64,000 bases of DNA from Minisyncoccota bacterium (GCA_029881675.1 JAOUMD010000002.1:10228-74227); one strand, 5' to 3'. Positions 1-64,000 are shown, counted from the stretch's first letter. Notes: generated by a model from the sequence alone, not told the origin. A program made the numbers and translations.

Positions 1-8
1 AAGAGGAT

Positions 9-317
9 ATGAGCCCTGATGAGTTAGAGGCTTATTATCATAAAGTTAGAGGAGAATGTGCTACTGAGTTTGATGGCCCAGTAATGGAGCAGGAAGTGAG
101 TAATGAAGATGGAAGTGAGATAGAGACTATTTTTGACAGACCAAAAACAGGTACTACTGAATTCTATTCACCACAACAAATTATTGAATATGAACATAAT
201 CCTGATGAGATAAGACCAATCGGTATTTGGTATAGAGCAGCTGCACAAGTTATTGCTACCAGTTATGGAATCTCTGTAAAAGTGAGTGATTTATTAAATA
301 GAAATAAGAAAAAGTAG
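9..317 (+). CDS. hypothetical protein (102 aa)
   Basis: ORF with AAGAGGA RBS 5 nt upstream of ATG at 9; no recognisable motif. Confidence 0.4.
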   Translation: MSPDELEAYYHKVRGECATEFDGPVMEQEVSNEDGSEIETIFDRPKTGTTEFYSPQQIIEYEHNPDEIRPIGIWYRAAAQVIATSYGISVKVSDLLNRNKKK

Positions 318-320
318 GGT

Positions 321-881
321 ATGAAAGAAAGAGGAAAATTAACAGTTTATACAGGTCCAATGTATGCAGATAAGACAACACATTTAATCGGACATGCAAA
401 AGAAGCTGGAGATAATGGAATAGTTTTTAAACCAAGTTTAGACGATCGTTTTGGAGGAGGGGATTATATACGTTCTCATAATGGGGAAGCACATCAAGCA
501 GTTTTATTTGATGCCAAAAAACCAGCAGAAATTCTAAAAGAAATAGCGAAATTAGAAGGAATATCTCAGGCCATTATCGATGAGATTCAATTTTGTGCTA
601 GTGATGTAGTAACCATCTTAGAAAAGTTACTTGTTCAAGGACTTAATGTGATAGTAGCAGGCTTAGATCTTGATTCTGAAAAGAACTGGTTTGGTTCAAT
701 GCAAGAAATAATAGAAATGGCTGATAAAGTTGTTAACCTAACTGCAGACTGTGATGGCTGTGGCGGAGATGCCACTCTTACATATTCTAAAGTTCCTAAA
801 GAAGGTGTAGTGGCAGTTGGGGCTGGTGACCTTTATGGCGCAGCTTGTGAGAGTTGTTATGGAGGACTTAGTAAGTCATAA
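321..881 (+). CDS. tdk: thymidine kinase
   Basis: P-loop-like GPMYADKTT near N-terminus and C-terminal zinc ribbon CDGCGG...C..C, typical TK architecture. Confidence 0.85.
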   Translation: MKERGKLTVYTGPMYADKTTHLIGHAKEAGDNGIVFKPSLDDRFGGGDYIRSHNGEAHQAVLFDAKKPAEILKEIAKLEGISQAIIDEIQFCASDVVTILEKLLVQGLNVIVAGLDLDSEKNWFGSMQEIIEMADKVVNLTADCDGCGGDATLTYSKVPKEGVVAVGAGDLYGAACESCYGGLSKS

Positions 882-942
882 CTATAATTTTATTATTTGC
901 TTAATTGATTAGTTTAATTGTATAAAAAGATAAGGAGTAAAT

Positions 943-1575
943 ATGACAAATAAAAAAGGGCAACTTATCACCTTTGAGGGTGGTGAAGGTGGAGGGAAGA
1001 CCACTCAAATAGTTAGATTAAGAGATAGTCTTACCAAAGCTGGTCATGATGTTGTAGTACTTAGAGAACCAGGTGGAACTGTCATTAGTGAGCAGATTAG
1101 AGAAGTTGTTCTTTCAAGTAAAAATGTCGGTATTGCCTTTACTACTGAGGTCCTTTTATTCCAAGCAGCCAGAGCTCAAATATATAGAGAAATTGTTTTA
1201 CCTAGTCTTAAAGCAGGTAAAGTTGTACTGATGGATAGATCTAGAGATAGTTCTGTTGTATATCAAGGTATTGTTAGAGGTTTTGGAGAGAAGATGATTG
1301 AAGATCTTAATGATATTTCTACAAATAAAACTACTCCAGACCTTACTTTACTTTTAGATCTTCCTGTAGAGATTGGTTTACAAAGAAGAGTTGAATCAGG
1401 CAAGATGGATAGATTAGATATGGAAGCAGTAGACTTTCATCATCAAGTTAGAAAAGGTTATTTAAAGATTGCCAAAGAGAATAAGAAGAAGAGATGGCAT
1501 ATTATTGATGCTAGTCAATCACTTGAGAAAGTAGAGGAAGATATCTGGGATATTGTAAGTAAAAAGATCAAGTAG
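943..1575 (+). CDS. tmk: thymidylate (dTMP) kinase
   Basis: ITFEGGEGGGKTTQ P-loop, DRSRDSS lid region; tdk-tmk context. Confidence 0.85.
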   Translation: MTNKKGQLITFEGGEGGGKTTQIVRLRDSLTKAGHDVVVLREPGGTVISEQIREVVLSSKNVGIAFTTEVLLFQAARAQIYREIVLPSLKAGKVVLMDRSRDSSVVYQGIVRGFGEKMIEDLNDISTNKTTPDLTLLLDLPVEIGLQRRVESGKMDRLDMEAVDFHHQVRKGYLKIAKENKKKRWHIIDASQSLEKVEEDIWDIVSKKIK

Positions 1576-1646
1576 ATATTGCGTTGTAGGGAGAAATAGT
1601 TTAGGTTTGAGATGCGATTAATATTAATTATTATTGAAAGGAAACT

Positions 1647-2021
1647 ATGACAGAGAAAAAACAAAAACCAACAAAAAAAGATCTTGAAATGCTTGGTCAA
1701 GTTCAGGAAAATTTGGGTGAAGTACAGCGTCAGGCAAGAGTATGGCTTTCTCAGGCAGTAAAAGATGAAATGAGAGCAAGAGGGTTTAATTCGACTTCTC
1801 AAGTTGAAGCATTGACTAATGAAGAAATTAATGGAGAAGGTGGCTTTATTGACTCTGTAGAGTCAAGATATAGAGATATTATTTCCTCATCAGATTTAAC
1901 AAGAGAAATACCAAATGAATTAGCTAAAACTAAGATTGGTGGCAGAGTAGAATTAAATAAAATGCTTAGGCAATTTGGGGCTGAGGAAAGAGTATCTAAA
2001 AAACCAAGACAACAAGAATAG
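1647..2021 (+). CDS. hypothetical protein; sits where YbaB/EbfC usually lies immediately upstream of recR
   Basis: 124 aa charged helical protein 6 nt upstream of recR; function from synteny only, sequence not clearly YbaB. Confidence 0.4.
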   Translation: MTEKKQKPTKKDLEMLGQVQENLGEVQRQARVWLSQAVKDEMRARGFNSTSQVEALTNEEINGEGGFIDSVESRYRDIISSSDLTREIPNELAKTKIGGRVELNKMLRQFGAEERVSKKPRQQE

Positions 2022-2027
2022 TTTAAA

Positions 2028-2633
2028 ATGCAAAAACTCCCCCGTGCCGTACGGAGGTTAATAGAAAAATTTGAAAGACTACCAGGCGTTGGTCCTAAAT
2101 CAGCCCAACGCTTGGTTTTCTATTTACTCCATAATCCAGATCATGAGCTAGAAGACTTCTCTGAGAGGTTACTTGCTTTAAAGCGTGACACTGTCAGATG
2201 TGATGACTGTCATAATATCAGTGAGTCTAATCCTTGTCCTGTCTGTGATGATAGTTCTAGAGATAGAACTGTCCTTTGTGTAGTAGAACAACCTTTGGAT
2301 ATGCTTGCATTGGAGAGAAGTGATAAATTTAAAGGTATATACCATGTCTTACATGGAGCCATTTCACCCCTTAATAACATTGGTCCCGACCAAATATTTC
2401 TTCGTGATATCCTGAAGCGATTAGATGGGGTAGAAGAACTGATTATTGCCACTAATCCTACAATGGAGGGTGAAGCAACCGCTTTATATATTTCTGAAAT
2501 AATTGAGAATTCTAATGGTAACAATGATCTTAAAATAACCAGAATCGGTCATGGTCTACCTGTTGGAGCTGATATTGAATATGCTGATGGAGTAACCTTG
2601 GCAAGGGCTTTGGAAGGCCGGAGGAAAATCTAG
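2028..2633 (+). CDS. recR: recombination protein RecR
   Basis: N-terminal HhH (LPGVGPKSAQRL), C4 zinc finger (CDDC...CPVC), Toprim region. Confidence 0.9.
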   Translation: MQKLPRAVRRLIEKFERLPGVGPKSAQRLVFYLLHNPDHELEDFSERLLALKRDTVRCDDCHNISESNPCPVCDDSSRDRTVLCVVEQPLDMLALERSDKFKGIYHVLHGAISPLNNIGPDQIFLRDILKRLDGVEELIIATNPTMEGEATALYISEIIENSNGNNDLKITRIGHGLPVGADIEYADGVTLARALEGRRKI

Positions 2634-2724
2634 TTTTTGACTCTTTTGTCAATCTTTATTGCCCTTGATTTCATACTATTTTTGTTTTAATCTATTGATA
2701 GATGATAACTCAATCTAAACAAGA

Positions 2725-2773
2725 GGCCCTGTTTCTTAGTTTCATAATTTGGAGCTAGGTAACAGGGTTTTTT
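2725..2773 (+). terminator. possible intrinsic terminator (CCCTGTT...AACAGGG + T6) after recR
   Basis: 7-bp stem with a long loop followed by TTTTTT; weak. Confidence 0.25.
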
Positions 2774-2804
2774 AGTATTAGCCGCCCTGAGGAAAGGTTT
2801 TTCT

Positions 2805-3119
2805 ATGAACATAACTGTTCAATCAAAAACTTTAGAAGTTACCGATGCTTTAAGAGCTTTCTGCGAGAAGCAAGCTAGTAAAGTTGGCCGTTTTGGGAGA
2901 AATATTTCTCAAATTAATATCCACATTGAAAATATCACCAGAAAGAAGAATGACCCTACAGCTGCTAGTGTGCAATATAGCGTTGATTTACCTGGTAAAG
3001 TATTAGTTGTAAAAAGAACTGCTGTTAATATGTATGATGCAGTGGTCGACGCAACAAATGGCATTATGAGACAGGTCCGCAAAACAAAAGAAAAGCGCAT
3101 TACTAAGAAAAGAGGTTAA
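2805..3119 (+). CDS. hpf: ribosome hibernation promoting factor / RaiA family (short form)
   Basis: MNITVQSKTLEVTDALRAFCEKQ... matches HPF/YfiA fold signature; 104 aa. Confidence 0.8.
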   Translation: MNITVQSKTLEVTDALRAFCEKQASKVGRFGRNISQINIHIENITRKKNDPTAASVQYSVDLPGKVLVVKRTAVNMYDAVVDATNGIMRQVRKTKEKRITKKRG

Positions 3120-3171
3120 TTCTCTAACTTAAGTCTTGATAATTTAGTTAGTTTCGAGGTATTGTACCTGT

Positions 3172-3501
3172 ATGGCAGATACTACTCAAGCAGCTCCAAA
3201 GAAAAATCCTTTAGATATCCTAGAGGATATTTTGGATAATGCAGAAGCACAAAAAGAAGATAATGAAGCAGCAGCTGCAGAGGCTAAGCTTCTTGCTGAA
3301 ATAAAGGAAAAAGAAGAAGCAGCTCGTCAAGCTGATTTAGCTAAGTTAGAAGAAGAAAGAGCTAAGATGACAGCAATTGAGTCATCTCCAGAATCTCAAG
3401 CACGTCTTTCTCAAATAAAAGAAAAGTCAGAACAAAAGCAAGAAAAAGAAGATAACAGCAAAGGTTTTGAAATTAGACAAATGGGTCATACAAAAATTTA
3501 A
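3172..3501 (+). CDS. hypothetical coiled-coil protein (E/K/A-rich)
   Basis: ORF, low complexity; in the same frame as the next ORF, separated by a single TAA. Confidence 0.4.
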   Translation: MADTTQAAPKKNPLDILEDILDNAEAQKEDNEAAAAEAKLLAEIKEKEEAARQADLAKLEEERAKMTAIESSPESQARLSQIKEKSEQKQEKEDNSKGFEIRQMGHTKI

Positions 3502-3504
3502 AAT

Positions 3505-4095
3505 ATGCCAGGTCCTGCCCCAGGTCAAAATTCTCAATTAGGTAATCTCAATGCAATGGGTGGTGATCCTAGTGAAGTGATGAGCCAACTTCAAGGTGGT
3601 TCTAGTGCTGGAGCACAAGCTACTCCAGCTCCACAGCAACTTCAATCAATGCAGCAACAAATGGGAGGTGCTCAAACAGATCAAGCTCCTCGTGCCATTG
3701 GTTCTATTGGAGAAGAACTAGTTAAACGACCTTTGGCTGATATTGCCAAAGGAATTAAATCAATATTTTCTTTAGATAATTTACTTGGCGTAGAAAGTAA
3801 TAAGCCAGACCCACAAGCTCAAGCAAAAAAGAAGCAGTTACATCAAAGATTTAATCAACTTTCACAGGAAGAGCAAGGAGTTGCAAGGGAAAGATATCAA
3901 CAAGAGATGGAACGAAAGCAAAGGATGGCAGAAGAAGATGAAAGAAGTAGACAAATGAAAGCTCAATCAAAACAATCAATAGTAATGCCTTCTAGTCCAC
4001 AAAAGGGCAATGGAGGACAATCAAAGAAACAGAATGCTATGCAACAATTACAAGATGATAGGACTAAGATAGGAAAGGTGCAGGGGGCTAGTTAA
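3505..4095 (+). CDS. hypothetical Q-rich low-complexity protein
   Basis: ORF; Q/G/A-rich N-terminus, charged C-terminus. Confidence 0.4.
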   Translation: MPGPAPGQNSQLGNLNAMGGDPSEVMSQLQGGSSAGAQATPAPQQLQSMQQQMGGAQTDQAPRAIGSIGEELVKRPLADIAKGIKSIFSLDNLLGVESNKPDPQAQAKKKQLHQRFNQLSQEEQGVARERYQQEMERKQRMAEEDERSRQMKAQSKQSIVMPSSPQKGNGGQSKKQNAMQQLQDDRTKIGKVQGAS

Positions 4096-4189
4096 TATTT
4101 TAGTGTATAATCAAATAAATGAAAAAGACAAAATTATTTACCAACTGCTGTATTAACCCTCTGAAATAAACTTGGGTATCTATTGTAGT

Positions 4190-4217
4190 GTGACCACCCA
4201 AGGGGTGGTTTTTTTAT
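4190..4217 (+). terminator. intrinsic terminator
   Basis: GACCACCC-AAG-GGGTGG hairpin followed by T7. Confidence 0.6.
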
Positions 4218-4315
4218 ATCTAAATTATAAAAACTAAACAACCTAAGTAACCATAGTTTAGAAAATAATAAAAAATAATAAGTAAAAAAAATAAATAAAA
4301 AATAAGAAAGAAAAT

Positions 4316-5051
4316 ATGAAAAAAGAAACATTGAAAATAAAAAAGAATTGGAAAGAACAGGGAGTGGGATTTGTTTTAGCTCATCCTGATGATGAAGCTT
4401 TAATGTGGGGAATGATGGAGTATCTTTGTTGAGGCTGGTGTTCCTATAACTGTTATTTTATTAACTCTGGGAGAGCTAGGTTCAATAGCTGATCAACCCG
4501 GTTTATCTACAAATGAAGTAAAAGATGTTCGTCGTCAGGAGTTTACTCAAGCTATGGATTCTCTAGGGGCTGACTATGAAATTATGGGCTATGGAGATTT
4601 TGGTTTGGCAATGATGCCATTTAGAAATCTTGCCATGCCACTGTTAAATTTATTAAGACAAAAAGATTTTGCAGCTATTTTTTCTTTTCATCCCTATGAA
4701 ATTACTCCTAATTTTGATCATCCAGACCATAATATAGCGGGTGAAGCAGCGAGGTTTGCGGCAGCAGGACAAGATGTAGAGAACCTTAAAACAGGTCCAT
4801 ATATTGCTAGTAGTGACTCTTACGGCGCAACAGAATCTAGACCAGAGTTATATCTTTGGACAACAGATAAAAGCAAGGCAACACATAAACAGAAATTAAC
4901 AAAGAAGTCTCGTAAAAAGAGAAATAAATACTTACAAAAGCAGTATCCATCCCAATTTCCTCGTCAAAGTAAAAAGAGATGGGGTAGAATCTTTGATAAG
5001 ATTACAGAGAATGGTAAAAGTCACTCTGAGTTTTATCAGCAGGTTCGTTAG
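4316..5051 (+). pseudogene. PIG-L/LmbE family N-acetylglucosaminyl deacetylase, interrupted by +1 frameshift at T-run 4424-4430
   Basis: N-terminal fragment MKKETLK...VLAHPDDEALMWGMMEYLC* carries the HPDDE zinc-binding motif. Removing one T gives continuous ...YLVEAGVPITVILLTLGELG..., which matches the LmbE core. ORF 4554..5051 is the downstream part. Confidence 0.6.
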
Positions 5052-5077
5052 AATAAAGATAAATATAAGAATAAATT

Positions 5078-6520
5078 ATGAAACTATATAACACGTTAAG
5101 TAAAGCAATTGAAGAAATTAAAGTCCCAGAGGGTAAAGAGCTTGGGCTATATGCCTGTGGTCCTACTGTTTATGATTACACTCATTTAGGTCATCTTAGA
5201 AAATATACTTTAGATGATGTTCTAGTTAGAGCACTTCGTAAAGATGGCTATAAAGTAAAGCATGTCCAAAATATTACTGATGTCGGTCATCTTAGTGATG
5301 ATGGAGATGAAGGAGAAGATAAGTTAGAAAAGGGTGCTAAGAAATATGGTGAGAGTGTTTGGGACATCGCCAAAAGATTTGAGAATTATTTCTGGCACAG
5401 TATGGATTTAATTGGTGTAGAGAAACCTGATATTAGCTGTAGAGCTACAGATCATATCGAGCAGCAGTTAGAGATGGTCAAGACTTTAGAAAAGAAAGGT
5501 TTTGCCTATGTTATTGATGGTGATGGAGTCTATTTTGATACTTCAAAATTAGATGACTATGGCAAACTTGCTAGATTAAAACTTGATGACCTTAAAGAAG
5601 GAGCTAGAGTTGAAACAAAAGGAAAAAAGAATCCGACTGACTTTGCTTTATGGAAATTTGAGAGAAAAGGAGAGAATAGGGCAATGGTATGGGATAGCCC
5701 TTGGCATGAGAGAAGTTTCCCAGGCTGGCACATTGAATGTTCTGCAATGGGTATGCACTATCTTGGGGATCAATTTGAGATCCATACTGGTGGTATAGAT
5801 CATATCCCAGTTCACCATACAAATGAGATCGCTCAGGCAGAAGCTAGCTCAGGCAAGAAACCTTTTGTAAAGGTATGGGTCCATCATAATTTCTTACAAA
5901 TTGAAGGTGAGAAGATGAGTAAGAGCCTTGGTAATGTTTTCAATATTGATGACGTTGTAGAAAAGGGTTTTGATCCAGAAGCGTTAAGACTTCTTTTCCT
6001 AACTGGTCATTATCGTAGTGAGATGAACTTTACTTGGAATAATCTAGCCGGTAGTCAAAAGGCTTGGAACAGATTGCTTAAAATGGTTATGAATTTACGA
6101 GATAAAGTAAAATCAGATGAGGTATTTTCTGAAAAAGGCCAATCAAAATTAGCTGCTAATTATTCTCAAAATTTCTATTCTGCAATTAATAATGATCTTA
6201 ATACTGCTCAAGCCATTGCCACAATGTGGGACATGATGAAGGATAGCAAGCTTCCTGGTAGAGAAAAGTTATTCTTACTTTTTGATTTTGATAGTGTTTT
6301 AGGTCTTGGTTTAGAAGAAGCGTCTTTATCTAAGAATGCAACTTTTAAAGGTATGAGTAAGGTTAAAGCTCCACAAGAAGTATTAGACTTATTAGAACAA
6401 CGTGATCAAGCTAGAAAAGATCAAAAATGGGAAAAGTCAGATAGTATTAGAGATCAAATTGCTGAGCTTGGATATAAAGTTACCGATGGCTCTAATGGTC
6501 AAGAAGTAGAGAAGCTTTAA
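5078..6520 (+). CDS. cysS: cysteinyl-tRNA synthetase
   Basis: HIGH-type motif (THLGHLRKY), KMSKS motif, Cys-binding residues. Confidence 0.9.
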   Translation: MKLYNTLSKAIEEIKVPEGKELGLYACGPTVYDYTHLGHLRKYTLDDVLVRALRKDGYKVKHVQNITDVGHLSDDGDEGEDKLEKGAKKYGESVWDIAKRFENYFWHSMDLIGVEKPDISCRATDHIEQQLEMVKTLEKKGFAYVIDGDGVYFDTSKLDDYGKLARLKLDDLKEGARVETKGKKNPTDFALWKFERKGENRAMVWDSPWHERSFPGWHIECSAMGMHYLGDQFEIHTGGIDHIPVHHTNEIAQAEASSGKKPFVKVWVHHNFLQIEGEKMSKSLGNVFNIDDVVEKGFDPEALRLLFLTGHYRSEMNFTWNNLAGSQKAWNRLLKMVMNLRDKVKSDEVFSEKGQSKLAANYSQNFYSAINNDLNTAQAIATMWDMMKDSKLPGREKLFLLFDFDSVLGLGLEEASLSKNATFKGMSKVKAPQEVLDLLEQRDQARKDQKWEKSDSIRDQIAELGYKVTDGSNGQEVEKL

Positions 6521-6912
6521 GTTAAAGTTTTTGCTTTTTGTAAAATAGAATAGAACCCTTTATCTGTCACAATTAAGTGATCAATTATTCTTACTCCTAA
6601 GATTTCTCCTGCATTGATGAGGATCTTAGTAGTGGTTAAATCACTTTTACTTGGCAATAAATTTCCTGATGGGTGATTGTGGGCTAAGATAATAAATCGA
6701 GCTCTATTTTTTAGAGTAGGGACAAAGATCTCAGCCTGACTGAATTTTATTTCATCTACCTTGGGTTTAATTGTTTTTTTATTTATGACAGTCCCAGACG
6801 AATTTAGATAGAAAATAATCAGTGATTCATTCCTTTGTTTGTGTATCTTCTTGGTTAATAAATAGATGTCCCTTGGACTAGTAATTTTTGTCATGGTGAT
6901 AATATGCACCAT
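6517..6912 (-). CDS. RadC-like JAB/MPN domain protein
   Basis: HNHPSG...PS.SD JAMM motif (ILAHNHPSGNLLPSKSDL). Confidence 0.75.
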   Translation of the reverse strand: MVHIITMTKITSPRDIYLLTKKIHKQRNESLIIFYLNSSGTVINKKTIKPKVDEIKFSQAEIFVPTLKNRARFIILAHNHPSGNLLPSKSDLTTTKILINAGEILGVRIIDHLIVTDKGFYSILQKAKTLT

Positions 6913-6958
6913 CTTCCTTGCATAGATCTTTCATAGTGCTTTTACTTAGAATAAAAGT

Positions 6959-8245
6959 TTGCTATATTGGATTAATATGCGAAAAGTAATCTCAGTTTTT
7001 CTCATCGGCCTATTTGGGTTGATGATACTACCAAAATCAGTATTAGCTAAACAATATGATAATCTCATCACCTTGCCTGTAGATGAAGCTCAAGAGCAAG
7101 AAATTCAGGCGATGGATACAAGTTTTGTTTTGGAAGAAACTGATGGAGAAGTACTGGGAACAGTTCAAAACGCAATTGTAGAAGATGTTGACATGGGTCC
7201 TCACTTCTATTTTGGTGAAGATATTACTGTAGATGAAGACTTAGTTGGTGACGTTTATGTCGCTGGAGGAACTGTAGTAGTAAACGGCATGATCGATGGC
7301 GACCTAATGGTTGCTGGTGGTACCGTAACTTTGAATGGTGATGTAAGCCAAGATGTCAGAGCTGCAGGTGGTACTTTGATGGTTAATGGCATGATCGGAG
7401 AAAATCTATCCATTGCTGGAGGAACTATTTTGTTTAGTTCAGAATCAAAAGTTGGGAATAGTATTGTCGCAGCAGGAGGAGAAGTTAGTTTAGATGGTGA
7501 AGTTTTGGGCAGAGTATTCCTCGGTGGAGGAGCTGCAAAGTTAGCAGGTAGTTATGGATCTGATGTTAATGCTCAAGCAGACACAATTCAAGTTGCTCCT
7601 GGTGTAGTTATTGCAGGGTCTTTAATTGCAGAAGCTGGTATAAAAGTTGATGTCTCAGAAGAGGCAGAAGTTATGGGTGAAAAGATGGTCAGTATTACTC
7701 CTGTAGAAGGAAGAAAAGATTTATCAGATGAAAAGATGAAGTCTGTTGGAGGTGTATTAGTTAAAGCTACTTTAGTTGAATTCTTTATGAAGCTTGCCAT
7801 GGCAGTTGTTTCAGGAGGATTAGTAATATACTTCATGCCTAAACTTGTAGAACAGGTCTCAAAGACAGTTCTAGATGCTCCATTGGCAAATGCTGGTTGG
7901 GGTCTTGTTTACCTCTTTATTACACCAATAGTAATTCTCTTAGCTATGATTAGTATTGTTGCTCTTCCAATAGCGGGAATTATTACTCTCGTATACTTAT
8001 TATCATTCATTGTTGCCAAATGGGCAGTTGCATATGCTGTCGGTATTAAATTAGCAAAGAACCTTAAAGTAAAAGCCTTAGAGAATAAATATCTTGGTTT
8101 TGCAGTAGGAATGCTAGTAATTAATGCAGTAGGTTTTGTCCCTGTCTTAGGATGGCTGGTAAAGACTATAGTATTCTTTATCGGAATGGGAGCTATCTTT
8201 AGCTTAATTAAGCTAAATGTATTATCTAAAAGCGCTAGAAAATAA
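6959..8245 (+). CDS. signal peptide + repeated beta-helix (DUF4097/YvlB- or bactofilin-like) domain fused to C-terminal multi-pass membrane domain
   Basis: About six ~20-aa repeats of the form (V/L)AGG(T/E)V.VNG.I.GDL; hydrophobic C-terminal third with 4-5 TM segments. Confidence 0.5.
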   Translation: MLYWINMRKVISVFLIGLFGLMILPKSVLAKQYDNLITLPVDEAQEQEIQAMDTSFVLEETDGEVLGTVQNAIVEDVDMGPHFYFGEDITVDEDLVGDVYVAGGTVVVNGMIDGDLMVAGGTVTLNGDVSQDVRAAGGTLMVNGMIGENLSIAGGTILFSSESKVGNSIVAAGGEVSLDGEVLGRVFLGGGAAKLAGSYGSDVNAQADTIQVAPGVVIAGSLIAEAGIKVDVSEEAEVMGEKMVSITPVEGRKDLSDEKMKSVGGVLVKATLVEFFMKLAMAVVSGGLVIYFMPKLVEQVSKTVLDAPLANAGWGLVYLFITPIVILLAMISIVALPIAGIITLVYLLSFIVAKWAVAYAVGIKLAKNLKVKALENKYLGFAVGMLVINAVGFVPVLGWLVKTIVFFIGMGAIFSLIKLNVLSKSARK

Positions 8246-8431
8246 ATGAAGAAACTTGTTAGACCAAGGAAGGGGAGAAGATTTGCCGGTGTTGCAATTG
8301 GTATAGCTAACTACTTGAACGTTGATGTGACTGTAGTTAGATTAATCTGGGTCTTTCTCTTTATCCCAGGGGGCTTTCCAGGATTAATCCCATATATTCT
8401 TTGTTGGTTAGTTATTCCTGAAGAGAATTAG
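8246..8431 (+). CDS. PspC-domain membrane protein
   Basis: RPRKGRRFAGVAIGIANYLNVDVTVVRLIWV matches PspC N-terminal domain + TM. Confidence 0.7.
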   Translation: MKKLVRPRKGRRFAGVAIGIANYLNVDVTVVRLIWVFLFIPGGFPGLIPYILCWLVIPEEN

Positions 8432-8461
8432 ATAAAAATAAAATATTAGTGAGTAGATATT

Positions 8462-8490
8462 AAAAGAGCGTGGGGTGACCACGCTCTTTT
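8462..8490. terminator. bidirectional intrinsic terminator between convergent genes
   Basis: AAAAGAGCGTGG-GGTGA-CCACGCTCTTTT perfect 9-bp stem flanked by A/T runs. Confidence 0.6.
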
Positions 8491-8515
8491 GTATTTGTTT
8501 CTTATTTATTACTCT

Positions 8516-9025
8516 TTATGATCGGATATAGATAACGGTGAAGATATTACTGTAGTATGTTGCCGTTGGAAAACTAAAGTTATCCCCGTTACATTCTGAA
8601 TACTGTGTTACCAAGATATCACCATATGACACACTGCATTCATTCTGAACTTCGTTCGTGATTGTGATGTACAACGTATTTGTATCTTCAGCCCACTGCA
8701 TACTTGTTGCATGGGCTCCATTAATTACTGTTCCATTTTGAAAGAGTGTTTCTGGAGAGGAGTTGACTGTAATTTCAAATAATGCGTAAAAACGCATCAT
8801 GTCATCATCAACATTTTGAAATACGAATTCTCGTATCAACTCATAAGCAGGCGGATAGATATACTCAAAGTTGAGTGCATTCATATCAAAGACAGGGGTA
8901 ACACCCCAGTCTAGAATAACTTCTTCACCGTCCATAAGACGGGAATAATCACTAGAATCTTGAGCGAAACTGATTGTCGGGACGATAAGTGATAGCAGTA
9001 GAGCAATTATTAGGAATTTCTTCAT
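8516..9025 (-). CDS. secreted hypothetical protein (signal peptide)
   Basis: MKKFLIIALLLSLIVPTISFAQD signal; no known domain. Confidence 0.45.
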   Translation of the reverse strand: MKKFLIIALLLSLIVPTISFAQDSSDYSRLMDGEEVILDWGVTPVFDMNALNFEYIYPPAYELIREFVFQNVDDDMMRFYALFEITVNSSPETLFQNGTVINGAHATSMQWAEDTNTLYITITNEVQNECSVSYGDILVTQYSECNGDNFSFPTATYYSNIFTVIYIRS

Positions 9026-9240
9026 TCTTTTGCTTCCTTTATATCATTCGTTACATTGTCGGTTTTGTATTATCCTTTCAGATAATATTCCAATTCATAA
9101 TGACTGGTATATTACTTTCACTAAGCGTAAATGCAATATACCAGTCACTAATTTAAAGAGTTTTTAAAGAACTTTGAATGGTTATTTTAAGATAAAAATA
9201 ACTTTATTCAAGGTCTTGAGTATAGCAAAACTAGAGGAAA

Positions 9241-9696
9241 ATGTCAATATTATGGGACTTTTTTGCAACATTGATAAGTATTGTTTTTATGTATAATACC
9301 AATATGAATAAATCAGAAAGACCAAGGCAATTAAGATTAGGAGGGGACTTTGGAGGGGATACTCCTAAGCTAGTTATTGAAGCTCCCAAAAAAGAGGAGC
9401 AGTCAGAACATCCCAATGCACCTGAAGGAAGTACTCATATGATTGCTCAAGAAAAAGAGGTATTTTTTGCGATAGAACCTCAACCTGAATATGGCAGTGG
9501 TTCATATGATAATGTTTATACTGTCAAAAAACCTTTTTATGCAGAATATATAAGAGAAGAAGGTAAATGGGAATATTTTAAAGTTAAAGGAATGACTAAA
9601 GATAAACTATTTGGTGTTTTTTATAGAGGGAAAAGAATAGGTTTGGCTGAAGGAACTATTTTTAAAACAAAGAAGAGTAATAGGATAAAAATATAA
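9241..9696 (+). CDS. hypothetical protein
   Basis: ORF only. Confidence 0.35.
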   Translation: MSILWDFFATLISIVFMYNTNMNKSERPRQLRLGGDFGGDTPKLVIEAPKKEEQSEHPNAPEGSTHMIAQEKEVFFAIEPQPEYGSGSYDNVYTVKKPFYAEYIREEGKWEYFKVKGMTKDKLFGVFYRGKRIGLAEGTIFKTKKSNRIKI

Positions 9697-9697
9697 A

Positions 9698-10048
9698 CTA
9701 TTTCTCTCCAGAACAAGGAGTAAACTCACAATTAGGTCCAGTTCTGCCTACAAATGAACCATCCGGACATTCTCTAGCTTCCATGGTACAGGCAACACCC
9801 TCTCCTCCTTGTGGGGGAAGTATTTCTCTAGGTTGTCCAGGAATATTGTTGACAAAATTCTTTCCATCAGGAGTATTACATTGTTCTGGATAGATTTCTA
9901 AAATAGGGTAGCCAGCAGCAGCACATTCTTCAAAGCTATTAATGTCTGCAATTGAAGCGCTTTTTGTCTTAAATAGAGAATATGAGAGTATCCCAATGAT
10001 GATAATTAAAAAGGTAATGATGAGCCAAAGAAGTTTGGGGTTTTTCAT
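9698..10048 (-). CDS. N-terminally membrane-anchored Cys-rich extracytoplasmic protein
   Basis: N-terminal TM helix, 6 Cys in the exported part. Confidence 0.4.
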   Translation of the reverse strand: MKNPKLLWLIITFLIIIIGILSYSLFKTKSASIADINSFEECAAAGYPILEIYPEQCNTPDGKNFVNNIPGQPREILPPQGGEGVACTMEARECPDGSFVGRTGPNCEFTPCSGEK

Positions 10049-10112
10049 ATTATATTAGATTATAAACTAAATATTATTATATTTTTTATCTCATAAAATG
10101 ACAAAGAGACAG

Positions 10113-10140
10113 GTGGGATGCCTGTCTCTGTCTGTGTTAC
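10113..10140 (-). terminator. possible terminator hairpin downstream of acidic-protein gene
   Basis: AGAGACAGG-TGGGATG-CCTGTCTCT 9-bp stem; T-rich on the minus strand side. Confidence 0.35.
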
Positions 10141-10152
10141 TGAGTATGTGTG

Positions 10153-10500
10153 TTAGGCGGCTTGATCGAAAACGAAAACGACTCCCTCATTGATGTCATC
10201 AAGTTCTTCGTCGTAGTCATCATCTTCAATAACGGCGTTTATCAGGTCTTCAAAGATGCTTTGCGCTCTGTCAGCAGTAGGAGGTTGTCCTATGTCTGCC
10301 AGTGAGTCTACAGCAAAGTCTACATCTTCTGAATCCCAACTTATACCAGTTATTGAATCTTCATCTTCGATCTGACGGATGTCATAAGCAAGGCTGAAGT
10401 ATTCACTTAAATCAACATCTTGCCATTTTCCACCTACCAGTTCTTGTACTGCCACAGGTTCACCATTTTCTAAGATGGCATGTAAAATCCGTGATTTCAC
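10153..10500 (-). CDS. highly acidic hypothetical protein (115 aa, D/E-rich)
   Basis: ORF; GC-richer codon usage than surroundings; composition resembles DNA-mimic/immunity-type proteins (inference). Confidence 0.45.
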   Translation of the reverse strand: MKSRILHAILENGEPVAVQELVGGKWQDVDLSEYFSLAYDIRQIEDEDSITGISWDSEDVDFAVDSLADIGQPPTADRAQSIFEDLINAVIEDDDYDEELDDINEGVVFVFDQAA

Positions 10501-10701
10501 AGGTAAAGCTCCTTTTACTCAGATTGTTAAGAAGTTACCCAATATTTGGATAACAGGGGAGTATTTTATCATTATTGGATTTAAATATCCATATATAATT
10601 GATTATAAGACTAGGGGAGAGTATAATCACCTCTGGTTTGAGCATAATGCTCAGTTGTTTAACATACTAATCAAAGTCCATTAACCTTATAGGAGGTAAT
10701 T

Positions 10702-11766
10702 ATGGCAAGCGTGACGAGACAAGAGTTTGAAGCAATGGTGGCAGAAGTGTTCAGTGATTATAAAGAATCTGAGAGATATAAAACTCCACTGTTATATCTT
10801 TACCCTGAACTTGATTTGAGTGGTCTTGATTTATCTGGAATGGAGTTGCACTGTCTTAATTTTGATGGGGTTAACTTTACTGATACAAATCTCTCACAGT
10901 GCAATCTTTATGGTACTTCGTTTTATGGAGCTATTTTGCATAGAGCGGTACTAAGAGATGTTCAAGTAAGAGCAGGAAACTTAAGTAAGGATTGGCGAGG
11001 AGCTGACTTTACAGGTGCTGATCTTACAGGAATGAGGTTAAGTGAGGTCTCGTTCAATGGTTACTATTCAAGTTCCAGGGAGAAGGTTCCTTTGGAAAAC
11101 ACTAACAAACATCTAAGAAGGTTATATAGGGGTAGTGAACTTGTAGTAAAGTTTGATCAAGCTATTCTGGTAGATACAGACTTAAGATGGATGCATCTTG
11201 AAGGAGTTAGTTTTGTTGGAGCTAATTTAACTCGTACAAAGTTGAGTTACTCTTTTTTCAATGGTGCTAACATGCAAAGAGCTATACTCAAAGGTGCCAA
11301 CATTGAAGATGTTGATTTTACTGGTGCTAACCTAAGCCATGCAAACATGAATGGAGCCAGCATCGATAACTTTACCAAGTTTATTGATGTTGATCTCACT
11401 GGTGCAATTCTTATCAACGTTAACTCTGAACAGTCAGATAATAATCCTGAAATGTGGGCTTCAAAAATGGGACCGGTTATCATGATTAATGCTAACTGTA
11501 CTGGTGCAGACATGAGAGGAATTTCTTTTTCTCATGTTATTAGTAAAGTTAACTTTACCAATGCAGATTTGGCACGTACAAACTTTTCAGAAATTAGCTT
11601 GAGCAATTGTGATTTCACAGGCTCAAATCTCTGTGGAGCAGATGTATCTAGCTTTATTGAGAGGGGGAAGGATCTTATCCTCATAGGAGCTAAGTTTGAC
11701 AGTGCTACAAAGCAACCAGATGGCTGGTTCTGGACTCGCAAGAACAAGATGATACGAGTGGATTAA
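10702..11766 (+). CDS. pentapeptide repeat protein
   Basis: Many tandem A(D/N)(L/F)xx pentapeptides (GADFTGADLTGMRL, GANLTRTKL, GANMQRAILKGANIEDVDFTGANLSHANMNGASI); strong RBS TAGGAGGTAATT-ATG. Confidence 0.8.
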   Translation: MASVTRQEFEAMVAEVFSDYKESERYKTPLLYLYPELDLSGLDLSGMELHCLNFDGVNFTDTNLSQCNLYGTSFYGAILHRAVLRDVQVRAGNLSKDWRGADFTGADLTGMRLSEVSFNGYYSSSREKVPLENTNKHLRRLYRGSELVVKFDQAILVDTDLRWMHLEGVSFVGANLTRTKLSYSFFNGANMQRAILKGANIEDVDFTGANLSHANMNGASIDNFTKFIDVDLTGAILINVNSEQSDNNPEMWASKMGPVIMINANCTGADMRGISFSHVISKVNFTNADLARTNFSEISLSNCDFTGSNLCGADVSSFIERGKDLILIGAKFDSATKQPDGWFWTRKNKMIRVD

Positions 11767-11882
11767 GGCTAAACAACAACAAACCAATAACAACAGAACC
11801 CAGTCTACATAGGCTGGGTTTTTAGTACCTACTACTGTGTATAATGCTAAATATTGTCTAATAAGTAGAGAAGTAATAAATA

Positions 11883-12353
11883 ATGACAGAACCAAACAAC
11901 CAATCAACACAACACAACCCAGTCGGAAGATTTATGGTAGCAGTAGGAGCTATTATTGAGTTAGAAGGTACTGGAAAGATCCTGCTTAATAAAAGAAGTT
12001 CTAAGTTAGATTGGCATCCTAATGAATGGGAGATTATGTATGGCAGAATTGATCAACATGAGGGTCCTGTGAATGGATTAAAAAGAGAAATAAGAGAAGA
12101 AACAGGACTAACTGATATTAAAGTAGGGGAAGTACTGAGAGTCTGGCATATCTATAGAGGACAAGAAGAGAGTGCACAAAATGAGTTAATAGGTATTACT
12201 TATCATGTTACTACCAAGCAAGAAGAAGTTACTATCTCTGATGAACATGATGAGTTTGGTTGGTTTGAACCTGAAGAAGCAATGAAGATGATTAATATTG
12301 AGGGGATTAGGGTTGATGTTGAGGGTTATGTGAATAGGGTGGGTAATAAATGA
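11883..12353 (+). CDS. NUDIX hydrolase
   Basis: Nudix box G..(x5)E(x7)REIREETGL. Confidence 0.75.
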   Translation: MTEPNNQSTQHNPVGRFMVAVGAIIELEGTGKILLNKRSSKLDWHPNEWEIMYGRIDQHEGPVNGLKREIREETGLTDIKVGEVLRVWHIYRGQEESAQNELIGITYHVTTKQEEVTISDEHDEFGWFEPEEAMKMINIEGIRVDVEGYVNRVGNK

Positions 12354-12376
12354 ACTTCTTGATATAATTCCCCCAT

Positions 12377-13474
12377 ATGTCTTTATCTATCGGAATCGTT
12401 GGCTTACCTAATGTAGGTAAATCAACCCTCTTTAACGCTCTACTTAAACAACAAGCTGCTTTAGCTGCTAATTACCCTTTTGCTACCATTGAACCTAATG
12501 TTGGTATTGTTCCTGTCCCAGATGACAGACTAGAGAAACTCGCTGAGATTGCTGGTACTAATGTAATTAAACCTGCCACTGTAGAGTTTGTAGATATTGC
12601 AGGTCTTGTAAAGGGTGCTGCAAGTGGTGAGGGACTAGGAAACAAGTTCCTAGCTAATATTAGAGAAGCAAATGCGATTGTTCATGTATTACGTGCTTTT
12701 GAAGATGACGACATTATCAGAGAAGGTTCAAAGAACCCTACTGAAGATCTAGCTATTATCCGTACAGAATTACAACTAGCTGATCTAGCTACAATGGAAA
12801 GACAAAAAGCTCCAAAAGGCAAGATTACTACAGAAGATTCCTTACGTTGGGAAGTTGTTCAACTGTTCAGAGAGAGATTAGATGGGGGAGAGAATATAAG
12901 GAATAGTAAGGTGGCTGATCTTAGTGAAGATGAGGCAAGGATTGCTCAGGAATTTGGCTTAATTACAGCCAAGAGAGAGTTATTTGTTCTGAATGTCTCT
13001 GAAGAAACATTACTTAGTGAGTCAATTGGAGTTTTAACAAAGAAGTATAGTGAAGAATTAGATGTCCCAATGGATAGTGTCATTGTGATGTGTAACAAGA
13101 TTGAAAGTGAGCTATCTAGCCTAGGTGATGAAGATGCTGCACTATATCTAGGGGAGTTAGGCTTAACTGAGAGTGGTTTAGGTAGATTAATTAAGTCTGC
13201 TTACTCTGTTCTTGGTCTACAAAGCTATTTAACTGTTGGTGAGATTGAAGTTAGAGCTTGGACTGTCAGAAAAGGAGCTCTTGCTCCAGAAGCAGCGGGT
13301 GTTATTCATACTGATTTTGAAAAGAAATTTATCAAGGCAAAAGTAACCAGCTACGAAGACTTTATTGCTAATGATGGATGGAAGGGTGTCAAAGAAAATG
13401 GAAAATTAAGATTAGAGGGTAGGGATTATGTGATGCAAGAGGGTGATATTGTTGAATTTATGATTGGTGGTTAG
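12377..13474 (+). CDS. ychF: ribosome-binding ATPase YchF (Obg family GTPase)
   Basis: G1 GLPNVGKST, NYPFATIEPN, C-terminal TGS domain. Confidence 0.9.
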   Translation: MSLSIGIVGLPNVGKSTLFNALLKQQAALAANYPFATIEPNVGIVPVPDDRLEKLAEIAGTNVIKPATVEFVDIAGLVKGAASGEGLGNKFLANIREANAIVHVLRAFEDDDIIREGSKNPTEDLAIIRTELQLADLATMERQKAPKGKITTEDSLRWEVVQLFRERLDGGENIRNSKVADLSEDEARIAQEFGLITAKRELFVLNVSEETLLSESIGVLTKKYSEELDVPMDSVIVMCNKIESELSSLGDEDAALYLGELGLTESGLGRLIKSAYSVLGLQSYLTVGEIEVRAWTVRKGALAPEAAGVIHTDFEKKFIKAKVTSYEDFIANDGWKGVKENGKLRLEGRDYVMQEGDIVEFMIGG

Positions 13475-13613
13475 GGACAAAATAGAGCCATTCTTTCCTT
13501 AACTATTTGTTATTCTATGATATAATCCATGTCTAATATAAATTAAACTTGCTCATTCAGGCATTTGCTTGAAAACCAACGCTTAAGGGCAAGTAATAAA
13601 GGAATAAGCACCT

Positions 13614-13979
13614 ATGATGAAACTCATCGCGGATAATACCGTTAAAACTTACGAGTTTACTTACCTGCTTCCTGAATTTTTAACTACTGCAGAAGTCGCA
13701 AAGGCTACTGAAGAAGTTGAAAAATTAGTTAAGAAACATAAAGGAAAAATTGTTTCTACAGAAGACTGGGGTAAGAAAAACTTATCTTACAAAGTTGTAA
13801 AAGGTGGTAAAAAACATGCTGATGCACTTTTTACTCACATGATCTTAGAATTCGAACCAAAAAACGTTCAAAACTTTGAAAAAGGAGTATACCTTAACGA
13901 AGGTATCCTTAGACATTTACTTGTTGTAGCAGAAAAAGAAACAAAAAGCAGACTTACAAAGAAGGAAGACAAAGAATAG
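13614..13979 (+). CDS. rpsF: 30S ribosomal protein S6
   Basis: YEFTYLL N-terminal S6 signature and rpsF-ssb-rpsR synteny. Confidence 0.75.
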   Translation: MMKLIADNTVKTYEFTYLLPEFLTTAEVAKATEEVEKLVKKHKGKIVSTEDWGKKNLSYKVVKGGKKHADALFTHMILEFEPKNVQNFEKGVYLNEGILRHLLVVAEKETKSRLTKKEDKE

Positions 13980-14080
13980 TCTAAGATTATTGTCAGAATT
14001 GTGGTTTAATATGGGCACAGTTATAAATAGAGCCTTAAGATAAAGGCCAAGACCCACTCATAAGGGTACGAAAGGAAGAT

Positions 14081-14515
14081 ATGTCATCAAGATCACTCAA
14101 TAGAGTCACTTTGATTGGAAATTTAACAAGAGATCCGAATCTCAGATACACTCCAAGTGGAGCATCAGTCTGTTCATTCGGTGTTGCTACTAACAGAAGC
14201 TGGACTCCAGCTGACGGAGGTGAAAAGCAAGAAAAAGCTGAATTCCATAATATTGTTTCCTGGGGAAAACTAGCTGATATCTGTGGTCAATTACTACATT
14301 CTGGAGATAAAGTATATTTAGAAGGAAGAATCCAAACAAGAGACTGGAAGACTGATGATGGTCAAGACAGAAGAATCACTGAAATCGTAATTGAAAACAT
14401 GATTCTTTTAAACTCAAGATCAGGCGGTTCAACAGCAGGCACAAGCCCTAAAAACGCTCCAATGCCAGAAGAAGGCCCTTCAGACGAAGATGTCTCTGAC
14501 GAGATTCCGTTTTAA
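14081..14515 (+). CDS. ssb: single-stranded DNA-binding protein
   Basis: OB-fold start NRVTLIGNLTRDPNLRYTPSG, acidic C-terminal tail ending DEIPF. Confidence 0.85.
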   Translation: MSSRSLNRVTLIGNLTRDPNLRYTPSGASVCSFGVATNRSWTPADGGEKQEKAEFHNIVSWGKLADICGQLLHSGDKVYLEGRIQTRDWKTDDGQDRRITEIVIENMILLNSRSGGSTAGTSPKNAPMPEEGPSDEDVSDEIPF

Positions 14516-14527
14516 CAAAGAAAAATT

Positions 14528-14755
14528 ATGAAACAAAGAAAAAAAAGAATTAGATTACCTAGGATCAATAAGATCTCTGAAGACCACGTGTTTTCATACA
14601 AGAGAGTTAATGAACTTAGAAGATATATTACTGAGCAAGGTTATATTTACTCAAGAAAAGTAACTAACCTAACTCAAAAACAACAAAGAAGTTTAAGAAC
14701 TGCGATTCAAAGAGCTAGAGCATTAGCACTTTTACCGTTTACTCAAACTCTCTAA
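14528..14755 (+). CDS. rpsR: 30S ribosomal protein S18
   Basis: S18 family signature, position after ssb. Confidence 0.85.
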   Translation: MKQRKKRIRLPRINKISEDHVFSYKRVNELRRYITEQGYIYSRKVTNLTQKQQRSLRTAIQRARALALLPFTQTL

Positions 14756-14778
14756 GTTATTTTTAAAGTAAATAAGAT

Positions 14779-14810
14779 AACCCTCTGCCTAGGCAGGGGG
14801 TTATTTGATT
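14779..14810 (+). terminator. intrinsic terminator after rpsR
   Basis: CCCTCTGCC-TA-GGCAGGGGG hairpin + TTATTT. Confidence 0.6.
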
Positions 14811-14838
14811 AAAAGAAAGATGAGTTATAATAACCCCT

Positions 14839-15519
14839 ATGAAACATCAAGCAAATCAACCCCACGAGCAAGCAGAATTATCACGAGAATATCAAGATTA
14901 TCAAGTAGCTTTAGAGCTAGCTGTTGATAGTGAGTTTTCTTATGACGAAGCTGGTGACGTTATCGGTCTTAGTGAAGTTCAAGCTTCTAAGGCTCTTACT
15001 TACAGACAATTATTTAAAGCAAGCAAGACAGGTTACTTCCTAGTTCTTGCAAAACATGCTGCTTTGGCTGCTGTCGAGATTGCAAATAATTCTGGTATCA
15101 AAGAAGCGATGGCAATTCCAGTATTTAATTTAGCAAAAGTCTATGAAGAGATTGGGGAAATAGACCAAGCCATTAAACTATATGAAGAATCATTAAAACA
15201 CATTACAGAGAATCCACCAATTCACCATGATAGGGAGGCAGTGAGACTAGACTTTAAAGCTCATTTATTAATTGCTCGTTTAAGAAAAGGAGAAACAGGT
15301 TTAGAAGAAGATATTGTTGAAGTATTAAATAAAATTGAAGCTGATGACAAAGAGTCTAAATACAATAAGAATGTTTGGGTTTCTGGAGGATATCTTAAAT
15401 TAGCAGAAATTTTAAAAGAGTTTAAATACCTAGATATCGCAAGAAAAATTATTGAGTCAGATGAACGATTAGAGCTTAGAAATATCGAGTGGCAAGAGTT
15501 GTCAAATGAGTTAGAATAG
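14839..15519 (+). CDS. hypothetical helical protein
   Basis: ORF only. Confidence 0.4.
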   Translation: MKHQANQPHEQAELSREYQDYQVALELAVDSEFSYDEAGDVIGLSEVQASKALTYRQLFKASKTGYFLVLAKHAALAAVEIANNSGIKEAMAIPVFNLAKVYEEIGEIDQAIKLYEESLKHITENPPIHHDREAVRLDFKAHLLIARLRKGETGLEEDIVEVLNKIEADDKESKYNKNVWVSGGYLKLAEILKEFKYLDIARKIIESDERLELRNIEWQELSNELE

Positions 15520-15526
15520 ATAATCG

Positions 15527-16774
15527 ATGAAAAAATTCAAACTTACTTTCAATATATTAAGAAATGTTACCGTTATCTTCTTAGTCCTTATTTTAGGAGT
15601 AGTAATAGGAACAAAATATGGAGATAAGTTATCATTTATTAACCCTCAAACTAATAAATTTGAATTTAATGTAACAAATATTGCAGCCCCTGAAGAAAAT
15701 AAGGATGTAGATTTTTCCCAATTTTGGGAAGTATGGGGTATATTAGCTCAAGACTTTATTGATCAAGATAAGCTTATAGATGAAAAGATGGTAGATGGTG
15801 CAATTTCTGGAATGACAGCCTCACTTGGGGACCCTTACACAATGTATTTACCACCAGAAGATGATAAAAGAGCTGCAGAATCACTAGCAGGTGCATTTTA
15901 TGGTGTTGGTATTGAACTTGGATATATAAATAAAACTGTTGCAGTTATAGCTCCACTTAAAGGAATGCCAGCAGAACTTGCTGGAGTTCAAGCAGGTGAC
16001 TTAATCATTCATGTCAAAGATGAGTTATCTGGATTAGATGAAGACACTACTGAATGGACTCTTCAAGATGCTGTAAATAATATTAGAGGTGAGCGAGGAA
16101 CTACTGTAACTCTTACTTTACTTACTCCAGAAGCAAATTCACAACCAAAAGAGATTGATATTGTTAGAGATCAAATCCTTATCCCATCTGTTGAACTATC
16201 ATTTGTAGAGCATGATGGTAAAAAAGTTGGTCTAATTACACTCTCTAGATTTGGAGAAAGAACTGGTAAAGAATGGGATGATGCTGTCAGTGAAATTCTT
16301 GCACAACAATCTAGTTTGTCTGGTATCTTACTTGATATGAGAAATAATCCAGGTGGATTCTTTGATGGAGCAATCGATGTTGCTAGTGAGTTTATCGACA
16401 ACGATGTAGTTGTCTCACAGCAAGGTAAATTTACAAATCATGATTATAAATCTGAAGGTGTCGCTAGACTAAAAAATATTCCATTAATGGTCCTAGTCAA
16501 TAGAGGTAGTGCTTCTGCCTCAGAAATTGTTGCTGGTGCGCTTCGTGATGATTTAGGGATAAAACTAATCGGTGAAAAAACCTTTGGAAAAGGTACAGTT
16601 CAAGATAGAAGAGAACTAGAAAATGGGGGTGGATTACATGTTACCGTAGCAAAATGGGTTTTACCTGGCGGTAGTTGGATTCACAAAGAAGGTCTTGAAG
16701 TAGATGTTGAGGTAAAAGACGATAGTGCTACCCAGGAAGATGAAGTAGTCTTTAGGGCAATTGAAGTACTTTAA
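15527..16774 (+). CDS. ctpA: carboxyl-terminal processing protease (S41 family, PDZ domain)
   Basis: N-terminal TM, PDZ region, S41 catalytic region LVNRGSASASEIVAGAL. Confidence 0.8.
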   Translation: MKKFKLTFNILRNVTVIFLVLILGVVIGTKYGDKLSFINPQTNKFEFNVTNIAAPEENKDVDFSQFWEVWGILAQDFIDQDKLIDEKMVDGAISGMTASLGDPYTMYLPPEDDKRAAESLAGAFYGVGIELGYINKTVAVIAPLKGMPAELAGVQAGDLIIHVKDELSGLDEDTTEWTLQDAVNNIRGERGTTVTLTLLTPEANSQPKEIDIVRDQILIPSVELSFVEHDGKKVGLITLSRFGERTGKEWDDAVSEILAQQSSLSGILLDMRNNPGGFFDGAIDVASEFIDNDVVVSQQGKFTNHDYKSEGVARLKNIPLMVLVNRGSASASEIVAGALRDDLGIKLIGEKTFGKGTVQDRRELENGGGLHVTVAKWVLPGGSWIHKEGLEVDVEVKDDSATQEDEVVFRAIEVL

Positions 16775-16775
16775 A

Positions 16776-17720
16776 TTACTCTTCAGGGTTTTCGATCAAC
16801 TGTTTTGTTTCACTAATCACTTTAAATAAGTCACCTTCTAAAATATTAGGTAGGTTATGCCATGATTGTTTGACTCTATGATCTGTAACTCTGCTTTGAG
16901 GGAAATTAAATGTTCTAATCTTCTCTGATCTCATATTACGACCGATGGCACTACGTGCATCACCAATCTTTTTTGCTTTTTCTTCTTCCTGAATTTCCCA
17001 AAGTTGAGAACGAAGTAATTCTAAGGCAATTTGTCTATTTTGGACTTGTTTTCTTTCTTGTCTGGCACTAACTTGAATACCAGTTGGTTTATGAGTTAAT
17101 CTGACAGCACTACTAGTCTTGTTTACACTTTGACCACCAGCTCCACCAGCTCTAATAAATTGCCATTCTAAGTCTTCATCTCTAATTTCTACAGCACTGG
17201 AATGAACTTCTGGTAATACGGCAATAGAAGCTGTAGAAGTATGGATTCTACCTTGTGACTCTGTGGCAGGAACACGTTGGACACGATGAACTCCTGATTC
17301 ATATTTAAAAGTAGAGTAGGCAGTAGGGCAAAGTTCATTGAACTCATCATTATCTGATCTTGTTTTTCCTTTTACCTTAAAGATCATGTCATCAATATGT
17401 TCTACTTTGAAACCTACAGTTTCAATAAAACGAAGATACATTCTTTTTAAATCTTCAGCCCAAAGCTTAGCTTCATCACCACCAGCACCACCTCTGATTT
17501 CAAAGATACAGTTTGTAGCTTCAACACCTTCTTGTGGTTCATCAGATTGAGCTGATTCCAAGTCACTAGCAGCTTTTTCTAAAGATTCTTTTTGTATTTT
17601 GAGTTTCTCAATTTCAGCTTTTGCTAATTCACCAAGTTCAACGTCAGAAAGTAGAGCCTCATTTTCTTCAATTTGGCTTTGTAACTGATTGATTTGGTCT
17701 TGGTAAGGATTAAAACTCAT
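16776..17720 (-). CDS. prfA: peptide chain release factor 1 (compact form)
   Basis: PATESQGRIHTS (PxT tripeptide = RF1) and GGQ motif (AGGAGGQSVNKT). Confidence 0.8.
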   Translation of the reverse strand: MSFNPYQDQINQLQSQIEENEALLSDVELGELAKAEIEKLKIQKESLEKAASDLESAQSDEPQEGVEATNCIFEIRGGAGGDEAKLWAEDLKRMYLRFIETVGFKVEHIDDMIFKVKGKTRSDNDEFNELCPTAYSTFKYESGVHRVQRVPATESQGRIHTSTASIAVLPEVHSSAVEIRDEDLEWQFIRAGGAGGQSVNKTSSAVRLTHKPTGIQVSARQERKQVQNRQIALELLRSQLWEIQEEEKAKKIGDARSAIGRNMRSEKIRTFNFPQSRVTDHRVKQSWHNLPNILEGDLFKVISETKQLIENPEE

Positions 17721-17784
17721 AATTGATTCGATAATTCTGATGTCACAGAGACAACATAACTTTGATTATACCTTAGGGAGTTAA

Positions 17785-18156
17785 CTAAGCTGAAACTTCT
17801 TTAGATTCTTTAGCTTCTTGTTTTTCTTCAATTTTTAAAGAGACTTTTTGGTCAGCTAAAACTTGTTGGTAAGATTTTTCTTCACCAACTGGTTTTTCAG
17901 TAGTTGCAACTGCAGCTTGTGCAGCCTTAGCAGATTGTTCTGCTTGCTTCTTTTTTGCAGCAGCCATTTTCTTCATAAATTTCTCGACACGACCTTGTGT
18001 ATCAACAAATTTTTCTTCACCAGTGAAGAATGGGTGACATTTACTACAGATATCTACGCTAAGAGCTGTATCAGATGAACCAGTGGTAAAAGTTTCACCA
18101 CAAGCACAAGTAATTACTGCTTCATTATTCCAATTTGGATGTAAGTTTTTTTTCAT
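17785..18156 (-). CDS. rpmE: 50S ribosomal protein L31 with ~55-aa K/A/E-rich C-terminal extension
   Basis: CxxC...CxxC zinc ribbon L31 core ([18 protein letters not shown]...[10 protein letters not shown]). Confidence 0.8.
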
Positions 18157-18299
18157 ATTTTTCTTCTTTCGCTCTTGCTAGTTTACAAGTGCTACTACTA
18201 GAGGAGGAATTATAACACAAGAGGACTGAAATCGTAAGAGAAAGGAGTGTTATTGGTTGTGATATAGTTTTATTAATTGATATTAATTATTTAAATAAT

Positions 18300-18656
18300 A
18301 TGGCTAGAAGAAGTACTTTGGCAGAGAGAAGTGGCAGTGAGAAAGTTATGGCACCGACACGAGTAAAAGAAGAGCTGGGTAGAGGTTCTATGTATAGAGT
18401 CCAAAGAAAAGGTCATCAAGGAAATGGTTATCCAGACACTACCCAATGGAAAGGAGCTCCAGATTCATATGGTAAAGAAACACCCGATGCTAGAGAACAA
18501 GCTTATGCAACTTTAGAGAGTAGGAAAAGACCTATTCCTAAGGCTGCGGTGATGGATTTTGAACAAAGAGAAGGACTATCTCCGACAAGAATAGCCAAGT
18601 TAATACAAGAAAACAGAATTATTTTTAGAGGTGGGAAGTTAGAAGAGGTTCGTTAA
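18300..18656 (+). CDS. hypothetical basic protein (atypical composition)
   Basis: ORF; G/P/R/E-rich, unlike the K/I/N-rich local proteome. Confidence 0.3.
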   Translation: MARRSTLAERSGSEKVMAPTRVKEELGRGSMYRVQRKGHQGNGYPDTTQWKGAPDSYGKETPDAREQAYATLESRKRPIPKAAVMDFEQREGLSPTRIAKLIQENRIIFRGGKLEEVR

Positions 18657-19012
18657 TCTTTATTAAAGTATTCTCTATCTAATCTTTCCTCAACTTCATC
18701 ACCGACTGGATCGTCCCCAGGCTGGTCAATTCTATATCCCAGTGGGTCAGTTCCAGTGTCATTTAATTTACGTGGACATGTGTCTCCATCAAAATGTTTT
18801 CCTTCCCCTTGATGAGCATATTCATGAGGATCAGAATCTTCTTTTTTTTCGTCTTCTTCTGTTTTAACCCAATCTCCATAAACTTCAACTTGTTTACCTG
18901 CTTCTTTTCCAGGGATACCTCTATCCATGTCTAAATTTGCCCCAGATAAATATTCTTCCCAAGCTGCTGGATCATCTGTTTCTGGTGGATTTGCTCTTGG
19001 TTTTTCTCCCAT
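18653..19012 (-). CDS. hypothetical acidic protein (atypical composition)
   Basis: ORF; convergent, overlaps previous gene by 4 nt. Confidence 0.3.
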   Translation of the reverse strand: MGEKPRANPPETDDPAAWEEYLSGANLDMDRGIPGKEAGKQVEVYGDWVKTEEDEKKEDSDPHEYAHQGEGKHFDGDTCPRKLNDTGTDPLGYRIDQPGDDPVGDEVEERLDREYFNKD

Positions 19013-19013
19013 A

Positions 19014-19961
19014 TTATTTCTTTCTTTTTACTCTTCTTTCCGCAATAAATACTCCTATAAAGATTACTAATAAAGACATCACTTGTACAGTATTTATTTT
19101 TTCTCCAAGTAAGATAAATCCTAATGGAATATAGACTAATGGTTGGAGATACCAGAATAAACTGGCTTCTGATGCTTCGATACCTTCTTGACCTTTAATA
19201 TATGCAGTTAGACCAATGATTGAACCAAAGACTGCCATATAGAAAGCAGGCCAGAGCACTGAAATATTACTTAATTCTGTACTGATAAATGGAATAAGTG
19301 AAAGAGGATTGAAACTTCCAATTTCAAATAAGCTTAAAGAAGCAAATATAACTAAGCTAATGTAAAAACTGATACTACTAACTAATAACTTTGGGATACC
19401 CTGGTATGTCTTCTTTGCTAATGGGAAATAAAAGAGGTTAAGAACGTTATGGAGTAATATTAAGAGGTTTCCCCAAATAGAAAATTTTCCAAACTGGCCA
19501 TTTAAAGCAAAAATAGGGGCTAAAGTTAGAATAATGGTTCCAAAGAAGGCAATAATTAATCCGAGCCATTCATGACGTTCTTGTTTTTCTTTTAATAAAA
19601 TAATCCCACCTAAAGTAACAAAAATAGGAACTGTAGTAGTTAAAAGATTTGCTTCAAGTGCAGAGGTGAGTTTTAAACCAGAGTAGAGGACTGCTAGAGC
19701 AAGTCCACTACCAATTGTTTCAAGGAGAATAATATTTTTTAAGTTAACTTTTTTTAGAACTGATTTTTTGGTTTTTTTAATTGTGAAGAATAGAATCGGT
19801 AAAGCAAAAATACCAGCAATTAAGTATCTATAAAGTAAGTATCGAAATGGAGTAGTAAACTCAAGGGCAGGTTTAATAATTACAAAGGCAGCACCCCAAA
19901 CAATAGTATTGATTAGGAGAAAAAAATAAGACTGGAATCTTGTATTTCCTTTTTTAGCCAC
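19014..19961 (-). CDS. EamA/DMT superfamily transporter
   Basis: ~10 TM helices in two EamA-like halves. Confidence 0.7.
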   Translation of the reverse strand: MAKKGNTRFQSYFFLLINTIVWGAAFVIIKPALEFTTPFRYLLYRYLIAGIFALPILFFTIKKTKKSVLKKVNLKNIILLETIGSGLALAVLYSGLKLTSALEANLLTTTVPIFVTLGGIILLKEKQERHEWLGLIIAFFGTIILTLAPIFALNGQFGKFSIWGNLLILLHNVLNLFYFPLAKKTYQGIPKLLVSSISFYISLVIFASLSLFEIGSFNPLSLIPFISTELSNISVLWPAFYMAVFGSIIGLTAYIKGQEGIEASEASLFWYLQPLVYIPLGFILLGEKINTVQVMSLLVIFIGVFIAERRVKRKK

Positions 19962-20077
19962 GATTTAGCTTATCATTTTTTCCTTCTGGTTTGTATCTTT
20001 GGAAAAGAAGAGAGTCTTGTTTTATGACTATAAATTTTTATATACTGCCTTAGTTAATAACTAACAGAAAGATTAAT

Positions 20078-20221
20078 ATGTGTGGAAGTTGTGAAGAACA
20101 TAATATGAGTGGAGCTAGTTGCTCTTGTGAAGGTGGCGAATGCTCATGTGGTGACAAAAAAGAAGAAGGTTCTTGTCCTGACTGTGGATCAAAATCATGT
20201 GCTAGTAACTGTAAAGAATAG
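20078..20221 (+). CDS. small Cys-rich metallothionein-like peptide (47 aa, 10 Cys)
   Basis: MCGSCEEHNMSGASCSCEGGECSCGDKKEEGSCPDCGSKSCASNCKE; C-x-C / C-x-x-C clusters; below the ORF-track length cutoff. Confidence 0.4.
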   Translation: MCGSCEEHNMSGASCSCEGGECSCGDKKEEGSCPDCGSKSCASNCKE

Positions 20222-20267
20222 TTAGATAGCTATAAAGTTTTAAATAGAAATAGTAAGCAGCTGGAGA

Positions 20268-21515
20268 TTATTTAAGAATCTCAGCTGCTTTTTCTATGGT
20301 GACAATTTCTTGATTACCAGAAGTCATGTCTTTGACAACGACTTTACTTTCTCCTTGTTCAAACTCGTTTTCTCCAATGATGATAACAAAAGGAATATTT
20401 TTGCTATTAGCATACTTAAATTGTTTACCTAGTTTATCTATGGCAGGGTAGACTTCAGTAGCGATACCTTGTTTTCTTAGATATGAAGCGCTGGCTAGGG
20501 AAGCAAGTTTATACTTTTCTCCAAAAACTGTGACTAATACTTTACTAGTACTATTTTTCTTTGGCAGTAATCCAAGACTTTGTGCTGCCTCAACTGTCCT
20601 ATCAAAGCCAAAAGCAACTCCAACAGCAGGAACATCAACACCACCAAGTTCATTAATGAGGTTGTCATAACGACCACCACCACCACATGAACCAGAACCA
20701 TATTCTGGCAAGTTAATCTCAAAGATCATCCCAGTGTAGTAGTCTAGACCACGAGCCAAGAATGGGTTAAAGACTAATGAGTCTTTAGGTACTCCAAGTT
20801 TAATTGCCCCGATAACAATAGATGATAGTTCTTCTGAAGGTTTACTTTTTTCTAAAGTTTCTAAAGCTTTTGTAGCATTGTCCTTACTCAGACCCTTTTC
20901 TACTAATTCTGCGACAACCTCTAGCTTTTCTTTTTTATCTAACTTATCTACAGATTGAATAATAGAGTAGACGTCTACAGAGTCAGTCACAAAAGGAGTT
21001 AAAGCCTCAATGAGAATAGTTCTGTCATTAAGATTTAACTTAATATTTTTAAAGCCAATGTTTTTGTAAGCAAAGTAGCTACAAGCTAGAATTTCACTAT
21101 CTGCAATATTTGATTTGCTACCAAAGATATCAATATCACATTGAGTAAACTCACGATATCTACCTTTCTGAGGCTTATCTGCCCTAAAGACATTTTGAAT
21201 TTGGTATCTTCTAAAGTATTTAGGTAACTTTCCTTGATATTGAGAAAGAACTCTAGCACTAGGGACAGTTTGGTCATATCTTAAGGCCACACTACGATCA
21301 CCCCTATCTTTAAAGGAGTAAACTAGCTTGTCTGCTTCATCACCATATTTACCAAGCAAGAGAGATGCATACTCTAAGGTAGGAGTTTCAAGAGGTTCAA
21401 AACCGAACCTCTCAAAGGTTTCTACAATCTTTCCTTGGACAACATTTCTAGCCCTTTTTTCCTCTGGTAGAAAGTCTCTGAAGCCTTTTAGTGTTTGTAT
21501 ATTTTTATTTGACAT
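20268..21515 (-). CDS. hisS: histidyl-tRNA synthetase
   Basis: Class II motifs, N-terminal LKGFRDFLPEE, His-binding GGGRYD. Confidence 0.9.
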   Translation of the reverse strand: MSNKNIQTLKGFRDFLPEEKRARNVVQGKIVETFERFGFEPLETPTLEYASLLLGKYGDEADKLVYSFKDRGDRSVALRYDQTVPSARVLSQYQGKLPKYFRRYQIQNVFRADKPQKGRYREFTQCDIDIFGSKSNIADSEILACSYFAYKNIGFKNIKLNLNDRTILIEALTPFVTDSVDVYSIIQSVDKLDKKEKLEVVAELVEKGLSKDNATKALETLEKSKPSEELSSIVIGAIKLGVPKDSLVFNPFLARGLDYYTGMIFEINLPEYGSGSCGGGGRYDNLINELGGVDVPAVGVAFGFDRTVEAAQSLGLLPKKNSTSKVLVTVFGEKYKLASLASASYLRKQGIATEVYPAIDKLGKQFKYANSKNIPFVIIIGENEFEQGESKVVVKDMTSGNQEIVTIEKAAEILK

Positions 21516-21640
21516 ATTATTTATTTGTGCCCGTGAGGGTGATTTCTTTGTTTTATTGTAACTTATTATAATTTATCAGGGTGAATAGAGTCTAATTAAT
21601 TATTTTGATTATTTTTTCTTTAATTTTGATTTTTTCTATT

Positions 21641-21668
21641 AAAAAACTCCCTGAAGGGAGCTAATAAT
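21641..21668 (-). terminator. intrinsic terminator downstream of pepP (minus strand)
   Basis: Minus-strand reading AGCTCCC-TTCA-GGGAG followed by TTTTTT. Confidence 0.5.
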
Positions 21669-21806
21669 AAATACAACAATTAACCCCCTTAAATATGAGA
21701 GTTGTGATGAGCTACTAGTTGAGCTGTTATGTTTGTATTCATAGGAGTATTGTAGCACATCGTCTAAAATAACTATAGGATTGTTAAGTCTTTTTATGAT
21801 AAATAC

Positions 21807-22868
21807 TTATAAAGTAATCTCTAAAGTCTCTTTTTTATTAAAACAAATGGTGTTCTCATATCTAATCCCAAACTTACCTTTAAGGTATATTCCAGGCTCA
21901 ATGGTAAAGATAATATTATCCTTTAGTTTTGTTTCTTCTTTCCAATTAATTGAAGGAAATTCATGAATATCCAAGCCTAAACCATGCCCAGTAGTATGGA
22001 TAAAGAACTGCCCATATCCAGCTTCTTTTATATATTCTCTGGTTGCTCTATCAATATCAGAAACAGGCTTATTTATGCCATTACGAGCAGCATTAAGACC
22101 TTTTTTATATGCACCGTGGATGATTTCTTCTACCTTTTTATACTCCTTGGTTGGATGGTCTCCAAACCAAAAGCTTCTGGTCATGTCTGATCTGTATCCT
22201 TTGTAAGTGGCACCAAAGTCAATCAATACTGCCATATTATTTTTGAGTTTCTTATCTGTTGGCTGGTGATGGGGTAGAGCTGAGTTTTCTCCAAAAGCAA
22301 TAATAGTGGGGAAAGCTGGTTTCTCACTACCTTTTTCCTTCATTATTTTTTCTAAGAGTTCTTTGACCTTTTCTTCTGTAATTCCTACTTTAATTTTCTT
22401 TTCTAGTTCTTGAAATGATCTCTTGCTGATTTTAGCTGCTTTCTTGACATGGAGTATTTCTTGTTCATCCTTAATCATTTTTTGATGTGGGATATGGGTA
22501 GGAGACATCTCTGTTATTTTTACTTCTAGAGAACCAAGTAAATCTGATTCTGATACATATGTTTGAGATTTATTAATTTTGATTTCTTTTATATCGTCTT
22601 TTTTGATAATTTCTTTGAGGTGGCTAGTTAATTTAGATTTATATATATCTGGGTAGTATTCTAGACAATTATGTTTTGTTAGAGGGTTAAAACTAGAGTA
22701 GAGAAGATTGGCTGATTTTTTTGTAATAACTAAATATGATTCTCGTTCTTCAGAAACTAGGAAATTAAAACCGGTGTAGTAGTGGATATCACTTTCTTTT
22801 GTGATAAAAAGAGCTGTGTGGGATGGTAGTTTATCTTGAATGAACGAGAGACGATTTTTATTTATCAT
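21807..22868 (-). CDS. pepP: M24 family Xaa-Pro aminopeptidase/prolidase
   Basis: M24 metal-binding signature HTTGHGLGLDIHE, pita-bread fold residues. Confidence 0.8.
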   Translation of the reverse strand: MINKNRLSFIQDKLPSHTALFITKESDIHYYTGFNFLVSEERESYLVITKKSANLLYSSFNPLTKHNCLEYYPDIYKSKLTSHLKEIIKKDDIKEIKINKSQTYVSESDLLGSLEVKITEMSPTHIPHQKMIKDEQEILHVKKAAKISKRSFQELEKKIKVGITEEKVKELLEKIMKEKGSEKPAFPTIIAFGENSALPHHQPTDKKLKNNMAVLIDFGATYKGYRSDMTRSFWFGDHPTKEYKKVEEIIHGAYKKGLNAARNGINKPVSDIDRATREYIKEAGYGQFFIHTTGHGLGLDIHEFPSINWKEETKLKDNIIFTIEPGIYLKGKFGIRYENTICFNKKETLEITL

Positions 22869-22873
22869 CTAAT

Positions 22874-23599
22874 TTACTCTTCATCGATGATAGTGAGAAT
22901 CCTGACTCTCTTAGCAATTTTTTCACCGTCATCATCAAAGGCGATGATTAAGGCTTGAGTATCTTCTTCAATATCTGTTCTGTTAATTTCTTCACCATTA
23001 AGATCTTCATATGAAGTCTTACTGTTTAATGTAATAGCAGTTTCTTCTTCCCCTGATCTAGGAGTGACAGTCAGTTCATATCTTTCAATGGCACTAATAT
23101 TTCCAATTGTTATATAGCTAGGTCTTGGTCTGAGAGTTTCTCCAGAGACTAAAATTCTCAGAGGTTTAAAAGTATCATCTTCTATTATGCCCATGATAAC
23201 TAACCAGTTTTCTACAGCGATGTCAGATAAGACTATTTCTTTGCCATCCTTGAGAATTTCTACATCCTCTGTAATTGGGATGATTCTGGTTGCTTGATTT
23301 GTTTTTACAGTGATTGCTTCTTCACTAATTCTTTGAACTTCACCAATAAAGCCTTGTTTAGTAGCGTCTAAGTTAGAAATAATGCCTTTAATCTGCTCTT
23401 TTTTTTCTTCAACAATTTTTTCTATTCTTTCTTTGAGTTTTTGTGTAGTCTTACTTGAAAGAGAAGCATCTAGGACAACAGATTCTTCTGCACTGACTAG
23501 AGACACAACACTTAAACTCAATGAGGCTATTAGGGTTAATGATAGTAGAAATCTAAATAGGTTATTTTTCATCTTGATCATTTGAGTCACTACTTGCAT
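22874..23599 (-). CDS. secreted hypothetical protein
   Basis: Signal peptide/TM at N-terminus; no known domain. Confidence 0.4.
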   Translation of the reverse strand: MQVVTQMIKMKNNLFRFLLSLTLIASLSLSVVSLVSAEESVVLDASLSSKTTQKLKERIEKIVEEKKEQIKGIISNLDATKQGFIGEVQRISEEAITVKTNQATRIIPITEDVEILKDGKEIVLSDIAVENWLVIMGIIEDDTFKPLRILVSGETLRPRPSYITIGNISAIERYELTVTPRSGEEETAITLNSKTSYEDLNGEEINRTDIEEDTQALIIAFDDDGEKIAKRVRILTIIDEE

Positions 23600-24059
23600 C
23601 TGTTATTTCATCAGCAGTTTCTTCCTCAGGAGTTTCGATTAAAGGTTTTGTTGTATAGATAACAGTTAATTCTTCTGTAGTTAGTTTACCATCTTCATTA
23701 ATTGAGTTTATTTGAATGATATTACTGCCAACTTCTAATGTAGCCGAAATAGAGAAATTACCTGACTCATCTGCAGTAGTAATGAATTCTTCTTCATTAA
23801 CTAGGATAACGACAAATTCATTATGGTTTGTAGAACCAGCAATAGTAATACTGTCTTCTTCTTGAATAGTTTCATTTAAAGGAGAGTGAATTACCAGATT
23901 ACTAAGGATGTCAGCACTTGCTTCAGGTGAAGGAGATGTTTCTAAGGTTGTGTTTTTATTCTTTGGAGTAAAAATTATCTTAGTGCGGTATACTCCAAAT
24001 ACAATAACGAGACCAACCAGTAGTCCAATCAAGATAGCTAAAAATAATTCTTTTTTCAT
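23562..24059 (-). CDS. membrane-anchored hypothetical protein (Ig-like C-terminal region, acidic tail)
   Basis: N-terminal TM; overlaps downstream gene by 38 nt. Confidence 0.4.
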   Translation of the reverse strand: MKKELFLAILIGLLVGLVIVFGVYRTKIIFTPKNKNTTLETSPSPEASADILSNLVIHSPLNETIQEEDSITIAGSTNHNEFVVILVNEEEFITTADESGNFSISATLEVGSNIIQINSINEDGKLTTEELTVIYTTKPLIETPEEETADEITDASSDSNDQDEK

Positions 24060-24161
24060 TTGGTAACATATTATAATTAATACTGGTATATATTCAACTT
24101 GAGTATGGAATAAGTCTTTGATATTTTAGTATTTAACAAGATAAATGAGAGGTAAATAATT

Positions 24162-24818
24162 ATGGAAATAACATATTTAGGTCATAGTAGCTTTAAATTA
24201 AAGGGTAGTGAAGGGACTGTTGTAACGGATCCTTTTGATGGTTATGTAGGCTTTAATATGCCTTCAGCTAGTGCTGACATTGTAACGGTGTCTCATGATC
24301 ATAAGGATCACAATAACACAAAACCTATTAGTGGAACTGCTCGTAGAAAGAGCCCTTTTATCGTTGATCATCCTGGAGAATATGAGGTTGGAGGCATTTC
24401 TGTCTTTGGTGTAAAGACTGCTCACGATGATAATGGAGGAGTTGAAAGAGGAGATAATACTGTTTATTCAATTTTGATTGATGGAGTTAAAGTTTGTCAT
24501 CTTGGTGACTTGGGTCATGAGCTAACTCAAGCTCAACTTTCAGAAATTGGCAGTGTAGATATACTTCTTTGTCCGGTAGGAGGAGTTTTTACTATTGATC
24601 CAAAGATGGCTGTAAAGACAATTCAAGCATTAGAACCAAGCTATATTATCCCAATGCACTATAAAACTCCAAAGCATGATACAAATGTCTTTGGTGAACT
24701 AAATACTTTAGAAGAGTTCTTAAAAGAATATGGTGCAGAAGTTACTCCAGAAGCAAAGTTATCAACTACCAAAGAAAGATTACCAGAAGAAACTGAACTA
24801 GTTGTTTTGGTAAATTAA
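24162..24818 (+). CDS. metallo-beta-lactamase fold hydrolase (UPF0173-like)
   Basis: MEITYLGHSSFKLKG...TDPF N-terminus and HxHxDH-like motif (SHDHKDH). Confidence 0.75.
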   Translation: MEITYLGHSSFKLKGSEGTVVTDPFDGYVGFNMPSASADIVTVSHDHKDHNNTKPISGTARRKSPFIVDHPGEYEVGGISVFGVKTAHDDNGGVERGDNTVYSILIDGVKVCHLGDLGHELTQAQLSEIGSVDILLCPVGGVFTIDPKMAVKTIQALEPSYIIPMHYKTPKHDTNVFGELNTLEEFLKEYGAEVTPEAKLSTTKERLPEETELVVLVN

Positions 24819-24821
24819 TAA

Positions 24822-26126
24822 ATGAAGCCTAGAATTCCACCACATGATATGGCTGCAGAGGTATCTGTATTGGGTTCAATTTTAATTGACTCGGAGGCTA
24901 TTATTCATGTTGCTGAAGTTTTGATGGCAGACGATTTTTATGAGCCTTCTCACAGAATGATTTATGAAGCAATGGTTTTACTTTTTGAAAAGAGAAAGCC
25001 AATTGATGCCGTTACGCTAGCTAGTGAGTTAAAAAAAGCAAAGACTCTAACTGAAGCCGGTGGAGCCTCAGCAATTGCAAAGCTCACTAATGAAGTTTCT
25101 ACTTCTTCTAATGTTACTCATTACGCAAATATCGTAGCTGAATGCTCAATGAGGCGTAGTATTATCTCAACCTCTGCAGAGCTTGGAGAATTAGCTTTTG
25201 ATGAGTCCAAAGAAGCAAAAGATATCTTAGATATCACGGAGCAAAAGATCTTTGCTATCTCTCAAAAACAAGATCGAGATGCCTTTGTCCCAATTAAAGA
25301 TACTTTGTCACATAGTTTTGAGCGTTTGGATGAAATGCAACGTAACCCAAATGCGACAAGAGGAATTCCAACAGGTTTAGCTGACTTAGATAACATTTTG
25401 GCTGGGTTTGGTAAATCTAACTTAATTATCCTAGCGGCTCGTCCTGGTATGGGTAAGACTGCATTGTCACTGAATATTGCTCAACATATTGCTGTAAACG
25501 AGAAGCTTAAAGTTGGAGTTTTCTCACTCGAAATGAGTAAGGAAGAACTAGTTGATCGTCTTTTGGTATCTCAAGCTGATATTGATGCTTGGAGACTAAA
25601 GACTGGTAGATTGGATCAACAAGACTTTATGAAGCTTTCTGATGCAATGGGTGTTTTAGCTGATGCTGATATTTTTATTGACGATAAACCGGGTATGTCT
25701 ATTTTTGAAATGAGAACAAAAGCAAGGAGATTAACTATGGAACATGGTTTAGATTTTCTTGTTGTTGATTACTTACAGCTTGCCCATGGAAGAACAAGAG
25801 ATAATCGTGTCCAAGAGGTTGCTGAAATTTCTGGAGGACTTAAAAATATTGCTCGTGAACTCCGTATTCCAGTCTTAGCTCTCTCACAGCTCTCTCGTGC
25901 TATTGAGAGTAGAGGAGAGAAGACTCCACAACTTTCTGACCTTCGTGAATCTGGTTCCATCGAGCAGGACGCAGATGCGGTTATGTTTTTATACAGACGA
26001 GATGATGATATTAGAGAATCAGTTAACTTAAAGATTGCCAAGCACAGACATGGTTCCACTGGTGACATTGATCTTTACTTTAGAGGTGATAGATTGAAAT
26101 TCTATGGTTTGGAGAGTAGACGTTAA
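24822..26126 (+). CDS. dnaB: replicative DNA helicase
   Basis: DnaB N-terminal domain (AEVSVLGSILID), Walker A ARPGMGKT, RecA-like C-terminal domain. Confidence 0.9.
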   Translation: MKPRIPPHDMAAEVSVLGSILIDSEAIIHVAEVLMADDFYEPSHRMIYEAMVLLFEKRKPIDAVTLASELKKAKTLTEAGGASAIAKLTNEVSTSSNVTHYANIVAECSMRRSIISTSAELGELAFDESKEAKDILDITEQKIFAISQKQDRDAFVPIKDTLSHSFERLDEMQRNPNATRGIPTGLADLDNILAGFGKSNLIILAARPGMGKTALSLNIAQHIAVNEKLKVGVFSLEMSKEELVDRLLVSQADIDAWRLKTGRLDQQDFMKLSDAMGVLADADIFIDDKPGMSIFEMRTKARRLTMEHGLDFLVVDYLQLAHGRTRDNRVQEVAEISGGLKNIARELRIPVLALSQLSRAIESRGEKTPQLSDLRESGSIEQDADAVMFLYRRDDDIRESVNLKIAKHRHGSTGDIDLYFRGDRLKFYGLESRR

Positions 26127-26186
26127 TTTCCTCTTTTTCAAATTAATTTGAGTGATACTTTCAATAGTGTATAGTTATGTCTATAA

Positions 26187-26708
26187 ATGGCAAAGGAACT
26201 TAAGCAAAGATCTTTCATTGAATTATTGAGAGATTTTGTTTCTGACAAAGGTTTTAATTTATTTATTTCCACTTTCAGTCGTACTTCTCAAGACACTACT
26301 CAAATCCTCAAGAGTAAAGAAGACATCCTCAAATATTCTGAAAAAATTGAGTTAATCTCACTTGATGAGCTTAGAGATTTAATTCTTTCTGACGTAGAGA
26401 ATAATAGTGGCTCAAGTGATTTAGGATACTTTGGAATGATAATTAATGAAGCTATTGAAGGTTTTGAGTTAGCACAATCACTTCTAGGTAAGGATGAGAG
26501 CAGAGGTGTGAAAGATCTGATAACTAAAGCATTGATCAATTACTATAACTTTTCTAATGAATTAACCACTCTTTTTGAGCAAGATGTCTTAGAAGAAAGA
26601 CAATTATTGATTGAAGAATTTAAACTAAAGGTAGCAAAAACTAGGGATAATTCAAATTTAGAAATATTAACGTCCCATCTAGTTAAGATCGCAAAAGATA
26701 CAAAGTAA
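26187..26708 (+). CDS. hypothetical protein
   Basis: ORF only. Confidence 0.35.
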   Translation: MAKELKQRSFIELLRDFVSDKGFNLFISTFSRTSQDTTQILKSKEDILKYSEKIELISLDELRDLILSDVENNSGSSDLGYFGMIINEAIEGFELAQSLLGKDESRGVKDLITKALINYYNFSNELTTLFEQDVLEERQLLIEEFKLKVAKTRDNSNLEILTSHLVKIAKDTK

Positions 26709-26945
26709 TTAAGCCTTAGTAAATCCAAAGAGAAGATAAACAAGCCCCCCTGAGAGAACCATAAAGATAAGAAGGAAGCCTAAGTTAGATTTAAGATTTT
26801 TTGAAGCTTTATCTGGATCAGCTGCATCTGCACTAATGATGATTACCATCGCAATAGCAAGCCAAATAATTCCTCTTAGAACAATAGAACCAAAGCTATC
26901 TATAGCAAAGGCACTAATAACAAGCTCACGAATAGTTTCTTCCAT
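26709..26945 (-). CDS. small membrane protein (2 TM)
   Basis: ORF, two hydrophobic segments. Confidence 0.35.
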   Translation of the reverse strand: MEETIRELVISAFAIDSFGSIVLRGIIWLAIAMVIIISADAADPDKASKNLKSNLGFLLIFMVLSGGLVYLLFGFTKA

Positions 26946-27009
26946 ACTTTAATATGATTTGTTTTATGGGTAAAAGCAAGTGCTTTTTTTAATCTTGGGA
27001 ATCTTTTTG

Positions 27010-27093
27010 TGCCGAGAGAGGGACTTGAACCCTCACGAGAGTGATCTCATGGGTTTTTGAGACCCACGCGTCTACCGATTCCGCCACCTCGGC
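27010..27093 (-). tRNA. tRNA-Leu (anticodon CAA), long variable arm
   Basis: Minus strand reads GCCGAGGTGGCGGAATCGGTAGACGC-GTGGGT-CTCAAAA-ACCCAT-(long arm)-GAGGGTTCAAGTCCCTC-TCTCGGCA; cloverleaf folds, anticodon CAA. Confidence 0.85.
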
Positions 27094-27132
27094 AGGTTAT
27101 AGATGGTATTTTACTCCGAAAGGTAGTATTTC

Positions 27133-27579
27133 TCAACGTAAGAAGTAAATTGCAGCCACTACAATTACCTGTGGTAATAAACCAAAGAACATATTTGGAG
27201 TGGAATGGTGAAAGAAATGATGAAGATTATAGATCGGATCTAGGAATTTCATTCTAAATTTAAGGAAGTTTCTTGGCGCATCTAGTAAGTCAGGCAGAAT
27301 TCCAAATAATCCTCCAGCCCAAATGTGCCATTGAATTTGTTCTATACCTTTTTGAAAAAAATAATAAATTAATATTGCAGTAACAATTAATTCTCCAACT
27401 TCAAAAATAATTGCAGTGCTTTTTTTTCTTTTTCCTGAGTTCATCCCTGTCCCAAAGTCCCAATGAGGGATCCAATCGCCAAGATAGTGAGCAGCGATAG
27501 CTAGCGGACCATAGGCAACTGGGTGTGGGATTTGGGAGGCGATATAAGCTCCGGTTAAACTGTGTGGAATTGAAAGCAT
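27133..27579 (-). CDS. His-rich membrane protein, possibly DUF457-like membrane-bound metal-dependent hydrolase
   Basis: 3-4 TM segments, His clusters (HYLGDWIPHWD, HHFFHH). Confidence 0.3.
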   Translation of the reverse strand: MLSIPHSLTGAYIASQIPHPVAYGPLAIAAHYLGDWIPHWDFGTGMNSGKRKKSTAIIFEVGELIVTAILIYYFFQKGIEQIQWHIWAGGLFGILPDLLDAPRNFLKFRMKFLDPIYNLHHFFHHSTPNMFFGLLPQVIVVAAIYFLR

Positions 27580-27673
27580 AGGAGGTTATTGTAACGTGTT
27601 TTTTTAAATGGCGCTATAACTTTACTGGTGTAATACTCTGGCACGATAATGATCTCTGGGTTATGATATCTCT

Positions 27674-28498
27674 ATGTGGCCAGTTATTTTTTCACTAGGT
27701 AGATTTGAGTTAAGAACAATAAGTGTTTTCTTTTTTATTGCTTTATTTTCTGGATCATATGTTTTTTGGAGAAGAGGAAAGGAAGAGCATTATTCAGAAA
27801 TGGACTTGTTTGACGGATTGATATTGTCACTTCTCTTTGGTTCACTACTTGGTAGATTAGCCTTTATTTTCTTTAACTTAGAACAATTGGGAGTTAATTT
27901 AATAAAGTGGTTAGATATTTTTACCTATCCAGGAATTAACTTGCCTGTTTTATTTATAGCAGGAGGTATTTATCTTTACCGTTTTTCATTAAAGAAACGT
28001 TGGGATGTATTTGAAGTTTTAGATTTTTCTGTAGGTGCATTTAGTTTATCTCAGTTTTTTATCTGGACGGGTTCGTTTCTTGACGGGACAGGTTTTGGAG
28101 TAAAAACAGATTTGCCAATTGGGATAGTATTTCCTGGAGTCTTTGAAAAACATCATCCAGTTCAGTTATATTTCATGATTTTTTATCTAGCACTTTTCTT
28201 ATATTTAGTTAGAGTAGAGTACAACTACCGCACATATTCTTGGTATAGATTTGGAAAAAAGACAGCTCAGACAGGTTTTCTTACTAGTATGTTCTTTATT
28301 TTCTTTGGATTTTTTAATCTGATTATTTCTTTCTTCTCTTTACCTACAATTGTTGTTGGTGGTTTAAGGCTAGATTATCTTTTGAGTATTTTTGCTTTAT
28401 TGTTTGGGATATTCTTACTGAGTATTCGTTCAGGAAGAATTTCTACTAAATTTTTTGGAAAGCGAAATAAACGCTTATTAGAAACATTTAAGGTTTGA
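27674..28498 (+). CDS. lgt: prolipoprotein diacylglyceryl transferase
   Basis: Lgt-like N-terminus (PVIFSLGRFELRTISVFF), G..LGR.. motif, multi-TM; followed by lspA. Confidence 0.7.
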   Translation: MWPVIFSLGRFELRTISVFFFIALFSGSYVFWRRGKEEHYSEMDLFDGLILSLLFGSLLGRLAFIFFNLEQLGVNLIKWLDIFTYPGINLPVLFIAGGIYLYRFSLKKRWDVFEVLDFSVGAFSLSQFFIWTGSFLDGTGFGVKTDLPIGIVFPGVFEKHHPVQLYFMIFYLALFLYLVRVEYNYRTYSWYRFGKKTAQTGFLTSMFFIFFGFFNLIISFFSLPTIVVGGLRLDYLLSIFALLFGIFLLSIRSGRISTKFFGKRNKRLLETFKV

Positions 28499-28902
28499 TG
28501 AAGAAATATTTTTATTACTTCCTTTTTTTCTTTTTAGTTTTGATTGATCAACTTTCTAAGTTTTGGGCAAGCTCAATGGGTTTTGTAACAGAAAATGGGG
28601 GAGTTTCATTTGGTTTGATGAATGGATTTGGAGGAGAGATTTATGTTCAACTGATTCTTTTGTTAGTTCTTTTTTATATCCTTCATAAGTCAATTATGCC
28701 TGCATTACTGAAAACATTTTTTCTATCAGGCGTTGTTTCTAACACAATTGATCGTCTTTTCCTTGGTGGAGTAGTGCAAGATTGGTTGCCTATACCTCTG
28801 GTAGGAATAAGGAATAACTTTGCCGACTGGTTTATCTTCCTCGCGATTGTACTTTATGTAATAAAATACGGATATGAATATAGAAATAATTTACGAAGAT
28901 AA
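28495..28902 (+). CDS. lspA: lipoprotein signal peptidase II
   Basis: DQLSK, NTIDRLFLGGVVD, FADWFIF motifs of peptidase A8. Confidence 0.75.
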   Translation: MMKKYFYYFLFFFLVLIDQLSKFWASSMGFVTENGGVSFGLMNGFGGEIYVQLILLLVLFYILHKSIMPALLKTFFLSGVVSNTIDRLFLGGVVQDWLPIPLVGIRNNFADWFIFLAIVLYVIKYGYEYRNNLRR

Positions 28903-29731
28903 GGACATTATGGCCATTAATAAACCACCGGGAGTGGTTGTTAATGAAGCTAAAACTGTCAATGAGGATACTATTCAAAAGTGGTTTTGGGAAAAGCATG
29001 ATGGCTTTAAAGACATTTCCACAGCATCTGCTAAAAAAGAGTATAAAAAACTAATCCCAGAAGATTTTGATGATAGCTTTGGAACACCAGAAGAAATATT
29101 TCAAACAAGACAAGGAATAGTTCACAGATTAGATAAAGAAACCTCTGGAATATTACTTCTAGCAAAAAACCCAGGGGCTTTGGTTAACCTACTATCTCAA
29201 TTTAAAAAACGTACTACTAAGAAAAAGTACTTGTGTTTAGCGCATGCTAAGTTTGGTGCTCCTGCCGACACTATCTCATATCCAATAGCTCGTTCTACAC
29301 AAAATAGAATGAAGTTTAGAGTAGATATTGAGGGAAGAGAAGCAACTACCGCGTATAAAGCAGTAGACTTTTATGACAAGCTAGATTTAGAAAAAATAGA
29401 AAAGAGTAATTTAGAGAATAAAGAAACATTATTATTAAAGAAATATAAGAATTCATATCAAGGGTTTAGCCTAGTAGAATGTTGGCCAAAGACTGGTAGA
29501 ACTCATCAAATTAGAGTTCATATGGCCCATATTAAGCATCCATTGGTAGGGGATAAGGTATACCTTGGTAAGAAGAGAGTTAAGCTTGATCCTATCTGGT
29601 GTAAGCGTCACTTCCTTCATGCAAGTAAGATAGAGTTTACTCATCCAAAGACTGGTGAAGTTGTAGAGTTTGAAGCTGAATTACCTAATGACCTTAAAAA
29701 AGTTTTAAAGCTTTTGAAGAAGGTTGATTAA
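28874..29731 (+). CDS. rluD: RluA-family pseudouridine synthase
   Basis: Catalytic HRLDKETSGILLLAKN motif. Confidence 0.85.
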   Translation: MNIEIIYEDKDIMAINKPPGVVVNEAKTVNEDTIQKWFWEKHDGFKDISTASAKKEYKKLIPEDFDDSFGTPEEIFQTRQGIVHRLDKETSGILLLAKNPGALVNLLSQFKKRTTKKKYLCLAHAKFGAPADTISYPIARSTQNRMKFRVDIEGREATTAYKAVDFYDKLDLEKIEKSNLENKETLLLKKYKNSYQGFSLVECWPKTGRTHQIRVHMAHIKHPLVGDKVYLGKKRVKLDPIWCKRHFLHASKIEFTHPKTGEVVEFEAELPNDLKKVLKLLKKVD

Positions 29732-29808
29732 ATTTTCCTATCTGTTTAAATAATTAATTTTTTAGCTATTCTTTTGCATAGTTTGTTTTGACATGCTTTA
29801 ATGTTTTT

Positions 29809-31008
29809 ATGCCTACACAACTAGAAGGAAAAAAACTATTTGATTCAATTATTGCTGCTACAGGCTCAGAGAACAGAAGGAAGATGCTTGTAGAAATAAT
29901 GGATTGGATGGAAAAGCACGGTTTTAGTACGGATCATATTAAAGTTCATAAAACTTCACCTGACAGTGAAGCTGGAATACCAGAATCTGCTTCAATGGAA
30001 GCAGACAAAGTGGCCTGGGAAAAAACTTTAGTTGTTGCACTGGCTTTAGGATTAATAGGTAGAGAAGAAGTCTCTCAAGAACTATTAGATAAGTGGGAAA
30101 ATATCATTATCTTAGATTCTAGTGAGAAAGGTCTTAATTTGGATCAAAATGTGGCTGTCTTTGGAGGTGATGTGGTAACACTTGTCGGAAAAGATATAGA
30201 CCCAGATAGCCACTATGAAGAGCTATTAAAGTTAAGTAGAGATCTTGTGGGTGATGAAGAGCAGGATAGGGTGACAATTGAAAAGGATAAAGAAAAGATT
30301 AAAGATTTATATCGTAATCAAGATGGATTTTATGTAATGTACAAGGTCGGGATTGCATTGCTTGGGAATGACGAAGAAGGTCAGACTAGGGGAGTAACAG
30401 TAGCTTGGGATATATTTTTGAAGTTTAATCAATTACCTGAAGAGATGATTAATGATGCATATGAGGAAGGTGGGGATGCCTATTCTGTTGGCCCAAGAGT
30501 AGACCTTGCAAGTATATATGAAGATCATCGTGATGAGGATTTTGGTATTTTTGTCAGACAATCAGATTCTCCCGAAGATCTCTGGAAACCAATTGAAGTA
30601 GAGGTGATGAAAGGTCTTGTTATTGGAGGCTTGTTACCTCCACACCTGTGTCTTCAATTATTTGCTGAAATTGATCAGACAAAACCTATAAATCAAGGTA
30701 AAATAGAACCTAGAAAACCAAAAATAGATATAAGTAAAAAACCTATGCCAGAGAGATTCAGAAGCTATTTAGATAAAGTAAATATAGTAAATAATGAAGG
30801 AAGAACTACCTTAGTTTTACCTGAAATTAATGATGCTCAAGAGACAGTAGTTGAGTTAGAAGAAGACGGCAGCCTCGGAAAAATACCTGAAAGAGCAGTA
30901 TTACTTCATTTAATGAGACTAGTTGATGATGAGAATAATCAGGCCTTAGTACATTCACTGTTTGACTATATTGTTCAAAATAAGTTGCCTATTAAGCAAG
31001 AAAGTTAA
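29809..31008 (+). CDS. hypothetical protein, paralog A (ORF-track 29788 TTG start probably spurious)
   Basis: Residues 1-300 align with ORF 31326..32276 (IIAATGS, VFGGDVVT, MKGLVIGGLLPPHLCLQLF versus MKGLVVGGLLPPHMCLDLF); extra ~100 aa C-terminal tail. Confidence 0.5.
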   Translation: MPTQLEGKKLFDSIIAATGSENRRKMLVEIMDWMEKHGFSTDHIKVHKTSPDSEAGIPESASMEADKVAWEKTLVVALALGLIGREEVSQELLDKWENIIILDSSEKGLNLDQNVAVFGGDVVTLVGKDIDPDSHYEELLKLSRDLVGDEEQDRVTIEKDKEKIKDLYRNQDGFYVMYKVGIALLGNDEEGQTRGVTVAWDIFLKFNQLPEEMINDAYEEGGDAYSVGPRVDLASIYEDHRDEDFGIFVRQSDSPEDLWKPIEVEVMKGLVIGGLLPPHLCLQLFAEIDQTKPINQGKIEPRKPKIDISKKPMPERFRSYLDKVNIVNNEGRTTLVLPEINDAQETVVELEEDGSLGKIPERAVLLHLMRLVDDENNQALVHSLFDYIVQNKLPIKQES

Positions 31009-31106
31009 AGAAACTATAAACCCATAGTTTAGTAATTGACAACTATATTTAAATATTGTCTAATGCTTGAATACACAGACGTTAGAAGCGAAGCACCAAT
31101 TAATTG

Positions 31107-31158
31107 TTCTTTGCTCCCAAGATACCGAACCTAGAGATAGGGGGAAAACCAAGTGAGT
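31107..31158 (+). repeat. 52-nt leader motif copy 1 (TTCTTTGCTCCCAAGATACCGAACCTAGAGATAGGGGGAAAACCAAGTGAGT), followed by AAAAATAATTAAAGGTGTTTTTTTATTATTT hairpin
   Basis: Direct repeat, four copies in this window. Confidence 0.7.
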
Positions 31159-31229
31159 AAAAATAATTAAAGGTGTTTTTTTATTATTTAGCGTTAAAAA
31201 TTATGAACAGTGAAGATGCCTCTTTGTGC

Positions 31230-31281
31230 TTCTTTGCTCCCAAGATACCGAACCTAGAGATAGGGGGAAAACCAAGTGAGT
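31230..31281 (+). repeat. 52-nt leader motif copy 2 (identical to copy 1), followed by GAGAAGCTTAAGGAGG RBS
   Basis: Direct repeat. Confidence 0.7.
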
Positions 31282-31325
31282 GAGAAGCTTAAGGAGGTAT
31301 TTTTTATTAATTATTAGGTAAATAG

Positions 31326-32276
31326 ATGATGTTAAACCCAAGAGAGAAAATGCCACATTTAATGATTGCAGCTACGGGATCTAGCAGAAGGGTAGCAAAG
31401 ATGGTCGAAATGCTAGATTACTTTGAAGAGCATGGTTATAGCCCACATCATATTAGATATGGGAGTCTTTCTCCTGATGATGAAGCAAATGTAAATGAGT
31501 CTGATTCCTCGAATGCAGGAGAAGTAGCATTTCAGAAAGTATTAGCAGTGGCCTTATCCTTGGGTATTATTAAAGATGAGGAAGTAGAAGAAGATTTATT
31601 ATTACAGTGGAAAGATATTAACAGAATTAATCCCCAGGAAAAAGAAGTTGATTTGCGTGAGCGTGTTTGTGTTTTTGGTGGAGACGTTGTTACTTCAGTT
31701 AGTGCAAAAAATGGTAGAGAAGAAGATTACAGAGAGTTGTTAAAGTTAACAAGAGACCTATCTGGTGAAGAAGAATATACAGATGGAGATATTGCTATTA
31801 TTGAGAAAGATAAGGCAGGAATAGTAGAACTTTATACCAGTCCTGAAGGCTTTTTTGTAAAATATAACATTGGATTAGCTTTGCTAAGTAATTGTGAAGA
31901 ATTTAAAACAAAAGGCTTGATAGTCTCTTGGGAGATACTTTTAAAACTGAGACCATTTCCTTTAGAAATGGTTGAAGCTGCCTACGAACAAGAAGGGAGT
32001 GCATTTAAAGTAGGTCCAAGGTTAGATTTAGCAAGTTTGGCTAAAGATTATCTTGACGAAGACTTTGGAATTATAGTTAGAGAAGAAGGTAAATCAGAGG
32101 CTCAATGGTTGCCAGTAGAATTTCAAGTTATGAAGGGTCTTGTCGTAGGAGGACTATTACCACCACATATGTGTCTAGATCTTTTTGCAAACTTAAATGA
32201 AGTTAATCCCTCTAGTGGGGAAGTGGTAAAGCCTTTAAAGGCAGAGATAAAAATTAGTTCTGTAGGAGTCCTATAA
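31326..32276 (+). CDS. hypothetical protein, paralog B
   Basis: Paralog of 29809..31008; strong RBS. Confidence 0.5.
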   Translation: MMLNPREKMPHLMIAATGSSRRVAKMVEMLDYFEEHGYSPHHIRYGSLSPDDEANVNESDSSNAGEVAFQKVLAVALSLGIIKDEEVEEDLLLQWKDINRINPQEKEVDLRERVCVFGGDVVTSVSAKNGREEDYRELLKLTRDLSGEEEYTDGDIAIIEKDKAGIVELYTSPEGFFVKYNIGLALLSNCEEFKTKGLIVSWEILLKLRPFPLEMVEAAYEQEGSAFKVGPRLDLASLAKDYLDEDFGIIVREEGKSEAQWLPVEFQVMKGLVVGGLLPPHMCLDLFANLNEVNPSSGEVVKPLKAEIKISSVGVL

Positions 32277-32355
32277 TTTACTAATTGACATTTGTTTGTA
32301 AATATTGTTTAATACCCAAATACACAGAAGTTAAGTAGCAAAAGCACTAAAAAAG

Positions 32356-32408
32356 TTTTTGCTCCCAAGACACCGAACCTAGAATGCTAGGGGGAAAACC
32401 AAGCGAGT
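32356..32408 (+). repeat. leader motif copy 3 (variant: GCTCCCAAGACACCGAACCTAGAATGCTAGGGGGAAAACCAAGCGAGT) + same A/T hairpin
   Basis: Direct repeat. Confidence 0.7.
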
Positions 32409-32484
32409 AAAAATAATAAAGGTGTTTTTTTTATTATTTAACAACAAGTATTAGTAAAAGAGACAGCAGAGTTACCTTCAAAGG

Positions 32485-32536
32485 TTCTTTGCTCCCAAGA
32501 TACCGAACCTAGAAATAGGGGGAAAACCAAGTGAGC
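32485..32536 (+). repeat. leader motif copy 4 + RBS
   Basis: Direct repeat. Confidence 0.7.
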
Positions 32537-32572
32537 AAGAAGCTTAGAGGTATTTTTTTTATTTGAAAAATT

Positions 32573-33337
32573 ATGGAAATATTTAATAAAAAACATTTAG
32601 CAAGTATTATTGCAGATAAGCGTACTGTTTATCCTAACTCTACCAGTGCCCAAAAGGCTGAAGGTTTGCAAATGGTCTTAAATGAAGCTTTTGGACAAGG
32701 TTCAGTTGCGGTTGAAGTAGTTAGAGCTCTAGCAGCAGACTATGAAGAAACAGATCTTCCCAATGCTAGAGAAGTAGCAACACAAAAATCAGTCTATTTC
32801 CAAGAACAATTAGGTGCAGGAACTGTTACAGCAGGGGCTGATACAGTTTTTAGAATTAAAAAAGATGGAAAATGGGTTAATTTATCTAAATTAGAAAGAT
32901 TAGGAAGAGAGCTAACACAGCAAGAAACAATGGCTCAATATGAATCATTGTTTAATGTTCTTTGTAATCCAGAAAATGGAGTAGGGGAGATGATGTGGGA
33001 TGTTTCTTTAGCTATCACCAATGGTGGAACTGATACATTTAATGAAAGAATCTATATTCAGTATGAGCCAATCGATAAAGAATTATTTGAAGGTTTCTTT
33101 TGGGAAGCTGTGGACAGTGGCATGATTTATAAATCAAATTCTAGAATGGCAATGGTAGAAATGTTAGCAGTGTCAGGAGCTGTAAAGAATATGGCCTTTT
33201 TAGGCAAAGGGGGAGAGTTAAAGAGAATGTCTAGAGAACCAAATAAAGAGTTATTACAATTAGCTATTACCGATGTTGTTACCACTATGCCTACTGCATA
33301 TTTGAATGGATTAACAATGGATAATAGGGTTTTCTAA
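32573..33337 (+). CDS. hypothetical protein C (254 aa), unrelated to A/B but carries the same leader cassette
   Basis: ORF only. Confidence 0.45.
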   Translation: MEIFNKKHLASIIADKRTVYPNSTSAQKAEGLQMVLNEAFGQGSVAVEVVRALAADYEETDLPNAREVATQKSVYFQEQLGAGTVTAGADTVFRIKKDGKWVNLSKLERLGRELTQQETMAQYESLFNVLCNPENGVGEMMWDVSLAITNGGTDTFNERIYIQYEPIDKELFEGFFWEAVDSGMIYKSNSRMAMVEMLAVSGAVKNMAFLGKGGELKRMSREPNKELLQLAITDVVTTMPTAYLNGLTMDNRVF

Positions 33338-33368
33338 ATAAACAATTTATATTAATAAGTAAATAAAA

Positions 33369-33400
33369 ATCCGCTACTTTAGAAGAAGCGGATCTTTTTG
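33369..33400. terminator. bidirectional intrinsic terminator
   Basis: ATCCGCT-(11 nt)-AGCGGAT stem flanked by A5 and T5 runs. Confidence 0.6.
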
Positions 33401-33407
33401 TTGATTG

Positions 33408-33692
33408 TCATTGTTTTTGGTTTTTAGACCATTGCCAATGACGGTATTGACTACGGTGTCCCATGATTAACCATGGAACCCGCCTTATCAGATAGTAGGC
33501 AAATAATACTACAGCACACCATGCTACTTCTTCTGGACCCAACCGAACGGTAAAAGTCCATTCAAAGGATTTTTCATCGATGTCCATCCTGATTGCAAGT
33601 GCTCCCAGAACAGGTATGACGAAAAATAACAAGTGTTGCCATAGAGCCATTTTAACTTTGACTACCATAGGCTCTTTGTTTGGATCTTCCAT
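33408..33692 (-). CDS. small membrane protein (94 aa, 2 TM, Trp/Arg-rich tail)
   Basis: Strong RBS AGGAGG 8 nt before ATG; GC-richer than surroundings. Confidence 0.45.
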   Translation of the reverse strand: MEDPNKEPMVVKVKMALWQHLLFFVIPVLGALAIRMDIDEKSFEWTFTVRLGPEEVAWCAVVLFAYYLIRRVPWLIMGHRSQYRHWQWSKNQKQ

Positions 33693-33713
33693 TTGTATGT
33701 TTCCTCCTATTTG

Positions 33714-33949
33714 TTAATGTTTCGTTTGTATTGTGCTACACGAAACATTCCCATTAGGCAAAAAACAATGGTAGGAATTCTTTTGTAGAGGTAAAACATC
33801 ACCCCTAAGACAATTCCGACACCAAGCTAAAAGAGAGAATACTTGACCACCAGAGCGGCCAATACGCAGATGATAGCTGTGTAATACAGTTGCCACCGGG
33901 CAGTCTTATATCCAAAGAGCATCAGTTTTGGTTGTGTATCATCGTTCAT
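33714..33949 (-). pseudogene. small membrane protein ORF interrupted by in-frame TAG (MNDDTQPKLMLFGYKTARWQLYYTAIICVLAALVVKYSLF*LGVGIVLGVMFYLYKRIPTIVFCLMGMFRVAQYKRNINK*)
   Basis: Hand translation of the minus strand; the ORF-track ORF 33714..33896 is in a different frame and looks spurious. Confidence 0.3.
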
Positions 33950-34207
33950 AGGTTTTTACACCCCTTTCATGAAATAGTGATTAAACACGGCCAAGGTTAG
34001 ATATTATAGGATTAAATACTGGTTAAGTCAATTAATTTAAACAATATTTAATAATTTGAAGTGATATACTACTTCTATGCATAAATCATCAATTCCCCAC
34101 AAGCTTGCATATTCCACACTCTAATTTGAGTTTTGTTTTTTGGTTACTACAGATTAAGTAGTGACTGTTATATTTATTTAATTGTTATTTTTAATTTAAG
34201 GATTTAT

Positions 34208-35524
34208 ATGTCACAAGATATTGTTTTTACACTTATCAAAAAAGAAGAAAAGCGCCAGAAAGAAATGATTGGATTAATTCCATCAGAGAATACTGTCTCT
34301 CCAGAAGTATCTAAAGTTCTTTCTAGCTGTCTTTCTAACAAGTATTCAGAAGGGTTCCCTCACCATCGTTACTATGAAGGTAATCAGATCATTGATCAGA
34401 TAGAGGATTTAGCAAGAGATCGTATTAAAGAGCTATTTAAGGTCCCATATGTTAATGTTCAACCATATTCTGGTTCTCCGGCTAATACCGCCATTTACTT
34501 TGCTTTAATGCAGCCAGGAGATACATTACTGGGTCTCAAGTTAACTAAAGGAGGACATTTAACACATGGTCATCCTAAAGTAACAATGTCAGGCCGTTTT
34601 TATAACCCAGTTCAATATGGATTGGATGCTAAGGACAGAGTAGATTTTGCAGAAGTTAGAAAGCTAGCTTTGGAGCATAAACCAAAGGTGATTGTTGCTG
34701 GTAATACTGCTTATCCATTTGAGTTAGATTTTAAGAAGTTTAGAGAAATTGCTGATGAAGTAGGGGCATGGCTAGTGGCTGATATTTCTCATGTGACTGG
34801 TTTAGTAATTGGAGGAGAACATATGTCTCCAGTCCCATATGCTGATGTGATCATGAGTACTACTCACAAGACTTTCAGAGGTCCAAGAGGAGCGATGATT
34901 TTAGTTACAGATAAAGGAATGGAAAGAAATCCTAAGTTAGGAAACAAAATTGACTCTGCCATTATTCCAGGTAATCAAGGTGGTCCACACAATGCTACAA
35001 CTGCAGCGATTGCTATTGCAGCAGAGGAGGCAAGTAGACCAGAGTTCCAAGGTTATATAAAACAGGTTAGAAAAAATGCAGATACCTTATCTAAAGCTCT
35101 ACAAGCTAAAGGTTTAGATTTGGTCGGGGGTGGAACAGAAACTCATCTGATGCTTTTAGACTTATCTAAAGTTGGCTATGGATTGGGTAAACAAGTTGCT
35201 TTTGCTATGGACGCTGCTGGTATTTATGCCAATGCAAACACGGTACCAAGCGAAGTAGTCTCACCTTTCTATCCTTCTGGAGTCAGAATTGGAACACCTC
35301 TTGTTACATCTAGAGGAATGAAAGAAAAAGAGATGGAAATGATTGCTTCCTGGATTGCAAAAGTAGTAGAAATTGTCAAAGAAGAAGAGCTACCAAAGGA
35401 CAAAACAAAACGGGCTAGTTTTATTTTGGAATTTGAAAAAAGAGCCTTAAAGAATAAAGAGCTAAAAGCAATTAGAAAAGAAGTTAAAGCATTAACTAAG
35501 ACCTTCCCATTGTTTACTTGGTAA
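34208..35524 (+). CDS. glyA: serine hydroxymethyltransferase
   Basis: SHMT N-terminus (EMIGLIPSENTVSPEV), PLP-lysine region TTHKTFRGPRGA; true start ATG 34208 (MSQDIV), the ORF-track 34133 extension is spurious. Confidence 0.9.
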   Translation: MSQDIVFTLIKKEEKRQKEMIGLIPSENTVSPEVSKVLSSCLSNKYSEGFPHHRYYEGNQIIDQIEDLARDRIKELFKVPYVNVQPYSGSPANTAIYFALMQPGDTLLGLKLTKGGHLTHGHPKVTMSGRFYNPVQYGLDAKDRVDFAEVRKLALEHKPKVIVAGNTAYPFELDFKKFREIADEVGAWLVADISHVTGLVIGGEHMSPVPYADVIMSTTHKTFRGPRGAMILVTDKGMERNPKLGNKIDSAIIPGNQGGPHNATTAAIAIAAEEASRPEFQGYIKQVRKNADTLSKALQAKGLDLVGGGTETHLMLLDLSKVGYGLGKQVAFAMDAAGIYANANTVPSEVVSPFYPSGVRIGTPLVTSRGMKEKEMEMIASWIAKVVEIVKEEELPKDKTKRASFILEFEKRALKNKELKAIRKEVKALTKTFPLFTW

Positions 35525-35543
35525 ATTCAATTTAGAAATTATT

Positions 35544-36032
35544 GTGAATTTACGTAGTAAGGCAGAGGTCTTTGCCACTGATTATAGTGGTGTCAAATAT
35601 CAGTATGAGATTGGTCCTGTCTCTGAGGCAGCTCCTAATTGGTTTGTTGAAGGTCTCAATTGCCAGCTTTTAATCCATCTAGCATATAAAGAATTTTTTG
35701 AAGTTACTTTGCCTCAATTTTTGCGGTCTAGTGAGATGTTTGCTGATAGTGAATGGTTTTCAGAAAAAGGTTTAAATGAAATAGAAGAAGGGGATATAAT
35801 ATTTATGGGTCCGAGTTTTCTATCACCCAAAAGAGATCCTAATGATGAGGATGCAAAAAAATTACATATAGCTATGGTAACAAGCGTTGGTTTAAGAAAT
35901 GAAATAGAGATAATTCATGCTCGGCATAATAAAGGAATTATTATTGAGTCACTTGAGTATGTTCAAAAGGTAAAATGGCCACATAAGAAACCATATGAAA
36001 AGGTTTTTGGAATAAAGGGGATAAGACTTTAG
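35544..36032 (+). CDS. hypothetical protein; Cys...His...His spacing compatible with a papain-like (NlpC/P60-type) fold, weak
   Basis: ORF; C40, H106, H126/H128. Confidence 0.3.
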   Translation: MNLRSKAEVFATDYSGVKYQYEIGPVSEAAPNWFVEGLNCQLLIHLAYKEFFEVTLPQFLRSSEMFADSEWFSEKGLNEIEEGDIIFMGPSFLSPKRDPNDEDAKKLHIAMVTSVGLRNEIEIIHARHNKGIIIESLEYVQKVKWPHKKPYEKVFGIKGIRL

Positions 36033-36754
36033 GTTAGGTTTAAGTTTTTAGCTTCAATCACAGTTAGGCCATTAACTTTTTCTAGTCTAATTTCTTTACC
36101 TTTTCTAAAGAGTGTAACTTCAAATTTAAGTTCTTCTAGAGTTCTGACCATTTTTTGGATATTTTGTCCTTGGTGAGGGTGGAATTCACAGTTAATAAAT
36201 TTAACTTTTTCTCTAAGTTGTTTTCTACCCTGAGTTAAAACAGCTTGCTCTGCACCTTCAATGTCCATTTTTAATAAATCAATATATTGAGCATCAAATT
36301 GAGTTAAAGCTTGCTCAATGAAATATGAGAGAGGTTTTGTTGCTACTGTGATAGGTATAGTATTTTGAGTTCCAGTCCAATTACCTTCAACTACACTGGC
36401 AGTGGAGTGCCAGTTATTCTCTGCATCAGTATGAAGTTCAATATCATTAGTCTTATTTGAGACTGCAAAAGGGTAGGTGAAAACATCGGTAATATTATTT
36501 TCAAATACATTCATATCTAATAATTTATAGTTTCCTGGTATCGGTTCAATGGCAATTATTTTTGATCCAGGATACATCTTTTTGAAGTAGAGAACAGATA
36601 ATCCAATGTTTGCTCCAGCATCAATGATGACAGGGGATGGGTTATCTGTTTCAAATTCATATGAGTTTTCAGCAAAGACATCTCTCTTTAAAGAATGATA
36701 TTCTTCTGAGTTTTCATAATAGACGATGTAGTTTCCAAGTTTTGTTTTTTCCAT
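36029..36754 (-). CDS. FkbM-family SAM-dependent methyltransferase
   Basis: IDAGANIGLSVLYF...IAIEP motif I / FkbM domain. Confidence 0.75.
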   Translation of the reverse strand: MEKTKLGNYIVYYENSEEYHSLKRDVFAENSYEFETDNPSPVIIDAGANIGLSVLYFKKMYPGSKIIAIEPIPGNYKLLDMNVFENNITDVFTYPFAVSNKTNDIELHTDAENNWHSTASVVEGNWTGTQNTIPITVATKPLSYFIEQALTQFDAQYIDLLKMDIEGAEQAVLTQGRKQLREKVKFINCEFHPHQGQNIQKMVRTLEELKFEVTLFRKGKEIRLEKVNGLTVIEAKNLNLT

Positions 36755-36803
36755 ATTTGGGTTAAGTTATTATAAAGCAGTAATAGAAATAAAGGTAAAT
36801 GAT

Positions 36804-37670
36804 ATGTCACAACTAATTGGAGCCCATGTTTCAACAGCAGGAGGAACCGAAAAAGCCATGAAAAGAGCCTCAGATATTGGGGCGAATGCAATCCAAATCT
36901 TTTCGGGTTCTCCTCGGTTTTGGAAGAGGAAGAAACTGAGTGAAATCCCTACAGACAAATTGTTTTCAGAACAAAAACAATATGCTGTTAAAGAAATCTA
37001 TATTCATGCGCTCTATTTGGCAAATTTAGCAACGGACAAACCAGAATTAGTAGAAAAATCTGTTAATGCATTGAAGTATGATTTGTCATTTTCTAGTCAC
37101 ATAAAGGCGAAGGGGGTCATAGTGCATGTAGGTAGTCACCAAGGTCGTGGTTGGGAATCTGTTCGGAATGATGTGGCAAATAGAATCAAAGAAATTTTGG
37201 ATGATACTCCAAAAGACTCAATCTTCTTAATTGAAAACTCAGCAGGACAAAAGGGAAAGGTAAATAGTGATCTGAGTGAGATTAGATGGTTAATTGACAC
37301 AGTTGGTAGTAAGAGATTGAAATGGTGTTTGGATACTTGTCATGGTTTTAGTGCTGGATACGCTTTGTCAAAAGATCAACAAAAGAAATATAAAGAAACA
37401 AGTAATGGTTTAATTACTGATGAAATTACTAAATATAAATTATGGAATGATTTGGTAGTGATTCATGTCAATGATAGCAAAGGTAAGTTTGATGGGGGAA
37501 CAGATAGGCATGAAAACTTAGGTGAAGGAAATATAACAAGTGAAGCATTTAAAGAATTTTTATCTCACCCACAAGTAAAGAAAAAGCCATTGCTATTAGA
37601 AGTCCCAGGATTAGCTGGTAATGGGCCTGATAGTGAGAATATTGAGAGATTACAAGAGTTAGTAAAGTAA
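36804..37670 (+). CDS. nfo: endonuclease IV (AP endonuclease family 2)
   Basis: IGAHVSTAGG...AIQIF N-terminus, TIM-barrel xylose-isomerase-like signature with His/Asp/Glu ligands. Confidence 0.85.
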   Translation: MSQLIGAHVSTAGGTEKAMKRASDIGANAIQIFSGSPRFWKRKKLSEIPTDKLFSEQKQYAVKEIYIHALYLANLATDKPELVEKSVNALKYDLSFSSHIKAKGVIVHVGSHQGRGWESVRNDVANRIKEILDDTPKDSIFLIENSAGQKGKVNSDLSEIRWLIDTVGSKRLKWCLDTCHGFSAGYALSKDQQKKYKETSNGLITDEITKYKLWNDLVVIHVNDSKGKFDGGTDRHENLGEGNITSEAFKEFLSHPQVKKKPLLLEVPGLAGNGPDSENIERLQELVK

Positions 37671-37671
37671 G

Positions 37672-37953
37672 CTAGTTTTGTGACTGATTTTGGATTAGGT
37701 AGTCAACATTTGGATTCATCATTCTAATTTTTTTGTATTTATACTTACTACCTTCCACAACAAATGTTTTACCATAACTTAGTCCCATTAAACTGAAAGC
37801 ATCGATTATAATATCTGGACTAACCCCTGTTTCCATCAAGGCTGAGATAGCTAATAAGGTAGGGTCGTACTGTGTTTCATATCTAGTTGTAGCGTGAGCA
37901 CTATATAGAATATCTTTTATTTCATTTGGAGTGTATGTTTTTGTTTCTTGCAT
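37672..37953 (-). CDS. hypothetical protein
   Basis: ORF only. Confidence 0.35.
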   Translation of the reverse strand: MQETKTYTPNEIKDILYSAHATTRYETQYDPTLLAISALMETGVSPDIIIDAFSLMGLSYGKTFVVEGSKYKYKKIRMMNPNVDYLIQNQSQN

Positions 37954-38049
37954 AGATAAATACTTTTTATAACGAAAGCATTTTATACATATTTTTTGTA
38001 TTAATGCAAAACACAGTAGCTGTTGAAACTACTGTGTCTACTTTTGTAT

Positions 38050-38289
38050 TTAGTCGTCAAATCTGAGTGCTTCAGAAATGACTCCAAATATACCACCAAT
38101 GATTGTGCCTATAATCAACCCTGTGATGTCAAAGACGCCAAGAGAGTTGACGACAAATGCACCAATTGTATTGGTGATTAGTAAAATGACAAAAAATGCA
38201 AAGAGTGAAGTTAATGCATTCACCAAGTATTTTGCAATTTGCCATTTAACTAGAAAACCTATTATGAGAGATATCACAAATAATAACAT
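38050..38289 (-). CDS. small membrane protein (2-3 TM)
   Basis: ORF, hydrophobic. Confidence 0.35.
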   Translation of the reverse strand: MLLFVISLIIGFLVKWQIAKYLVNALTSLFAFFVILLITNTIGAFVVNSLGVFDITGLIIGTIIGGIFGVISEALRFDD

Positions 38290-38387
38290 CTCTTATACAC
38301 ATCCTTTTTTGACTAAAGATAGGTTGATGACTATAAATTAAAAATACTATTTGTCAATCTTTATAACCTATCTACCAGATATAAAAG

Positions 38388-39005
38388 ATGGTAAAATACA
38401 TGTCTATGATTATCTTTGACGGAAATAAACTAGCAAGTGAAAAGAAAGAAGTTCTTAAACTAAGGGCTAGTGCTTTATTGGAAAAAGGAATCAAACCTAC
38501 CATCGCTGCCATTCTTTATGACGGTGATGCTGGTAGCCAGCTTTATACAGATATAAAAAAGACTGTAGCTAGTGAGATAGGGATTGGATATCAAACAAAT
38601 AGTTTTTCTCTTTCTGGTGGTGTAGAGCCTGTCATTGATTTAATAAATAAACTTAACAAAGAGGATTCAGTTACAGGAATAATTTTACAAAAACCGACTC
38701 GTAAGAGTTGGGCTTTTGCAAATGGTATTGAAGGAAAAGCTAAAGATATTAAAAAAGCATATAACCTATGGTGGAGATTACAGACTACAAATATTAGTGA
38801 ACATAAAGATGTTGATGGGCTTAATCCATCTATCATTGAAGTAATTAAAGAAGATAAATTAGAAGAAAAAAAACGTGTTTTACCAGCCACTGCACGTGCT
38901 GTTTTGGAAATATTAAAGAGTGCAGATATTAATTTAGAAGATAAAAATATTGTCATTTTAGGCAAGTCAGATCTCCTTGGTATACCATTGTATAAATACT
39001 TTTGA
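38388..39005 (+). CDS. folD: methylene-THF dehydrogenase/cyclohydrolase FolD, N-terminal part (gene broken by frameshift in T4 run at ~38997-39000)
   Basis: DKDVDGLNP (DVDG) motif and [14 protein letters not shown] Rossmann start; likely true start at MSMIIFDG (38400). Confidence 0.8.
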
Positions 39006-39304
39006 GTAAAGAATATGTTGTAAAAAATTTGGGTAGAAATGAGTTAGAAGAGAGAGTCAAATTAGGTAAAAATCTATTCGACATTGATGTCATAATTAGT
39101 GCCACTGGAGTTAAGAATTTAATTAATGGTGAGATGATAAAAGAAGGTGCTGTTATTGTTGACGTTGGTGAACCGCGAGGAGATGTTGATTTTGAAAGTG
39201 TAAAAAATAAAGCATCTTTTATCACACCAGTTCCTGGTGGAGTTGGGCCAATGACTGTTGTTAGTCTGATGGAGAATTGTTTAGATTTAGTTTATTCTGA
39301 GTAA
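39002..39304 (+). CDS. folD: FolD C-terminal part (continues previous ORF if one T is added)
   Basis: EGAVIVDVG...[13 protein letters not shown] matches FolD C-terminus; ORF-track start is TTG. Confidence 0.8.
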
Positions 39305-39340
39305 AGAGTAAAATATTTTTTACAAACTATTATCAAAAAA

Positions 39341-39754
39341 ATGAATAATCAAGAAGGTCGAGGTTTCAGATTAGAAAAAGTTTTCAAAGGTCTTTCTATT
39401 GATAGATTAAAGTCAGTATTCACTAAAATAAGAGGTGAAGATAATGAGCCAGCAGAGTCATTTAAAGATAAAGGTTTTAAGTTTGGTGATAATGTTTTTT
39501 ATGATGGTGTTATTTATAGAGTTGATGGTTTTGCAAAAGATGGAATAATCATTCAAAGATCTGGAGATTCTAGAACTGTTTTACCTAGTGATATCGCACA
39601 TGTCTCAGAGGAAGCATTTCAAAAACTTGTTCGTGATGTTGCTAGAAATACACCCCCCGCAGATACTTTTGAAGTTGAAGATACGATGAAGGTATTACAT
39701 GAGGCTGATAGACAGAAAAGTGGGAAAAGTAGTCCATTTCCCTATAAAGATTAA
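39341..39754 (+). CDS. hypothetical protein
   Basis: ORF only. Confidence 0.35.
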   Translation: MNNQEGRGFRLEKVFKGLSIDRLKSVFTKIRGEDNEPAESFKDKGFKFGDNVFYDGVIYRVDGFAKDGIIIQRSGDSRTVLPSDIAHVSEEAFQKLVRDVARNTPPADTFEVEDTMKVLHEADRQKSGKSSPFPYKD

Positions 39755-39762
39755 GTTAAAAT

Positions 39763-39999
39763 TTATTGAGTAACTAACCTTGGAGAATCAACTTTCATCA
39801 AAGTATTCTTATCACACTTAAATTTATTCTTCACATTATGGCTTTTCTTTGCATAAGGACACTCTCCATCTTCAGTCACAGCTATACAATTTCCACTATC
39901 TTCATCTCGTAGTACCACCATGTTGAATGGTAGAGCAGCACAAATAGGAATAATTAATTTTGTGGGTAATAGTTGTCTCTCTTTTTCTTTATCAGACAT
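39763..39999 (-). CDS. small Cys4 protein (possible zinc ribbon)
   Basis: Four Cys spaced C..C....C....C across 78 aa. Confidence 0.3.
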   Translation of the reverse strand: MSDKEKERQLLPTKLIIPICAALPFNMVVLRDEDSGNCIAVTEDGECPYAKKSHNVKNKFKCDKNTLMKVDSPRLVTQ

Positions 40000-40161
40000 A
40001 TATAAGTTAATTATTTATAAAAAAACCAAATTTACCAGATGTATGATATAATTCTGTCTATATTAATTATACGCGTGAGAGTTATCTCTTCAACATCCTG
40101 TATTTTGGATAACACTCGCAAGATCTCTTTATAATATAAAGAGAAAAGAAAGGATAAAACG

Positions 40162-40890
40162 ATGACAAAAATCGATTTTTCTAAATTGCCAGAAAAGGCA
40201 CCTGAATATGATCTAAGAGAACTCTTAGAAGCTGGTTGTCATTTTGGACACCACACAAAGAAATGGCATCCAATGATGGCTGAATGGATCCATATGGAAA
40301 AAGATAAAATTCATATCTTTGACTTAGCTAAAACTGCTAGCCAACTTCAATTAGCATATAACTATGCATATGACTTAGGTGCTAAAGGTAAATCTTTAGT
40401 TATGATTGGTACAAAAAGACAAGCAAAAGAAATTGTAAAAGAAGCTGCTATAGAAGCAGAAATGCCTTACATAAATTCTAGATGGCTTGGTGGTACTATT
40501 ACTAACTGGCAACAAATTGGTAAATCTTTAAAGAGAATGCTTGAAATTGAAAAAGGTCTTAAAGAAGGTGCTTATAAAAACTTAACTAAGTTTGAAAGAG
40601 TCCAACTTGACAAAGAAGCTAACAAATTAGCTAGATTCTTTGACGGTCTTAGACAGTTAAAATCAAGCCCTGATGCTTTATTTGTTATTGACCCAAAAAG
40701 AGAAAAGATCCCTGTTACAGAAGCTAACCTTAATGACATTCCTGTAATGGCTTTAGTTGATTCTAATGCTGATCCAAGAGAGATCTCTCTTGTTATTCCT
40801 GCTAACGATGACGCTGTAGGTTCAATTGAACTTATTGTAAAAGCTGTCGCTGCTGGTTACAAAGAAGGTAAAAAAGTTAACAAGAAGTAA
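40162..40890 (+). CDS. rpsB: 30S ribosomal protein S2
   Basis: LLEAGCHFGHHTKKWHP signature. Confidence 0.9.
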   Translation: MTKIDFSKLPEKAPEYDLRELLEAGCHFGHHTKKWHPMMAEWIHMEKDKIHIFDLAKTASQLQLAYNYAYDLGAKGKSLVMIGTKRQAKEIVKEAAIEAEMPYINSRWLGGTITNWQQIGKSLKRMLEIEKGLKEGAYKNLTKFERVQLDKEANKLARFFDGLRQLKSSPDALFVIDPKREKIPVTEANLNDIPVMALVDSNADPREISLVIPANDDAVGSIELIVKAVAAGYKEGKKVNKK

Positions 40891-40902
40891 AGGAAAAAAA
40901 CT

Positions 40903-41364
40903 ATGCCTAAATATACAGCCGCAGATATTAAGAAGCTTAGAGAAGAAACCGGTGCTGGAATGCTTGATTGTAAAAAGTGTTTAGAAAAAGCAGATGGTAA
41001 CTACGAAGAAGCTGTTAAGTTTGCTATTGCAAGAGGTCTAGCTAAAGCAGATAAGAAATCAGATCGTGAAACAAAAGAAGGTTATATTGCCGCTTATGTT
41101 CATGCTAATTCTAAAGTTGCTGCCTTAGTTGAAATACTTTGTGAGACTGACTTTGTTGCTCGTAATGATGAATTCAAAGCTATGGCCAAAGACGTTGCAA
41201 TGCAAGTTGTCGCGATGGGAGCTACAGATGTTGAAGAATTATTAAAGCAAGACTTTATTAAAAATCCAGACATGACCATTGAAGATCTCGTTAAGAGAAC
41301 TAGTGGAAAGATTGGTGAGAAGTTTGTTGTTAATAGATTTACAAGATATACAGTCGGAGAATAA
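40903..41364 (+). CDS. tsf: elongation factor Ts (short 153-aa form)
   Basis: UBA-like N-terminus LREETGAGMLDCKKCL, core CETDFVARN; rpsB-tsf synteny. Confidence 0.8.
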   Translation: MPKYTAADIKKLREETGAGMLDCKKCLEKADGNYEEAVKFAIARGLAKADKKSDRETKEGYIAAYVHANSKVAALVEILCETDFVARNDEFKAMAKDVAMQVVAMGATDVEELLKQDFIKNPDMTIEDLVKRTSGKIGEKFVVNRFTRYTVGE

Positions 41365-41443
41365 GATTTAATATCTTTAAGTAAGAAATATAAAAGCCCT
41401 TCTTTAGAAATAGAGGAGGGTTTTTTAGTGTTAGAATCTTTTT

Positions 41444-41878
41444 ATGAAGAAGAAAGACTTACAACCAATTGGAACTACAGTAATTGTATTAAACAAGCAG
41501 AATCAAATTCTGATGGGAAAGAGAAAGAATGGGTATAAAGAAGGTCAATATGGACTGCCTGGAGGACGATTAGATAGGGGAGAGAGAGTGGAGGAAGGGG
41601 CAAAAAGAGAATTAGAAGAAGAGACTGGTTTAGATGCTAATAAATTAGAATATTTAGCTGTTGTAAAAGAATGGCAAGAAGATAATGGTTATGATTTTGT
41701 TCACTTTGTTTTTATATGTAAAGATTGGAAAGGTGACCTACAATTGTTAGAACCAGAAAAATGTGAGAAATGGAAGTGGTTTGATTTAGATAAACTACCT
41801 GATAATATTCTACCAGGACATCTGGCTGGGATAGAGACATTAAAGAGTGAAGATAAGATCTTTTTTAGTGATATCTAG
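41444..41878 (+). CDS. NUDIX hydrolase
   Basis: Nudix box GGRLDRGERVEEGAKRELEEETGL. Confidence 0.75.
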   Translation: MKKKDLQPIGTTVIVLNKQNQILMGKRKNGYKEGQYGLPGGRLDRGERVEEGAKRELEEETGLDANKLEYLAVVKEWQEDNGYDFVHFVFICKDWKGDLQLLEPEKCEKWKWFDLDKLPDNILPGHLAGIETLKSEDKIFFSDI

Positions 41879-41911
41879 TGAAAATTAAATATTTGTAATA
41901 GCTATTTATAA

Positions 41912-41946
41912 AACCACCACCTTGTTAAAGAGGGTGGTTTTTTGAT
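41912..41946 (+). terminator. intrinsic terminator
   Basis: AACCACC-(loop)-GGTGGTT + T6. Confidence 0.6.
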
Positions 41947-41958
41947 ATAAATCTCTAT

Positions 41959-42855
41959 ATGCCCCGTAGAAAATCTGCCCGTTCTAAGTCGCGGTCTTCA
42001 TCTATTGTAAAAAAGTTTTTCAAAATTATTATTAGTGTTTTTATATTATTTATTCTTATAACTGCAGTATTATTTGTATTTTTTATTATTGTAAAGCCCG
42101 ATAGTAATCATAAAAATATTGTATTCACTCCAGGAGAAAAGAGTGGAGTAGAGGGGGAGATACTTCTCGCAGAGTTTTATGAAAAAACCAATAGTATTTA
42201 TGTAATTAAGCTTAACGGTGAGATTAAATCAGAGCTGATGGGTGGTTATGGAGAATATCAATTGAAAGCAATAAATGGAATTTTAAAAATTGATAAGAAG
42301 GGGAGAGGCTATAAAGAAGCTGCTTTTGGTCATTTCTTAAAACGAGGTATTGATCAAGTTGTTGAATATAAATCAGGATCAAAACTACCAGAAAATAAAA
42401 TTGAGTTAATGAAATTCTTTATAGAAAATAAAGAAACAATTTTTGACTCACTGTTAATTAAAGACACTGATAGTGAAAATATTATTTTTCTAGAAATCAA
42501 TAACAAAGAAGAATGGGAGAAATATTTAAAAAAACAATTAACATGGAAGATAAATGAAGAGTGTACAGTTGCTGTTGTAAACTCAACAAGCTCAGTCGGT
42601 CTTGCCACTGACTTTGGACAAATATTAGAAAATAGTGGAATTGAAGTAGTCCGTTCTACAAATAATATTTGGGGTGAGTCAAAAACAGCTTTTTATGTAG
42701 ATAATCTAGATTCATGTGGACAAGTAAAACAAAGGGTAAAAAGCTTAAGCCCAATTAGTTTAGAAGAAGATTTAGATACAGGAAAGACTTCAGAATATAG
42801 AGCCAATATGGTTCTATTTATTGGAGATGAATTAGCTGAATATTTTAAAGATTGA
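41959..42855 (+). CDS. membrane-anchored protein with LytR_C-like C-terminal domain (possible LCP-related)
   Basis: Basic N-terminus + TM; C-terminal CTVAVVNSTSSVGLATDFGQILENSGIEVV resembles LytR C-terminal domain. Confidence 0.4.
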   Translation: MPRRKSARSKSRSSSIVKKFFKIIISVFILFILITAVLFVFFIIVKPDSNHKNIVFTPGEKSGVEGEILLAEFYEKTNSIYVIKLNGEIKSELMGGYGEYQLKAINGILKIDKKGRGYKEAAFGHFLKRGIDQVVEYKSGSKLPENKIELMKFFIENKETIFDSLLIKDTDSENIIFLEINNKEEWEKYLKKQLTWKINEECTVAVVNSTSSVGLATDFGQILENSGIEVVRSTNNIWGESKTAFYVDNLDSCGQVKQRVKSLSPISLEEDLDTGKTSEYRANMVLFIGDELAEYFKD

Positions 42856-43599
42856 TTAATTTTTAGCTTGCTCTGGATCAGCTAAAGTACTACTATCAAT
42901 TCCTTTTTCATGATCTGTGTCAGTGTGAACGATATCCATTGGAATATTTTCTTCGAGTAAAAACTTTTCATCAATATCATTAATTGTAGCAATAAGGTTT
43001 TTGTTTAATGGGAATGAGTGAATATTTTCATTTTGTTTAGATCTTGAAATTTCTTTGATATAAACACAGCATGACTTTGGAGTAGTTGTATGAACAAAAC
43101 ACTCATATTTGTTATCTCTCTTAATTAATTTAGTCAATCTGAAAGATAAGTCTTCAGGAAGTGTTCCAATATATTTACCATTACTTTCAACAGAGATGAA
43201 TCTGTTCTTAATTTTAAGTTCACAGATATGACCTGAAGCTAAATTAATTAAGACAGCTTTACCAGCAACTCTGTTTAACTCAACAATTTTTGTTTTTCCT
43301 GGTTCTTCAATGAAATGTTCTGTAGAAAAGTTTGGAGCAGTATTTTGCTTATTTTTTATTTTTTCTAAGTTTTTCTTAGCAATAGTGTTAGAGCCATCAA
43401 TTTCTAAGACATTTCGAAAACACTTTTTTGCTTTACCTGGTTTTTCAATTTGAAGGTAAGATAGCCCAAGCCTGTTGAGAGCCCCTAGATCTTTAGAATT
43501 CAATTCTAAAATTTGTTCATTGATTTCAATGGCTTTATTCCAATCTTTATTTTTTGCAGAGTTTACTGCTTGAAGTTGGAGTATTGAGAGTTTATTCAT
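42856..43599 (-). CDS. TPR-repeat protein with uncharacterised C-terminal domain
   Basis: Two or three TPR-like helical repeats in the N-terminal 90 aa. Confidence 0.5.
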   Translation of the reverse strand: MNKLSILQLQAVNSAKNKDWNKAIEINEQILELNSKDLGALNRLGLSYLQIEKPGKAKKCFRNVLEIDGSNTIAKKNLEKIKNKQNTAPNFSTEHFIEEPGKTKIVELNRVAGKAVLINLASGHICELKIKNRFISVESNGKYIGTLPEDLSFRLTKLIKRDNKYECFVHTTTPKSCCVYIKEISRSKQNENIHSFPLNKNLIATINDIDEKFLLEENIPMDIVHTDTDHEKGIDSSTLADPEQAKN

Positions 43600-43762
43600 G
43601 GGCTTTTTGAATTGTTTTTTCTGATGTTAGAAGATACTATCTCATCCGGTTATTGTCAACTAGTGGGGTGATTTAATATAATCCAAAGTAATTGATAATC
43701 AATCAAACAATATATTTAGTAAAATACCTAATAATTTAACAAAAATAACTTAGAAAGATATT

Positions 43763-44323
43763 ATGGCCGGTCATAGCAAATGGAACAACATCAAAAATAG
43801 AAAAGGTGCTCAGGACAAGATCAAAGGCAAAGCATTTAGTGAGGCAGGAAAGATGATTAAGATTGCCGTAAAAGAAGGCGGCTCAGGAGACCCAAAAGCA
43901 AACCCATCACTTAGGTTGGCACTAGATAAGGCAAGAGCTGTAAATATGCCTAAAACTAACATTCAAAGAGCCATTGACCGTGGTTTAGGTAAGACAAAGG
44001 GTGGAGCTTCTTTAAAAGATGTTGTTTATGAAGGTTTTGTAGCTGGAGGAGTTGGAATTATTGTTGTTGCTATTACTGAAAACCCAAATAGAACAAGTGC
44101 AGAAATTAAGATGTTATTTTCCAAAAGCGGTGGTTCCTTAGGCAGTACGGGTTCTGTCTCTTACATGTTCTCACGAGAAGGTGGAGAATATAAAGTAACT
44201 ATGCCTATGCAAATAACAGATGAGAAGCAACAAGAAAAGCTTCAAGAAATTATGGACAACTTTAGAAATCTAGATGACGTTGAGGATGTCTATTGTGCAG
44301 GAGAATGGGAGGGTAAAGAGTGA
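43763..44323 (+). CDS. YebC/PmpR family protein (short form)
   Basis: MAGHSKWNNIKNRKGAQD...NPSLRLALDKARAVNMPK signature. Confidence 0.75.
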   Translation: MAGHSKWNNIKNRKGAQDKIKGKAFSEAGKMIKIAVKEGGSGDPKANPSLRLALDKARAVNMPKTNIQRAIDRGLGKTKGGASLKDVVYEGFVAGGVGIIVVAITENPNRTSAEIKMLFSKSGGSLGSTGSVSYMFSREGGEYKVTMPMQITDEKQQEKLQEIMDNFRNLDDVEDVYCAGEWEGKE

Positions 44324-45087
44324 GAAGAAGAGAAAGATTTGTTGTAGCCTCTATCTTACTTAGTATTGGACTTTTTATAGTTCAGTTAGTTGACCTTGAT
44401 TATCGTGTTTGGGCTGTTGTTGGGCTTGGTTTTGTCTCATATTTTTTATCTGCCTGGGCTTTATTAGAAGATCTACAACCATTTGAATGGTTTACAGTGC
44501 TTCCTTTTCCAGTCATGTATGCAATTTCGGTAGGTTTTTTCTACTTTTTATTACCAACAAATATTGTTACCAGGCTGATGGTTTTGACAATCTTTGGTGT
44601 TGGTATGTATGCACTATTTTTAACTGCAAATATCTTTTCTGTTGCAAAAGGAAAGTCTATCCAATTGATTCATGCTGCTCATGCGATTGGTTTGTTATTT
44701 ACTTTATTTACGTCGTTACTTTTAACAAATACTGTCTTTTCTTTGCACTTACCATTTTATATGAATGGTTTAATGGTTGGCGCGATTCATTTTCCTCTGA
44801 TTATGATGTCACTTTGGTCTGTTAACCTAGAACAAAAGGTAACCAAAGAAATTCTGTCGCTTTCTTCCTTATTTACACTTATTTTGGTAGAGTTAGCGAT
44901 AGTCTTGTCCTTTTATCCAATCTCTGTTTGGAATTTGGCTTTACTGATGATGGCAGTTTTATATATTGGACTTGGAATATTACAAAATTATTTAAGAGGC
45001 ATCTTATTCAGCAATGCTATTAGAGAATATTCATTAGTAGCTGGATTAGTTGGAGCAATTTTTCTGATGTTGTTCCCACTAAAGTGA
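44320..45087 (+). CDS. multi-pass membrane protein (~7 TM)
   Basis: Hydrophobic ORF overlapping the yebC stop. Confidence 0.4.
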   Translation: MRRRERFVVASILLSIGLFIVQLVDLDYRVWAVVGLGFVSYFLSAWALLEDLQPFEWFTVLPFPVMYAISVGFFYFLLPTNIVTRLMVLTIFGVGMYALFLTANIFSVAKGKSIQLIHAAHAIGLLFTLFTSLLLTNTVFSLHLPFYMNGLMVGAIHFPLIMMSLWSVNLEQKVTKEILSLSSLFTLILVELAIVLSFYPISVWNLALLMMAVLYIGLGILQNYLRGILFSNAIREYSLVAGLVGAIFLMLFPLK

Positions 45088-45102
45088 TGTAGAATCAAAA
45101 AC

Positions 45103-46398
45103 ATGGAAATTACAATGATTGGCCACGGATACGTTGGCCTTGTGACTGCTAGTATTTTTGCTGACGCAGGTAACAAGGTAAATGTCATCGGCCGTACCCC
45201 TGAAAAAATTCAAAAATTAAAATCTGGAGACCCACTCATTTTTGAGCCCGGTCTTGAAGAAATATTAGACAGAAACTTGAAGAATGGTAATTTAAATTTT
45301 ACTTTAAGTTACGATAGTATTAAAGATTCTAAGATTGTTTTTATTGGGGTTGGAACTCCATCTCAAAAAGATGGTAGTGCTGATTTAAGCCAGGTTAGAG
45401 TGGTCGCAAAAAAAATCGCAGAAAATTTAGGAGATAACTTTACAGTTATCTCTTGTAAGAGTACTGTCCCTGTTGGAACAAATGTAGAAGTAGATAAAAT
45501 CGTTAAAGAAAATGCTTCAACAGGAGCTAAGTATGCTGTAGCTTCATGTCCAGAATTTTTGAGAGAGGGGACTGGTGTTACTGATACTCTATATCCAGAT
45601 AGAGTAATCATTGGTTCAGAGTCCCAAAAGGCAATTGAAGTTCTTTTAGAGCTTCATAAACCAATTGGTGGCGAAAGAGTAATTACAGATTTAGCATCTG
45701 CTGAACTTATTAAATATGCTTCAAACTCAATTCTTGCGACAAAGATTTCATTCTCAAACTTAATTGCAGAAATGAGTGAAGTTGCTGGAGCTGATGCTGG
45801 CATAGTACTTGAGGCTGTTGGTCTTGATAATCGTGTTAGTGATAAGTTCCTTAACGTTGGTATTGGTTATGGCGGAGCTTGTTTTCCTAAGGATGTTAAG
45901 GCTTTAGCTTTTATTGGAAAAAGTATGAAGCTTGACACAGGTATCTTAGATAATGTTGAAAAAGTTAACTTCCGTGCACGTCATCGTTTTGCAAAAAGAG
46001 TAATCGATAATGCAAAGGGTAAGAAGTTAGCAATTTGGGGTCTTAGTTTTAAACCTAATACTGACGATATTAGAGAAGCTCCTTCAATTGATATTATGAA
46101 TGATTTACTCAAGGCTGGTTATGAACTTTCTGTTTATGATCCTCAAGCCATGGGACATATTGAAGGCATTTTTGGAGATAAACTAACTTATGCTGATGAT
46201 AAAATGCAAGCTTTAGATGGGGCAGAAACCTTAGTAGTCTTAACCGAGTGGAATGAGTTTGAAGCTGCTGATCTTGAGGCAGTCAAAAAGTCATTGGTTA
46301 ATCCAATTATTATTGATGGCCGTAATGTTTATGATCCAAAACAAATGAAAAAACTTGGTTTTAAATATTATTCTGTCGGTCGTAGAGACGTAAAGTAA
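45103..46398 (+). CDS. ugd: UDP-glucose 6-dehydrogenase
   Basis: NAD-binding IGHGYVGL, catalytic GGACFPKD. Confidence 0.85.
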   Translation: MEITMIGHGYVGLVTASIFADAGNKVNVIGRTPEKIQKLKSGDPLIFEPGLEEILDRNLKNGNLNFTLSYDSIKDSKIVFIGVGTPSQKDGSADLSQVRVVAKKIAENLGDNFTVISCKSTVPVGTNVEVDKIVKENASTGAKYAVASCPEFLREGTGVTDTLYPDRVIIGSESQKAIEVLLELHKPIGGERVITDLASAELIKYASNSILATKISFSNLIAEMSEVAGADAGIVLEAVGLDNRVSDKFLNVGIGYGGACFPKDVKALAFIGKSMKLDTGILDNVEKVNFRARHRFAKRVIDNAKGKKLAIWGLSFKPNTDDIREAPSIDIMNDLLKAGYELSVYDPQAMGHIEGIFGDKLTYADDKMQALDGAETLVVLTEWNEFEAADLEAVKKSLVNPIIIDGRNVYDPKQMKKLGFKYYSVGRRDVK

Positions 46399-46422
46399 AA
46401 TTAAGAGGGGATAAGTAAAAAT

Positions 46423-47370
46423 ATGAATATTCTTGTTGCCGGTGGAGCCGGGTTTGTAGGTTCTAATTTTTGTCAGTTATTACTCTCAAAAGGTCATAAA
46501 GTTTGGGCAGTTGATAATTTAATTACTGGAAGAAAAGAAAACTTAGATTCTATAATTAATAATAATGATTTTAGCTTTATTCAAGCTGATGTTATTGACC
46601 CTCAAATCAAAGACAGACTAGAGGAGATAGAGTTTCAAGCTGTATACCACTTCGCTTCTCCAGCCTCCCCTCCTTGGTATCAAAAATATCCCCTCGAGAC
46701 TCTCGAGGTAAATTCTATTGGTACAAAGAATCTTTTGGAAATTGCTAAACGAGATAATGCCAAATTTATTTTTGCTTCAACTTCTGAAGTATATGGAGAT
46801 CCTTTAGAACACCCACAAAAAGAAACATACTGGGGGAATGTAAATTCATTTGGAGCGAGGTCTTGTTATGACGAAGCTAAGAGGTATGGTGAAGCAATCT
46901 GTTATACCTATCTCAAAGACTTTAATGTCGATGTCAGAATAGTTCGTATTTTTAACACCTATGGTCCAAATATGGATCCTAAGGATGGTCGTGTTGTCTC
47001 AAACTTTGTCACTCAAGCCATTAGAGGTGAAAATTTGACCATGTATGGTGACGGGTCTCAGACTAGAGCCTTTTGTTATGTAGATGACTTAATTAGGGGC
47101 TTCTATCTTATGCTTACAAAAGATGTGACTGGTGAAGTAATTAACCTTGGGAATCCTGGCGAGTTTACTATGTTAGAACTAGCCAAAATAGTAAACAAAA
47201 AAGTAGGGAATAGCAGTCAAATTACATACCAAGATCTTCCTCAAGATGACCCCAAGAAGAGAAGACCTGACATTTCTAAGGCAAAAGAGCTTCTTGGCTG
47301 GGAGCCTGAGATAGCCTTAAAAGATGGTTTAGAAAAGACCATCGAGTATTTCAAAACAGTTGTTAAATAG
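46423..47370 (+). CDS. uxs: UDP-glucuronate decarboxylase (UDP-xylose synthase), SDR family
   Basis: GGAGFVGS, YDEAKR catalytic motif; placed after ugd. Confidence 0.8.
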   Translation: MNILVAGGAGFVGSNFCQLLLSKGHKVWAVDNLITGRKENLDSIINNNDFSFIQADVIDPQIKDRLEEIEFQAVYHFASPASPPWYQKYPLETLEVNSIGTKNLLEIAKRDNAKFIFASTSEVYGDPLEHPQKETYWGNVNSFGARSCYDEAKRYGEAICYTYLKDFNVDVRIVRIFNTYGPNMDPKDGRVVSNFVTQAIRGENLTMYGDGSQTRAFCYVDDLIRGFYLMLTKDVTGEVINLGNPGEFTMLELAKIVNKKVGNSSQITYQDLPQDDPKKRRPDISKAKELLGWEPEIALKDGLEKTIEYFKTVVK

Positions 47371-48371
47371 TTTTTAATTAAATTTTTGTTAAATTTTTTA
47401 TATATCTCTATACTCTGCTATAAGCACAGAGTAGAGGGGTAGTATAGTCATGACCCACCAGGGGAAAGAGGACTAAATGATATAGTTTGATATGTTTAGA
47501 TATAGACATACTTAAGTCCTATAATAATGTGGATAACTTCTAAATTTTCGTGAAAATAAGAAGAGTGAAAAGTGCTTGTTTAGCCTGGTAGAAGGTTTTT
47601 GTCTACACATGTGAATGTGTATTTGAACACACAATGACGTCTAGATACCCTCAAGTAGGGTGTGAAATAGTGTAAAAAACCCGAATGCATCAATCCATTT
47701 GCGGGAATAAATATGCTTATTTTGGAGAGAGCTGGCATAGGCTTGAATGAGCCTTGTAAGAGGTATATATCCAAGGGAATAGAGGTACGATGATGTACGA
47801 GTGTTAGAGAGTGATTTAAAAGTAGTGATTTTGAGTCTCTAAGTACTCCTCTATTAAAAGACGGGGGACCTATTGATCTAATATGTTATGTCGCACAATA
47901 TAACTTTTGCGACATAGACTAAAAATACTCGGTTGGGGTTTGAAACTAATTGGTTTTTTATGTCCCGTTTATTTTTCTTTTCTTGTACCGGTGTGTACCT
48001 AAATCTATTTTTAAATACCTTTTTAAGGCCTCCTATCACCCTCTCTTCAGATCCCTCATAAAAAGGGGTCTCTTTACCCCTCTTACCTATTCTCTATTAT
48101 TTAACGGGGGATTCTGCTATCACAAAGACCATCAAAAGGTCTAAAATGAGGTCGGAATATACTAAGTGGATGATAGATTGGTCATTAATTAAATAAAAAG
48201 CCGTTTTTGGCTGTTTAATGAGTTTTAGCCTGGTAGGATCAATAATTAGGGCGATTTTGGGCGAGATTTGCTGTAAATGGTGCTTAGTAAGCTAAGTGAT
48301 GGGTCTTTAAAGTTAAAATGACCCATGCAGTGTGCGATGAGCCATTTTATGAATGATGGATGTCCGTTTTT
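47371..48371. other. ~1 kb ORF-free, compositionally distinct, hairpin-rich region (candidate structured ncRNA or decayed mobile-element DNA)
   Basis: No ORF >64 aa on either strand, in an otherwise ~90% coding window. Hairpins at 47409-47441, 47888-47915, 48065-48080, 48199-48212. Repeated 13-mer TTTAGCCTGGTAG at 47580 and 48224. Confidence 0.5.
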
Positions 48372-48626
48372 CTATTCCAATTCTGGTAATTCGAAAAAAC
48401 GAACAGCTGGTGGATTGGTACTCGCATGATAACTGAGAATCCTTTGCAACATCTCTAAGCCGATTGTGAGTTCGTCTAGAATAAAAATGGTGTCACCCAA
48501 TTCCATTCCAGTGCGAGTCTCTAGCGTAATGACCTTGGTACCAAGGTCTATGTTTCTCAGTTCATCTATGCTAAGTTCAGTCAACATACCTTTTTCAAGC
48601 ATGCGTCTCCACAGTTCTTTTATCAT
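48372..48626 (-). CDS. small hypothetical protein (84 aa; MIKELWRRMLEKG...), divergent from the recombinase gene
   Basis: RBS GGGAGGTG before ATG at 48626 (ORF-track 48740 start looks like an over-extension); weak Sm/Hfq-like beta-strand pattern, unverified. Confidence 0.35.
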   Translation of the reverse strand: MIKELWRRMLEKGMLTELSIDELRNIDLGTKVITLETRTGMELGDTIFILDELTIGLEMLQRILSYHASTNPPAVRFFELPELE

Positions 48627-48871
48627 GACACCTCCCAGTATCAGATATCTTATCGATGCGTGAATTATATCATTATAAAGAGCAAAAGGCCTATTTAACG
48701 AATAAATATATGTTTTGTATATTTTTCTTTTTGAAACCACTTTTGTAAAAGTCTTGGTAACTCGAGTAAATAGTCACTATGTAATTGTTAGCGTAACCTG
48801 GAAGGCTGTGCCAAGGACCTGTAGCATTTTTGGATTTGTGAACTCCCCTCTTATGGTGATAGGGTAGATAC

Positions 48872-49810
48872 ATGAGTATCTCTACTCTTCCCCAACCCGC
48901 TTTAATTACATTTCTTGAACATTTAGAAGTTGAAAGAAATGTAAGTCCTTTAACTATTCGTAACTATAGTCACTATCTACGAAGGTTTTTAGACTGGTTT
49001 AATGATGAAGGTCATAAAGATTTAAAGCAATTAGACCAAGATGTTTTGAGACAATATAGAGTATATTTGGCACGGATAGAAGACCCTAATGGGCAAACAT
49101 TAGCCAAGAGCACACAGAGTTATCATATAATTGCTTTACGTTCTTTTCTTAAATACCTGGTAAAGAATGATGCCCCGGTATTACATCCAGAGAAGATAGA
49201 TTTGCCAAAAGCTGACGCAAAGCATATGAAGTATCTAAACGGCCAAGATCATGTAGAAAAGTTTCTAGCTCAACCTGATCTGAGTAGTAAGACAGGTTTA
49301 AGAGATAAGGCAATGTTGGAGGTTCTTTTTTCTACAGGATTACGTGTTAGTGAGCTTGTTTCTCTTAGTAGAGATCAGCTAAATATAGAATCTAGAGAGT
49401 TTGGAGTGATTGGAAAAGGTAGAAGACCAAGAGTTGTTTTTCTTTCTGATAGAGCTGCTACATGGTTAACCCAGTGGCTTAATTCCAGAGAAGATAATTG
49501 GCGTCCAGTCTTTATTCGTCTAGCTAAATCTAAGCCTGATTTACTAGCTGATGGTGAAGAAATGAGGCTAACTACCAGGAGTGTACAACGAGTTGTTGAC
49601 AAATATGCCAGACAAGCTAGACTACCTATCAAGATTAGTCCACATGGTTTAAGGCATACTTTTGCTACAGATCTACTTTCAAATGGTGCAGGACTAAGAG
49701 ATGTACAGGAGATGTTAGGGCATAAGAACATTGCTACTACACAGATCTATACACACGTTACACAGCCTAAGTTAAAGAAAACACACGGCGAATTTCATTC
49801 AAAACTATAA
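48872..49810 (+). CDS. tyrosine recombinase/integrase (XerC/XerD family)
   Basis: N-terminal SAM-like core-binding domain; catalytic R...HGLRHTFAT...LGH..I.TTQIYTHV with Tyr nucleophile. Confidence 0.85.
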   Translation: MSISTLPQPALITFLEHLEVERNVSPLTIRNYSHYLRRFLDWFNDEGHKDLKQLDQDVLRQYRVYLARIEDPNGQTLAKSTQSYHIIALRSFLKYLVKNDAPVLHPEKIDLPKADAKHMKYLNGQDHVEKFLAQPDLSSKTGLRDKAMLEVLFSTGLRVSELVSLSRDQLNIESREFGVIGKGRRPRVVFLSDRAATWLTQWLNSREDNWRPVFIRLAKSKPDLLADGEEMRLTTRSVQRVVDKYARQARLPIKISPHGLRHTFATDLLSNGAGLRDVQEMLGHKNIATTQIYTHVTQPKLKKTHGEFHSKL

Positions 49811-50156
49811 AAAAATAGCTAGATACACCTAAAAGTGTTATGAGTCATTAGCAGATAAGGCAAATCTTTGCTAAGAGGTCGGCTCACATATCAAAAGTTG
49901 CTGAATCAACCTTTTTCACCCCTCCCCTCCCCTTTCCTCTCAAATATTACAGATATTTAGAGTGTGTCTAAATGTTATTAAATATTAATTAAGTATGTAA
50001 ACAATATCTATTAAATACTATTTATATATAACTATATCAAAATAATAATAAAGAAAACATTTTTTATTTAAAAAATCACTGGCAGAGTGATCCAGTCGGT
50101 ATATGTTAATGGTCTCTATAAAGTGGAGTGTTTAAAATTTATTTTTTAGAAAATTG

Positions 50157-50230
50157 TGGACCCAAGGGGACTCGAACCCCTGACCTCTTGTATGCCATAC
50201 AAGCGCTCTAGCCAACTGAGCTATGGGCCC
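50157..50230 (-). tRNA. tRNA-Ala (anticodon GGC)
   Basis: Minus strand GGGCCCA-TA-GCTC-AGTTGGCTA-GAGC-G-CTTGT-ATGGCAT-ACAAG-AGGTC-AGGGG-TTCGAGT-CCCCT-TGGGTCC-A; G3:U70 Ala identity pair. Confidence 0.85.
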
Positions 50231-50304
50231 GTTTTAGGTATCTAAGGTATTTTACCTAATCTTAATTGTATTGTTAAACAAAGACCTGTTTTAGAGACTC
50301 CTAA

Positions 50305-53031
50305 TTACTTAGAAGCCTCTTCGCTAGGTGGTTCTTCCATGGTTAATGCAACTGCACCAATCTTATTTGTTTTACCAATTCTCATTAGGATAACACCTTG
50401 AGTAGCTCTACCAAGAACAGGGATAGATTTCTTGCTAATAGGTAGCTTGATTGTTTGTCCACCTTGGGTAGAAATAACTACTTCATTATTTTCATGAGTT
50501 ACCATTCTAGCTGCGGCAATCATTCCAGTCTTATTGTTAACAACAGATACTTTAACACCCATTCCAGATCTCTTTTGGAGTGGATAGCTAGAGAGTTTAG
50601 TTCTCTTACCTAGTCCATTCTCTGTGATAACAAGAAGTTGGTGGAATTCTTTCTTTGCTTTATTATCTTCTTCATATTCTATTGGGAATGATTCAAAACC
50701 GACGACATAATCATCTTTACCTAGCGTAATTCCTTTTACACCCTTAGTATCTCTTTGTGATGACTTGACTTCTTTCTCTGAGAATTTAATGCTTTTACCT
50801 TTATGGGTAATGAGCATGATATAGTTCTCACCTTCTGTAAGGCGTCCAGATACAAGCTCATCTTCTTTCTTGAGGGCAATAGCCACAATACCATTTTGTC
50901 TAATATTGTCATATAGCTTGAGTGCTGATTTTTTGATTAAACCTTTAGTTGTAGTGAGGAGAACAAATTTCTCTTTATCAGCTTCTTCATCAACTCTTAG
51001 TACTGTTTGGACTCTTTCGTCTGGTTTTAGATTAAGGAGGTTAACAATTGCAGTACCTTTTGCTTGTCGTTTAACTTCTGGAATTTCAAAAGCTTTAAGC
51101 TTGTAAACACGACCTTTATTGGTAAAAAAGAATAAGGTGTCATGAGTGGTTGCAGAGATCATGCTTTTAACTAGATCTTCATCCTTCATCTTGACTCCAA
51201 CGCTACCTTTTCCACCACGAGATTGTGATCTGAAAGATAATGGGCTGAGACGTTTTATATAGCCTGTCTCTGTGAGCATGATAACTGTAGATTCATTAGC
51301 GACTAAATCTTCTTCACTAAATTCTCCGACTTTACCTTTAACTAACTTAGTTCTTCTTTCATCCCCATAAAGAGAAATTAATTCCTCGGTGTCATTAATG
51401 ATCTGCTTGAGAATATCACCAGGTTTTGAAAGTAGTTTGAGCAATCTAGTAATTGTTTTCTTGATTTGTTCATACTCATCTTCAATTTTCTGTCTTTCTA
51501 ATGCAGCCAGTCTCTTAAGTTGCATTTCAAGAATTGCTGTAGCTTGGATTTCGGAGAGTTTGAAGGTATCCATCAATCTTTTTCTAGCAGTATCTGTGTC
51601 TGGAGATTTTTTAATGATTTCAACTACATCATCAAGATGTCCAAGGGCAATTAATAATCCTTCAAGGATGTGAGCTCTATCTCTAGCTTCAGCTAGCTCA
51701 TATTGTGAGCGTCTGACTGTAACAAGTTGTCTATGGACGATATATTCTTTGAGGATTTGCTTTATATTTAGTAGCTGTGGAACTCCTTCAGAGTTTAGAG
51801 CCACTACATTCATTGAGAATGTATTTTGTAATTGGGTGTACTTAAAGAGTTTATTTAAGACAACTTTTGGTCTGGCATCACGCTTAAGGTCAATAGTGAT
51901 CTGCATACCAGTACGGTCAGAATCATCATTAAGGTCGCGAATACCAACGATCTTTTTGTCTCTAACTAAATCTGCTATTTTTTCAATTAAACGAGCTTTA
52001 TTGACCTGGTATGGTAGCTCTGTGACAACAATCTTAAATCCTTTTTTATCTTCTTCGATTGTAGCTTTTGCTCTAACAACAACTTTACCTTTACCAGTTT
52101 CATAACCTCTTTTTATTTCAGCAAAGTCATACATGATACCTGCTGTAGGAAAATCTGGTCCTTTGATAGATTCCATGATTTCATCAATTGTAATATCAGA
52201 AACAAAATTTCCAGCTAATTGTTTTGGCTCTGCCTCAAGGATTGGAGCAATTCTTTCTGAAATAGGAGTTTTGTCGTCTTTGTTATTTGCAGCTAATAAG
52301 TCTTTTTTAAGCTGCTCATTTTCTTCAACTTTTGAACTACCCTTATTGATTGTTTCAACTATAGCTGTACAAACTTCAGTTAAGTTATGTGGTGGAATTT
52401 TTGTAGCCATTCCAACCGCAATACCTTCAGATCCCATTAGGAGTAAGTTAGGTAACTTACCAGGAAGAACTGTCGGTTCTTGCATAGAACCATCAAAGTT
52501 ATCTGCAAAGTCTACTGTATCTTTATTAAGATCACTTAAGAGTTCAGCAGTAATTTTTTCTAGTCTTGCCTCGGTATACCTCATCGCCGCTGGGCTATCA
52601 CCATCAACAGAACCAAAGTTACCTTGGCCATCTACTAGCTGATATCTCATACTAAAGTCTTGAGCTAAACGAACCATCGCCATATAAACTGATGAGTCAC
52701 CATGTGGATGGTATCTACCCAAAACATCACCAACAATACGAGCAGATTTCTTGTATGAACTTGTATGATGTATACCAGCTTTATACATTGAGAAAAGAAT
52801 TCTTCTATGAACAGGTTTTAATCCATCACGCACATCAGGAAGTGCACGGGAAACAATGACACTCATTGCATAATCAAGATAGGACTTTTCCATTTCTTGA
52901 ACGATTGAAGTATGGCTTATTTTCCCAAATCTACTTTCGGTGATAGTACCAACTAAGGATTCAGTATCTGCCTGAGTGACTTCTTCAACTCCTTCTTGAT
53001 TTTCTGCTGGTGTTTTTGTTTCTTCTGTCAT
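50305..53031 (-). CDS. gyrA: DNA gyrase subunit A
   Basis: Active-site region ...AMRYTEARL..., QRDR-like region, C-terminal beta-pinwheel repeats; 908 aa. Confidence 0.95.
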
Positions 53032-53052
53032 ACTTTTTTAATCCTTTTTTGT

Positions 53053-54006
53053 TTAAGTTAGGGCCTTTTCAATAGCTGGTGCTATCTCTTTTTTACGGCT
53101 CATTTTTGGTCCAATATCTAAAGTGTTATTTTCAACAGTTCCACCAAATGCTTTACTAGCAATAGCTTCACTTTCATCACCAAGGATGAGGAGTTTGGTA
53201 TTTATCTTGAGGATGTCAGTGATAGCAACAAAGATATGGTCAACACCTTGGTCTATTTTGACGGTTTCCATAGCCTTTAAGAGTCCATCTTTTTTATCTG
53301 AAAGGATAACGTCTTGTTCGACTGTTTCAAGTTGGTCAATTAAGACCTTCTTTCCTCCAAAGTCAAATATTTTATAGTCATTTGTAACAATTTGCTCATT
53401 AGACAGTTTTGAAACATCTGATTTTGCTTTAAATATTTCTAAGGTAAAAGATTCTATATCTGTAATTTCAGCTATTTGGGATAATTCTTTCCCAAATTGT
53501 TCATCTTTCATGGTTGTAGTAGCTGATTTAAAACCAACTGTGTCAGAAAGAATTGCAGCTAACATTAAAGAAGCAATCTTTTTATCTGGAGTTACACCTT
53601 TCATCTTCATCATGTGATAGATGACTGTACTAGTAGATCCCCATGGTCTAAAAATTAAACAAACCGGTTGGTTAAGGTTAATATTTGCTTTATGGTGGTC
53701 AACAATACTAACAATTTGATCTTGATTCATTCCTTCTAGTCTCTGAGACTCTTCATTATGGTCAACTAAGATAATTTGATCATCTTCTTTGATATCATTC
53801 GCAGTGATTATCTGAGGTGTCTCAATACCAAATTTATTAAAGAGGAAAGTAGTCTCTGGGTTTAGTGCCCCAACAATAACTGCTTTGGAGTTTTCATGAG
53901 CAGGGTTCTTTTCTGATGCATTATTATTATGTAAATACTCTAAAGCCATGGCAGAAACGACAGCATCTGTATCTGGTTTTAAGTGACCGAAAATGTATGT
54001 ATTCAT
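53053..54006 (-). CDS. DHH/DHHA1 phosphoesterase (NrnA-like)
   Basis: DHH motifs (HLKPDTDAV; IVSIVDHHKAN), DHHA1 C-terminal GGH-type region. Confidence 0.8.
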   Translation of the reverse strand: MNTYIFGHLKPDTDAVVSAMALEYLHNNNASEKNPAHENSKAVIVGALNPETTFLFNKFGIETPQIITANDIKEDDQIILVDHNEESQRLEGMNQDQIVSIVDHHKANINLNQPVCLIFRPWGSTSTVIYHMMKMKGVTPDKKIASLMLAAILSDTVGFKSATTTMKDEQFGKELSQIAEITDIESFTLEIFKAKSDVSKLSNEQIVTNDYKIFDFGGKKVLIDQLETVEQDVILSDKKDGLLKAMETVKIDQGVDHIFVAITDILKINTKLLILGDESEAIASKAFGGTVENNTLDIGPKMSRKKEIAPAIEKALT

Positions 54007-54033
54007 AATATTCCTTCCTACCCTTTTGTGGGT

Positions 54034-56058
<2,025 letters not shown>

Positions 56059-56120
56059 TTATACCACATAGCTATACTCTTTTCCAAGCTTGACTTTCTC
56101 CATAAAGGCTTTCTATGGTG

Positions 56121-56822
56121 TCAAAATCGGCTTTTTATAGCAAAGAAGTGGTTCTCTAGGGTTAGTAATACGTTTGAATTTTGCTTTAATTGAGACAGGC
56201 AAATTGAAAGATCGGTCAATCCATTAGTGATTTGAATAGAAGGATTTTCTTGATTTTTCTCATGAAGAAATTTTATTAAGGCGTTAATTAAATCAGTGGC
56301 TTCTCCCCGATCTTTGTACTGTCCACTGACTTCTATGATATCTGCAAATGAACCGGTGGATATTACTTTCCAGACATTGTTAAGCTTTGCTGTAACTTCA
56401 GAATCTTCACCAAATTCTTTATTTTTGTTCTCATCACATTTTTTAATAACACAACGAGACTTAATTGTTTCTAAAACTCCGTTTAGAGTATTACATTGGA
56501 GGACAAATTGAACATAATCAGGATGTTCTTCCAGTGACTTAAGGAAGGCATTCTGAGCTGGAATAGTACACTTCTCAAAGTTATATAAGATAAATGTTTT
56601 TAGTTTTTCTTTACTTGGTGGGTAAATAACTTGACTATTTATTTCTCTAATTTCTTTTATTTTGATATTCTCGTTATTTTCATTGATCAAATATAAATCG
56701 GGATTATTGTCTAATTTAATGCTCAAACCTACATTGAGGGTTTGAATAATTGATTTTTGATGGGAGCAAAGTAGGAGTGTTGAGGACATGTGACTATTTT
56801 TATCTTGTTTAGTTTCATTCAA
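56121..56822 (-). CDS. holB: DNA polymerase III delta-prime-like clamp-loader subunit (N-terminally reduced)
   Basis: Sensor/box motifs PAQNAFLKSLEEHP and IKSRC conserved in delta-prime/gamma; no intact Walker A. Confidence 0.55.
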   Translation of the reverse strand: MNETKQDKNSHMSSTLLLCSHQKSIIQTLNVGLSIKLDNNPDLYLINENNENIKIKEIREINSQVIYPPSKEKLKTFILYNFEKCTIPAQNAFLKSLEEHPDYVQFVLQCNTLNGVLETIKSRCVIKKCDENKNKEFGEDSEVTAKLNNVWKVISTGSFADIIEVSGQYKDRGEATDLINALIKFLHEKNQENPSIQITNGLTDLSICLSQLKQNSNVLLTLENHFFAIKSRF

Positions 56823-56851
56823 TCTTATATCATGAGATTAGACAAATTAAT

Positions 56852-58627
56852 ATGCAACAAGCTGCCCCGCCAGTACCTGCTCCTAGCGTTGTTTCTAGTC
56901 CACAATCAGTGGCTGACGTTTTAGTGGCAAAAGGATTGATAACACAGGAACAAATTAATCAAGTCACTTTAGAACAAGCCGGAACAAGTAAAACTATCCC
57001 CCAAATAATTTTAGAAAAACAGTTAGTTTCTGAAGAAGATCTAACCCGTGCAAAATCTGAGTTAAACAATATCCCTTTTATTGATATTGCACAGACGGGA
57101 GCTTCCCCAGAGTCGCTTAGTTTAATACAAGAAAGTGTTGCCAGAAGATATCATTTAATGCCTTTCACTCATGATAAGGCTGCTGGAACAATTTCTTTAG
57201 CGATGAGTGATCCTCTCGATATGACAGCAATTGATTTTGCTAGGCAGAAGACTGGTCTCGAAATTATTCCTTTCTATGCTGTCCCCTCTGAGTTAGAGAG
57301 ATCATTGACTGAGCGCTATGCACAAAGTTTATCATCTGAGGTTAGTCAGGCTTTGGAGGAATCTACTCAAGTTAGAAAAGCAAAAACTCAAGAATCAGAT
57401 CTATCTCAACTGCAAGGTCAAACTTTAAGGCAAGCTCCAGTTACAAAAATTATTGATACAGTTCTCTCTTTTGCGATGAAGGCAGGATCTTCTGATATTC
57501 ATATTGAACCACAAGAAGCCAGAACTAGAGTTAGATATAGAATTGACGGAATTTTACAAGAGAAATTAATATTACCTAAGTCAGTTCACGATGCGGTTGT
57601 TTCTCGTGTCAAGATTTTGTCTAATTTAAAAATTGATGAAAAACGTATACCTCAGGATGGACGTTTTAATTTTGTCGCTAATAGTGAGGAAGTTGATCTT
57701 CGTGTCTCTACTCTTCCAACAGTCCATGGAGAAAAAATTGTTATGCGTTTGTTGAAGAAAAATTCAACTGTGCCTACCATGGAAGAATTGGGACTAAGGG
57801 GTATTGCTTTGCAACATCTTAAGGATGCTATTAAGGTGCCTCGTGGAATTATTTTAGTGACTGGTCCTACTGGATCTGGTAAAACAACAACTCTCTATTC
57901 AATTTTGCATCAGGTGAATAAACCTAGTGTAAATATTGTGACTCTTGAAGATCCGGTTGAGTACCAGATGATTGGAGTCAATCAGGTTCAAACTAATCCT
58001 CAAGCAGGTTTAACTTTTGCTTCTGGAATGAGATCATTTTTGAGACAAGATCCTAACATTATCATGGTTGGTGAGATTCGTGATAATGAAACTGCAGATT
58101 TGGCAATTCAAGCGTCACTGACAGGTCATTTGGTCTTCTCTACTCTTCACACAAATTCAGCTGCTGGAGCTTTACCTCGTTTGCTTGATATGAAAGCGGA
58201 ACCTTTCTTACTTGCATCTTCTATGACTTTAACCATGGGTCAGCGTATTACTAGAAAAATTAATACCGAGTTTAGAGAAGAATATAAACCAGAGCCAGCT
58301 GTACTTGAGGATATTAAAACAGTTTTAGGTGGTTATTTTGACCTTTGGTGTAAGCAAAACAAAAAAGATCCTAATAATATTACTTTATTTAGACCAAAGG
58401 CTGATCGACCTCCAACAGAACCTGAATATAAAGGTCGTGTCGGTATCTTTGAAGTGATGCCAATCTCTGAAGAAATTAGAAAACTAATTTTAGAAAGGCG
58501 TCCTGGTGGTGAATTAGAAAGACAAGCAATGTCTGAGGGAATGATGCAGATGAAGCAAGATGGCTATATAAAAGTACTAAACGGTGAGACTACAATAGAA
58601 GAAGTGCTCAGAGTAGCAGAAATTTAA
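56852..58627 (+). CDS. pilB: type IV pilus assembly ATPase PilB (GspE family)
   Basis: N-terminal MshEN-like domain, Walker A GPTGSGKTTT, Asp/His boxes, zinc-binding tetracysteine absent or partial. Confidence 0.85.
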   Translation: MQQAAPPVPAPSVVSSPQSVADVLVAKGLITQEQINQVTLEQAGTSKTIPQIILEKQLVSEEDLTRAKSELNNIPFIDIAQTGASPESLSLIQESVARRYHLMPFTHDKAAGTISLAMSDPLDMTAIDFARQKTGLEIIPFYAVPSELERSLTERYAQSLSSEVSQALEESTQVRKAKTQESDLSQLQGQTLRQAPVTKIIDTVLSFAMKAGSSDIHIEPQEARTRVRYRIDGILQEKLILPKSVHDAVVSRVKILSNLKIDEKRIPQDGRFNFVANSEEVDLRVSTLPTVHGEKIVMRLLKKNSTVPTMEELGLRGIALQHLKDAIKVPRGIILVTGPTGSGKTTTLYSILHQVNKPSVNIVTLEDPVEYQMIGVNQVQTNPQAGLTFASGMRSFLRQDPNIIMVGEIRDNETADLAIQASLTGHLVFSTLHTNSAAGALPRLLDMKAEPFLLASSMTLTMGQRITRKINTEFREEYKPEPAVLEDIKTVLGGYFDLWCKQNKKDPNNITLFRPKADRPPTEPEYKGRVGIFEVMPISEEIRKLILERRPGGELERQAMSEGMMQMKQDGYIKVLNGETTIEEVLRVAEI

Positions 58628-58632
58628 AGACT

Positions 58633-59688
58633 ATGAATATATTTGACATAATGGAGCTAATTATTAGCAAGAATGGATCTGATATCCATCTTATTACTAA
58701 GTCACCACCGATGATTCGTGTTCATGGGAATTTAGAGCCTGTTGAAGGTATTCCTGCTTTAAATGCAGAGCAGGCTAAGATGTTAATTGATCCCTTAATG
58801 ACCAAGGAACAAAAAGATTATGTCAAAGTTAATAAAGAAATTGACTTTGGTTTCCAATATAAAGATAAGGGTCGATTTAGGGTTAACGTTTATCATCAAC
58901 AGGGTGATATGGGGGCTGCATTACGTTTGATTCCTGCCGAAATTAAAACTATTGAGGATTTGCAACTTCCTGATATTTTTCATAAATTTACAAAATATAA
59001 GCAGGGATTAGTTTTAATTACTGGTCCAACTGGTGAAGGTAAATCTACTACTCTTGCAGCGATGATTGAAGAAGTTAACTCAACTCGTGGTGAGCATATT
59101 TTAACTATTGAAGATCCTGTTGAGTTTATTTATCAACCTAAGCAAAGTATTATTTCTCAAAGAGAGATTAATAAAGATACTCACTCATGGGCAGTTGCTT
59201 TGAGATCAGCGTTGAGAGAAGATCCTGATGTAGTACTTGTCGGTGAGATGAGAGATTATGAAACAATCTCAGCAGCACTGACTGTGGCTGAGACTGGTCA
59301 TTTAGTCTTTGGAACTCTTCATACATCTTCTGCTGCTCAAACTATTGATAGAATTATTGATGTTTTCCCTGCAAGTCAACAAAATCAAATCAGGCAACAA
59401 TTAGCTTCATCTTTACAGGCCGTTATTTCTCAGAGGTTAGTTCCTGTTGTTAATGGTGGCAGAATGGCTGCTGTAGAAATTATGACTGCAATTCCAGCTA
59501 TTAGAAATTTGATTAGAGAAGAAAAGATTTTCCAAATAGATAATATTATTCAAACATCAGGAGAACATGGGATGATGCTGATGGAGTCTAGTTTGATGGG
59601 AATGGTTCAAAGAGGCGCTATCTCAAAAGAAGTAGCTGTCGCCTATTCATTTAGACCACAAGAAATGAAACGTTTATTAGGAATGTAG
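58633..59688 (+). CDS. pilT: type IV pilus retraction ATPase PilT
   Basis: GPTGEGKSTTL Walker A, PilT AIRNLIRE motif. Confidence 0.85.
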   Translation: MNIFDIMELIISKNGSDIHLITKSPPMIRVHGNLEPVEGIPALNAEQAKMLIDPLMTKEQKDYVKVNKEIDFGFQYKDKGRFRVNVYHQQGDMGAALRLIPAEIKTIEDLQLPDIFHKFTKYKQGLVLITGPTGEGKSTTLAAMIEEVNSTRGEHILTIEDPVEFIYQPKQSIISQREINKDTHSWAVALRSALREDPDVVLVGEMRDYETISAALTVAETGHLVFGTLHTSSAAQTIDRIIDVFPASQQNQIRQQLASSLQAVISQRLVPVVNGGRMAAVEIMTAIPAIRNLIREEKIFQIDNIIQTSGEHGMMLMESSLMGMVQRGAISKEVAVAYSFRPQEMKRLLGM

Positions 59689-59698
59689 ATATAAATAA

Positions 59699-60901
59699 AT
59701 GCCTTTTTATAAGTATACCGCCAAGAATGAACATGCTGAGACAGTCAAAGGAAAGGTTGAAGCCCAGAATAAGTCTCAAGCAGTTCAAGTTTTAAAGAGC
59801 CGTGATTTATTTGTGGTCAATTTATTATTGGAAGGAGAAGGCTCTTTTACAGTTTTAAGCTCATTGGTCTCTGGAGTAAAGTATGATGACATTGTCAACT
59901 TTACTAGACAGCTTTCTACCATGATCACTGCTGGTTTACCTTTGACTGAAGCTCTTTCAATTTTAGAACAGCAAGGAAAGCCAGCTGTTGTAAAAGTAAT
60001 TAGTGAATTACTTAAAGAGATTGAAGGTGGTTCTACCTTTGCCAAAGCATTAGAAAAATTTCCTAAACATTTTACAAAAGTTTATACACAACTTGTTAGA
60101 GCTGGTGAGACAGCCGGTGTTTTGGATGAAGTTTTACAACGTCTAGCTGAGAATATGGAGAAAGATAAAGAGTTTAAAGCAAAAACAAAAGGTGCTCTTA
60201 TTTATCCAGCAATTGTGATGCTTGCTATGATGATTGTCGGTACCATTATGATGGTTGTTGTTGTTCCAAAACTGACAGATATGTATAAAGATTTTGGAGC
60301 TGAGTTACCTGGTCCTACCCAATTCTTGATTGATTTATCTGGTTTTGTTAAGAAAACTTGGTATCTGCAAATTGTTTTTGGTGTGGCAGGATTCTTTGGA
60401 ATGAAACAATGGACTAAAACAAGGCAAGGGGCTATTCAAGTTTCCACCCTAAAGTTTAAGATCCCTATTTATGGAAAGCTGACAAAAAAGGTTATCTTAA
60501 CTGAGATGACAAGGACAATGTCATTGTTATTATCAGCAGGTATTTCTTTACTTCAAGTTTTAGAAATTGTGACAGAAGCATCCTCTTCTGCCCTCTATCA
60601 GGAAGAATTAAAACTAGCCGCAAAGAAAGTAGAAAAGGGTGTCTCCTTTGCACAAACTTTAACAAACCAGGAACTTTTTCCAATCATCTTATCTCAAATG
60701 GCATCTGTTGGTGAAGAGACAGGAAAATTAGATGAAGTATTACTGAAGATTTCATCTTATTTTCAATCAGAAAGTGAGCATGAAATTAAGAATCTAACAA
60801 CAGCTTTAGAACCGTTTATTATGATTATCTTAGCAATTGGAGTTGGTTTTATGACTATTGCGATTATTATGCCAATCTACAGTTTGACTAGTCAGTTCTA
60901 G
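59699..60901 (+). CDS. pilC: type IV pilus platform protein PilC (GspF family)
   Basis: Two GspF repeats, 3-4 TM. Confidence 0.85.
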   Translation: MPFYKYTAKNEHAETVKGKVEAQNKSQAVQVLKSRDLFVVNLLLEGEGSFTVLSSLVSGVKYDDIVNFTRQLSTMITAGLPLTEALSILEQQGKPAVVKVISELLKEIEGGSTFAKALEKFPKHFTKVYTQLVRAGETAGVLDEVLQRLAENMEKDKEFKAKTKGALIYPAIVMLAMMIVGTIMMVVVVPKLTDMYKDFGAELPGPTQFLIDLSGFVKKTWYLQIVFGVAGFFGMKQWTKTRQGAIQVSTLKFKIPIYGKLTKKVILTEMTRTMSLLLSAGISLLQVLEIVTEASSSALYQEELKLAAKKVEKGVSFAQTLTNQELFPIILSQMASVGEETGKLDEVLLKISSYFQSESEHEIKNLTTALEPFIMIILAIGVGFMTIAIIMPIYSLTSQF

Positions 60902-60938
60902 CAAGTGTATTATTAATCATATATACTTTTATTGAATT

Positions 60939-61565
60939 ATGAAAAAAGCTAAACAACACATGAGAAATTTTCTTTCAAAATTACAGACTAGCCGTTCTGG
61001 TTTTACGATGATCGAGTTATTAGTTGTTATTTCTGTTATTGGAATTTTAGCTGTTGCAGTGCTCTCTTCAATCAATCCGATTGAACAAATTAATAAGGGT
61101 CGAGATACTCGTACTAGGTCCGATGCTGCCCAGCTTATTAATGCTGTTGATAGATACTTCTCTATTCAAGAAACATACCCATGGAATGATGCCAATGGGA
61201 CTGATTGGACTCCTACTACTAGTTATGATGAATATGATGAAGAATTTGTTAGTGTAGGTGGAAGTGCTGCTGCATGGGGTTGGATTCAAATTTTAACAGA
61301 TGTTCAGGAAGTTAAAAAAGGTTTTGTAACTCGTGTCATTAATGATGATAATGTAATTGTCTTCAAAGCTACCGGAGCTAATGAGACTATGTACGCTTGT
61401 TTCTTACCTGCTTCAAACTCTTTTAAGAGAGAAGCTGCAACAAATTGTGATTCATCCGTAGGAGTTACCCCATATGGTACTGGAGATGGTGTCCCTTCCT
61501 CTGTCACAACCTGTGCTACTAGAGATGGTACTACAGATGAAGCTAATTATATCTGCTTGCCTTAA
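60939..61565 (+). CDS. type IV pilin (prepilin with class III signal)
   Basis: G|FTMIELLVVISVIGILA N-methylation/cleavage motif; Cys pair near C-terminus. Confidence 0.75.
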   Translation: MKKAKQHMRNFLSKLQTSRSGFTMIELLVVISVIGILAVAVLSSINPIEQINKGRDTRTRSDAAQLINAVDRYFSIQETYPWNDANGTDWTPTTSYDEYDEEFVSVGGSAAAWGWIQILTDVQEVKKGFVTRVINDDNVIVFKATGANETMYACFLPASNSFKREAATNCDSSVGVTPYGTGDGVPSSVTTCATRDGTTDEANYICLP

Positions 61566-61577
61566 TAGGATGTAGAT

Positions 61578-62390
61578 ATGCTGATCCCCTTTCTGATCAT
61601 AAGTTTAGCACTATTCTTTACGGGAGCTGCCATCGGCAGCTTCCTTAATGTAGTTATTTATAGATCTCTTAATGATGAATCCTGGGTAACTGGTAGATCT
61701 AGATGTGATAGCTGTCGTAAAAAGATAAGCTGGTATGACAATATCCCTGTACTTTCTTATTTAATATTACGAGCTAAGTGTCGTTTCTGTAAAAAACCAA
61801 TTGCCCTAACTCACCCCGTTGTAGAAGTACTAGTTGGAAGTCTTTTTGTTTGGTGGTATTGGTCTGCTAGTATTTTCTTTACATTGACTCAAAGACCATT
61901 TGAGGTGTTACAACCAGCTTTTTGGTTAGTGGTTGGTATTATTTTAATAGCTATTCTTGTTACTGATTACCTTTATTATATTATTCCTGATTCTTTTGTA
62001 ATTCTTTTACTTGGTTTAACTATAATTTATCGTGCTGCTTTAGTTGGCTTTGGAATTATGCAAACCAATGATTTAATCATGGCTATATTTGGAATGATTT
62101 TATCCGTTCTATTCATTGGGAGTTTGTGGTTTTTTACTAGAGGAAAAGGGATGGGCCTTGGTGATGTTAAATTGATGGTTCCACTCTCTTTATTACTTGG
62201 ATGGCCAAACACTTTAGTTGGATTATTTTTGAGTTTTATCTTAGGTGGCTTTGTCGGTGGTGGTTTACTTTTATCAAAGAGAAAGAAAATGGGACAAGTA
62301 GTGCCATTTGGTCCTTTCTTGATTTTAGGAACTTTTATATCATTGATATGGGGAGATCAAATCCTAACTTGGTATTTGTCTTTTCTATAA
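61578..62390 (+). CDS. pilD: prepilin peptidase PilD (A24 family)
   Basis: CxxC...CxxC zinc motif, catalytic Asp regions (GLGDVKLM). Confidence 0.85.
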   Translation: MLIPFLIISLALFFTGAAIGSFLNVVIYRSLNDESWVTGRSRCDSCRKKISWYDNIPVLSYLILRAKCRFCKKPIALTHPVVEVLVGSLFVWWYWSASIFFTLTQRPFEVLQPAFWLVVGIILIAILVTDYLYYIIPDSFVILLLGLTIIYRAALVGFGIMQTNDLIMAIFGMILSVLFIGSLWFFTRGKGMGLGDVKLMVPLSLLLGWPNTLVGLFLSFILGGFVGGGLLLSKRKKMGQVVPFGPFLILGTFISLIWGDQILTWYLSFL

Positions 62391-62411
62391 GCACTTTGTA
62401 AGGGATATAAA

Positions 62412-63320
62412 ATGAGAATTTTAAAATTAATCTTTTTTTCACTTTTTTTCATAGGTTTAATTGGCTCGGCTGTATTTTTCATCGGTCGAGAATTTTTGCT
62501 AACAATGGGTACATCTGCAATGAGGAGTTCATTAAAAGAAGTAGCCTCAGTTTCTAAAAATAGTGGTGTTTATGCGGCTGAGTGTCGTAAAAAAGGAATT
62601 GTTGAACTTGATGAGAGTTCTATTAAATCAATTCAACTTCGTTTTACCTCTGATACTGAGTATCAAATTGAGGTGATATGTCGTCAGTTTAGTTTGAATC
62701 CTATTATTGTTAAGTCAGCTAAACTACCTCAGTTTGTTAGAAAAACTGCGGGTTTTAGTGGCGTAGTATGGGGAAATGATCTTAGCGGTGTTGCAATTGA
62801 GGCTTGGGGTAAAGTAAAAAGTGTTTTTGTTGAAGATAAAAGTATCTACCTAGGGTCTTTAGAAGATGTTCAAGGAGCCGTAGGTCCATTAACTAGCTGT
62901 GAAGGGCAAGGGTTTGTTTGTTGTCAGGCGGACACTACTTTTGGGCAAGGAGATCAACTAAGTAATGTCACTGATTGTCCCCAAAGTTGCTATGCAAGTT
63001 GTGTCAGAAGGCCAGTAATTTTATCTGTTTCTACTCAACCTTTCTTTGACCTGAAGACCAGAATTTTAACTGCTACAAAGGGAGAACAAATCGTTGTTGC
63101 CTATGTGACAGATCCAGCTGGTTCTAAAGAACTTGATATTACAATTGATTTTGGAGATGGTGAAAACCAACATATGTCAGAGTATGCAGATAGTGTTATT
63201 CATACCTATAATTGTAGTAAGGAGTCTTGTCGGTATGACCTAGAAGTGACAGCAATTAATGAGGATGGTATTGAGGCTGCTAGGACTTCAATTACCAGAG
63301 TGACTGTAATTGTGCAATAA
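62412..63320 (+). CDS. membrane-anchored Cys-rich protein inside the pilus cluster (possible pilus accessory)
   Basis: N-terminal TM, 13 Cys; context only. Confidence 0.4.
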   Translation: MRILKLIFFSLFFIGLIGSAVFFIGREFLLTMGTSAMRSSLKEVASVSKNSGVYAAECRKKGIVELDESSIKSIQLRFTSDTEYQIEVICRQFSLNPIIVKSAKLPQFVRKTAGFSGVVWGNDLSGVAIEAWGKVKSVFVEDKSIYLGSLEDVQGAVGPLTSCEGQGFVCCQADTTFGQGDQLSNVTDCPQSCYASCVRRPVILSVSTQPFFDLKTRILTATKGEQIVVAYVTDPAGSKELDITIDFGDGENQHMSEYADSVIHTYNCSKESCRYDLEVTAINEDGIEAARTSITRVTVIVQ

Positions 63321-63747
63321 TGAGACTATGAAAAAGAAAAACTTTGGATTTACCCTACTTGAACTATTAGTTGTTATATCTATTATTGGATTGCTTGTGG
63401 CTATGGGAGCTGTTGCTTTTACTACGGCTCAGAAAAGAGGTCGTGATAGTAAAAGACGTGGAGATATGAAAGCTACCCAGAGTGCCTTTGAGCAATACTA
63501 TGCCGATAACGGCGCCTACTCTACTACTTGTAGTGCTATGGCTACTGGATATATGCCAGGAGGATTACCTGAAGATCCAAAGCCAAGTGAGTCATATACT
63601 ATGAATTGTGCAGCTGATGCATATTGTATTTGTGCTCTGGTTGAAGACTCAGGTAATGGAAATGCCGCAGCTCCAGCAGCTTTAAGTACAATTTGTGATT
63701 ATTCTGGTGCACCTCAAGATTATTTTTGTGTAAATAATTTGCAATAA
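63310..63747 (+). CDS. type IV pilin / pseudopilin
   Basis: KKKNFG|FTLLELLVVISIIGLL prepilin motif (likely true start at 63328). Confidence 0.75.
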   Translation: MCNNETMKKKNFGFTLLELLVVISIIGLLVAMGAVAFTTAQKRGRDSKRRGDMKATQSAFEQYYADNGAYSTTCSAMATGYMPGGLPEDPKPSESYTMNCAADAYCICALVEDSGNGNAAAPAALSTICDYSGAPQDYFCVNNLQ

Positions 63748-63749
63748 TT

Positions 63750-64000
63750 ATGTCTAAATTAAGAAATATAATGAATAAAAATAACTCAAAATTAAAGAAG
63801 GATAAAAATGGTTTTTCAATGATTGAGTTACTTGTTGTAACTACAATTATTATTATTCTTACTACAATTGGTTTAGTCAGTTATACAGCGGCAAATAAGA
63901 ATGCTCGTAATGGTAAAAGAAAAGCTGATATGGAAATGGTTAGACAAGCATTAGTTCTATACAGAACTGATAATGGTTCTTATCCGTCCACTTCTGTCTT
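63750..64000 (+). CDS. type IV pilin (partial, runs off window end)
   Basis: ...KNG|FSMIELLVVTTIIIILT prepilin motif; alternative start 63771. Confidence 0.6.
   Translation, partial: MSKLRNIMNKNNSKLKKDKNGFSMIELLVVTTIIIILTTIGLVSYTAANKNARNGKRKADMEMVRQALVLYRTDNGSYPSTSV

Follow-up and report, generated by a model that had tools for sequence, protein, structure and literature searches.

A candidate riboswitch-like leader RNA class of Patescibacteria with a conserved loop inside a terminator hairpin

In the genome of a Minisyncoccota bacterium (GCA_029881675.1), two genes, here referred to as B and C, are preceded by closely similar intergenic cassettes, each of which carries a 52-nt motif twice, and the question arises as to what this repeated leader does. 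The locus was analyzed within a stretch of 64,000 nt (JAOUMD010000002.1:10228-74227; hereinafter referred to as the window), and its features are listed in Table 1. We conclude that the motif represents an uncatalogued class of cis-acting leader RNA of Patescibacteria; its most likely function is that of a riboswitch that responds to a purine-related metabolite and acts via termination, an assignment that we hold at about even confidence.

Table 1. Features of the locus, in positions of the window (CM, covariance model; AF2, AlphaFold2).
Feature	Position	Strand	Description	Basis
Gene A	29809..31008	+	399-aa paralog of B with a C-terminal extension of ~90 aa	ORF list
Promoter-like site, cassette 1	31036..31064	+	TTGACA 31036-31041, 17-nt spacer, TCTAAT 31059-31064	sequence reading
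Leader element 1	31069..31195	+	long hairpin 31078-31195; P0 5' arm GAAGCACC 31090-31097; core 31113-31158; P2 CCUA-GAGA-UAGG 31130-31141; P0 3' arm GGUG 31172-31175; U-run 31176-31182	CM match 87.5 bits; fold -31.8 kcal/mol, z=-4.3; U-run
Leader element 2	31196..31317	+	hairpin 31212-31304; core 31236-31281; U-run 31300-31305; B start codon 20 nt on	CM match 79.6 bits; fold -34.9 kcal/mol, z=-2.9; U-run
Gene B	31326..32276	+	316 aa; predicted divergent Maf/ITPase-fold protein	AF2 and Foldseek
Promoter-like site, cassette 2	32285..32313	+	TTGACA 32285-32290, 17-nt spacer, TTTAAT 32308-32313	alignment to cassette 1
Leader element 3	32319..32444	+	core 32361-32408; P2 CCUAG-AAUG-CUAGG, one pair longer; U-run 32425-32432	CM match 108 bits; fold z=-3.4; U-run
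Leader element 4	32447..32572	+	core 32491-32536; P2 CCUA-GAAA-UAGG; 3' arm AGAGGUA; U-run 32553-32560; C start codon 12 nt on	CM match 97.2 bits; U-run
Gene C	32573..33337	+	254 aa; probably a very divergent Maf-like protein	AF2 and Foldseek

The 25-nt core TTGCTCCCAAGAYACCGAACCTAGA was found exactly four times in the window, always on the + strand (31111, 31234, 32359, and 32489; zero expected from shuffles), two in tandem before gene B and two in tandem before gene C. An unfiltered CM search of the whole 64 kb returned the same four copies only (80-108 bits), which bears out the count made by eye in the sequence-only reading. The next match, of 24 bits (26886-27002), was rejected as a plain hairpin with a T-run that lacks the core. 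The two cassettes (31009-31328 and 32277-32575) showed 84% mean column identity, TTGACA-N17-TCTAAT/TTTAAT included. The sigma70-like promoter proposed earlier at these TTGACA-N17-TNTAAT sites was not listed by a simple promoter scan of the window, because the scan requires A at position 2 of the -10 hexamer; however, both hexamers of the cassette-1 site are conserved, with a spacer that varies, in cassette 2 and the related loci L001, L005, L007, and L008, and it is on this conservation that we refer to the sites as promoter-like.

Each 52-nt motif was found to be the top of a hairpin of 100-130 nt. The element is an unbranched hairpin composed of a variable lower stem (P0 and P1, together ~20 pairs), a nearly invariant internal loop (5' GCUC-CCAAG-NN-AC / 3' GG-AAACC-AAG-N-GAGC), and a variable apical hairpin, P2. 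Within the loop, two CCAAG strands face each other; NNAC-RAA comes after them on one side, and GG-AAA on the opposite side. All copies in the window fold as long hairpins (z=-1.7 to -4.3), and copies 1 and 2 both pair in the lower stem although its sequence differs between them. The pairing drawn previously, a CUCCC/GGGGG stem followed by a small A/T hairpin before the U-run, was not the conserved one: GCUC pairs with GAGY, CCUA-GNRA-UAGG is a separate apical hairpin, and the U-run follows a long stem built by the sequences flanking the motif. A CUCCC/GGGGG stem is incompatible with the GCUC/GAGY pairing and, as part of an alternative fold, was significant in only ~30% of the elements.

Among 53 CM-aligned elements, 94.9% of the cells are paired, compared with 46-57% for slid partners, and double changes were present at 6 of the 9 pairs of P0. 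MAFFT with RNAalifold alone recovered P0 and P1 only, and P2 was analyzed sequence by sequence; all 47 distinct P2 sequences (21-57 nt) fold as hairpins, with a mean z of -2.9 against shuffles. The loop nucleotides were invariant in 54 distinct cores, an invariance that is partly by construction, as most instances were retrieved with a core-fixing pattern. The loop was also conserved in elements that were reached through protein homologs or by the CM alone, with no DNA pattern involved (e.g., the second copy at L077), and the CM recovered none of 13 chance pattern matches. Covariation among the variable loop positions, as a signal of tertiary pairs, was looked for and none was found. The element is thus a conserved structured domain in which P0 and P2 covary and unpaired loop nucleotides are fixed, as is expected of a riboswitch; the proposal of the sequence-only reading, a structured cis-regulatory RNA that resembles a riboswitch or attenuator, is supported.

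Pattern and CM searches identified 54 distinct versions in metagenome-assembled genomes of Pacebacteria, Woesebacteria, and other Patescibacteria. Wherever downstream sequence was available, the element was followed by an ORF on the same strand, at a distance of -2 to about +150 nt, and at least 18 different gene families lie downstream in relatives, in line with the earlier remark that conservation of the cassette does not depend on its cargo. The presence of four copies within 1.5 kb, and of a cassette duplicated along with its promoter, might suggest a mobile or REP/MITE-like intergenic repeat of no regulatory role. That origin is hardly credible, given that only four copies occur in 64 kb, that terminal inverted repeats and target duplications are missing, that the stems covary instead of being copied, and that the element keeps one position and strand with respect to genes across loci. 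Another idea, already raised for this locus, was that of an sRNA that has sequence in common with its target 5'UTR, in which copy 1 would be a trans-acting sRNA gene and copy 2 the target-like leader. Copy 1 does have a promoter-like site upstream and a terminator-like end downstream, but most genomes have a single copy abutting the start codon, the two copies are in the same sense and not complementary, and all loci show the same orientation with respect to the downstream gene, which makes the idea very improbable. Both readings were rejected on the basis of copy number, orientation, and covariation.

Every complete element contained a run of 6-9 U, located 14-25 nt past the core and directly after the stem, that is, the stable hairpin with an immediate U-run that defines an intrinsic terminator. 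A simple terminator scanner run on the window did not list the elements because their "loop" exceeds 8 nt. In some elements, the Shine-Dalgarno (SD) sequence lies within the 3' arm (GGAGGUG-U7-UUG; AAGGAGG at 31291-31297 in element 2, paired in the predicted fold), and a separate downstream SD was found at L026, L053, L067, L077b, and L012. Since the SD is in the stem in some copies and separate in others, termination is taken as the shared mechanism. Where the start codon is 8-12 nt past the U-run, a further promoter would have no space between them. The earlier division of each pair into one terminated copy and one mRNA-leader copy was not supported, as all four copies have the hairpin and U-run and single copies are usual elsewhere; the pairs in the window are tandem attenuators. 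As a candidate antiterminator, the 5' strand of P1 pairs with the P2-3'/J2-1 segment in ~30% of the elements (z<-1.5); this was the one alternative pairing examined, and no conserved competing antiterminator was found.

A hairpin and U-run in every copy, a site just past upstream genes such as A and B, and a long double-stranded stem that would suit RNase III are also compatible with a constitutive structural element of strongly expressed genes (a terminator, 5' stabilizer, or RNase III hairpin) that senses nothing. We consider this improbable: a plain terminator or processing site needs no invariant 25-nt loop across distant lineages with drifting stems, the genes that in many loci begin 8-25 nt past the U-run need read-through, and the link of the element to one metabolic area would be left unexplained.

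This link was evident from the downstream genes annotated with Pfam and NCBIfam, which included adenosine deaminase (ADA), IMP dehydrogenase (IMPDH), HGPRT, other phosphoribosyltransferases (PRT), and GNATs, and from downstream operons encoding PRT-GMP synthase (PRT-guaA) and deoxynucleoside kinase (dNK). The annotatable genes form a nucleotide-salvage set centered on GMP from salvaged purines. About half of the downstream families were unannotated, and the regulon can be read only in part. The sharing of one metabolic area by the controlled genes (ADA, IMPDH, PRT-guaA, HGPRT, dNK, and Maf-like) is as expected of a riboswitch regulon.

In the sequence-only reading, genes A and B were described as paralogs of no recognizable family and C as unrelated to them. 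The paralogy was confirmed (49% identity over 299 aa, E=2e-100), and Pfam and NCBIfam searches with A, B, and C gave no family, including no match to Maf (PF02545) or Ham1p_like. In contrast, the claim that B and C are unrelated gave way to structure prediction. The AF2 model of B (pLDDT 81.4, pTM 0.83) matched Maf 2amh in a Foldseek search against PDB (E=1.8e-6, reported probability 1.00, TM 0.60 on target), followed by YceF, ASMTL-Maf, and RdgB/HAM1/ITPase. The model of C had low confidence (pLDDT 61.9); its ten best Foldseek matches in PDB were all Maf (E=1.4e-4 to 7.7e-4, TM <=0.43), and hhalign of C with the A/B profile gave a weak alignment from GADTVF/GGDVVT (E=2.6e-4, 43% probability). 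On these models, the Maf/ITPase fold of B appears secure, and B is putatively a nucleoside-triphosphate pyrophosphatase-like enzyme; C, for which the evidence alone is only suggestive, is probably a very divergent Maf-like protein. As B and, less securely, C are predicted to have the Maf/ITPase nucleotide-pyrophosphatase fold, the two would not be unrelated. In addition, the N-terminal (A)ATGS-x-RR and the GGDVV/GADTV of these proteins resemble, by eye, Maf SPRR and GADTVV. The proteins differ from Maf/ITPase enzymes (HAM1, RdgB) in lacking a Pfam Maf match, in their low identity (9-16%), and in carrying 60-200 extra residues. Some unannotated downstream proteins, B and C included, are accordingly best described as predicted Maf-like, securely for B only. 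For a 250-aa "D-type" protein and a Maf-like 259-aa protein, hhalign with the A/B profile was not significant, and the HD-like and D-type proteins gave no matches when searched by sequence against PDB. Gene A starts 77 nt after an rluD-like gene and has no motif upstream. In relatives, the A homolog likewise directly follows a pseudouridine synthase without the motif.

To our knowledge, CPR/Patescibacteria have no de novo nucleotide synthesis and live on scavenged nucleotides, and control of purine salvage would therefore be central to their biology. In the riboswitch reading, ligand binding to the conserved loop would make the helix continuous, so that the terminator, and in some copies also the SD-sequestering stem, would form in time and the genes would be off; without ligand, RNA polymerase would read through. 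An end product, e.g., guanine or a guanine nucleotide, would serve as the ligand, and the two elements in series ahead of B and of C may give a sharper response. The pairs of P0 and P1 should form without ligand, and a purely thermodynamic switch is therefore hard to see. In its most specific form, the proposal is a new riboswitch class, seen so far only in Patescibacteria, that senses a guanine-related purine, be it a base, a nucleotide, or an alarmone; the aptamer would lie inside the terminator stem, with no separate platform, and the regulon would mark several unannotated families (the Maf-like A/B and C types, a family of 250-295 aa, and a family of 330-390 aa with HD-like motifs) as new nucleotide-scavenging enzymes of these host-dependent bacteria; we place this form slightly below an even chance. 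If validated, it would provide a new pair of RNA fold and ligand, a genetic switch for a group without inducible tools, and, through the regulon, a way into several protein families without assigned function. The placement of a binding-type conserved loop inside a terminator hairpin is an unusual design, and it poses the mechanistic question of how termination is modulated with no evident competing structure.

Established riboswitch classes usually show varied expression platforms; the single built-in platform of all representatives observed here speaks against a riboswitch. Uniformity of the hairpin and U-run, together with the dyad-like loop, in which 5'-CCAAG occurs in both strands, would likewise fit recognition by a dimeric RNA-binding protein. 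A protein-dependent attenuator, in which a possibly dimeric or PRT-fold, PyrR-like regulator recognizes the loop, with binding that depends on a purine effector, and either favors or prevents full formation of the terminator, is a reading that we regard as rather unlikely. It agrees with the negative outcome for a conserved alternative RNA structure in the one pairing examined and with the several regulated genes that encode PRT-fold proteins, one of which (L027) has an extra N-terminal region of ~100 aa. However, no candidate regulator was consistently linked to the element, and ~25 invariant loop nucleotides between stems of free sequence have the standard look of an aptamer. PyrR attenuation involves several attenuators in series per operon, with a conserved hairpin and internal loop beside an intrinsic terminator, and the element resembles it in its nucleotide-pathway leaders, in the conserved hairpin and loop next to a terminator, and in the serial arrangement. 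PyrR binds the anti-antiterminator hairpin, not the terminator itself, and the antiterminator alternative is evident; the present element differs in consensus, and its loop is inside the terminator hairpin with no conserved alternative structure.

The riboswitch reading was further compared with known RNA classes. Searches against Rfam 15, at the gathering threshold with the window and 18 related loci and at E<=10 with three elements, returned only tRNAs or noise, with no match to the motif. The literature searched on riboswitches in Patescibacteria, CPR, and Microgenomates described none there, and that on RNA motifs of purine genes held nothing relevant to the element, which appears to be undescribed, as was suggested earlier. 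The purine riboswitch family controls xpt, guaB, guaA, hpt, and add-type genes, often by termination. The element shares purine salvage and GMP-synthesis genes with purine riboswitches (guanine-II, xanthine-II, and 2'-dG included), and tandem arrangements are known for purine-pathway riboswitches (PMC5912903). These classes, guanine-II among them, are three-stem junctions with loop-loop contacts (PMC12445698), whereas the element is unbranched, has no three-way junction, and gave no RF00167 match at the gathering threshold or at E<=10.

Xanthine-I (NMT1, RF03054), which is also a hairpin-type, purine-pathway riboswitch, folds as a coaxial rod in which P1 and the short P2a flank a large conserved internal junction (J1), and a small bulge (J2) separates P2a from the variable P2b (PMC8266621). 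Many elements had a comparable layout of P1, large loop, CC/GG, G/AGA bulge, and variable hairpin, but this was not uniform, and window-type copies carry the bulge on the 5' side. J1 of NMT1 has 5' GAAGCG and only AU on the 3' side, whereas the loop of the element is near-symmetric (CCAAGNNAC... / ...AAACCAAG); the conserved J1/J2 nucleotides are not shared, and no RF03054 match was obtained even at E<=10. NMT1 is found in Proteobacteria with purine-oxidation genes, and the element in CPR with salvage genes. Further, unlike NMT1, the stem of the element is the terminator itself.

Region 29788-33400 carries three genes, A, B and C, between the gene of an RluD-type pseudouridine synthase and glyA (see the table below). 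A is clearly paralogous to B (49% identity, E=2e-100), and the C sequence is identical to an NCBI-listed protein of a Candidatus Pacebacteria MAG, which places the window in a CPR/Patescibacteria genome. The 25-nt heart of the 52-nt motif repeated before B and C occurs exactly four times in the window, with none expected by chance, and the two intergenic cassettes align with 84% mean column identity, so that the repetition noted in the sequence-only reading is real. A covariance model run on the window with filters off found only these four copies. A weak match of that model, adjoining a tRNA-Leu gene, was a AAGGCACU...AGUGCUUUUUUU hairpin without the conserved core and was judged an ordinary terminator-like hairpin.

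Positions of the features in the window and, where a locus handle (L) is given, in the related locus or contig in its own numbering
Feature	Position	Strand	Remark
Weak covariance-model match	26886-27002		24 bits, E about 0.04
tRNA-Leu	27009-27093	-	
RluD-type pseudouridine synthase	28874-29731		Pfam E=4e-26
rluD-glyA interval	28874-34133		variable island
Leaderless gap before A	29732-29808		
Same gap, L005	5933-6000		
Same gap, L007	5982-6000		
Gene A	29809-31008	+	paralog of B
Motif heart, copy 1	31111		
Motif heart, copy 2	31234		
Gene B	31326-32276	+	shorter paralog, cassette upstream
Motif heart, copy 3	32359		
Motif heart, copy 4	32489		
Gene C	32573-33337	+	cassette upstream
Terminator after C	33370-33399		stem TCCGCU...AGCGGA, then UCUUUUU
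94-aa ORF	33408-33692		convergent, beyond the terminator from C
Leader end, L025	4067-4100		UUG overlapping U-run
Elements, L027	3420-3560, 6260-6390		second terminator follows each
Tandem pair, L043	14171-14422	-	two apical subtypes
Tandem pair, L055	637-889	-	two apical subtypes

When folded with its flanks, each copy formed a long hairpin (z=-1.7 to -4.3) in which the 52-nt motif supplies just the top and the flanks pair together below; the small stems proposed earlier were therefore not the real ones. The lower-stem arms (GCACCAAUUAAUUGUUCUUUGCUC and GAGUAAAAAUAAUUAAAGGUGU in copy 1, GCCUCUUUGUGCUUCUUUGCUC and GAGUGAGAAGCUUAAGGAGGU in copy 2) differ in sequence between copies and keep their complementarity. 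Within the motif, GCUC pairs with GAGY and the apical hairpin is CCUA-GNRA-UAGG with GAGA and GAAA loops, one pair longer in copy 3 (CCUAG-AAUG-CUAGG), whose element spans 32319-32444; a large internal loop makes up the remainder. Immediately after each copy come 6-8 U (31176-31182, 31300-31305, 32425-32432 and 32553-32560), and copies 2 and 4 contain a Shine-Dalgarno (SD) sequence within the 3' arm, their U-runs lying 20 and 12 nt from the start codon, respectively. Because hairpin and U-run are present in every copy, the two members of a pair are alike in kind, and the earlier idea of an sRNA paired with a leader gives way to tandem identical attenuators.

Each tandem pair lies behind a single promoter-like site (TTGACA-N17-TCTAAT / TTTAAT), which is kept in relatives over a variable spacer; these sites were not listed by a simple promoter scanner. 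The cassettes of B and C in the window, promoter included, seem to be products of a duplication. A has no element, either in the window or in relatives; A and its orthologs start 12-77 nt after the pseudouridine synthase gene, leaderless, and among the A/B paralogs the cassette was acquired by the B type only. The terminator after C is of the conventional type and, being placed between C and the 94-aa ORF, may serve both.

Homologs of B and C were rare, with 10 and 13 clusters, respectively, in 5.8 billion proteins. Their loci are syntenic, between pseudouridine synthase and glyA, and carry the motif in one or two copies; the apical hairpins differ, and one lineage has a 50-nt insertion. A scan with a degenerate pattern based on the two conserved boxes retrieved 29 stretches from 185,579 species genomes (21 true elements and 8 chance matches inside genes) and 40 further stretches from metagenomes, again true elements mixed with chance matches inside genes. 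The true elements had features outside the pattern, namely a 5' GCGRARRCAYC arm pairing with GRUG plus U-run, a YUUUC/GAAAR extension of the lower stem P1, and the U-run. Specific group names on the records were Pacebacteria, Woesebacteria, Paceibacterota or 'Patescibacteria group'. Nine contigs with this CPR-specific element (L011, L015, L017, L019, L021, L023, L026, L027, L034) are titled 'uncultured Pseudomonadales bacterium', a label that looks wrong; some have a near-identical counterpart among Pacebacteria or metagenome contigs (L021 vs L031, L042, L068).

The covariance model, built from 36 elements, scored 53 elements at 48-117 bits and no chance locus. It also found elements in L079, L081 and L082, loci reached via protein homologs and not via the DNA pattern. 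The share of paired cells in the model alignment was 94.9%, compared with 46-57% with slid partners, and six of nine lower-stem pairs were changed on both sides. The apical region comprised 47-51 different sequences of 21-57 nt, with a hairpin in all (mean z=-2.9 vs shuffles). The loop nucleotides showed no variation in 54 distinct cores, an invariance partly imposed by the search pattern. Their consensus reads U-Y-GCUC-C-CAAG-NN-AC (5' side) and G-(A)AAACCAAG-N-GAGY (3' side), in which two CCAAG strands face each other in register (C-G, A.A, A.A, G-C) in a dyad-like arrangement.

In every locus with downstream sequence, a same-strand ORF lies 3' of the element, starting -2 to about +150 nt from the U-run end. 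The first downstream genes belong to at least 18 families, and the downstream genes include adenosine deaminase (Pfam E=4e-50), CBS-less IMP dehydrogenase (E=4e-123), at least four kinds of phosphoribosyltransferase (PRT; one HGPRT at the NCBIfam cut-off), a PRT-GMP synthase operon, an operon with deoxynucleoside kinase (E=1e-30), GNAT acetyltransferases and a methyltransferase, and weakly matching Maf-like and MazG-like proteins. The annotatable genes are a nucleotide-salvage set centred on the conversion of salvaged purines to GMP. B and C had been regarded as unrecognisable and unrelated. The AlphaFold model of B (pLDDT 81) matched Maf and ITPase/HAM1 structures, the ten best matches of the weaker C model (pLDDT 62) were all Maf proteins, and the two profiles aligned weakly from GADTVF / GGDVVT onward; on these grounds B and C probably belong, as distant relatives, to a single nucleotide-pyrophosphatase superfamily, a kinship that would fit the regulon. 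That part of the earlier description was thus revised, and the paralogy of A and B stood.

The tested elements matched no Rfam 15 family, either at the gathering threshold or at E<=10, and full-text literature searches turned up no description of a riboswitch or RNA motif in Patescibacteria or with such a gene set. Comparative evidence lends good support to the proposal of an undescribed cis-regulatory RNA. Riboswitches and attenuators are a known kind of system; this element appears to form a new class, with the unusual design of being embedded in a terminator.

The leader is conserved and structured, and its regulon is coherent. The terminator form was present in all copies and SD occlusion in a subset; other elements have a separate downstream SD, which makes termination the common denominator. 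The start codons are too near the U-run to allow a second promoter. The element is very probably a signal-responsive attenuator of a purine-salvage regulon, in which a factor would recognise the invariant loop and alter the efficiency of terminator-hairpin formation. There is perhaps an even chance that the signal is a metabolite: in the favoured scheme, a small purine-related ligand would complete the helix and switch the genes off. This scheme is preferred because about 25 fixed nucleotides in a loop flanked by stems of free sequence look like an aptamer, because the layout resembles the rod-shaped xanthine riboswitch, because tandem arrangement also occurs in some riboswitches, and because guanine riboswitches in Firmicutes control the same kinds of genes. 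The likeness to the xanthine riboswitch NMT1 in architecture holds for many elements and is not uniform, window-type copies having the bulge on the 5' side; the junction sequences differ. Guanine-class riboswitches are three-way junctions (PMC12445698). The weak points of a ligand are that a lower stem of this length could form without help, that the platform is invariable across elements, and that a conserved competing structure, looked for among the elements, was not found. Recognition of the loop by a protein is a less likely alternative; the dyad-like loop would suit a dimeric protein equally well.

Several further features accompany the element in relatives. The rluD-glyA interval is a variable island (window, L001, L004, L005, L007-L009, L040, L049, L052, L077, L079, L082) with syntenic flanks (lgt, lspA, rluD ... 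glyA, methyltransferase, AP endonuclease, folD). Its cargo differs between relatives, comprising types A/B/C, a 250-295-aa family, an HD-like family, PRT-guaA and a methyltransferase, and is mostly placed behind the leader element. An unannotated 330-390-aa family (L021, L025, L029-L031, L040, L054) had H..HD-like motifs by eye and no Pfam or PDB match. Its leader ends in GGAGGUG-U6/7, with a UUG that overlaps the U-run as the best start, so that the terminator U-tract doubles as SD-to-start spacer. In L027, a second terminator, canonical and GC-rich (AAACCCCCGTTCGCTGCGGGGGTTTTT), stands after each of two elements and ahead of the gene's SD, with a 14-15-codon ATG mini-ORF in between whose frame is not conserved across the two copies; this arrangement could be a two-stage leader. 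The tandem pairs of L043 and L055 combine a first copy of the window type (CGAA-CCUAG...CUAGG-GGG) with a second of the CC-G-stem-AGA-GG type, so that one copy of a pair is not necessarily a recent duplicate of the other.
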